Shown piece after piece: positions 1 to 64,000 of a stretch of DNA of 64,000 nt. The first letter of the stretch is position 1. Each line of letters opens with the position of its first letter. Source of the stretch: Heptranchias perlo (lineage: Eukaryota). The stretch is from NCBI RefSeq assembly GCF_035084215.1, contig NC_090329.1:101184001-101248000 (forward strand), written 5' to 3'. Position numbers and translations under genes: made by a program. The notes beneath the pieces are model-generated. The model was not told the origin of the DNA and ran no database searches. It was given only the letters and a program-made list of their open reading frames with translations.

Positions 1-420
1 ACATGTGACCTGCCCTGTTTGCCATCACCCTTGTCATCTGATCTCCACTAACTCCCCATTCCCCAGTGCACTAAATCCAAAATCCTGGTCTTGGTTTACA
101 AATCTCCACATGGTTTTGCCCCAAACTACCTCCACAAATGTCTCAAGCTCTACATAACAATCCACAGCCCCCTTCCTGTTATCCATCTTCCCACCCCAAC
201 ACTCCTCACTCAGTGACAGGTCTGCAAGCAATCTGGGTCCTACCCTATGGAACCCACCCCCCTCTCCAAGCCTCTTGGCCTTGTTACTTTCATCCCCTCC
301 CCTCTCCCAAACAACCTATCTTTTAGACTGTGCATTTGGTCAATCATACTCTTCTTTTATCACATGGCCCATTTCTGTCCTATATGAAGAGCCTTAGGAC
401 AGGATTAATTGAATGCAAGT
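1..420 (+). mobile_element. Degenerate L2-type LINE 3' fragment
   Basis: Decayed ORF2 C-terminus (…KILVLVYKS…) followed by an L2-like tail (gaatgcaagt). Confidence 0.55.
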
Positions 421-486
421 GGCTCAAAGTATTTGGTCACTAAAATGCAACTAGAAATACAAAGTCACCTGGCAAGAACTACTCAC

Positions 487-644
487 TTATCAAAAAGCTT
501 GATTATCTTATCACTGTGTTGTTGTAGACGCTTCAAGTATTCAATTTCATCCTTGTAGCCAGCTACTGCCTGGTCATCTGCATCCTGCAGATTCACTTGC
601 TTAACAGCGTACAATTGTTTCTTCTGGTCAAGCACTTGGAACAC
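487..644 (-). CDS. TTK: TTK/MPS1 kinase-domain exon (VAIK-like lysine and alphaC helix)
   Basis: cag|…|gtgagt; [52 protein letters not shown] resembles human TTK [23 protein letters not shown]…[13 protein letters not shown]; gene continues left of the window. Confidence 0.96.
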
Positions 645-1249
645 CTGTTGGGAAAGAACCAGTTATTTGCCAGATCCTTCCAATTAAATTTTTCTCTATA
701 CACATCAAAAAAAAACCAACAGTTCACTCCATCTTCCAACTTCCTTTGCCCATCCCAATCCTGCTCATTAAGCATATTAGTAATTCAGTTGGGGAGCACT
801 GGGGGGGGGGGGGGGAAGAATTAAAGATTTATCACATTAAAAAAAAAGTTTTACTTTTTAAAAAAAGGTCACTGTTGCATCATTCTTTTAAGTGTTGAGA
901 CTGTTTCTATCAAAGAGAAAATTTGGTATTTCTTTTTAAATGTGTAACTTCAGAATTGCCAGAATGGATTTTAAAATTGATTTCCAGTTAGCCTTGGCTG
1001 CAACAGTTCTTTGTCAGATCAGGGAGAAAAGAAAATACACAAGCAGTCTAAAGATAGTCATCAGTTTCAAGGGGAGGCGCACTACTATTCGGTCAGTGTC
1101 ATTGCTTAATCAGAAACTATCCTGGCCAAGTTTGCTTGGCCAATCATGTTCTTCAAATGTTTATGTATCAAAAATGCAGACTCACGCCAGTATCAATTTC
1201 TGTTTTGGTCAGGTGTCCAATCAGATATCTCAGACAACGACGACAATAA

Positions 1250-1660
1250 CAAACGTTTATGTTGTGCCTTTAATGTAGAAAAATGTCCCATGGCAGAAGT
1301 ATAATCAGACAAAAATGGGCCTCAGGACAAGCGAGAAGATATTTTGCGGGAGGGGGGGGCGGTGACAAAAGCTTGATCACAGGGATTGGTTTTAAAGAGG
1401 GTCATAAAAAAGAGAGGGGTTTAGGGAGGAAATTCCAGAGCATGGAGCATAAAATACAAAGCTGGTGGGGCGAGGGGTGCACAAAAGCCCAGATGCAGAC
1501 AAACAGTTTAAGTGTGGGGAGGCGCAAGGCCATAAATGGATTTAAGCACAAGAATGAGAATTTTAAATTGGAAGCATTAGAAGACTAGGAAGACATTGTA
1601 GTTCAACAAGGACAAGGGTGACAGCTTTCAGAGTGGGTAGAACATGGATGGCAGTGCACA
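1250..1660 (-). mobile_element. Degenerate L2-type LINE 3' fragment
   Basis: Same tail family as 29470-30050 and 62480-62960 (…cctttaatgtagaaaaatgtccca…). Confidence 0.5.
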
Positions 1661-3379
1661 TCGTTTCTGGTGCATAATACAGTGGAAATACCTGTAGCAT
1701 TCCAGTCAACAATTTCAGTTCATAAAGAGCACTGACTTGCTGTGAATATAAATTCAAATGCTAGGTCCAAAATATAACAGAAAAGACTGCCACCTGATCA
1801 TTAGTGGTCTAAACCCAACCAGTAACACTTTTAGGAAGTTGCCCAATTAACAGATGAGAATTCAGGCAAAGCTGCACTGCCATTTTGTAAATGAATATAT
1901 GTCTTTACAGGGCAATCAAGTACAGTGGGCACCACCAATAGGCTACACAGATGTGTGGGATCTGCCAAAGGTGTTACCATACCAGTGACAGCCCCTTTCT
2001 CCTGCCTTGGCTTCTCTTAGTGGCATCAGGAACTGTATGCAAGTACAACCTAGATTTCCCAACCCAGACTACTTGCAGCCTCTGATGTACAAAACTGTAC
2101 CCATGATTTCCTCTTCTCATTTTATCCCGCACTTACACAATTGTCCAGTCATTCAGTCCTGACCTAAATCCAAGATCCATCAAGTTTCCACCTTAAACTT
2201 ATTTTAAGATCAGTAGAAAACTTGTGCTCAGACGCCCCAGCTCCTCATTTTTGACCCGATTCCATCACCTAAATTCACAGGTGTGACCAGTATGAGACCA
2301 TCGTGTAAACTTTATAGCCACAAACAACTTTGCTAGTTCCTGTAATACGATAAAAAAGCCAAATAATTGAAGAAACAAAGTTGATGTATGGTTGCAGAAA
2401 AAGCAGGACACAATTATACTTAAATAAAAAGTTTGCTTACCTCACTTACAAATCCTACTGAAACTCAAATAGAGACTACTTCAATCCTGGTTTTTAATAA
2501 GGCCAATAAATGTTTCTACAAGGCCTTGTCCCACGATCAGAATGATGTTCACCTGCCTTATATGTATCTTTTGCTTTTCTAATACCGGGCTTCTGCTTGC
2601 CCCCCACTCAGTTACTGTGCTCCTACCCACTGGAATCTCCTGTGTAATTCCCTTTGCATTGCCTACTCCCTGCTTTCAAAAATTCCTCTTCAACTGTGCC
2701 TTTGGTCCCTCATTCTAACCCTCTCCATTTTTCCCTTTTTTCATTCCTGCTTAGCATACCCTGTTTTGTGTTCAATGCAAAATGCAATATAGAAATGCAA
2801 GTTACGAAAACTATTGCAACACGTCAAAAACTTTAGATATCTTTAACGTAAACATTCATTCTAGAAAAAGTCAAATATTGCAGCATGAGCTCCATGAACA
2901 TTATAGGTGGGAACATCTAAAGTAATGCCTCATTGCAAATCACAACATAATTTTGGATGAGGAAGACCATTCAGCACATCTTGGTTTCATTCGAGAATGG
3001 TCCTAAAGCCCCCCATTGCAACATCAAATTGGCTCTTGACAATTCTATGGTTTTCACTTCCATTACGCTATCAGAGTCTATTCTATGCATTGATTACTCT
3101 GAAGATAAACCTCTCGAAACCAGCTATAAATTTGCCTTTTATTAGTTTGAACTTGTGACCCTGGGCTATTCTTGCAATTTCACAAGTATTTTCTAGATTT
3201 ACCTTTTCCATACTGTTGTTCAATTATTTTTTTTAAAAAGGGTACAATTTCATGACAATTTCTTCAACTAGAGTCTATGGTTTTCTGCTCCTGTAAAGTC
3301 TTTTCCTTACTTTACATTGGTCCCTTAAAATGCTTTCAACTGAAAATTCAGAGTGACGGAACTAAATGCAGTATATTAC

Positions 3380-3472
3380 CTTACTTGATCCTCCTGTTCC
3401 AAGTAATTTTATTATGGAGTAGACTCTCTCCTTAACCACAATACTTTCATTGTCCGCAAAAGTACCTACAAC
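3380..3472 (-). CDS. TTK: TTK exon with kinase Gly-rich loop
   Basis: 93 nt, phase 0-0, cag|…|gtaata; VVGTFADNESIVVKERVYSIIKLLGTGGSSK vs human [31 protein letters not shown]. Confidence 0.95.
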
Positions 3473-3591
3473 CTGACCAAATAAAATCACAAATTTAAAA
3501 TAAAACTTTACATTCAAATTCAGAACACAATTATTTCTCAAACTGATAGACTGTATTAAAAATTCAACTTGCAATAAATCATCATCATTAC

Positions 3592-3760
3592 CCCCAATTG
3601 TGACAGAAACTGAGAAGATCCATATTGTCTCAACTGTTGTTGCGGTGTTGCTGGAGTAGGTGGGAAACTGGTGTAAACTTGGGAAACTGGTGTAAAGTTG
3701 CATGGAGTTGAAACCTGCGTTGGGGCCAGTGAAGATTTCCTCACATCTGGAGTCTGTGAA
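3592..3760 (-). CDS. TTK: TTK exon, S/T-P-rich linker
   Basis: 169 nt, phase 2-0, ttttttttaag|…|gtaatg; SQTPDVRK…STP…PATPQQQ; phases fit both neighbours. Confidence 0.8.
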
Positions 3761-3884
3761 CTTAAAAAAAAATTTCCAGAGCATTTAAATAGTTTGGAGA
3801 TTAAATTTAAGACAAGGTGAAAGACACGTTTTAAGAATGCATTGCACATAACTTCAACAAACATTTAACAGACAAGATTATTAC

Positions 3885-4030
3885 CTGCTTGTGTTGTGAC
3901 GGAGCAGTTTGGTGCAGGGTGTCTGACAAACAGATGCTGTTGGAACTACACATTTACCAACACCACTAGCGGATGGAACTTTTTTTGGAGCAAGCATTAC
4001 ACCAGCCTTTTTAACTATTGCTCCATTAGC
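3885..4030 (-). CDS. TTK: TTK exon, middle region
   Basis: 146 nt, phase 0-2, tacag|…|gtaata; open frame ANGAIVKKAGVML…CQTP…. Confidence 0.78.
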
Positions 4031-4074
4031 CTGTATTTAAAAAAAGTGAATTAATACTTGTTTTAAAAAAAAAA

Positions 4075-4702
4075 TAGGAGCAGGAGTAGGCCATACAGCC
4101 TCTCAAGCCTGCTCCACCATTCAATAGTTTCATTAGAGAATGGTCCTAAAGCCAGATCTTTGACCTCAACTCCACTTTCCCATCCCAGAGTCCAAAAATC
4201 TAGCGATCTCAGCCTTGAATATACTCAACAACTGAGCAATCACAGCCCTCAGGGGAAGAGAATTCCAATGATTCACAACCCCGAGTGAAGAAATTCCTTA
4301 TCCCAGTCCTACACGGCCGACCCCTTATCCTGAGACTACACCCCCTGGTTCGAGACTCTCCAGCCAGAGAAAACAGCCTCTTAGCATCTACCCTGTTAAG
4401 CCTCCTCAATCTTGTATGTATCAATGAGATCACCTCTCATTCTTCCAAACTCCAGAGAATGTAGGCCCATTCTACTCAATCTCTCCTCATAGGACAACCC
4501 ACTCATCAATCTAGTGAACCTTCCTTTCACCGCCTCTAAGGCAAGTATATCCTTCCTTAGGGTAAGGAGACCAAAACTGTACACAGTACGCCAGGCATGG
4601 TATCACCAAAGCCCTGTACAATTGCAGCAAGACTTGCAGATACAGCAAGCAATTAGGAAGCAAAGGGTATGTTGGCCTTTATTGCAAAGGGGTTGGAGTA
4701 AG
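4075..4702 (-). mobile_element. 5'-truncated CR1 LINE with 5' inversion
   Basis: CR1 ORF2 C-terminus (RKDILALE…YEERLSR…RGDL) and 3' UTR on minus; 4634-4702 is the adjacent upstream segment in the opposite orientation. Confidence 0.8.
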
Positions 4703-5221
4703 CATCTTAACTTTCTATGCTTCGAGTACAAGGACACCAAATCTCTCAAAGAACATCAAACAGAGCTGTTCTGGAATTAGTGTAGCCTTAATGGGGTTTT
4801 GACATTTGCAGCTACATGCATATTCAGGCTACCAGCTAACTTTAGCACAAGGAAGGTTAATAGCTAGAAAGCTATGGTTACAGTGAAACCCAACTTTCAC
4901 TGGTGGGTCCAGTCAAAATTACATGATTGCTGTTAATCAACATCTTGGATTTGATTATGATTATTAGGGATGATCAAATCTCCAGCACAAAGGTTGGTAA
5001 GGCTTTATGTACCAGTGTTCATAATGTGATCACATTTGACATTACAAGGATTGGAGAAGGTCATAAAAACCCAAACTAAACGATAAGTGCGTTAAGTTGG
5101 TCCTCTTAAAATTCTAAGAAGTTTGGTCAGAGTAGGCCTGATAGGTTTGAATATGGCTGGGGGCGTGGAAAAACTATAGAATTCCTTCAAGGAGGTGATT
5201 CTGAATGCAATGGACCAATGT

Positions 5222-8200
5222 CTTTTTGCATTCGTTCATGGGATGTGGGCATCACTGGCAAGGCCAGCATTTATTGCCCATCCCTAATTGCCCTCGAGAA
5301 GGTGGTGGTGAGGCGCCTTCTGGAACCGCTGCAGTCCGTGTGGTGAAGGTTCTCCCACAGTGCTGTTAGGTAGGGAGTTCCAGGATTTTGACCCAGCGAC
5401 GATGAAGGAACGGCGATATATTTCCAAGTCGGGATGGTGTGCGACTTGGAGGGGAACGTGCAGGTGGTGTTGTTCCCATGTACCTGCTGCTCTTGTCCTT
5501 CTAGGTGGAAGTGGTCATGGGTTTGGGAGGTGCTGTTAAGAGGCCTTGGCAAGTTGCTGCAGTGAGTCATGTGGGTGGTAAACACTACAGCCACCGTGCG
5601 CCAGTGGTGAAGGGAGTGAACGTTTAGGGTGATGGATGGGGTACCAATCAAGCGGGCTGCTTTGTCCTGGATGGTGTCGAGCTTCTTGAGTGTTGTTGGA
5701 GCTGCACTCATCCAAGCAAATAGAGAGTATTCCATCACACTCCTGACTTGTGCCTTATAGATGGTAGAAAGGCTTTGGGGAGTCAGGTGAGTCACCTGCC
5801 GCAGAATACCCAGCCTCTGACCTGCTCTTGGAGCCACAGTATTTATATGGCTGGTCCAGTTAAGTTTCTGGTTAATGGTGACTGCCAGGATGTTAATGGT
5901 GGGGGAAATCAGCGATGGGAACATCGTTGAATGTCAAGGGGAGGTGGTTAGACTCTCTCTTGTTGGAGATGGTCATTGCCTGGCACTTGTCTGGCACGAA
6001 CGTTACTTGCCACTTATCAGCTCAAGTCTGGATGTTGTTCAGGTCTTGCTGCATGCGCGCACGGACTGCTTCATTATCTGAGGGGTTGCGAATGGAACTG
6101 AATGCTGTGCGATCATCAGCGGATATCCCCATTTCTGACCTTATGATGGAGGGAAGGTCATTGATGAAGCAGCTGAAGATGGGTGGGCCTAGGACACTGC
6201 CTTGAGGAACTCCTGCAGCAATGCCTTGGGGCTGAGATGATTGGCCTCCAACAACTACTACCATCTTCCTTTGTGCTAGGTATGACTCCGGCCACTGGAG
6301 AGTTTTCCCGCTGATTCCCATTGACTTCAATTTTACTAGGGCTCCTAGTAATGCTGCATTGATGTCAAGGGCAGTCACTCTCACCTCACCTCTGGAATTC
6401 AGCTCTTTTGTCCATGTTTGGACCAAGGCTGTAATGAGGTCTGGAGCTGAGTGGTCCTGGCGGAACCCAAAATGAGCATCGGTGAGCAGGTTATTAGTGA
6501 GTAAGTGCTGCTTGATAGCACTGTCGAAGACACCTTCCATCACTTTGCTGATGATCGAGAGTAGACTGATGGGGCGGTAATTGGCCGGATTGGATTTGTC
6601 CTGCTTTTTGTGGACAGGACATGCCTGGGCAATTTTCCACATTGTCGGGTAGACGCCAGTGTTGTAGCTGTACTGGAACAGTTTGGCTAGAGGGGTGGCT
6701 AGTTCTGGAGCAAAAGTCTTCAGCACTACAGCCGGGATGTTGTCGGGGCCCATAGCCTTTGCTGTATCCAGTGCACTCAGCCGTTTCTTGATATCACGTG
6801 GAGTGAATCGAATTGGCCGAAGACTGGCTTCTGTGATGGTGGGGATATCGGGAGGAGGCCAAGATGGATCATCCACTCGGCACTTCTGGCTGAAGATGGT
6901 TGCAAACTCTTCAGCCTTGTCTTTTGCACTCACGTGCTGGACTCCGCCATCATTGAGGATGGGGATGTTTACAGAGCCTCCTCCTCCCGTTAGTTGTTTA
7001 ACTGTCTACCACCATTCACGACTGGATGTGGCAGGACTGCAGAGCTTTGATCTGATCCGCTGGTTCTGGAATCGCTTAGCTCTGTCTATCGCATGTTGCT
7101 TCCACTGTTTAGCATGATTATAGTCCTGAGTTGTAGCTTCACCCAGGTCGGCACCTCATTTTTAGGTATGCCTGGTGCTGCTCCTGGCATGCTCTTCTAC
7201 AGGGTTGATCCCCTGGCTTGTTGGTAATGGTAGAGTGAGGAATATGCCGGGCCATGAGGTTACAGATTGGCTCACAGCGCCTCATGGATGCCCAGTTTTG
7301 AGCTGCTAGATCTGTCCTGAATCTATCCCATTTAGCACGGTGGTAATGCCACACAACACGTTGGATGGTGTCCTCAGTGCGAAGACGGGACTTCGTCTCC
7401 ACGAGGACTGTGCGGTGGTCACTCCTACCGATACGGTCATGGACAGATGCATTTGCGACAGGTAGATTGGTGAGGACGAGGTCAAGTAAGTTTTTCCCTC
7501 GTGTTGGTTCGCTCACCACCTGCCACAGGCCCAGTCTGGCAGCTGTGTCCTTCAGGACTCGGCCGCTCGGTCAGTAGTGGTGCTACCGAGCCACTCTTGG
7601 TGATGGACATTGAAGTCCCCACCCAGAGTACATTCTGTGCCCTTGCTACCCTCAGTGCTTCCTCCAAGTGGTGCTCAATATGGAGGACTGATTCATCAGC
7701 TGAGGGAGGGCGGTAGGTGGTAATTAGCAGGAGGTTTCCTTGCCCATGTTTGACCTGATGCCATGAGATTTCATGGGGTCCAGAGTCAATGTTGAGGACT
7801 CCCAGGGCCACTCCCTCCTGACTGTATATCACTGTACCGTCACCTCTGGTCGGTCTGTCCTGCCGGTGGGACAGGACATATCCAGGGATGGTGAAGGAAG
7901 AGTCTGGGACGTTGGCTGAAAGGTATGATTCTGAGTATGGCTGCATCAGGCTGTTGCTTGACTAGTCTGTGGGACGTCTCTCCCAATTTTGGCACAAGTC
8001 CCCAGATGTTAGTGAGGAGGACTTTGCAGGGTCGACTGGGCTTGGTTTGCCTTTGTCGTGTCCGGTGCCTAGTGGTCCGATGCCGGCTGGTCCATCCGGT
8101 TTTATTCTTTTTATGACTTTTTTAAGCGAGATTTTACAACTGAGTGGCTTGCTAGGCCATTTCAGAGGGCAATTAAGAATCAACCACATTGCTGTGGGTC

Positions 8201-8419
8201 TGGAGTCACATATAGGCCAGACCGGGTAAGGACGGCAGGTTTCCTTCCCTAAAGGACATTAGTGAACCAGATGGGTTTTTACGACAATCCGATAGTTTCA
8301 TGGCCACCATTACTGATACTAGTATTTTAATTCCAGATTTTATTTAATTAATTGAATTTAATTAATTGAATTTAAATTCGCCAGCTGCCGTGGCGGGATT
8401 TGAACTCATGACTCCGGAT
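5222..8419 (-). mobile_element. tRNA-headed APE+RT LINE, copy A (frameshifted; truncated inside the head)
   Basis: ORFs 7482-7946 (APE), 6022-6933 (RT: NYRPISLLS, GVPQGSVLGP, ADD) and 5271-5924; B box retained at ~8396-8407; possible TSD aatgt at 5217-5221 and 8420-8424. Confidence 0.9.
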
Positions 8420-8424
8420 AATGT

Positions 8425-9860
8425 AGAGCCATGCAAAGCAAAGCTACCAAGCTAAAAGACATTAATATCTGGCTGAATGGGACTACCAAGCAACTCAAAG
8501 AAGAAAAAAGGCTTCTCTGGCCATGAAGGAAATTGGCACAGAATTGAGATGGATTCAATACCAATAGGCATGCCAAGACTGTAAAAAAGGCATCAGAATG
8601 GCAAAGAAAAATGTCAAATTGAATATGGCAAGAGGAGTGAGGATACTAAGTTTTTTTTAGTTATATTAAGAGAAAAATAAAAATGAGGGATAGAGTGGGG
8701 CGACTGAAAGCAAGATCATTGAGGGCATGACAACTGATATTTCTTGCTTTTTGCGGCTGGTGTACTAAGTTTTTTGTCTCTGTTTTCACCGGAGGAGGCA
8801 GATAACTGATTTGATTTGAAAAAGCAAAGAAGGTGTTGCAGAGTTAACTTGTGACACGATTCACATTAAACTAGCATGGTTGCCGAACAGCTGTCCAAAT
8901 TTAAGGTAAGTAAATCTGAGGCTGGCTAAGATGCATCCGAGGATCCTTAATGAACTAAGGCAGAAAATTGCAAAAACTCCGGCACAAATCTCCAAGAAAT
9001 CACTGAATAGTGGAGAGGGGCCTGGTGACTGTAGAAAGGCAGATATTACTCCTATTTTTAAAAAAGATAGCAAAAGTGACCCAGAAAACTACAGACGTCC
9101 ATTGTGGGTATAGTTGTGGAAGCCCTTGTTAAGGATAAGATTTAGATAAGATAAGGCAAGACAAAACACATCGGGATAGAAATAAAATCATAGAAGATAG
9201 CCAATATTGCTTCATGAAGGGGAGGTCGTCAATCTAATTTACTGATTTTCTTTGAGGGTTGTGACAAATGAACTTGACAGGGTTACGGCAGTGGATGTGG
9301 TGTACTTCGATTTCAGTAAGGAAATTGATACATTTCCTCTGGAAAGGCTAATACTGAAAATAAAGAAAGCGGGAACTGGTGTATATTCTACAATAGGTAC
9401 ATAACTGGTTGACCAATAGAACCCAGAAAGGTGGTGATACATGGATGGTCATCAGCCTGGGAGCATGTTACATCGGAATCTGCTTTGGAAACTATTTTGT
9501 TTCATGCCTTCATAAATGATCTGGAGTTAGTAAATTACAAGCAGTGGCTAAATTTGCAGATGATACAAAGCTAATGAAGATGGTAGATTCTAAAGCTGAG
9601 CAGGATAAACTACAGGAGGATTTGTATATACCTGGGAATTGGGAAGAGAGGTGGCAGATGTAATTCAATGTAGAGAAATGCAAAGTGCTTCACAGGGGGA
9701 CAAAAAAAAAATCCAGGAAAGGGTTATTACTTAAATAGATAGAAAATATGTATGGAAAATGAGATCTGGGGGTCCTGATTTACAATAAATCAAATTATCG
9801 CAGCAATGCTTGGTGGCAATGAGTAAAGTAAATCAGATGATTTCAACAGTAGAAATCAAC
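8425..9860 (+). mobile_element. Old degenerate CR1 LINE (its upstream part, ~4750-5220, is split off by copy A)
   Basis: HPRILNEL…KADITPIFKK…PENYR, VDVVYFDFSK and KFADDTKL remnants. Confidence 0.75.
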
Positions 9861-10104
9861 AGTTTCCTGGTATTCGGCAGCACTTGTCAGACCAGTTAGA
9901 TTTTAGAACTGTACTGACAAGTGCCAGAAGCGGTGTCAACAGGTACTTGTTAAATCTGTCATGCCCGAGCTCCATAACGGTCACTTAGAGAAATTTGGGA
10001 GCGAAGAAAAAGAGTTGCAATAAAATTATAATTCCTGCCTGCAAAAAAGAAACAATACTATAAAAAAAAAACCTACTGTAGTTGTAAAAAAATGTATATG
10101 TTAC

Positions 10105-10277
10105 CTCAGGTGAAATGTAATCAAACGCACTGCCAAATATTTCTCTCTCCTTCGCAGCAAAACAACCTTGTTTCTTGATTACGCCAACACTGTGTGTCTT
10201 GTATTCCTTTAGCTCCTTTTCTTTCAGCTTGTCAGATTTTAGTTCACATTCTTCTTGCTTAATTTGGTCAGGAATTT
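10105..10277 (-). CDS. TTK: TTK exon, charged middle region
   Basis: 173 nt, phase 1-0, ttttgtcttacag|…GAG|gtaaca; lies within ORF 9985-10317. Confidence 0.8.
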
Positions 10278-10348
10278 CTGTAAGACAAAAGCCATGCTTC
10301 TTACCTATATTCCACATTCAAAAAAGATCAGTAGCTCATCGGGGAGGG

Positions 10349-11210
10349 TGTTGAGATCGGGTCCCCTGTTTATGGGCACTCCGCCTTAGGTTACCCTTCC
10401 AATAATTTGCTTGGCGGTCCCAAGTGAGTATAACAAGGCTTTATTATAACGTCAGCAGAATCATCAATACACAGTATTTAAGCGACAATAACAGAATACA
10501 AGATTGCTATTACCCGGTTCCAAGTCTTCTGGACAACAGTGGAACACAGTAGATCTTGTTCTCTACTGTGTTTAAATCTTTTGTACTTTTTCATTTATAC
10601 CTTTCGTTACGCTTTTATTGGACACGCCCACTCTTGCCTTAGCTGAAACTCATCTAAAATACACAGGCCGAGTGCCTTTGCTCGATTTGGCTTTAAACAG
10701 CTTGTAACTTACAAAGATTGCTGTGTCCTTGTTTGCCTCAATTAAGTGTGAATTTCCTGTACTTGATAAACAAATGACAAAGATCAATCAAGTAACAAGG
10801 TCAAAGGCCCTTAAAGTAATTCAACAGTTAACATGATTATCTTTGTTTCCTTTGCTTGATAAGACAGAGCTGGTCAAAACTTCTTATCTTATACTTTCCC
10901 GGGCAAACATGTGGTCTCAAATGACACTATTTGCATCTATCCAATAGAAAGTCAATTGCTAGGCAGGGACATGTTTTGATTTCTTTGATTTGACGATTAC
11001 CTTGTACAGGATACTTATTGGTGACAATTGCTTCGTACAGACTGACCATCTCAATGAATGACATCTGTTCCCTGATCAATAGAGATCTCTTATCAGTAGG
11101 ACTGCCAGTTCTTGTGGATTTTATATTCCTTTCTTCTATTTGACCCTTTGTACACTGGGCATTTTTTTTAGTATCAGCTAGCTACTTTTATTCCCTTATC
11201 TTATCTTACA
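10349..11210 (-). mobile_element. Solo LTR (862 bp)
   Basis: TG…CA termini (TGTAAGAT…ATCTCAACA on minus); flanks gaggg/ggggg; TATAAAT 10593-10599 and AATAAA 10440-10445 on minus. Confidence 0.75.
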
Positions 11211-11678
11211 GGGGGTGAAAGAAGTTGGGATGAGAGAAGGGAAGATACAAAGAAAAAGGAAGAAAAAACCTAGCAATTTAATCTTCAAATGCTTTTTACT
11301 GCCAAACTCCTCTCAATGTAACCAGACTTTGAACGATTTGGATCTTTTACAAAAGATTTGTACAGTAGATGTCAAATTAAGTTCAAATAGATAAACTTAA
11401 ATCATACAACACCAAACCAGGCCATATATTACAGTAGTTATTGCAGTAATAAAAGAGTTATTGAAAATCACAATGGAAAGCTGCCAGTGGCATCTCTACA
11501 TCGTAGTATTGATCATTATTCCAAGGAAAGGATATCATTGCCCAAGAGAGCCAAGCATAGTGCAAAATGATATTAAGTCTCAAATCCAAGTCATGAGTAA
11601 AGGTTGTGAGTTTGGCTCGCTCTCTTTCAAGGTTCCATAAATAAGCTTTCAAAATTGAAGAAGAGGTTTGATAACATT

Positions 11679-13117
11679 GGGCCAGATTTTGGTGTCAAGA
11701 AAACGATGAGGCAAATGGCACAGCAATTTCAGGCAAGGGGCAGATGCACGGTTAATCTCAAATATCCAAAAGTTGCTGTCCGTGATGCGCTGCTGCGCAG
11801 TTAGCTTCGCGAAAATGGCATCTCACTGTCTGCCTCCCCATTGAAATGCACTGAATGAAGGAGTTCCTTTATTTGTGCTGTAGAATCATAGAAGTTTACA
11901 ACATGGAAACAGGCCCTTCGGCCCAACATGTCCATGTCGCCCAGTTTATACCACTAAGATAGTCCCAATTGCCTGCACTTGGCCCATATCAGTCTATACC
12001 CATCTTACCCATGTAACTGTCCAAATGCTTTTTAAAAGACAAAATTGTACCCGCCTCTACTACTGCCTCTGGCAGCTCATTCCAGACACTCACCACCCTT
12101 TGAGTGAAAAAATTGCCCCTCTGGACCCTTTTGTATCTCTCCCCTTAAATCTATGCCCCCTCTTTATAGACTCCCCTACCTTTGGGAAAAGATTTTGACT
12201 ATCTACCTTATCTATGCCCCTCATTATTTTATAGACTTCTATAAGATCAACCCTAAACCTCCTACTCTCCAGGGAAAAAAGTCTCAGTCTATCCAACCTC
12301 TCCCTATAAGTCAAACCATCAAGTCCCGGTAGCATCCTAGTAAATCTCTTCTGCACTCTTTCTAGTTTAATAATATCCTTTCTATAATAGGGTGACCAGA
12401 ACTGTACACAGTATTCCAAGTGTGGCCTCACTAATGTCTTGTACAACTTCAACAAGACATCCCAACTCCTGTATTCAATGTTCTGACCAATGAAACCAAG
12501 CATGCTGAATGCCTTCTTCACCACCCTATCCACCTGTGACTCCACTTTCAAGGAGCTATGAACCTGTACTCCTAGATCTCTTTGTTCTATAACTCTCCCC
12601 AACGCCCAAACTAAACTCACCACAGAAAGTCTTGTCCATTTCAAGTCTAAGTACCCTTTTAACAATGTGATAACTGTTAATTACTGCCAATCAACCTCTC
12701 TGGCACTGAAAATTAACAACAAATGTGGAGTCTCATTCCTTCAGATTTTAATTGGAGATTTTTTTTAAATTCCAATTTAAAATGATATTTTTAAACTTGT
12801 CCTTTGTCTCTTTTTTTCTCTTTCTTAATCCAATCTTTCTTTCTCTATTTCTGTACCTGATTTGACAATGAATTCACCCACTCTAATTTACATTTCCTTC
12901 TCAGTCCTTGGATTGTTAATTTCACAATCCTCCAATCTGATTGGTTAAAGAAATACATAGTTGCTTGCCCTGTTCACTCAGGTCCCAAATGCCCTGTTTC
13001 CCTCGCTGTGCTGTTATCAGCTTGCACTTTTAGCAACTTGCCACACAACAAAAAAAATCTAAACATGCAAAGGCACGTCTAACGGCAGATGCCATTTGCT
13101 TCAGCAAATTATGGCTC
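11679..13117. mobile_element. MITE (PIF/Harbinger-like), older copy interrupted by CR1
   Basis: Imperfect TIRs gggccagattttg/caaattatggctc; internally homologous to 20646-21389. Confidence 0.65.
11881..12607 (-). mobile_element. CR1 LINE 3' fragment nested in the MITE
   Basis: ORF 12090-12665 contains LVRPHLEYCVQFWSP; CR1 3' UTR and tail. Confidence 0.9.
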
Positions 13118-13236
13118 ATAGAGCCAGACAAATTTGTCACATTGATGAAGGATTCAGAAATGTATGAAATAAATAGGAAATTTAGGGAAAGTTAAAAATC
13201 ACAAAAGGACAACAGACCCAACATTAAAGCAAATAG

Positions 13237-15351
13237 TATAAGAACATAAGAAATAGGAGCCGGAGTAGGCCATCAAGCCCCTCGAGCCTGCTCTGCCATT
13301 CAACAAAATCATGGTTGATCTTCTACCTCAATGCCATTTTCCTGCACCATGCCCATATCCCTTGATGCCTTTAATATCAAGAAATCTATCGATCTCTGTA
13401 TTGAATGTACTCAATGACTGAGCCTCCACAGCCCTCTGCGGTAGAGAATTCCAAAGACTCACCACGCTCTGAGTGAAGAAATTTCTCCTCATCTCAGTCC
13501 TAAATGGCCCCTTATTCTAAGACTGTGACCCCTCGTTCCAGATTCCCCAGCCAGGGGAAACATCCTCCCTGTATCTACCCCGTCGAGCCCTGTAAGAATG
13601 TTGTATGTTTCAATGAGATCACCTCTCATTCTTCTAAACTCTAGGGAATACAGACCTAGTCTACTCAATCTCTCCTCATACGACAATCCCGCCATCCCAG
13701 GAATCAGTCTGGTGAACCTTTGTTGCACTCCCTCGATGGCAAGTATATCCTTTCTTAGGTAAGGAGACCAAAATTGTACACAATAGTCCAGGTGCAGTCT
13801 CACCAAGGCCCTATATAATTGCTGTAAGACATCTTTACTCCTGTACTCAAATCCTCTTGTAATAAAGGCCAACATACCATTTGCCTTCCTAATTGCTTGC
13901 TGCATGTTAGCTTTCAGTTACTCATGTACAAGGACTCCCAGGTCCCTTTGAACATCAACATTTCCCAATATCTTACCATTTAAAAAATACTCTATTTCTG
14001 TTTTTCCTACCAAAGTGGATAACTTCACATTTTCCACATTGTATTCTATCTGCCATGTTCTTGCCCACTCACTTAGCCTGTCTGTATCCCCTTGAAGCCT
14101 CCTCACAACTCACATTCTCACCTATTTTTTTTATCATCAGCAAACTTGGAAATATTACATTTGGTCCCCTCATCCAAATTATTGATAGATAGTGAATAGC
14201 TGGGGCCCAAGCACCGATCCCTGGGGTACCCCACTAGCCACAGTCTGCCAATCTGAGAAAGACCTGTTTATTCCTACTCTCCGTTTTCTGTCTGTTAACC
14301 AATTCTCAATCCATGCCAGTATATTACCCCCAATTCCACGTGCTCTAAACTTTGTTCACCAACCTCCTGTGTGGGACCTTACCAAAAGCCTTCTGACAAT
14401 CCAAATACACCACATCCACTGGTTCCCCCTTATCTATTCTACTAGTAACATCCTCAAAGAACTCCAATAGGTTTGTCAAACATGATTTCCCCTTCATAAA
14501 TCCATGTTGGCTCTGCCAATTCCTATTATTTTTTAAGTGTCCTATTATCACATCCTTTATAATAGATTCTAGCATTTTCCCTATTACTGTCAGGCTAACA
14601 GGTCTGCAGTTCCCTGTTTTCTCTCTCCCTCCTTTTTTAAATAGTGGGGTTACATTTGCTACCATCCAATCTGCAGGAACAGTGCCAGAATCTATAGAAT
14701 TTTGGAAGATGACAACAAATGTATCAGCTATCTCTCTAGCCACCTCTTTCAATACCCTGGGATGTCGATCATCAGGTCGTTGGGATTTATCAACCTTCAG
14801 TCCCATTAATTTCTCTAGTACTTTTTTTTTAAACTAATACTAATTTCTTTCAGTTCCTCATTCTCGCCAGACCCTTGGTTCTCTCGTATTTCTGTGAAGA
14901 CAGACACAAAGTATGTGTTTAATTTCTCTGCCATTTCCTTATTCCCCATTATAAATTCTCCCATCTGTCTGTAAGGGACCCACATTTGCTTTCGCCAGTC
15001 TTTTCCTTTTTACAAACCTATAGAAGCTTTTACAGTCCGTTTTTATGTTTCTCGCTAGTTTACTCTCATATTCTATTCTCCCTTTTTTAAAAATCAATTT
15101 CTTGGTCCTCCTTTGCTGGATTCTAAAATGCTCCCAATCCTCAGGCTTACTGTTTTTTTTTGGCAACTTTATATGCCTCTTCCTTTGATTTAGTACTATC
15201 TTTAATTTCTCGTTAGCCACGGTTGGACCACTTTTCCTGTTGGGTTTTTGTGCCTTAAAGGAATATATATTTGTTGCAAATTATGTATTAATTCTTTAAA
15301 TGCTAGCCATTGCCTGATAATAGTCATACCTTTTAATGTAGCTCCCCAATC
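13237..15351 (-). mobile_element. CR1 LINE, 5'-truncated
   Basis: ORFs 13489-13905, 14345-14806 (QHGFMKGKSCLTNLLEFFE) and 14939-15220. Confidence 0.92.
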
Positions 15352-16377
15352 ACCGCCCTTTGGGCCTGCTCCACCATTCAAAATGATCATGGATGATCGT
15401 CTAACTCAGTACCCTGTTCTCGCTTCTTCCCCATATCCCTTGATCCCTTTAGCATTAAGAAATATATCTATCTCCTTTTTGAATACATCGAATGACTTGG
15501 CCTCCACTGCCTTCTGTGGTAGAGAATTCCACAGGTTCACCACCCTCTGAGTGAAGAAATTTCTCCTCATCTCTGTTCTAAATGCATGCCCCATAACCTG
15601 AGACTGTGATCCCTGGTTCTGGACTCCCCAGCCATTGGGAACATCCTCCCTGCATCTAGTCTGTCTAGTCCTGTTAGAATTTTATATGTTTCGATGAGAT
15701 CACCTCTCATTCTTCTAAACTCTCGTGAATATAGGCCTAGTCGACCCAATCTCTCCTCATACGTCAGTCCTGCCATCCCAGGAATCAATCTGGTAAACCT
15801 TTGTTGCACTCCCTCCATGGCAAGGACATCCTTCCTCAGATAAGGAGACCAAAACTGCACACAATATTCCAGATGTGGTCTCACAAGGCCCTGTATAACT
15901 GCAGTAAGACATCCCTGCTCCTGTACTCAAACCCTCTTGCAATGAAGGCCAACATACCATTCCCCTTCCTAACTGCTTGCTGCACCTGAATGCTCACTTT
16001 CAGCGACTGGTGTACAAGGACACCCAGGTCTCATGGCACCTCCCCTTTTCCCAATCTATCACCATTCAGATAATAATCTGCCTTTCTATTTTTACAACCA
16101 AAATGGATAACCTCACATTTATCCACGTTATACTGCATCTGCCAAGTTCTTGCCCACTCACCCAACTTGTCTAAATCACATTGGAGTCTCTTTGCATCCT
16201 CCTCACAGCTCACATTCCACCCCAGCTTTGTGTCGTCTGCAAACTTGGAAATGTTACATTCCGTTCCCTCATCCAAATCATTGATATATATTGTGAATAG
16301 CTGGGGCCCAAGCACTGATCCCTGCGGTACCCCACTAGTCACTGCCTGCCACCCGGATAAAGACTCATTTATTCCAC
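15352..16377 (-). mobile_element. CR1 LINE fragment, same subfamily as 40544-42040
   Basis: GVPQGSVLGP…KFADDTKL; RPHLEYCVQFWSP; abuts the previous CR1 and lacks its terminal tail. Confidence 0.9.
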
Positions 16378-16529
16378 AGTATTAGTGCTAATTGCTGATC
16401 AATGGTATGTCTTTGGAGAAGGGGAGAGGTGGAGGGGGGGGAAATTGAGGGACATGGTGAGGTGGTGAAAAGATTGAGTTATGATTTTTGTACATGCAAC
16501 ATAAAAGTCTCATAACAAGGGTTTACAGC

Positions 16530-17160
16530 AACATAAGAACATAAAAAATGAGCTGGGGTAGGCCATACGGCCCCTCGAGCCTGCTCCGCCATTCAATCAG
16601 ATCATGGCTGATCTTCAACCTCAACTCCACTTTCCTGCCCGATCCCCATATCCCTTAGAGTCCAAACATCTATCGATCTCAGCCTTGAATATACTCAACA
16701 ACTCAGCATCCACAGCCCTCTGGAGTAGAGAATTCCAAAGGTTCACAACCAACTGAGTGAAGAAATTCCTCCTCACCTCAGTCTTAAATGGCTGACCCCT
16801 TATCTTGAGACCATGCCCCCTAGTTCTAGACTCTCCAGCCAGGGGAAACAACCTCAAGCATCTACCCTGTCAAGCCCCCCAGAATTTTATTCGTTTCAAT
16901 GAGATCATCTCTCATTCTTCTAAAGTCCAGAGAATATAGGTCCATTCTACTCAACCTCTCCTCATAGGACAACCCCCTCATCCCAGGAATTAATCTAGTG
17001 AACCTTCGTTGCACCACCTCGAAGGCGAGTATACCCTTCCTTAGATAAGGAGACCAAAACTGTACAGTACTCCAGGTGAGGTCTCACCAAAGCACTGTAC
17101 AATAGTAGTAAGACTTCCTTACTCTTGTACTCCAACCCCCTTGCAATAAAGGCCAACATA
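16530..17160 (-). mobile_element. CR1 LINE 3' fragment
   Basis: ORFs 16621-16857 and 16995-17213; CR1 tail. Confidence 0.88.
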
Positions 17161-18290
17161 CTGTAAACGCTACTGCCGACATGCATAATCTTACATGGAG
17201 TAAGAGACAACATGATGAACTACAACCTAGTCCACAATGACACCAGAAGTAAAACAGGATTTCTCTCAATTTATTTATATCTTCAACGAGTTACTTCCAT
17301 GTGATGTCATTTGTACCACTGCGTTCGCTCAAAATATAATCTGCCTTATGGAAATAATATGATGAGGCCTGGTGAATTGAAACCACTGCAATAGCAGCAC
17401 AGAGATATAGTTCGACTCCCTACTTCCTAAAGCTCTAAACTTGAACCACCAAATATTCCCCAAGCAGAAATTAATTAGGATAAAAACGGGGCATAGAAAT
17501 GGAGCAGAGATAAGCCCACCATACTGTTGTTTAAAATGTGCCAATCTAGAAAAGTGCAATTTAATACGACTGGCACTGTGTAGTTATATTAGACCCATGT
17601 AGTTGATATTGCAGGAAAACCATGTAAAAATGGAAGGACGCTACCTCCATTATGCAGAAGCAGATGGCAGCCAGAGAGACATACCTTCTTTGCAAAGTAT
17701 AGAAAGTCATGGAAGTTTCTCAGACTACAACTATTTTACCAGATTAAAGCATTTTTTCATTGTAAACTAGATTTGAAATCAGCCACAAGTCTTTTCTTTG
17801 CTCCCTCCTCACTCTCTTGCTGTAGTCACTGTTTGTCATCATACCATTACATGGCATTCTCATTTAGAAATTTCAAGGATAGCTAATGTGGAAGACAGAG
17901 GCAATGTCTTTAGAGGTTAAGGTATGATTGGGGCAGAATAAGGAGCATCACCTTGAATCTAGCTTGCGCTCACTTGCTGCAGTCAGCGAAGTGAGAGTGA
18001 AGAAGTGCTCCATTCCCTACTATTTGCATCCCAGACTTAAAATACACCAAATGCACCTTTCGTCTTCCACTATAGAAAAGATATTTCAATCTTTAGCACT
18101 GTTGGCTCTCAGCTAGGAGAGAGAAGAATGATTATAACACCCCTTCCGCTCCACCACCCAAAAGAAGCCAGTTAAAAGGCAAAATGTTAATGCTTTCCCT
18201 GTTCACTAATGGACAATACCCAACAATCAGTTAAGCAAAACCCAGGAGTTTTTCAACTGGAGGTTACACAAAGTTCTATTTAACACTTAC

Positions 18291-18408
18291 CTCCTTGCTT
18301 TTTTAAAGCAAATGTTCTGCTACAAGAGAAGATTGGGGAATCATTAACCTTTTCACTATCTTCATTACAGCATTGCAAATTTGGGGAACTGATGACACTT
18401 GAACCATA
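18291..18408 (-). CDS. TTK: TTK exon, middle region
   Basis: 118 nt, phase 0-1, tttcag|…|gtaagt; open frame YGSSVISSPNL…. Confidence 0.78.
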
Positions 18409-19436
18409 CTGAAAGTGTAAAATAAACACACATGAAGAACTTCAATATATGGTTAATAGTTATTGGAGACATTTCAGTACAGAATAGAATAGTGACCACC
18501 CATAAATTACAATGAATAAAAATAAAGCTGGTACATGCATCATTTCATTTCTACAAACGCATCTTTTAATTTTTCAGGTATCCTTTACTTAAGCCAGAAA
18601 GACAAACCGAAAACCTCAGGTCTAAAATATGCCCATTTAAATCACTGAATATACATGAAATAATTCTGAAATAAAAATAGAAAATGCTGGAAAAGCACAG
18701 AAGGTGCTTCAGCATTTGAAAAAGACATGCTAATGATGCCAATTGATGGGGGTGGCCAGAGGAAAGAGCCCACGTCAGACCTTTTAACATAACTAAACGT
18801 ACTCCATCCAGATAGTCACGTTTTTGGAGCTAGGTTCAAAATCTAGCAATGCAAGCACTGACCAGTCTTCCACCACTTATTCTAAGAGGACAAAGACCAC
18901 TTGCATTTATATAGCACCTTTAACAGAGAAAAACTTTCCAAAGTATTTTATGGATGTGTGACCAAAAAACTGACACTGAGCCAAAGGAGGAGTGACCAAA
19001 AGCATAAAATCAGTGCCACCTCATTTAAAAAAATACACATTACAAAATCAAAAAGTGTTTGAAAGGAAGGATTCCAAAACATTTGTCTAATTAATATAAA
19101 AATTGGCAGACGTTGCCCCTTTCATCTACCCACTAATATGTTAGATCGGATAAAATCTGCAAATTCTGTTACATCAATTTATATGCTTGTAATAAAAGAA
19201 TTCAAAGCAATGGACGTAGCATGTTGAACAGAGTGGAGAATACACATTTACATTCAAAGCTTACTGTGTAGCAAGTTCTCAATTTCAACTGCACCGTTGT
19301 AAGAGAAGCCACATAGAAACCAGATACTTTCTTATGGGAGAACTTCACTATGTAAGCAGCTGGCTTGAGAGAAGCCTCTATTAGTTGCCTGCCTGTAGTG
19401 TTGGCTGAAGAGTTTGAAAGAGGTTAAATAAATTAC

Positions 19437-19515
19437 CTTCAGGTCATAGGCACACGGATCTGGTTGAAGCATTGATGAAGCTAATACACGCATTGCTTTT
19501 GTTGGACAGGTGCGC
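19437..19515 (-). CDS. TTK: TTK exon, middle region
   Basis: 79 nt, phase 2-0, ctcttcag|…AAG|gtaatt. Confidence 0.75.
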
Positions 19516-19847
19516 CTGAAGAGTAAACAATGAGAAGTTATCTAGAGAATTAAGTACAACCAATTACATAACAAAGCATGTAGTACTCCTACAACATTCT
19601 TATCACTGCAGAAAGCAGTTTTTAATATCTTAATCAGTGTTATACTTGCCACAAATCACCAGGCACAAGTTATTTTATGATATACCTAATGTCAAAAATC
19701 TGGTTAACACACCAAATATACTGCCCATGGTGGGAAATAGGAGCCACTGATAGGGTTTTAAAAAAAGTATTCACCCACTAGTTAGCTTTGAGTAAAAGAT
19801 AACTATGTATTCACGAGTTACACAATTATGAATTTGTTATGCTTTAC

Positions 19848-19936
19848 ATCTTCACAGAAGCAACATCCATCTTCTTTAAGCCACTCACTGCTTCATTCAT
19901 TATTGGCTGAAGGGGGACACTGCCTGCTTGTAAGAT
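19848..19936 (-). CDS. TTK: TTK exon containing the MR-like motif
   Basis: 89 nt, phase 0-2, ttttcttcacag|…|gtaaag; GSVPLQP resembles human FGRVPVNL. Confidence 0.8.
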
Positions 19937-20645
19937 CTGTGAAGAAAACAAAGATTTTTTATGCTGCAACAATTGATTTTTTTGGGGGGTGGGGAGAAAT
20001 TACAATGACCATGCTGAGCCACATTGCCCTCATTTAACAACACTAACCTGCCACCTTTGTTCAATAAAGATCTTGCTTTAACCTAGATTCAATGATTATT
20101 TGACGTTTAAGTTTAGGTAAAATATACTGCATTGAGCTCATGTGAACTCATATGTGCCTGAATGCATTCAACTGAAAAGTAATATAACAGATGCAATTTT
20201 AAACTAAAATGGCACTGTTACACTCCCAAAGTAAATACTTAGCTGAATCAGATTTTATTCACTTAAAATATTTTTGAACTTGGGACCGCTGAGAACATTA
20301 ATAAAGCAATCAAACTAACAAATGCCAATTGATTTTTAAACCGTTATCATAGCTTATCCGATCGTATCATCACAAAGTTGCTTTCATTATTTAGATAATC
20401 CATCTTATTCTCAACTAATCCTGAATGTTTTTCTCTGACTCTGAAATGGTAACAGACCAAAAAAATTGATTTCACTGCTTTTCCATGGATTCAGCACCTG
20501 CAAACAAGTCACAGCTCTCGACAAAAATATGAAGTTCTAGCCTAGGTTTTAAAAGGGACTGAGACGTTCAAGTAAAAACTTTAATGAAGGTTTTGAAAGA
20601 CACAAAAGACAATGGATACATTTAAACATGCTATTGTGCAATAAT

Positions 20646-21389
20646 GGGCCGAATTTTGCAGTGAAAATAATGGCGAGGCTAACAGCGTTCACTTATTTCT
20701 GTGCAAATGGTACAGCAACTTCCGGTGACCACACATACGCAGTTAAATGCGGAAATACGGAAGTTGCTCACCGGATGCTCTGCTCCTCCGTAAGTTCTGC
20801 AAAGACGCCTGGCTCCCCATTCAAATGAATGGAACAGCGTGGAGCTCCTGCACTGATGCCATACTTACGGACTAATCTTAGTTTGTGCTTGTCCGTACTT
20901 ACGGACTAATCAAAGTTTGTGCTTGTCCATTCCGATGCAAGTACCCTTTTAACAGCATGGTAAGTCTTAATTACTGCCAAACAGCCTCTCTGGCATTGAA
21001 AATTGACCTTAAGGGCAGAGTTTCATTCCTTCAGATTTTAATTGTTGTTGGACATTTAAAAGAAAATTAAATACATTGTTTTAAACTTGGTCCCTTAATT
21101 CAATATTTCTTACCTTCTCTTTATTTTGCTTTCTGTACCTGATTTGACATTAAATTTGCTATTCTAACTTACGTTTCCTGGCTCAGTCTCTGTGTGGCTT
21201 ATTAATAAGCTTCATTCTGATTGGTTATGGGGATAGATAGTTGCTCGCCCCGTTCACACAGGTCCCAGATGCCCTGTAGAGGGCGCCATTCTTTTTGGCT
21301 CTTTAATTTACAGGAAATTGCCGTGCAAAAGCTCAGTCTATGGTCGAGTGCAAGTCTCTGTTCCTTCGCTGCTCAACAAAATCCGGCCC
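20646..21389. mobile_element. MITE (PIF/Harbinger-like)
   Basis: TIRs GGGCCGAATTTTG/CAAAATCCGGCCC; AAT/ATT flanks; non-coding; internal ~34-bp tandem duplication at ~20862-20928. Confidence 0.75.
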
Positions 21390-21829
21390 ATTATCTTTTG
21401 AACTTTTTTTAAAAAAGGGTTTAAAACCACATGTTGGACAATAGAAATGTTATGTAAAAAAAGTGGCAGATATTTTTTTCAGAAGGTATTTAAAAGGATT
21501 TTGGGGGGAAAAAATGGAGAGAGAGATCATTGTTACAGTCCACTGTTACTTAACATTGGAATTCACATTAGAAACATTTACATAACATTTAATATAAAAT
21601 CTTGACATGGAAGTGTGGGGGGACCAGATGTGTATGCATTACACAAGGTTCTTCTATACATAGAGATAGAATAGAAACTTGAATGAACATATTGTATGCA
21701 AGTCCCAAATTTGCATACAACAAAAATCAGATTATCAATGCAAATTATGAGAAATGGTAAAACCAGACTCTCAAATAACTAATATGGGACCATGGATTAA
21801 CATGGCATATGCTGATTAAAAACATGATA

Positions 21830-22230
21830 AGTTAGTCAAAAGCACATTGGTTAGAGCCCATTTAAAGTATTATGTGCAGTTCTGGCCATCCAATTGTACA
21901 AAGATAATAGTTCTCTTGCATAGAGGTAAGCAACAAATTTTCTTTACAAAATAAGTTTAAATGATGTCAGGCTTATCATTGGAAAAGCAGAAACTTCAAA
22001 TTAAAGTTTAAGATTATGAAAGAGACAAAGCTGATTCAGAAAAGTTATTACATGACAAAATGGTACAAATTTCAGTAATGCATAAGTTAAAAATCAAGAC
22101 AGAATTTATTTTTTCAAATACACAAATGGGTAACATGGATCAAGTTGGTAAGAAAGGCCAAAGAAACAAATTGTGCAAGTTCAAGTGACAAGAATTCCTG
22201 AAGAAAGAAAGGATTGGAGGGACATGGAAA
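21830..22230 (+). mobile_element. Very old CR1 3' remnant
   Basis: ttggttagagcccatttaaagtattatgtgcagttctgg resembles the LVRPHLEYCVQFW coding sequence. Confidence 0.55.
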
Positions 22231-22508
22231 GTTGTTTGGTTTGTATTGAGATAGATAACAAAAGTAGCATCACCCTCTCATTCTGTTCCCATGGGAGACT
22301 GTGAGATCACATTTCTGTATGGGTGTTATATACAAAAGGCACCAGCAGCTAAAGGCATGACCAGTCTTTATTTAGTAACCATAAAAATCAGTGAAAATTG
22401 AGTTATGTTTATTTGAGACATAACTGAGCACAAATCAGGAAATCAATAATTTCAAGGAAATTAGTAGTTTAAATTGGAGAAAACAAGAATACATGGACAC
22501 TTGTATTC

Positions 22509-25500
22509 GGGGACGGTAGCATAGTGGTTATGTTACTGGACTAGTAATCCAGACGCTGGACCAAAATCCGGAGTCATGAGTTCAAATTCCACCACGGCAG
22601 CTGGCGAATTTAAATTCAATTAATTGAAATCAATTAATTAAACAAAAGTCTGGAATTAAAATACTAGTATCAGTAATGGTGGCCATGAAAACTACCGGAT
22701 TGTCGTAAAAACCCATCTGGTTCACTAATGTCCTTTAGGGAAGGAAACCTGCCGTCCTTACCCGGTCTGGCCTATATGTAACTCCAGACCCACAGCAATG
22801 TGGTTGATTCTTAATTGCCCTCGGAAATTGCCTAGCAAGCCACTCAGTTGTAAAATCTCGCTACGAAAAGTCATAATAAGAATAAAACCGGACGGATCAC
22901 TAGGCACCGGACACGACAACGGCAAACCAAGCCCAGTCGACCCTGCAAAGTCCTCCTCACTAACATCTGGGGACTTGTGCCAAGATTGGGAGAGCTGTCC
23001 CACAGACTAGTCAAGCAACAGCCTGACACAGCCATACTCACAGAATCATACCTTTCAGCCAACATACCAGACTCTTCCATCACCATCCCTGGGTGTGTCC
23101 TGTCCCACCGGCAGGACAGACCCACCAGAGGTGGTGGTACAGTGATATACAGTCAGAAGGGAGTGGCCCTGGGAGTCCTTAACATTGACTCTGGACCCCA
23201 TGAAATCTCATGGCATCAGGTCAAACATGGGCAAGGAAACCTCCTGCTGATTATCTCCTACCGTCCTTCCTCAGCTGATCAATCAGTCCTCCTCCATGTT
23301 TTACACCACTTGGAGGAAGCACTGAGGGTAGCAAGGGCACAGAATGTACTCTGGGTGGCGGTCTTCAATGTCCATCACCAAGAGTGGCTCGGTAGCACCA
23401 CTACTGACCGAGCTGGCAGAGTCCTGAAGGACACAGCTGCCAGACTGGGCCTGCGGCAGGTGGTGAGCAAGGGAAAAACTTACTTGACCTCGTCCTCACC
23501 AATCTACCTGTCGCAAATGCATCTGTCCATGACAGTATTGGTAGGAGTGACCACCGCACAGTCCTTGTGGAGATGAAGTCCCGTCTTTGCACTGAGGACA
23601 CCATCCAACGTGTTGTGTGGCACTACCACCGTGCTAAATGGGATAGATTCAGAATCGATCCAGCAGCTCAAAACTGGGCATCCATCAGCAGCAGCAAAAT
23701 TGTATTCCAGCACAATCTGTAACCTCATGGCCCAGCATATTCCTCACTCTACCATTACCAACAAGCCAGGGGATCAACCCTGGTTCAATGAGGAGTGTAG
23801 AACAGCATGCCAGGAGCAGCACCAGGCGTACCTAAAAATGGGGTGCCAACCTGGTGAAGCTACAACTCAGGACTACATACATGCTAAACAGCAGAAGCAG
23901 CATGCAATAGACAGAGCTAAGCGATTCCACAACCAACGGATCAGATCAAAGCTCTGCAGTCCTGCCACATCCAGTCGTGAACGGTGGTGGACAATTAAAC
24001 AACTAACGAGAGGAGGAGGTTCTGCAAACATCCCCATCCTCAATGATGGCGGAGTCCAGCACATGAGTGCAAAAGATAAGGCTGAGTGGATGATCCATCT
24101 CTGCCTCCTCCCGATATCCCCACCATCACAGAAGCCAGTCTTCAGCCAATTCAATTCACTCCACGTGATATCAAGAAACGGCTGAGTGACTGGATACAGC
24201 AAAGGCTATGGGCCCCGACAACATCACGGCTGTAGTGCTGAAGACTTGTGCTCCAGAACTAGCTGCGCCTCTAGCCAAGCTGTTCCAGTACAGCTACAAC
24301 ACTGGCATTTACCAGACAATGTGGAAAATTGCCCAGGTATGTCCTGTCCACAAAAAGCAGGACAAATCCAATCTGGCCAATTACTGCCCCATCAGTCTAC
24401 TCTCAATCATCAAACTGATGGAAGATGTCGACAGTGCTATCAAGCGGCACTTACTCACCAATAACCTGCTCACCGATGCTCAGTTTGGGTTCCGCCAGGA
24501 CCACTCGGCTCCAGACTTCATTACAGCCTTGGTCCAAACATGGACAAAAGAGCTGAATTCCAGAGGTGAGGCGAGAGTGACTGCCCTTGACATCAAGGCA
24601 GCATTTGACCGAGTGTGGCACCAAGGAGCCCTAGTAAAATTGAATTCAATGGGAATCAGGGGGAAAACTCTCCAGTGGCTGGAGTCATACCTCGCACAAA
24701 GGAAGATGGTAGTGGTTGTTGGAGGGCAATCATCTCAGCCCCAGGACATTGCTGCAGGAGTTCCTCAGGGCAGTGTCCGAGGCCCAACCATCTTCAGCTG
24801 CTTCATCAATGACCTTCCTTCCATCATAAGGTCAGAAATGGGGATGGTCGATGATTGCAAAGTGTTCAGTTCCATTCGCAACCCCTCAAATAACGAAGCA
24901 GTCAGAGCCCGCATGCAGCAAGACCTGGACAACATCCAGGCTTGGGCTCAGAAGTGGCAAGTAACATTCGCGCCAGATAAGTGCCAGGCAATGACCATCT
25001 CCAACAAGAGAGAGTCTAACCACCTCCCCTTGACATTCAACGGCATTACCATCGCCGAATCCCCCACCATCAACATCCTGGGGGTCACCATTGACCAGAA
25101 ACTTAACTGGACCAGCCATATAAATACTGTGGCTACGAGAGCAGGTCAGAGGCTGGGTATTCTGCGGCGAGTGACTCACCTCCTGACTCGCCAAACCCTT
25201 TCCACCATCTACAAGGCACAAGTCAGGAGTGTGATGGAATACTCTTCACTTGCTTGGATGAGTGCAGCTCCAACAACACTCAAGAAGCTCGACACCATCC
25301 AAGATAAAGCTGCCCACTTGATTGACACCCCATCCACCACCCTAAACATTCACTCCCTTCACCACTGGCGCACAGTGGCTGCAGTGTGTACCATTCACAG
25401 GATGCACTGCAGCAACTCGCCAAGGCTTCTTCGACAGCACCTCCCAAACCCGCGACCTCTACCACCTAGAAGGACAAGAGCAGCAGGCACATGGGAAGAA

Positions 25501-25747
25501 CACCACCTGCATGTTACCCTCCAAGTCACACACCATCCCGACTTGAAAATATATCGCCGTTCCTTCATTGTCGCTGGGTCAAAATCCTGGAACTCCCTTC
25601 CTAACAGCACTGTGGGAGAACAGTCACCACACGGACTGCAGCGGTTCAAGGCAGCAGCTCACCACCACCTTCTCAAGGGCAATTAGGGATGGGGAATAAA
25701 TGCCGGCCTCGCCAGCGACGCCCACATCCCATGAACGAATAAAAAAA
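22509..25747 (+). mobile_element. tRNA-headed APE+RT LINE, copy B (full length, frameshifted)
   Basis: A box TAGCATAGTGG 22517-22527; anticodon-like arm 22536-22552; B box 22579-22590; APE ORF 22977-23576; RT ORF 24208-25686 (LDIKAAFDRVWH, GVPQGS); A-rich tail. Confidence 0.92.
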
Positions 25748-25842
25748 CACTTATTTGGCAACAAATAAAGATGGATATTAGACAGTTATCAAACATATGT
25801 GCAATAAATTACAGTTAAAGATTTTGCCAAGAAATCTCCTAC

Positions 25843-25933
25843 CTTGCTACTAGTACTGTTTTTCAGCTGCTTGAAGGTTATCTGCTCTGATTGCGATACA
25901 TCATTCTCTTTGGCTATGTTGCCTGTGTCAGCC
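25843..25933 (-). CDS. TTK: TTK exon, middle region
   Basis: 91 nt, phase 2-0, tttttatattgttag|…AAG|gtagga; ADTGNIAKEND…STSSK. Confidence 0.75.
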
Positions 25934-26287
25934 CTAACAATATAAAAAAGTAATAGTTGAACCAAACTCAAGTTCAGCAAACTACAGGGGCTAATTCGAG
26001 ACGATCAAAAGCAGAGGCAAAATACACTGGGTTCTAATCCACTTGATGACTTGGGCCTATGCTCAAAGAATGAAAACCTGCATCAGTGCTGACAAAATAA
26101 TATTTTGCAAGAGACAGTAAATGTTTTTTTTTACAAAAAGGACTTTTCCTAGCATTTTGAGTTACACGAACTACACTCGTAAGCAAGCTCTCGCTCCAAA
26201 TGAACCAGAGCATGCCTTTATCTGCACAATATCTTGGTAATTTTTGCAAACCAAGGGATTCAACAGAAGACCTGGTTATGTCACGTG

Positions 26288-26307
26288 ATATATATATATA
26301 TATATAT
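26288..26307. repeat. (AT)n microsatellite
   Basis: Direct read. Confidence 0.85.
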
Positions 26308-28053
26308 CACATCACATGCTACCACATGATTTCTTTGACTTTAGAAAGGAGAATAAACATCAAACCATGGCTTTTACTATAAACTACCAAACACATTTGC
26401 TACATGATAAAATAAATAGATAAGTGAGCAGTAGCAAAGACAAATAGTAGATTTACAGTAATTACAAACTTTACTATTCATCCTTGGAATGCAGAATACA
26501 CTAATGTCTCCAACACTATAACTATGTAAAACCACAGGACTGTTCCCAACTACAACCTTGCATGGAAGTTCATTCCTAGCTTTCCAAGGAGTCTTCTGCC
26601 TATCTCACTCTCTGATGGCTTCAGAAAGACTTCTCACTTGGAGAGATACTTTCAAAGCCCTTTGAAGATAGATCAGAACAAACTGAGAGGTGCCAATCCA
26701 ACAGGATGTTTCTATATGGATCGAATGGCTCAATCCTCTTCTGGAAATCTAAATTGGTTTCAAATATTTTGGACCAGCTGCCAAACATTGTACCATCCAT
26801 AAACAATACCTAGCTAACTGCAACTGGATGATTGTCGCCTCATACCAACAGCACTTGGAACACAACGAGCAAAACACACAGGTAAACAATTATAATTTAA
26901 AGGTATTTACATATGTATGTATCCCTGTTACATCAGCAGACATATTGTCTATTCTGGAGCTACTGATTATCAACAGCCTGGGATATTTTCTTTCAGTGAA
27001 TCTGGTTTTATCCTGTATGTACAATGACAAGCAAGAAAGAGAAGCCCGTAACCCAAGTTAAGAGACTTTCGTCACACCGTCTCGGGAAATATTCCAGGTA
27101 CTCTTACCATCCTGATCTACAGGATCCCAAAAATGCCTGTCAGTATGCTCAGGCCCAAAATCAATTTTCAAAATATATACACACACAAAGAATTTTAAAA
27201 GTAAAAATGATCTTCAACTTCACCTCAATGATGAAACAGGATCAAATTGCAATTCTCCAGAACTACTGCTGTTCTTTCTGTTCTTGTTCTTTAAAACAGT
27301 ATTGCTGGATAACATGCTTGGTGTAGTTTTAATCACAGTCACTATGAAGGAGGAAAAATATACAATTTATAAAGATGCACATGTATGCTTACATATCTTG
27401 ACTTGTCAAATTCACCCACCTATGGTCAGGATGGCTAAAGAAGTCATTTTCTATGTTAATTACATGAGATACCAGGATTTTTACCTATCCAAGGCACATG
27501 TATAATTTACAATTTTAAAAACAAACTGACCTCACTGCCTGTAAGTATGTGATTAAAAAAGTTAGCAAGCTCTTATGTTTTATGAAAGATGCTGTCATCA
27601 CATGCATGCAAAAAGCACCTTTCCTGAATTCCTCTCCAAAATATTGAGCAAATATATTTTCTTCCAGTCTCACCTAATGCTCTGCCAAATTCTATTAAAT
27701 TTCTCTCTCCTTCCCCATGATCTCTGCAAATTCCCCTAATATTAGCATCAGGTGGTGGAGAATTATGCAACTACTTCTAGTCTTGAGGCTTGCAGAGATT
27801 TAGATTTAAAAAGTTTATAAATTTGAATTAAACAGCAAAGCAATATTTTTAATAGTAAGCAGTTTGCTTTAAGGCATACTTTATATATGCGCATAGTGGA
27901 CAATTCTACAGACGAGTGTTCAGAACGCACTACATCTAATTGCTAGAAAAAAAGTACTAACACAAACTAGTATATTTTTGTACTAACGAGTCTCTCATTT
28001 CCTCTCTGTTCTTGCCCCACGCAAACAACTTCCAATTCTAGACACTTACTCAC

Positions 28054-28203
28054 CAGATAGATTTTCGTTATTTCCATCTTCAGGTGGTACAAGCTGCATT
28101 TTCCCCTGGTTTAAATTTTGAAAAGCAATTTCCAACAGCTCTATGGGTTTTGCTTTGATATCCACTGCTTTCTGAAGAATGGTTCTACATTTCCTTACAG
28201 AGC
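28054..28203 (-). CDS. TTK: TTK exon, end of TPR domain
   Basis: GSVRKCRTILQKAVDIKAKPIELLEIAFQNLNQGK…ENLS vs human [32 protein letters not shown]; overlapping donors gtgagtaagt (exon end 28054 or 28050). Confidence 0.93.
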
Positions 28204-28296
28204 CTGTCCAAAGACAATAACTTGATTACTTACTTCCCATAAATCTATGTTATTGAAGACTTTCAATAATAAAACTAGAATGCAAGTCATACAGAC

Positions 28297-28403
28297 CTCG
28301 ATTCAGCTCAAATTGTGCATACGCTACATGCACAAAGGCAAATCTCTTACAGTTCACTCTAGCCAAGTTGAATTGCTCCTGTGCTTCATCTACATCTACA
28401 AAA
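28297..28403 (-). CDS. TTK: TTK exon, TPR domain
   Basis: 107 nt, phase 2-1; DEAQEQFNLARVNCKRFAFVHVAYAQFEL vs human [29 protein letters not shown]. Confidence 0.96.
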
Positions 28404-29469
28404 CTGAGGGGGGAAAAAAGTGATTAGAATCTCTTAAGAGCTTACATTAAGATATAAACAAAACTGAAGATTAATCACTCAATCTGTGTGAGTAATTCTG
28501 AGCCTCTGGACATTGGCAAAGGATGACAGCCACTTTATTTCCTTATTGGGATCAACATGCCTGTTCAGTGCTCATTTTGAATTAAGTTTTCATAACAGAC
28601 TTCTATAGAGAAAATACTTTTATTTGCATCTTACTATAATTTCTTTTAAACAATGCAAGGAATTTTCTGACACTGTGATATGTGCTTGTCCAAGTGTTGC
28701 TCACAGAGAAAAATTTACACCACCCCCACTTGTCAATTTTAAACAAAAGTTGTTTAATTGCATGTACATTTTAGCTATACGTTCACATTAAGGGTTTGTA
28801 CCTGATCACTAGATTGCAAACAGCCCAAATGTAATTTACTTATTTAATTCATCAGTGAGATTGTAAGTTCATATTAAAAAGGACTTTAGATTAAATGCTT
28901 TCCCCATTAATTCAATTTTTAAAAATCTGTTAGCACTTTACGTCCATGCAGCAACTTTCCAGTTCACCTAGCTCAGAACAGAAACTGATGTGGAGCAATT
29001 GGTTGCAGGGAGAGGGGAAGAGAGTGAAGTACAGCAGCACAGTGGTATAATAGGGATGTCCATATACTCAGCAAATAGACAAGCACTTTTGTAGTTGCAG
29101 CTGAAAATCACAAGTGACATGTTGCCTCCCAATTGACAAGATAAGGATATAATGGAGCAGGTGCAAGACATGTGAATGGGAAGGGAACAGCTGGAAATCA
29201 GGGTTTATATAAGAACATAGGAAATGAACCCCGCAAACAGAGTTTCAGAAATTAGGAAATTGAAGAGCATGGCCTCAAAGGTAGTAATCTCACAATTGCT
29301 GTACTCCCAAGTAACATGCTCTAATTAGTATAGGAATCACAGGACATGAGAGGTAAATGAGTATCTGGAAAATGGTGTAGAAAGTAAGACCCCAGATTCC
29401 TGGGACATTGGGATCCATTCTGGGACTAATTAGACTAATATGGTGTGGGTGGGCCAGGGGAAAGAACAC

Positions 29470-30050
29470 AACAACAATCATTTATGCAGCACTTTTAATG
29501 TAGAGAAACACCCCATAGAGCTTTGCAGGTGTAAAAAAAAAGGACACCAAGCCAAACAAGGAAATTTTGGGCATAGAGGTATGTTTTAAGGAGGATCTTA
29601 AAGAGAAGGCGCTAGAGACATGCGGTGACTCAGAGGGAATTCCAGAGTGGGCGGAAGGCACAGCTTACGATGGTGGTGCAAGGGAGGGAGGCTAGGACAT
29701 GGAGTGGTTTAAGTGCCAGTCTAAGAATTTTTAATTTGAGACGTTAGGGGAAGAAAAAACAATGTAGGTCTGAAAGGACAGGTTTGGTGGGCGATTGTGA
29801 TTTGGTGTGGGATAGGACGAGATACCGGCAGCAGAGTTTCAGATGAGCTGAAGTTGATGGAGGGTAGAGAAACAGATGACATCATTAGAGTATTTGAGTT
29901 TGGAGGCAACAGGGGTTTCAGCTGAAAATGGGCTGAGGTAGGAATAGTTGTTTGGGAGGGTGGGGACGTTTCTGACATTGAAATGGGTAGTTTTTGTAAT
30001 GATGAGGTTGGAACTCAGCTCCAAGAAAGGAACCAAAAAGGGGTAAAGGA
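29470..30050 (-). mobile_element. Degenerate L2-type LINE 3' fragment
   Basis: Tail acaacaacaatcatttatgcagcac…; decayed ORF2 remnants. Confidence 0.55.
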
Positions 30051-30174
30051 TGGAAAGATCTTACAGAAAAACTGAATCACAGGAAGAAGGATTACAAAAA
30101 GAGTAAGATATGGAAATGGTGGCAAATTTGAGTTGTATGTATGAAAAGGCATAAAGTATATATATTCGTAATAT

Positions 30175-33026
30175 ATCTGGTTCACTAATGTCCTTTAGGA
30201 AAGGAAACCTGCCATCCTTGCCTGGTCTGGCCAATACATAACTCCAGACCAACAGCAATGTGGCCTACTCCTGTTCCTATGATTCTTAATCGCCCTCCGA
30301 AATGGCCCAGCAAGCCACTCAGTTGTACAATCTCGCTACAGAAAGTCACAATAAGAATGAAACCGGATGGACCACCCAGCATCGGACCACAAGGCACCGG
30401 ACACGACAAAGGCAAACCAAGCCCAGTCGACCCTGCAAAGTCCTCCTCACTAACTTCTGGGGACTTGTGACAAAATTGGGAGAGCTGTCCCACAGACTAG
30501 TCAAGCAACAGCATGACATAGCCATACTCTCAGAATCATACCTTTCAGCCAACATCCCAGACTCTTCCATCACCATCCCTGGGTACGTCCTGTCCCACCA
30601 GCAGGGCAGACCCACCAGAGGTGGTGGTACAGTGATATACAGTCAGGAGGGAGTGGCCCAGGGAGTCCTCAACATTGACTCCAGACCCCATGAAATCTCA
30701 TGGCATCAGGTCAAACGTGGGCAAGGAAACCTTCTGCTGATTACCACCTACTGCCCTCCCTCAGCTGATGAATCAGTCCTCCATGTTGAGCACCACTTGG
30801 AGGAAGCACTGAGGGTAGCAAGGGCACAGAATGTGCTCTGGGTGGGGGACTTCAATGTCCATCACCAAGAGTGGCTCGGTAGCACCACGACTGACCGAGT
30901 CCTGAAGGACACAGCTGCCAGACTGGGCCTGCAGCAGGTGGGGAGCGAACCAACATGAGGGAAAAACCTACTTGACCTCATCCTCACCAATCTACCTGTC
31001 ACAGATGCATCTGTCCATGACAGTATTGATAGGAGTGGCCACTGCACAATCCTCGTTGAGACGAAGTCCCGTCTTCGCACTGAGGACAGTATCCAACATG
31101 TTGTGTGGCACTACCACCGTGCTAAATGGGATAGATTCAGAACAGATCTAGCAGCTCAAAACTGGGCATCCACGAGGGACTGTGGGTCATCAGCAGCAGA
31201 TTTGTATTCCACCACAATCTGTAACCTCATGGCCCGGCATTTTCCTCACTCTACCATTACCAACAAGCCAAGGGATCAACCCTGGTTCAATGAGGAGTGT
31301 AGAAGAGCATGCCAGGAGCAGCACCAGGCATACCTAAAAATGAGGTGCCAACCTGGTGAAGCTACAACACAGGACTACATGCATGCTAAACAGCAGAAGC
31401 AACATGCTATAGACAGAGATTCCACAACCAACGGATCAGATCAAAGCTCTGCAGTCCTGCCACATCCAGTCGTGAATGGTGGTGGACAATTAAACAACTA
31501 ACGGGAGGAGGAGGCGGCTCTGTAAACATCCCCATCCTCAATGATGGCGGAGTCCAGCACGTGACAGCAAAAGACAAGGCTGAAGCGTTTGCAACCATCT
31601 TCAGCGAGAAGTGCTGAGTGGATGATCCATCTCAGCCTCCTCCCGATATCCCCACCATCACAGAAGCCAGTCTTCAGCCAATTCGATTCACTCCACGTGA
31701 CATCAAGAAACAGCTGAGTACACTGGATACAACAAAGGCTATGGGCCCCGACAACATCACGGCTGTAGTGCTGAAGACTTGTGCTCCAGAACTAGCTGCG
31801 CCTCTAGCCAAACTGTTCCAGTACAGCTACAACACTGGCATCTACCCGACAATGTGGAAATTTGCCCAGGTATGTCCTGTCCACAAAAAGCAGAACAAAT
31901 CCAATCCGGCCAATTACCACCCCATCAGTCTACTCTCAATCATCAGCAAAGTGATGGAAGGTGTCGTCGACAGTGCTATTAAGTGGCACTTACTCACCAA
32001 TAACCTGCTCACCGATGCTCAGTTTGGGTTCCGCCAGGATCACTTAGCTCCAGACCTCATTACAGTCTTGGTCCAAACATGGACAGAAGAGGTGAATTCC
32101 AGCGGTGAGGTGAGGCGAGAGTAACTGCCCTTGACATCAAGACAGCATTTGACTGAGTGTGGCACCAAGCAGCCTTAGTAAAATTGAAGTTAATGGGAAT
32201 TAGGGGGAAAACTCTCCAGTGTCTGGAGTCATACCTAGCACAAAGATGGTTGTGGTTGTTGGAGGCTAATCATCTCAGCTCCAGGACATTGCTGCAGGAG
32301 TTTTCAGGGCAGTGTCCTAGGCCCAACTATCTTCAGCTGCTTCATCAATGACCTTCCTTCCATCATAAGGTCAGAAATGGGAATGTTCGCTGATGATTGG
32401 AGTGTTTAGTTCCATTCACAACTCCTCAAATAATGAAGTAGTCCAAGCCCACATGCAGCAAGACCTGGACAACATTCAGGCTTGGGCTCAGAAGTGGCAA
32501 GTAACATTCGCGCCAGATAAGTGCCAGGCAATGACCATCTCCAACAAGAGACAGTCTGCCCACCTCCCATTGACATACCATCGCCGAATCCCCCATCAAC
32601 ATCCTGGCACCCCATCCACCACCCTAAACATTCACTACCTCCACCACCAGTGCACAGTGGCTGCAGTGTGTACCATCCACAGGATGCACTGCAGCAACTC
32701 GCCAAAGCTTCTTCGACAGCACCTCCCAAACCCACGACCTCAACCCCCTTGGACAAGAGCAGCAGGCACATGGGAACAACCCCACCTGCACGTTCCCCTC
32801 CAAGTCACACACCATCCTGACTTGGAAATATATCGCCGTTACTTCATCGTCGCTGGGTTAAAATCCTAGAACTCCCTATCAGCACTGTGGGAGAACCTTC
32901 ACCACACGGACTGCAGCGGTTTAAGGCGGCGGCTCACCACCACCTTCTCAAGGGCAATTAGGGATGGGCAATAAATGCTGGCCTTGCCAGCGACACTCAC
33001 ATCCCATAAAAATGAATAAAAATAAA
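30175..33026 (+). mobile_element. tRNA-headed APE+RT LINE family, copy C (head lost, internal deletion)
   Basis: ORFs 30302-30958 (APE, VGDFNVHH) and 31618-32124 (RT); same 3' tail as copies A and B. Confidence 0.9.
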
Positions 33027-33904
33027 TAAAATTGGTACAATTGTTATGGTGGTCGGGGGGCGGGGGGAGAAAGAGATGGTATAAAATCAGGAAGTCTTCT
33101 CGAAAGAACATACAATTGTACTTTGCCCCTTTTCTTTACAGGTCAGGAGTGTAGTCAAGGGAACTTTACAGCTTTTTATAAATTTGACTTTGGTAGTTAC
33201 TGGGAACTTTAAGAAATTGTACTGGTTTAGCAACAGGCAAGTTGCAGTTTCCCATAACCCACTGCATATTTCAGCAGTTCATGGTCAGAAAGTGATGATT
33301 AACTCGGCATTTTAATTTTTTAAAATTATATCTGGATAGGTTCAAACAAAAGTGGCCTGTTAAAGTACTGCCAGTGATATTCTAAGTCAGTCAGCAAAGA
33401 TCATTTTTGAAGAAATTTCCAAGTTCGATGATGAACAGTGAACATCCTTCCCTGAGGAATCACTACACATATGTCAAGACAATGTCATGTTGAAGTTCAT
33501 GTCCTCTGACAAAATCATTCATCCAGTTCAATGAATCAGAGATTCCATCTTCTAGAAGTTTAGATGCCACACCCAATCAAAAGTCCGCAAACATTGAGGG
33601 TTACTGTCCTTTGCTATGGATAGCGACAGAATCTCTCCATTTCTGGATCGTAATCAGCGATCAACAGATTTCAATCAGAAGCTAACTTGTGTCACGTCGG
33701 AAGTTTTGATTATACCACAGTTCCTCATACACAAAGCTGACATCCTCATCATTCAACACCCAACACCAGGTATGAAACATCTTGGTATGCACCCAAAACT
33801 TAACTCTACAACTTCAGATGTTAAGAAAGTTAAGATGTAGTGGAAAGTGCTTTCAATTTTAATCTGAACCTAACTAAAAAGTGAACAATCATCCTGGACT
33901 AAAT

Positions 33905-34920
33905 TATACATGGGTGTTGCCAGAGACATTGGCAGAACGGATGTCCTGGCACTACATCCGGTTGGCGCCCAAAGCCATCTAGACATTAAAAGTTGCAGTT
34001 GGCCCTGACTCCTAGGTGTATCGAGGAAGCTCGAGCGTGTGGAGCGATCCCATCCGATCTGACCCCCATTCAGATAGAACTTCTCATCGGCGCCAGGCCC
34101 CTAATCCTGCGCCTCACAGCTGGAGTCCACTCTCGGAAATTCCCTCCATGCCATTCCACTCTGTGCGGAGGGGTTTCCTGCTCCAGGATACTCTCCACTT
34201 CCCTGTCCTTGTCTTCTGTCCATATGTGCCTTTGCGTGCCAGCTTGCCATCCGGTGGAGGTCCCCAACGGAGGGCTCTCTACGCAGGTGTCCTTCCACGC
34301 ATCATTGGGGATCTGGGGTGGAGGTTGTTGCACGGAGCTGTCCCCACAAACTGGCTTTCAAGCCACTTCATGGAGTCCCAAGTCGCCTGTACCTTTTATG
34401 ATCTGGATGAGTCCATCTTCCACGTGTCTATGGACTGAGAGAGGTTGTGGACCCTGTTCCATTATTTGAAGGGGCTGCTCCTCAATTTCTGATGGCACTT
34501 CAGTCCCATGCTCCAGATCTTTGGCCACCCGGTGAGGAGGGGAGTAGGCAAGTTGGAGGACCTCCTCGTGGTTCTGTTCCTGGACCTGGCTACGGTGGTC
34601 GTCTACAGGCCCAGATTAGACGCAGCCTGTGGAGGTAGTTGCTCTGGCTGCCTGCCTCTCTTCCGCAGCTTTCTCTGCACCCGGGCGGTCCTGGTGAAGG
34701 AGCACGTGGTGCCTGCCGGTGCACTTGAGGCCTTCTGCAACCGGTGGGCACCACAGGGACTGGAGTGCATAGTAGACACGAATAATAAAATTGTGATTTA
34801 AATTGCTAACTGATCCACTAAGATGACATGGGTTGCCCCAGTGTCATCAACAGAACAACAAATTTACACGTGACCAACCCCCCCCCACCCCTTTTAAGGG
34901 GCATAACTAATAAAAAGGAA
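33905..34920 (+). mobile_element. Tx1/L1-type LINE 3' fragment
   Basis: GDLGWRLLHGAVPTN…ACTF…ESIFHV zinc-binding C-terminus; RWAPQGLEC end; 3' UTR shared with 42041-42160. Confidence 0.75.
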
Positions 34921-35194
34921 TGAAAACATAACATGTATTTCAACAAAACTTATAAAACAAAATCATAATATTATTACTTGTCTCGATAAGACACTACACC
35001 CACCGGTAAAAAAATATATATTTTTTAAAGTTACACATGGGCCACTCTTGCTCAGTCAGCACTCTGTTCTTCCAAAGAATAAAAATGGATTCTGTTCACA
35101 TCAAAAATCGCATTCTGTTGCGCAGGAAGTTCAGGTATCAGTACCTAAATGCTTTTATTGCAAAACAAGAGGATAGAAAAACAATAATACTTAC

Positions 35195-35420
35195 ACTTTA
35201 AGCTCTGCAAAACGGATCAAGATGTGAGCATAACATTCATTTGAGTAATGCTTTTCAACCGGTAGGGCAGCAACTGTGTCATCATATAGCTCTATAAGCC
35301 TATTCAATAGGCTCTCATTATTCTGAGGATCACCCATCTTTTCCACTTTCTGAAGATATGCAAACCAGTCTTCTGGAAAGTTTCCATCAGCTATAATTTG
35401 TCTGATAGTGGCAGTGTGAT
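35195..35420 (-). CDS. TTK: TTK exon, TPR domain start
   Basis: 226 nt, phase 1-2; GNFPEDWFAYL…LLNRLIELY…YAHILIRFAELK vs human NNPEDWLSLL…LLNKLIGRY…FARIQVRFAELK. Confidence 0.96.
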
Positions 35421-35924
35421 CTGTTGTAAAATAGAATACAAAGTTTAATTATAATTTAAGCATTCCTCGTGAAAAAGTTAAAACTGATGGAAAGATGATG
35501 CAATAACATAGGCAGCAAGCCCAGATCAATTCAGCATTTTAAATTTCTTCTATTTTAGTATCTTAACAGTCATGTTGATATCACTGGTGTTCCCTTTGCT
35601 ATTAAGAAAGTTATTTTCCCCACCGACTAAACTGCCTCTTGCTGTTGCATATTCCTCAAATATAAACAGGTCCTAGTTTTAAGAATTTAAATTTAAGCTG
35701 ATATACATTCAGATTCAAGATACACCATTCAGAGCACATTATCTATTTAGTGTACATTAACAAACATGGTTCCCTAAAATACACAGAATGGAACTTATTT
35801 TGAAGGGGGGGTGGGAAAGTGTTCAATTTCAATTGGCAGTTCAATGCTTTTCTAATTATGGATATCTGAACAGAAATTCCAAATAGATTAACTAAAATAT
35901 TAAGAAAAAATTACTGCACTGTAC

Positions 35925-36051
35925 CTGTAATATCCAAATTAGATTTCAACTCTTCAGTTCTGTTTGCTTCTTCATATTTTGTTCTGAAGTATGCTAATCG
36001 ACTCGAAAAGCGAGCCAGTCGCATCCTTGACTCATTTATTTCATCCTCCAT
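35925..36051 (-). CDS. TTK: TTK first coding exon (NTE); ATG at 36051, acceptor 2 nt upstream
   Basis: cttcttgcttgtag|TG ATG GAG GAT GAA…ACA G|gtacag; MEDEINESRMRLARFSSRLAYFRTKYEE…; phase fits the next exon. Confidence 0.88.
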
Positions 36052-36929
36052 CACTACAAGCAAGAAGGGGATGAAGCATTAAAGTAACTTGACTTTCAGA
36101 AGTTCATCAATACTTTCAAAACACAATATCTCACAGAAAATGTGTTTTTTAAAAAAAAACTAAAGATATTGTAAACTTATTTAGCTTTAGATCCAAGAAA
36201 CATTGAATAATCAAACAATTAGTCAATTGTTGGTGGTAACACACTCAGGTTGAAAGAACCTAACCATACAAACACATGAAAGGTGCCAAAGGTCAAGCAC
36301 GACCATCACACATGCATGATCACCCCATTATAACACCATTCTTGGGGTCCAAGTCATATGTGCATTATGAGATGCACTATACAACACGTTTCAATAGTAC
36401 AACTTAATTTGTTTGTGGCATTAGATTACTTGCAGTCTAGCACACATTCTGGAGTAAATGAAGAGAACATGCTTATTAAATGCCTGGGTTATAAAAGGGT
36501 GCATGAAGTTTCCATCTTTGGGTTCTTTTCTGCAATGCCTCCATGGGATGGTTACAAAGCCAGAGGAACTGCTGAATTGCTCTCATCTTCAAAGAAAGCA
36601 TGCATTGTTGAATGAAATGTTGATGGATGATGAAAGATATCGCTACACATAATTGAACATACAGGCTGAGGAGGTGAGGAAATGGAGCAGACATAGTCAT
36701 GGGTCCCATCAAATAGTGGCAAGGAAACCTCAGCTGAGAAGGGATGAAGTTTCAGAAACTCAAGTAGGGAAAATAGAATCATCAAAAAAAAGTCAACAAA
36801 TGGAAAAACTAGAAGGAATGAATTCTTTTTAGGAAGCAGCAAAGGAAGAAGCATAATCAAGACAGTCATGGGTTTGCAATAGATACCATTGATTACAAAC
36901 ATTAAAAGCCCATTGACAGAGAAAAATCA

Positions 36930-37023
36930 AATGTGAATTTCAAATAAAATTGCTGGACTATAACTTGGTGTTGTAAAATTGTTTACAATTGTCAACCCCA
37001 GTCCATCACCGGCATCTCCACAT
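36930..37023 (+). mobile_element. Penelope-like element family 1, short 3' end
   Basis: 13-bp TSD cagagaaaaatca at 36917-36929 and 37024-37036; sequence shared with ~52020-52071 and 44222-44330. Confidence 0.8.
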
Positions 37024-37099
37024 CAGAGAAAAATCAGAAATGGAAGGTTCAGAGATGGGCTAAGTAACAGAAGAATTGGTGAAAATTTGAAGTACAGTA

Positions 37100-37440
37100 A
37101 CTGAAAATCTGATCAGGGAGGGAACAAAAACCAGCACCCAAATAGCCATCAATGTAACAGAACAAGAGGCTGGAGAGCCACACTCCCTCCCCCAAGTAGG
37201 ATTGGAACAGTGTTCCATATATCCTACATAAAAGGCAGGCATAGTTGGGACTTAAACGGGTTATTAAAGTAATACCTTTTACCTGGAGGAATTGACTAGA
37301 GTCAAGACGAGAACGAGTTCAGCCACGTGGAGGAGAGTTGTGGTGGTCAGGGAGTGGTTAGGACACTGTTCAAGGAAGAAGGGGAGAGCCCAGATTCCAT
37401 CCTGGTGAAGAATGGAGCCATAGAAGGGCTAGATCTATGG
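37100..37440 (-). mobile_element. Degenerate Penelope-like RT fragment
   Basis: PNYACL-/YVGYMEH remnants of the PLE RT motif region (ORF 37060-37242). Confidence 0.55.
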
Positions 37441-38067
37441 CAAAGGGGAAAATGTTTGGGCTGGAGAATCTGAAATCATGTTTAGCAATAATGTGTACAG
37501 AAATTTTAAGACTTCTGGGAACCAAAACATAAACAGGACCACATTGTTCTAAGGCATTTTCTGAAAAGACTGCACTGTACTAACTGCCACAGCTGATCAC
37601 ACAGGCAGTGTTGAATACAAGTGAGATAACAGTGAATCTTCATGTCACAAACACAAACTCCATTGAACAGCCCCGCATCAAGCCGCAATCTAATCAAGAC
37701 AGCCTCACCTCAGTCAGATCCTAGCACTTGCTTCAAGCGGAAGTGCAAAGCACATGTACAAGATGCTACAAAGGAGTCGTTCTTCCACCCACAGTTTGGT
37801 GAGGGGGGAAAAGAGGAGGGAGGAACAGGAGACATAGGGTTACCAACTCTGCTTGAACGCACTCCAAACGCTATCACCACATGACCTCCTGGCTCCAACC
37901 ACCCAGCCCCCACCCTCCCAACATTTGTCACCAGACACGTCCTCCTGACCCAATGCCTTCCCACACTAGGAAAGTGAACAGACTCTTTGTTGCCCGACTG
38001 GATGGTTCTTGATTCTCAAACAGTCTTTCTCCAATATTTTTATAACTAACAATAACTTGCATTTACA

Positions 38068-50103: not shown

Positions 50104-50897
50104 AGAACAGACTTAATATGGCACAGGATGTGGGCAGCAGAGTTTTGGACAAGCTCAAGGTAGTGTTGGGTGAAGCCCATGAGACCACTGAGGAGGGCAT
50201 TGACGAAATTAAGTCTAGAGATAATAAAAACCTGGATAAGAGTTTCAACATAAGAATAAGAATTGCCTTAAATATGTCCTCAAAATGGAGTCAGTTGTCA
50301 GACTGAATGTTAGGGAAGGACTTATGTTAATTCAACCATGAAGGTTTATACAAACAAAACATTCCTTACCAGGGAAAGAAAACAAGCTATCAAGAAGACA
50401 ACAGGCCCATGGAGGGCTGTTTAAGGGGGACATAAAGATATCCTGCCTTTTCTGGACTTGCATGTGACTCCTTTGTTAACAATGACCTAAGAAGCTTGGG
50501 AGTAAATGAGCTACCTGGCATGTGTCACTCAGATTGGTCAATAGAATTGAGGAGGTTTCCTTGGAAATTAAGGATAAATAACATAGTGTTTTGATGCAGA
50601 AGACCTCAGACTTCAGTTCTAAGTTTTCGGAACTCAGTTCAGTTCTATTTCTTTTAGTGGTACTTGTAGTAGTTTTTGTAGTAGAAGGTGTAGGAGTTCT
50701 TTGTCCAGTATATGGGTGTCTCTCTAAAATCAGAAAGTGCATCTCCAACAGAAAGAGAAAAGTTACAGAGGTTAGGATTGTTTTGCTATACTAGCCAGAT
50801 ACAGGCAGATCTCACTGGAGTGTGTCACGTCGATGTACAAGTTTCTCTGAGACCAAGGGAGCTGAGATTTAAGCCAACTAATTCCAGCTACCAGCAT

Positions 50898-51236
50898 GGA
50901 ATGTTTCCCCTTGTGGGAGAGACTAGAACTAGGGGCCACAGTTTAAAAATAAGGAGTCTCCCATTTAAGATGGAGATGAGGAGAATTTTTTTCTCTCAGA
51001 GGGTCGTGAGTCTGTGGAACTCCCTTCCCCAGAGAGCGGTGGAGGCAGGGTCATTGAATATTTTTAAGGCTGAGTTAGATAGATTTCTGATTAACAAGGG
51101 AGTCAAAGGTTATAGTAGGTAGACAGGAAAGTAGGGTTGAGGTCGCAATCAGATCAGCCCTGATCTTATCAAATGGCAGAGCATGCTCGAGGGGCCGAAT
51201 GGCCTACTCCTGCTCTTATTTCGTATGTTCGTATGA
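50898..51236 (+). mobile_element. CR1 LINE 3' fragment
   Basis: MFPLVGETRTRGHSLKI…WNSLP; tail. Confidence 0.88.
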
Positions 51237-51711
51237 ATGTGAATTTACCCAGGATCAGAGGATGCAGGAAGAATGGATAGCACTTCTACAGATTGAGGTT
51301 CATAACTCTGAAGACTGACGAGACTAACACCAAACTTGTGGAGGAAGATGAGGCAAGCAGTTCATCCACGCCAGCTTATAAGGACGAGGTCATACAAATT
51401 CTGAAAACATTGCCAACTACAAGTATATAGACTTTAATCTATTCCATTGACTAGCTCTCTAATTTTATCAGCTGTCTACAACAATCACAATCTAAAAATT
51501 ACAACAACTTGCATTTATAGTGCACCTTTAAGGTAGTAAAATGTCCCAAGGCACTTGACAGGAGTGTTGTCTGAGCCACAAATTAATCTCACCAATTTAT
51601 ATCAATCTCAACTGTAAATTTATAATCAGCAAGCAGTTAATGCTGAATTACTGAACTAGCTTTGTAACCTCTTATTTATTTTGTCAATTAACCCTGTCTA
51701 CTATTTCTTTG

Positions 51712-52071
51712 ATGTGGAACAAATGTTATCTGTTTTTAATATAATGGGTCATTTGCTGGCTCTCTCTGCCTTCCGGATGTTTCTGCCTCTCTCTGTTTTT
51801 TTTCTCTGTTTTTTTTCCCTGTTTGTTTTTTTATTGAATGTGTATTCGGAGGTTCTGCAGGTAACACCTCTCTGTCTGAACACGGTGATTGCCTTGGCAA
51901 CGGGCAGTTGCAGGGGCAGTCTGTAAACACCATTTATTATTGTTCAATATGTATAAATGCGTAGGCTTCAAGGAGATCTTGAAACATTTGCCTGAGGAAG
52001 GAGAAAATCTCCGAAAGCTTGTGAATTTAAAATAAAATTGCTGGACTATAACTTGGTGTTGTAAAATTGTT
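51712..52071 (+). mobile_element. Penelope-like family 1 terminal repeat with hammerhead
   Basis: 13-bp TSD tactatttctttg at 51699-51711 and 52072-52084; 3' part matches 36932-36986. Confidence 0.82.
51986..52026 (+). ncRNA. Minimal type I hammerhead ribozyme
   Basis: Stem I ATTTGC/GTGAAT; core CTGAGGA 51992-51998; stem II GGAGA-AAA-TCTCC; GAAA 52013-52016; palindromic AGCT in place of stem III. Confidence 0.78.
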
Positions 52072-52269
52072 TACTATTTCTTTGTATATCCAATGTTTAA
52101 ATTCAAGTGCTGCTAACGATGATTCTAAGGTTAATAAACAATTGTTAGTTCATGATTTTGTTGTCTGATTTCTTTGATAATTTGCTTGTCGAGTGCTGAA
52201 ATTACAGGACTAATTGCTTTTATTTTGATACAACTTGCCCAATACCATTTTGCACCACTGCCCTGTCTG

Positions 52270-52880
52270 TCTGGTGAGCGCGCGATGTTGGAGCATGCGC
52301 GGATGGTGCGATGATGGTTGAGTGACAGGTGCAATCGCATGCGCAGTGCGAATGATATCTGCGGGCGGGCGGACGGACAGTGATGGAGAAGCGCTGAAGG
52401 ACGGAGTGAGGAAATAGGCGCTTGTCGGGCCGCCTTTCGGTTACGAGGCACAGTAATACCGACAGGAACAGCGAAAGGTTATCAGGTACTGTCGGTGTCA
52501 GATTGTTCGCGATATTTGCCGTTAGTGACATTCACCCGACGTTGTTGGCCGGTGGTTCGGTTGGAACAGGGGTCGGTTGTGTGTGTGTGTGTGTGTGTGT
52601 GAGAGTCTCGTCTCCTGGGAGAGCGCGAGCACGAGCACGAGCTGGCGGGAGCGAGCGAGCACGAGCTGGCGGGAGCGAGCGAGAGCGAGAGACAGGCAGG
52701 CAGGCGGGCGGGGAGACACTGACCTTGCAGCGAATGTGCAGCAAGGAGCTATTATTACACTCGAGGTAAGAGCGATAGAATACAATAGAATCGCTCGCAT
52801 AGTACCTTGACCGTAACGCCAAGGAAAACCGTACATAGCGGGGTTCTCATCGTTTGGTATCCATTGCAGTCGGCGTGGAG
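52270..52880 (+). promoter_or_regulatory. CpG-island promoter and first exon(s) of an unidentified gene, divergent from TTK
   Basis: CpG-rich; NRF1-type GCATGCGC at 52293 and CGCATGCGCA at 52336; donors CAG|gtactg (52485) and GAG|gtaaga (52765). Confidence 0.7.
52578..52712. repeat. (TG)12 followed by GC-rich tandem units (24-nt gagcacgagctggcgggagcgagc x2, CAGG repeats)
   Basis: Direct read. Confidence 0.88.
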
Positions 52881-55339
52881 TTGTATTAAGTGATTGGTTT
52901 GGAGCGAGTGCAGTTTTTATACGATGCAATTAATGAGGTTGATCAGATGGAGGAGGATTTGGATTAAGCCATGGTCTGCTTGTGGTTGCAGAACAGTTGC
53001 GGAATTAAATATTTTTTTTCTCAATTTTTAAAAAAAAATTTGTGTATGTTTCGAGATGGGTTTCCTTACCATATGTTCACGTATTCATTTGATGTTCATT
53101 TGATCTGTTCACTTGTATCACTAATGAATGTTTCCAGAAACCCAAGACCGAGACAATGCAGTGGGATGACATGGAGCTTACTTGCTGACATTGTTTTGGG
53201 AGAGGGAAGGAAGAGTTGCAGGAACCACAACCGCTATTTTCGTTCGTTTGTTTTTGGTTGTTGTTTTACCCTTTTTTTTGTATAAAGAAAATAAATGGTG
53301 ACTCCAGCAATTTTTAGCAAAGATTTTTTTTGTGATTATTTTGGAGCTATGTGTTTATTTCAAACAAGCTGCGTGCAGGAATAGAGATAGCATAATATCA
53401 ACCGTTATTCTGATTTTTATACTGGTTAATAATATTTCGATTGGTTGTTTAGCATTTAGAAATCAATCTTCACATTTCGTCCAGGTAAATTCGATCTTTC
53501 AGGAAAAAAATCGATATTTTTCATTATGCACCTAGTAATGACTAAGGGGATTTGTTTTTATTACGCTGAGATTATTTTGAATGTGTCAGTTTCCAAGAGT
53601 TCACCAGTGAGAGAAATCTATAATATTCTTTAACATCATGCATTGATATGGGTCAAAAAACATGATTTACTGTTAGCAAATCTTGTTAAAAGACATGTAT
53701 GGGTCCAGCGCATATGTAGCAAGGAAGAATACAGCTCAGAACATTTGATCTGCCCAGAAAAAAGTTATTCACTCAAAATATATGTGTATAGGTTCCCTAG
53801 GAAACACTTACGGAAAAATTAGCATTTATTCATATTGATTGAGTGTAATTTATTTTGAGATAATGGGACAATACAAAATTATATACAATTCAGAAATAGC
53901 CCTCCTTCTAAATTTGTGTACAACATTTAATAATCATTGCTATTATCACTTAGAATAGAAATGAATCAAATTAGACATCCTTTCAATATAATATCCAGTA
54001 GTATAATAAAAACAGATCAGTGCAGTATTAATAATATGCCATCAACTTACACTAGTAAATTACAAAAATAATACAAATTATGTAAAAGCTGTTTCAGGAA
54101 CAAAATTTTTAACATGCTAGCTTGGTAGGATAGCAGGCATTTTTGTTCCCTTTCCTCTTTTCGACCCACAGTCTTCTGGATATAGTGACTCATGCTGCAG
54201 CATAATTCCACAGGCACTGGCAAACCTGTTGTCTAGTCTCTCAGAAGAATGGAGAAATTACAACAATAGCTTGCATTTATATAGCATATTTAACACAGAA
54301 AAACATCCCAAGGTGCTTTACAAAAGCATTATCAGACAAAAATGGATACTGAGCCAAAGAAGGAGATATTATGGGGGGGTGACATAGCTTGGCTAAAGGA
54401 CAGTCAGTAACTGTTGGCAGGCCATTCACCATGTAAGGCATTGTAGCAAGTCTGGTTTTATTCTGACCTGGCATCTCTACTTTCCAGCTGATGGTCCCTG
54501 TTTAATAATTAGAATTGAGAATCCTTGCAGTGAGTCCAGGATGCCTGAGGTCAATTTTAGTGTGTCACTGCCACCTTGGCTGAGGTCAGTTAACTCAACA
54601 CAGTTAAGGGACCGCACTTGTAATATTCTAGCTTTGTAAAACTAAGTAGAACACTGACATATTATCCATGGAGCCACAGGGAAGCACTGAAATTTATTTA
54701 TTTGAATTTTGTAAATTAGTGCAAATCGCAATATTGACAACATTTGAGGATTCAACGGGAGAAGGTGAGGATTTTTTTTAACTTGAGGGTGAAACTGCTT
54801 GTTAAGGTTTCTGTTTCTTTACTTGAGCCTCCTTTCACCATGTTCCAACCATAGTTGGGAGTCAAGTATCACATTGTGGAAGTTGTTACAATGGAGTCAT
54901 ATCTGTTAGGAGATGTCCAAATAATTTGAATTGCAACCTTTTTATAGCTGAGAGAGATTGGAGACTGAATTTTAATTGGAAGCAAAAGGACAATGTTCTG
55001 TTTTACTGCACCTTCTAATCCTCATAATTAAATGGTATTTTAAAGCAAAGGTCTTATGATTTTAGGTAGGACATGGAGTTGACCATGTAACATTAATTTG
55101 AGGTTGTCGACATGTGGCGAAGTAATTTTGAAAGCTTCCAATTTAAAGAATTAATGTCACCATTAATGCTCCTTTTAAAATAGTTGTGAAGAATTCTGTA
55201 AAACATTGTTTTGATCTTTTTTAAATTTTAAGCTAAGATTTGATTACACAACAGGAAACTTTGAGGAACCAAATGAATAAATAAACGTTTTCATATTACG
55301 TGATCCTTGAAATTGTAGCATGGTTGCCTGAGTATGGGG

Positions 55340-55545
55340 AACATAAGAACAGGAGTAGGCCATACGGCGCCTCGAGCCTGCTCCGCCATCCAGTAAGATC
55401 ATGGCTGATCTTCAACCTCAACTCCGCTTTCCCGCCCGATCCCCATATCCGTTGATTCCCTTGAATATACTCAATGACTCAGCATCCACAGACCTCTGGG
55501 GTAGGGAATTCCAAAGATTCACAACCGTCTGAATGAAATTCCAAA
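55340..55545 (-). mobile_element. CR1 3' UTR fragment
   Basis: gaacataagaacaggagtaggccatacgg… tail. Confidence 0.8.
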
Positions 55546-56099
55546 GATTGCCATCTCTCCGAGTGAAATCTGGGGATGTGGGAATCCGTTGCCTGTTGAT
55601 ACTTCTCCAGGGTCTATTTTGAGGACTTCTGTTTTTTACTTATTCTGAAAGCATTCTTATTATGTCACCTAATATTTGAACAAGAAAATTTTCACGTGTG
55701 CATATACATACCTGAACCCACTCACTCTGAGTTAATGACTGTTTAGGGGCTGTTACCCAGCTCCCCGCTCAGAGCCAGTAACTATTAAAGAACAATTGTC
55801 CACTTCCATATCATTTAGACATCACTGTTGCAGCAATATAATTGAATATTGACTAATCTAGTTTATACTCACTTTATTATACGTAAAAAGCTGTTGCTTA
55901 TTGTGGAGGAGACTAAATTAAGTAGAATGAGATGGGCATATGTTATTTAAAATTGGTCTTGGAATGCTCAATTAAAATGAAAACATCAAAATGAATCAAA
56001 AGTCTGATTTATTATGTTAATGATGGATGATTCCAACAAATACATTTGTGCAGTACATGCTGAACTGTTCAGAGAACACAAAGGTTCCCCTTCCTATTG

Positions 56100-56470
56100 A
56101 CTTTATCCAGTGAGCAGCTGAGTCATACCGACCTGAAAATTCAATCCCTACTCTGTGCTGAGTTAGTTGATATTAGTAGGATGATGGTAGGGGCACCAGA
56201 ATTGACATTAATGCCCATTGGTTAGGGAGAAGAAAGTCAGTCATTGATGTTGTTTCTGATTGCTATCAAGTGACCTTGCTGGAACTGTTTTTATGGGTGG
56301 AAAATTAGGGCAGGTTTGGGCTCAACTGTGATGGCTTTCTTGGTTGAATAGCCTGTCATAGTCAAAGCTTGATATGAATAACAATCACATGGGCTGGTAC
56401 TGGAGGGTACCCAGCTCTGTAAACCATACCCTAAGGATGATTCCCAGCCTGTGGAAGAGGAGAATAATTG
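56100..56470 (+). mobile_element. Ancient SINE, DeuSINE-like; partial inverted copy at ~54140-54680
   Basis: Motifs ctgtgctgagttag.tgat, tgattgctatcaagtgacc and ggttgaatagcctg recalled from Deu-domain SINEs; not aligned computationally. Confidence 0.5.
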
Positions 56471-56542
56471 GTGGAAAAATATTTTAAAAAGCGCAAAACA
56501 TTAATGAAAGATGAAGCTGCAATTATATTTGAGATGCTATAA

Positions 56543-56561
56543 TGTGTGTGTGTGTGTGTGT
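56543..56561. repeat. (TG)n microsatellite
   Basis: Direct read. Confidence 0.85.
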
Positions 56562-57669
56562 AGTATGTATGTACAATAGAAATTTTATTTCAATGGAATT
56601 GACTGCAGCTAATTTTCACATAGGTAACAGGCATGGAATAACAAGTTTGAAAATAAATTGCTTACAATTTGATTGCATTTAATAATCAGACTTACTATTT
56701 CTGTGAATATCGATGTTAAATTCTCATACCTACAACCATTTTGGCAGCCTGATAGTTAAAGGCGTTCAGATGGTTTTGTTTCATGCCCTTGAATAATGGG
56801 ATGGGTGGAGAGATAGAATAACTGGTTTTTCAGTGCACACAGTCATGTAATGAACTCATCTCCCACCTCAATTACACAGTTCTTATTCTGTCTCTTCATT
56901 GTATGAAAGACAATAGTCTCATACTTTTCTTTTTAATATTCTTTCTCATTATTTGGTATATGGGCTCAAATTTTATACCATATAATATTTGAAATTGGAG
57001 TATAGCAAAGCTTATCACTAGTTTCTTAACTACAGGCAGCCAGTTCTTTTCACCTGCCCCCACCCCCACCAACTTAACTGCTATTTTTTTTCATGTAAGA
57101 ACCCATTATCCTAATGGGGTTTTTGCTCCTTCCTTTGTGCCCTGTTTGAGGCAAATGGGGTCAGGAGATCAAAAAACCTACATTGTACTTTCACCTCTGA
57201 CACAGCTTGACTTGACCGTTTTTCTGTGGTGGCTATCTTTAATTATAAAGGAATGATATGTTCTGAAATGTCGATCAAAATGAAAGAGGTTGAACTTCAG
57301 GATCTTGATTGATATTCTACACCAAACTTTAATTGCATCATGTACATTTCTTGTTTCCATGCATGATCACTAGCTGAAGCCAATATCTGCAGCAGATACA
57401 ACCTCTTTTGTATGTCTCATCTTAAACTATAAAGAGTTTTTAAGCAAACTTCTTGAACTCATTTTATTCTGTTGGTAAATCCTTGACTCATAGACAAAAA
57501 AAATTACTTGAATCACAAAGGAGTGAGTTACTTGTTCAGAGAAGATTTCTTAGCATTATAATTCTGTAGCAATGCCTGATGTTTCTGTAGTGTACATTCT
57601 TCACTATAACTCTAACTTGGTTGAAATGTGTTAAGTTGCTTCTTTTAGTTCCTTTGACCCCCTGATAAA

Positions 57670-59636
57670 CTAGAAGTAGAAATAGAACAGCAGTGGGTAA
57701 TATTTAAAATGGTGATCAATGGAATTCAGGAGAAATATATTCCTCTTAAAAAGCAAGAATAAACTAGCTAATAATGAAACACCATGGATGAATAAAGAGA
57801 TAAGGGTAAAATTGAAACTAAAGAAAAGGGCGTACTCTATGTACATAGACAATAAAGGAGAGGATGACAGGTTAGGAAAGAAGTCAAAAAAACAATTAGG
57901 AAAACAAAGAGGAACTACGAGATGAAATGATCAAGAAATATGAAAAGAAATAGTAAAGTATTCTATAGACACAAATAACACAAGAAAATTCAGAATAGGG
58001 ATGGGGCCACTAAGGGATGCACAAGATAAGCTCGCAGGTAATGACAGCAAAATGGCAGAAATATTGAATAGTTACTTTGCCTCCATATTTACCAGGGAGA
58101 CTTAGAAGGTGAGCAGGACATTAGAAGAAGAAATCAAAAAAGATATTAAAACGTTTAAGATGGAAAGGGGGAGATAATTGACAAACTAATCAAACTTAGA
58201 GAGGATGGATTGCATCCGTGAATATTGAAGTTAGGGAGGAGATAGCAGAGGCACTATTGCATGAATATATAAAAATTCACTAGAAAAGAGAATAGTGCCA
58301 GAGGATGGGCGGACAGTTAATGTTATTCCTTTGTTTTTAAAAGGGGAGATAGAACAAGTCCAGTGAACTATAGACCAGTTAGCTTAACGTCGGTGGTGGA
58401 AAAGATAAGACTTCGAGAGAATGAAAGTATAATAAAGAATAGTCAGCAATACTTTGGGGGCATGTAGTTAGTACAGAGGAAGAATGCGTCACAATGCAAG
58501 AGGACATTAATAAACTTGCAGAATGGGCGTGTAATTGGTAAATGAATTTCAGTGTAGATAAGTGTGAGGTGGTGCATTTTGGTAGGAAGAATAAGGAGGC
58601 CACATACTGCTCGGATAATAGTCTAATCAGGATAGGGGAGCAAAGGGATCTGGGGTACAGATACACAAATCACTAAAAGTAGCGACGCAGGTTAATAAGG
58701 CCATAAAAAAGGCAAATCAAGCACTAGGGTTCATTTCTAGAGGGATAGAATTGAAAAGCAAAGAAGTTAAGTTAAACTATAGAACCTTGGTTAGACCACA
58801 CTTGGAGTACTGTGCACAGTGTTAATTGTATCCATATGACTTATATCAATTAGTGGGAATTGTATTTAGGTGGTGCGTATCAATTGGGGACTCTCTTGTA
58901 GCCATTTAAATGAGAGCTTATCTAAGATGTGGTGTGTAATGTGGAGCTCTGTGAATAAAGACATGGAAGCAACTGAAGACCAGGTTCTAGTATTCTATCC
59001 TTCACCATCAGGCTATCCAATTTATTACGGTGACTGTTCCCCAGAAAACAAGCTTCAAGTTGCAAGTTTTGTTTAAAGAAAAAAAAAAATTAAGCTTTAT
59101 ATGTACAATACAAACAAAAATTTCAAAAATCAAAAACTTCTATACTCTGTGCACACAGTTCTGGTCTCCACATTATAGAAGGTGCAAAAAAAGATTCACA
59201 AGGATGATACTGGAACTGAAAGGATCTACTTATCAGAAAAGGCTGAACAGGCTGGGGCTCTTTTCTCTGGATAGAGGCCTATAAGGTAATAGGGCTTGAT
59301 AGGGTAAACATAGAGAAAATGTTTCCACTTGTGGGGGAGTCCAAAACTAGAGGTCATAAATATAAAATAGTCACTAATAAATCCAATAGGAAATTCAGGA
59401 GAAACTTCTTTGTCCAAAGAATGGTAAGAATTTGTAACATGCTACCACAAGGAGTAGTTGAGGCAAATAGCATAGATGTATTTAAGGAGAAGCTAGATAA
59501 GCATGAGGGAGAAAGGAATAGATGGGTATCCTGATAGTTAGATGAAGTATGGAGGGAGGAGGCTCGTGTGGAGCATTTACAGTGGCATAGACCATTTGGG
59601 CCAAATGACCTGTTTCTGTGCTGTAGTCTCGATGTA
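57670..59636 (+). mobile_element. Degenerate, internally deleted CR1 LINE interrupted at ~58820-59150
   Basis: PWMNKEIR, NYRPVSLT, LVRPHLEYC and MFPLVGESKTRGH remnants. Confidence 0.85.
58820..59029 (+). mobile_element. Possible short solo LTR
   Basis: Starts TGTTAAT exactly at the CR1 break; AATAAA at 58954; 3' CA and TSD not clean. Confidence 0.45.
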
Positions 59637-59769
59637 AGAAGTTTTTTGGAATATGATTTTATTTTAATGTTATCACTAAAGTCTCTGTTTTAATTTGAGG
59701 CCATTTATTTGCATCCTTGACATCTCTGTTAGGCCCTCGATACTCACCAGCTTAAAACAAAATTTAGTA

Positions 59770-60030
59770 GCGGGGGATTGGTGCTACATTATCATTTCAC
59801 CTCTGGGACCATGATTCATATCCTGTCGAGATTGATGAGATGAAAGTCTCTTGTCTGTTGACTTCTACGTAAAATGTGTTTGAACAGTCTTAGGTTCCTA
59901 ATAAACGTCAGCCCACTCCAGTGGTGGAGTTACAGCATAAAACTGTCTTGCAATTTAGCACTAATTAAAAGCCTCAATCATAGAGATGACAGAATGACCT
60001 CTGTGTGTGTACTGTGGCTATCAATAAAGA
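59770..60030 (+). mobile_element. Ancient SINE, LF-SINE-like
   Basis: tttcacctctgggacc, gaaagtc, gtaaaatg.gtt, gttccta and caatttagcactaatt occur in the order recalled for LF-SINE. Confidence 0.5.
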
Positions 60031-61049
60031 ATCTGAAAGATAGTATTAAAAAGACAAAAATGCTTCATTTCTATTACAGCAAACCTTGCTACAAAATGCT
60101 ATTTGGGTTCTAAGCAGAACAATATAGTGAGGATTTATATACAGTATATCCAAATTACAGGGTATCATTGACTCAACTGTAGACAAGTACTGATTTATTT
60201 TTGCTAATTTAACACTTTCTGTTCTTATGCGTATCAGATACGCAGAGTATAACCAGGATTTCCCATTTTAAATGTTAGTTAAAAATATATTGTAATTTAA
60301 TTGTTCACAGCGTTGGTTATTGTCCTTCAGAAGGATATTGTAGTTATCTCACATAGGAAAAAAATACAAAGAAAATTTGTCAAGGTGGTGTTTCCTCCCT
60401 CTTTCCCGTGTTCACTTCCAGGCCTCTTATAATATGCATGGGCATCTTAAAATAGTGGAAATCTAATAGCTACGTGCACTTGCAACATTCCCACAATTTT
60501 GAGGACATTTGAAGGCGTCTGATGGGATGATGAAACAGAAAGTGGTTTCAAATTGGAATAAGCAAAAACTTAGTGGTGATCATTCTACTAAATAGTAAAT
60601 TAATGAGATGCTCATGAAAATCTTATTTAGGTATTCCCAGCTCTTCAGTTAGTACAGTATTTGTATAGAAGGAAGCATGTAGAAATATGTTTCAAATTTA
60701 GATTACTTGGCTAGAAAATGTCAAAAGCTGAGTGACCTGATATGGTAGGTACAACTTTGTTATGGAATTACAGATAGAGGAACCAAGTTGAATTCCAGTT
60801 TTGATGGGTATTCGCATGAGTATCCTCTAGGGAATAAGTGTCCACCTGAGCTGCCTGTTTGAGGAATTGAAACTGGCCAGGGTGCCTCTTTGCAAGCATA
60901 GCACCTGGTTATTTGACCAGCACACCACTTAGCAAGCATACCGCCATGGAGCAGCATTGATGATCTATAGGGACATTCCAGAAATAAGAGAAAAAAATTG
61001 AAGTGTGAGAAAGACAATTTGGCAATTGAAGCTCATTCCTCTCGTGTAA

Positions 61050-62370
61050 CCTTGTCACATAGAATCCAGCTATATTTTGAATGCCCAGTGCTTTTGCTTG
61101 AACTACTCTGCCTGGTAGATTATTCTAAACGTTATCACTGTTTTGAGTAAAGATGGTCCTCCTAATTAGCTGTCCTCCTAATTAGCTGTCTTAAATTTAT
61201 ATTCCACTAATTTCCATTTTGGTCCTATATTCCTTGCTCAATTTGAATAATTGGGGTTACCTTATCCGTGCTATTTCATATTTTATGTACTTTGATTACC
61301 TTAACTGCCTTTCCAGACTGTAAAGCTCAAGCTTCTCCAATCCTTCCTTCAAGCTCATCCCCTTTATACTTGAGATCAGTCTTGTCCTTTACTGTATCCT
61401 TTCTAATGCGTGTATCATCATTGTGGTAAGGTGATTAAAATTGAACACATGGTATGAGCAGTGCATTATAAAACCTCATAATTCCTGTAGTTTTCTGGTG
61501 TGAATTCTATTAGATTTTTAAAATTACTTCCACGTTGTCCGGACATTGAAAATAATGTTTACTATTACTCCTTTTCTAAATCTCACTATACTAATTCAAT
61601 TCTACTTGTTCTATAATTATGATTCATGATTTCTGATAAACAATACTTTGTGTTTACCAGTGTGAAAATTTCATCTGCTCAATTGCATAAACAAACTAGA
61701 TCCATTCGCAAATCTCTTGGTGCATTCTCTGTCTCTACTGCTCTTTATCCAGGTGATTAACTTACATTGGAAGTAACACAGATCCAAGTATTGCTTCCAT
61801 CAAACCTTTCTTCTCCCCCCTCAAGTCTGACATTATACCTTTCTCTTGAGTCATCTTAGCTATTTATTTTAATGAGCTTTGCATCCAGTCTTGTGCTTTT
61901 CTGAATTCCTGTGGCTTTTAGTTTAATTAGAAATTCAGTGTTGCCAGCATTGTTTTGTTGACTTTCTTTATTTGTCTTGCACTATTGGGTATATGGGTTG
62001 ATTCATAGAGATGGAGGGGGAGAGATTTCAAATTGGCTAAATCATGGAGTGCCACCATGTGTCATCGACATCCCCAAAGAAGTCAGAAGTTTGTTAGGCA
62101 GGATCTTTCCTTTCTAAATCCATGCCGACTGTTTCTTATTAAGTATTTGCTATACAGGTACTCTCCTAGCCTACCCTTAGGTTGGATTCCATTATTTTAC
62201 CTGTATTTGATAATCTGTAGTTGCTTGGGTCAAATTTGTTACCCTTTTTAAATACCTTTGCTTGCTTCCAGTCTTGTGGAGCCTTACCAGTACCCAATGA
62301 TTCCTCATTGATGATAGCTAGTGTCCCACAAATTTACTCCCTAGTCTCCTTTAGCATCCTAGGATACATG
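61050..62370 (-). mobile_element. Old degenerate CR1-type LINE
   Basis: Minus strand reads RHGFRKGRSCLTNF and ILGCLKE remnants. Confidence 0.65.
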
Positions 62371-62479
62371 CCAGGAGTACCTGTTCCAAGTTGACGTTAA
62401 AATTCTCTAGTGCATTAGGTGTGTTACAGATATTGGATAGCAAATTAGTATTATTGTGTGCCATTTCCAACCAGCAACA

Positions 62480-62960
62480 GGTTACATTTATAACAGAAAA
62501 ACATCCTAATGTGCTTCACAGAGGAGGGAAAAACAGATGCTGAGCGTTTGTTGGATAGTTGATTGGAGATACAGGTATTGAATAAATCTTTTCAAGACCG
62601 AGAGGGATGTAGAAAGGCAGAGATCTAGGAAGGAAGTTCTAGATAGTAATGCTGAGATGGCTGAAGATTCTACCACCTGTTGTGAAATGGAAAGGTGAGG
62701 GTGGGTGCATGAGGCAAAAGTGAGATGACTGGAGGGTATGTGAGGGAATATAAATCTGGAGAAGGTTGTGGAGGAATTTATAGATGAGGATGAGGATTTT
62801 AAATTCAATGTATTGGGGAAGCAAGGAGCCAGTGTAGGTTGGTTGAGATGATGGGCAAACTGGACTTAGTGCAGGAGAGAATGTGGATGGCAGAGTTTTG
62901 CTGAATTTGGAGTTTGGGAACATGACCAGAACAGCATTGGAGAAATCGAGTTTGACATAG
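62480..62960 (-). mobile_element. Degenerate L2-type LINE 3' fragment
   Basis: TNLHWL and IEFKILILIYKFLH in ORFs 62805-63029 and 62639-62965. Confidence 0.7.
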
Positions 62961-64000
62961 AGCACTAACTTTGGAGAAGTGGAAAATATGTTTTTTCAAT
63001 GTCAGGAAACTTGTAAATATTGAGAGCATGTGTGAACAGCATATTGGAAATTAATTTCCAGTCAGCCAACACCATGCCATTATTATTGAAAGGGCCGTGG
63101 TGTTAATTTAGGCTATCTTGGTGGTCATAGAAGTGATTCTTTCTTTGAAGAACATAGTTGTGCCCTGTTGATATCAGTAATGAGAAACCTAAGGTATTCT
63201 GCTGCATTTTTAGCAATTTTAGAGCCTACAGAACAAAAAACAAATACAAATTCTGTATCTATAAACAGCCAGACTTGAAGGGAGATCTCCCCTTTTGCCA
63301 CAGAAACTGTTGGTCAATGGAACATTATTAACAGTACAATTGCATGCAGATGGTGTGATGCTGTTATCAATATTGGCCAATTTTCAACGATGCTGCTGTG
63401 TAATGGGTTGGTGCAGGAACTGGCAAGAAAGTTATGTTTCATAGATATAATTGAAGCAAAGAATAAGATTATATCTAGTACTTGAAACAATTACTATCAG
63501 TGCTATTGACTTTTTTTTGTAATATTAATTGTTTAAGGCACCCTTGTATGAGTTTTGGAATAATTCAGTATTGCACAGTAAATCACAGACACAGGTAGCC
63601 ATCCTTCATGAAGGCAAGGTCAGCCCATTCTAGAAACTCCCACTTTTAAAATAGTTCTGGTCTTATTCTTTACTGTCCGAACGTAATGAATATTTGACTT
63701 ATTGAGGCTGTAATAATATTTGTGTGGGGTTGAACTGTTCTCGTTATGATGAAGTGCTGCTAGAAATTGTTGCAATTACAATTGCCATGGGTGACTGGCA
63801 CAGTGTGTTGGCATGTTAAAGCACTGTTCCAAGGAATAACTTATTCTTACAATTTTTCCACCTCCATGTTGAGTTTCCATTGTCGTCATGATTGTCTGGC
63901 AGAGGTGACAAATTGAGTGAGGTGCTTCCTCTGAGGGAGAGAAAAATTTATAAGTCGACTCTTGCATTGCTCCTAAAGTCCAGTTAAATGGTGGCATTAA

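What the first reader, a model, noticed from the sequence alone, without database searches (positions are those of the whole stretch)
22509..25747. Protein-coding LINE with a tRNA-derived Pol III head and no conserved Pol III terminator
Seen: copy B begins with a tRNA-like head. It has an A box (TAGCATAGTGG), a perfect anticodon-like arm (CTGGA-CTAGTAA-TCCAG), a long variable arm as in tRNA-Ser and a B box, and runs straight into APE and RT coding sequence with no ORF1. The independent copy A has the same head-to-body junction, so the fusion itself retrotransposed. On the sense strand I find only 1-2 TTTT runs per copy (B 23299; C 31240, 32301; A 6469, 6712). None is shared between copies, so the ancestral ~3.2-kb element had none, whereas neighbouring CR1s have many. 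Known: tRNA heads define non-coding SINEs, LINEs normally use Pol II, and Pol III stops at T4 or longer. Inference: an autonomous retrotransposon transcribed by Pol III and selected against terminators, which would need cap-independent translation. The sense strand is T-poor, so the depletion needs a formal test.
Basis: partly seen in the sequence, partly recalled or inferred. Interest (0 to 1): 0.82.

Follow-up and report, generated by a model that had tools for sequence, protein, structure and literature searches.

The report
Shark LINE with tRNA promoter head
This is a worn copy of a very abundant shark jumping gene (a Zenon-type LINE) that encodes its own copying enzymes yet begins with a tRNA-like piece and is short of T runs, so it is likely copied into RNA by polymerase III, an enzyme normally used only for short non-coding RNAs.

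Summary
Real and family-wide. Copy B (22509-25747) is a decayed member of the elasmobranch Zenon LINEs (CR1 group, one APE-RT frame, no ORF1, A-tail; PMC13343379). Full-length copies begin at a tRNA-derived head with A and B boxes: 31 of 40 copies picked by their ORF alone start within its first 27 nt, and none shares upstream sequence in register. The published consensuses from four sharks and a ray start with the same head; that paper never mentions tRNA. Sense-strand T runs are depleted: T4 0 vs 3.3 expected (P 0.02), T3 8 vs 17.5 (P 0.002). A, C and G runs and other LINEs of this genome are not depleted. There is no in-frame AUG before the endonuclease. Short SINE-like derivatives share head and tail. 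Corrections: copy A lacks the A box; the parent tRNA is unresolved (not shown to be Ser); T4 alone in the ORF is not significant. Against Pol III: the youngest subfamily carries one TCTTT (45 of 67 copies), and an old subfamily often has T4+ behind the B box. Pol III transcription is inferred (about 0.55), not shown. The scan noted this family on three other genomes.

The parts
22509..25747 (+). Copy B: full-length, decayed Zenon LINE (3.2% from column majorities, broken frame)
22509..22590 (+). tRNA-derived head; nt 1 is the shared 5' end of the family
22517..22527 (+). A box
   Evidence: a matching box in the five species' consensuses
22536..22552 (+). Anticodon-arm-like hairpin (stem as in the genome's tRNA-Gln; loop as in tRNA-Thr AGT)
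22556..22571 (+). Second hairpin at the variable-arm position; here a near-duplicate of the first, absent in some old copies
22579..22590 (+). B box (same variant as the genome's tRNA-Gln genes; one private C>T in copy B)
   Evidence: 12 of 12 columns kept in mid and old subfamilies
22591..22853 (+). 5' UTR, highly conserved in sharks and rays; also the body of the short SINE-like derivative; holds out-of-frame or stopped AUGs
22854..25686 (+). Single APE-RT frame, broken here into three pieces (22854-23576, 23577-24185, 24190-25686); 973 codons stop to stop in intact copies, first Met at codon 250
23299..23302 (+). Private TTTT of copy B (1 of 67 copies)
25687..25747 (+). 3' UTR with AATAAA (25695-25700) and short A tail (25741-25747); no clear TSD
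5223..8419 (-). Copy A: starts at head nt 59 (B box, no A box)
30175..33022 (+). Copy C: starts at nt 207 in the UTR, with an internal deletion
42650..42748 (+). Old fragment of the UTR or SINE body (81%)

Best explanation
An autonomous single-frame Zenon LINE of sharks and rays whose full-length unit starts with a tRNA-derived A-box/B-box head, and which is likely transcribed from that head by RNA polymerase III. Shown: the unit is about 3.3 kb (head, 5' UTR, one APE-RT frame, A tail); it spreads with ordinary 5' truncation; short head-plus-tail derivatives exist; T runs are scarce on the sense strand only; no in-frame AUG precedes the endonuclease. Inferred: an ancestral Zenon gained the head once (template jump to a tRNA or SINE RNA) before sharks and rays split. 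TFIIIC/TFIIIB would start transcription at nt 1. Pol III would read about 3.3 kb because terminators have been purged, and would stop at the next T run in the flank. The uncapped RNA would be translated from a non-AUG start (or by frameshift from a +1-frame uORF), and its own protein would prime TPRT on the A tail. The same promoter would drive the short derivatives, which are then SINEs born by internal deletion.
For: (1) 31 of 40 copies chosen by ORF alone start within head nt 1-27 (14 at nt 1); the other 9 start at nt 78-411; no upstream sequence is shared in register (40 of 47 listed hits fetched). 34 of 39 head hits run into the LINE body and 5 are short forms. (2) Head type tracks body age: bodies of young, mid and old head classes are 95-100, 92-97 and 84-91% identical to L039, apart from two misclassed copies. 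(3) All 7 elasmobranch Zenon rows (5 species) in PMC13343379 Suppl. Table 2 open with the head, three with the textbook B box GGTTCGAATCC, and have no TTTT in the 400 nt shown. The 2 hagfish and 1 coelacanth rows have no such head and do have T4+ runs (read by eye). (4) Whole element: T4 0 vs 3.3 (P 0.020), T3 8 vs 17.5 (P 0.002); A, C and G runs are not depleted. T4 or TVTTT: 0-1 vs 5.4-6.3 in 5 copies tested (P 0.001-0.007). (5) Controls: lowest T3 O/E of 75 LINE frames (0.48; median 0.97), and also lowest in Phe share and TTT share. 17 other LINE groups of this genome give T3 270/277 and T4 78/83. The closest full-length relative, L067 (37%), has no head and T4 20/19.8. (6) 11 of 67 copies have any T4, and no site is shared by more than 3. 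(7) First in-frame Met is at codon 250, past the APE domain. (8) 35 of 67 sampled copies keep a frame of 960 codons or more (40 of the 67 were chosen for their frame).
Against: No transcript, ChIP or cap data. T4 in the ORF alone is not significant (P 0.07-0.12). All copies descend from one lineage, so the depletion is one evolutionary sample, and several T statistics were tried. The strand is T-poor (20%). A TCTTT is shared by 45 of 67 young copies; in B2 SINEs this motif stops about half of transcripts (PMC8466645, passages). In the old subfamily a T4+ run follows the B box in 9 of 12 short and 4 of 11 LINE copies. Decay at T/A junctions may explain it (tail control 6 of 13 old, 4 of 24 mid, 1 of 33 young), but this is not proven. 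Missing ORF1 and the A tail are Zenon-wide traits, and several headless relatives also seem to lack an early Met, so neither points to Pol III. An AATAAA lies about 40 nt before the tail and fits Pol II as well. The A and B boxes are not clearly better conserved than the hairpins between them. The UTR does not fold better than shuffles (z -0.5).
Confidence: 0.55

Rival explanations
1. The head is a captured relic, or serves only the short derivatives. The LINE mRNA is a normal capped Pol II product from an internal promoter in the conserved 5' region, starting at nt 1; T scarcity reflects C/A-rich composition and lineage history.
For: LINEs normally use internal Pol II promoters that also give fixed 5' ends (established; PMC5786205 passages). 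TCTTT is fixed in the youngest subfamily, old copies have T runs behind the B box, AATAAA precedes the tail, and the UTR is as well conserved as the boxes. A small-RNA piece riding on an autonomous element has a precedent: U12-headed R2 (PMC3414825 section 8).
Against: Depletion is T-specific and remains after codon usage is fixed. Low-T control LINEs do not show it, nor do 17 LINE groups of the same genome. Both boxes persist in five species while the hairpin sequence between them changed. Scanning from a cap would meet several UTR AUGs and no in-frame one.
Confidence: 0.3
2. Split labour: Pol III makes the template RNA from the head, but the protein comes in trans from Pol II transcripts of copies inside host genes.
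For: It removes the need to translate an uncapped RNA. The tail is recognised in trans, as the short derivatives show. The whale shark preprint places 39% of CR1-Zenon sequence in introns (10.1101/443036, passage).
Against: An element that never supplies its own protein should lose its frame, yet intact 973-codon frames are common and persist through subfamilies. The missing AUG remains a problem on a Pol II RNA too.
Confidence: 0.11
3. Each headed copy is a fresh chimera, made when the RT jumps from LINE RNA to SINE RNA (as in U6-L1 chimeras); the headed LINE does not replicate as a unit.
For: A SINE-like element with the same head and UTR is abundant.
Against: The junction is the same in all copies, head variants track body variants through three subfamilies, ORF-selected copies carry the head or end inside it, and five species have the same layout.
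Confidence: 0.03

Closest known systems
Elasmobranch Zenon LINEs (SquAca, CarCar, RhiTyp, ScyCan, HypSab Zenon-1; Stuart et al. 2026, PMC13343379)
   Same: About 3.3 kb, one APE-RT frame, no ORF1, A tail. The first 400 nt of SquAca_Zenon-1 match this genome's mid subfamily almost letter for letter (by eye).
   Different: The paper's main text has no 'tRNA' or 'promoter' and the held supplement no 'tRNA'. The head, the T-run depletion, the missing AUG and the SINE-like derivatives were not found described in the passages read.
tRNA-headed SINEs (SINE2), including bipartite SINEs built from LINE 5' and 3' ends (Kojima 2018, PMC5786205)
   Same: tRNA head with A and B boxes at nt 1, body, LINE-shared tail. 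The short derivatives here have exactly this layout.
   Different: There the head is added to an already deleted LINE, only RTE and Vingi were found as donors, and the paper states that SINEs cannot encode a protein. Here the coding parent itself carries the head.
Persaeus SIDE and Zenon of Lepidoptera (PMC6740152)
   Same: Single-frame Zenon that yields short internally deleted elements.
   Different: Persaeus has no tRNA homology and no Pol III promoter.
R2 (Pol I co-transcript, ribozyme-cut), and U12- or tRNA-capped R2 copies (PMC3414825)
   Same: Single-frame non-LTR element whose RNA is not a normal Pol II mRNA; template jumps add small RNAs at the 5' end.
   Different: R2 has no promoter of its own and is site-specific. 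The small-RNA extensions were single events or one possible subfamily, with no promoter role shown. Rfam found no ribozyme here.
T+ SINEs B2, Dip, Ves (PMC8466645)
   Same: Pol III RNAs with AATAAA near the tail; T runs beside A tails lengthen with age.
   Different: They are non-coding and carry their own terminator; this element has none before the tail.
Shark SINEs HE1 (V-SINE) and SacSINE1 (Deu-SINE)
   Same: tRNA-headed shark retroposons.
   Different: Their tails are reported from other LINEs (SacSINE1: L2, PMC5499810; HE1: HER1, recalled). Their sequences could not be compared here.

Membership tests
Zenon LINE (CR1 group) | APE plus RT in one frame | tested here: met
Zenon LINE (CR1 group) | No ORF1 | tested here: met
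   345 nt from 5' end to frame; no copy extends further
Zenon LINE (CR1 group) | Poly-A tail (unique to Zenon in the CR1 group per PMC13343379) | tested here: met
Zenon LINE (CR1 group) | Sequence match to the published elasmobranch Zenon consensuses | tested here: met
   A UTR motif of the window hits 6 supplement rows; the first 400 nt and lengths agree by eye
Zenon LINE (CR1 group) | RT falls in the Zenon clade of a reference tree | not testable with these tools
   No named reference RTs held; only 29% to the window's CR1 RT and 36-39% to unnamed best hits
tRNA-derived SINE head (type 2 Pol III promoter) | tRNA ancestry | tested here: met
   Scores 58.5-62.5 vs shuffle maxima 43.5-48.5 against 65 tRNA genes of 11 anticodon types; isotype unresolved; Rfam weak
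tRNA-derived SINE head (type 2 Pol III promoter) | A box near nt 9 and B box downstream, at the element's 5' end | tested here: met
tRNA-derived SINE head (type 2 Pol III promoter) | No internal terminator | tested here: inconclusive
   No conserved T4, but TCTTT in 45 of 67 young copies and T4+ behind the B box in 13 of 23 old copies
tRNA-derived SINE head (type 2 Pol III promoter) | Transcribed by Pol III | not testable with these tools
   Needs ChIP, inhibitors and 5'-end chemistry
SINE (whole element) | Non-coding and non-autonomous | tested here: not met
   973-codon APE-RT frame intact in many copies; met only by the short derivatives
HE1 (V-SINE) or SacSINE1 (Deu-SINE) | V or Deu central domain | not tested
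   Reference sequences not available

The most novel reading that the evidence does not exclude
The first autonomous, protein-coding retrotransposon that runs on its own RNA polymerase III promoter: a 3.3-kb uncapped mRNA without an AUG start, purged of T runs even at the cost of codon and amino-acid choice, kept since before sharks and rays split, and the direct parent of its own SINEs.
Probability: 0.5. Interest if true: 0.9.

Novelty: new variant of a known kind. Interest (0 to 1): 0.7.

Why it matters
The textbook split is LINE = Pol II and coding, SINE = Pol III and non-coding. A successful vertebrate LINE (46,414 exact hits of one 3' motif and 5,565 of a head motif in this genome) that starts with a Pol III promoter would break that split. 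It would be a natural multi-kilobase Pol III mRNA, and would offer a direct test of cap- and AUG-independent translation in a vertebrate. It also gives a simpler route to SINE birth: internal deletion of a parent that already has the head. Even if Pol II turns out to be used, the head is an unremarked conserved feature of a major shark and ray repeat, and it should change how shark SINEs and Zenon are annotated.

Tried and rejected
ARAGORN on the window: no tRNA. Rfam: only a sub-threshold tRNA match and no ribozyme. Folding of the head and of the UTR was no better than shuffles (z -0.98 and -0.50), so no IRES-like fold is claimed. TSDs: longest flank match averaged 5.6 vs 4.4 nt for mismatched pairs in 16 full-length copies, so mostly absent. 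tRNA-Ser origin is not singled out; a clean tRNA-Gln origin is best only for the one-arm and old heads. T runs in the A tails as fossil terminators: rejected, since 27 of 205 background A7+ runs have an adjacent T4+. C>T rate at near-T4 sites (3 of 430 vs 427 of 25,195) has too little power. A diverged sister family sought with an old fragment returned only the young family. Viral contigs: no relatives. Headed relatives among metagenome LINEs: 1 of 43 has a tRNA-like stretch about 930 nt before its frame and no T depletion (L100); my A/B-box regular expression missed the element's own box variants, so the alignment score was the measure. Sequencing runs: no RNA holder listed on record, so nothing is said about expression; all laid runs were contigs. 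Full-length T4 counts in the published consensuses were impossible, because supplement cells are cut at 400 characters. Papers on Pol III-made mRNA, R2 translation and L1 ORF2 initiation were not held. No structure prediction or RT tree was run.

Full report
1. Observation. The window holds three long copies and one fragment of the element: A 5223-8419 (-), B 22509-25747 (+), C 30175-33022 (+) and 42650-42748. B begins with an A box (22517), a hairpin (22536), a second hairpin (22556) and a B box (22579). About 260 nt of UTR follow, then a broken APE-RT frame and an A tail. A starts at head nt 59, so it has the B box and the junction but no A box; C starts in the UTR.

2. The head is the family's 5' end. 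A search of the 3.25-Gb genome with the head gave 39 other top copies. Of the 29 first inspected, 23 start at the base matching 22509 and 6 within 12 nt, all with unrelated flanks. Of the 39, 34 run into the LINE body and 5 are short head-plus-tail forms. That sample is biased toward whole heads, so I drew a second one by protein only, using a 39%-identical relative as query (40 of 47 hits fetched). Of these 40, 31 start within head nt 1-27 (14 at nt 1), and 9 start at nt 78-411 (one with a deleted head, one at an assembly gap). Upstream matches between copies are other repeats, out of register. TSDs are mostly absent. In an unbiased 264 kb around the window, 27 segments match; most are 5'-truncated and two reach nt 1-2. 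Exact motif counts in the genome are 5,565 for the head, 7,251 for the frame start and 46,414 for the 3' end.

3. It is old and inherited as one piece. Three head types go with bodies 95-100, 92-97 and 84-91% identical to reference copy L039; two LINE copies were misclassed by my motif rule. Contigs of four other coded organisms cover both head and body, show loose ends at nt 1 where listed, and hold joints from the UTR end to the 3' tail, which are the short forms; contigs say nothing on expression.

4. Identity. The intact frame is 973 codons from stop to stop, APE then RT. The best database relatives are unnamed APE-RT proteins at 36-39%; an 80%-identical piece lies in a protein annotated for the shark Heptranchias perlo. 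The window's CR1 RT is only 29% identical. Stuart et al. 2026 (PMC13343379; abstract, outline, passages and supplement rows seen) describe Zenon elements in five elasmobranchs: no ORF1, poly-A tail, more than 84% alike. A UTR motif of the window hits six supplement rows. All seven elasmobranch rows begin with this head, while the hagfish and coelacanth rows do not and are rich in T runs (first 400 nt only, read by eye). The word tRNA occurs neither in the main text nor in the held supplement. The element is therefore an elasmobranch Zenon. If inherited vertically, the head predates the shark-ray split (roughly 270-300 My, recalled).

5. The head is tRNA-derived, parent unknown. Against 65 tRNA genes of this genome (11 anticodon types), five heads score 58.5-62.5, versus at most 43.5-48.5 for shuffles. 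Gln, Leu, Ser and Thr score alike, and the one-arm form fits Gln best. Here the second hairpin nearly repeats the first; in three other sharks it is a hairpin of different sequence. The B box is the variant also used by this genome's tRNA-Gln genes.

6. T-run test. In the frame alone, T4 is 0 against about 2.0-2.3 expected (P 0.07-0.12), but T3 is 5-6 against 12-17 (P about 0.01 or less) in five intact copies under three nulls. With the UTR added, T4 is 0 vs 3.3 (P 0.020) and T3 is 8 vs 17.5 (P 0.002); A, C and G runs are normal, G4 being the nearest at P 0.055. TTTT and TVTTT are the shortest working terminators in B2 (PMC8466645, passages). Together they occur 0-1 times against 5.4-6.3 expected (P 0.001-0.007; five copies tested). 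Among 75 LINE frames of 330 codons or more (72 from the 80 metagenome loci, two window CR1s and L039), L039 has the lowest T3 ratio (0.48; next 0.67; median 0.97), the lowest Phe share and the lowest TTT share; two short controls also have no T4. Seventeen other LINE groups of this genome show no depletion (T3 270/277, T4 78/83). Of 67 young copies, 11 have any T4 and no site is shared by more than three.

7. Results against. One TCTTT (element nt 561) is shared by 45 of the 67 copies. In the old subfamily, a T4+ run follows the B box in 9 of 12 short and 4 of 11 LINE copies, against 0 of 28 mid and 1 of 37 young. The tail junction, where the source has one T, also gains T4+ with age (1 of 33, 4 of 24, 6 of 13). 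Ageing T runs are reported for B2, and the five other species lack T4 at this site. Decay after insertion is likely but not proven. The boxes are not clearly more conserved than the rest of the head. All copies stem from one lineage, and several statistics were tried.

8. Translation. The first in-frame Met is codon 250, beyond APE. The AUGs in the UTR are either out of frame or stopped before the frame. The AUG at nt 290 opens a +1 frame that overlaps the start of the main frame. A second +1-frame AUG seen in the other species' rows is absent here (38 of 38 matched ORF-selected copies). So the protein needs a non-AUG start or a frameshift, whichever polymerase is used. AUG-independent translation is reported for L1 ORF2 (PMC11485995, passage). 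Several headless relatives also seem to lack an early Met, so this trait may predate the head; it would have made an uncapped RNA tolerable (inference). That Pol III can make translatable mRNA from artificial templates is recalled only.

9. Mechanism and rivals. Most likely (0.55): Pol III transcription from the head, read-through allowed by loss of terminators, non-canonical initiation, and TPRT in cis; short derivatives share promoter and tail. Rivals: Pol II transcription with a relic head (0.30), Pol III template with protein supplied in trans (0.11), recurrent chimeras (0.03).

10. What is in print. Ten library searches listed no paper on an autonomous tRNA-headed or Pol III-transcribed LINE; most hits were seen as listings only. 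The nearest cases are bipartite SINEs (PMC5786205: part 1 and passages), the headless Zenon SIDE Persaeus (PMC6740152: passages) and small-RNA-capped R2 copies (PMC3414825: passages and section 8). PMC4824008, PMC11481361, PMC7245038 and 10.1101/443036 were seen as passages, and PMC5499810 as one part of six. Repbase, Dfam, subscription papers, figures, the bioRxiv version of Stuart et al. and the uncut supplement were not seen and could hold a prior description. Three earlier reports of this scan on other genomes reach a similar reading; they are not independent support.

11. Verdict. A known LINE family with an unremarked SINE-type head, established here beyond doubt, and with moderate statistical support for Pol III transcription. 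New variant of a known kind; interest 0.7, and 0.9 if Pol III use is shown.

Noticed in passing
L011, L021, L027, L059, L064, L188-L206; joints: A SINE-like family of head + UTR + 60-170 nt of tail, with varied deletion points, so probably born many times from the LINE; also present in contigs of other coded organisms.
   Followed up: partly
window 13240-17160, 39700-42040, 43550-46540, 48290-51240: Several CR1 copies, with RT frames at 40635-41828 (-) and 44307-45407 (+); used as T-run controls.
   Followed up: partly
P0018: An annotated shark aldo-keto reductase-like protein contains an 80%-identical piece of this element's frame: exonisation or a gene-model error.
   Followed up: no
G000:C38 about 2.5-8.9 Mb; G000:C1414: Long arrays of tRNA-Gln(TTG)-like motifs about every 3.1 kb, and of tRNA-Ser(AGA)-like motifs about every 3.0 kb.
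   Followed up: no
L075:1965-2039 (-): A full tRNA (Rfam 49.8 bits) lies antisense inside the start of a metagenome LINE frame.
   Followed up: no
L100:183-236: A tRNA-like stretch with A and B boxes about 930 nt before another LINE frame; that frame is not T-depleted.
   Followed up: partly
L134:99-3050: A metagenome LINE frame with few T4 (2 vs 8.9, P 0.003); its 5' end is cut off, so a head could not be checked.
   Followed up: partly
L009, L012, L038, L040, L048, L049: Second copies of the family often lie within 0.6 kb of the head or tail, many in opposite orientation.
   Followed up: no
L287-L314: ARAGORN calls Gln-like genes with TTA, CTA and TCA anticodons near tRNA-Gln genes; probably mutated pseudogenes.
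   Followed up: no
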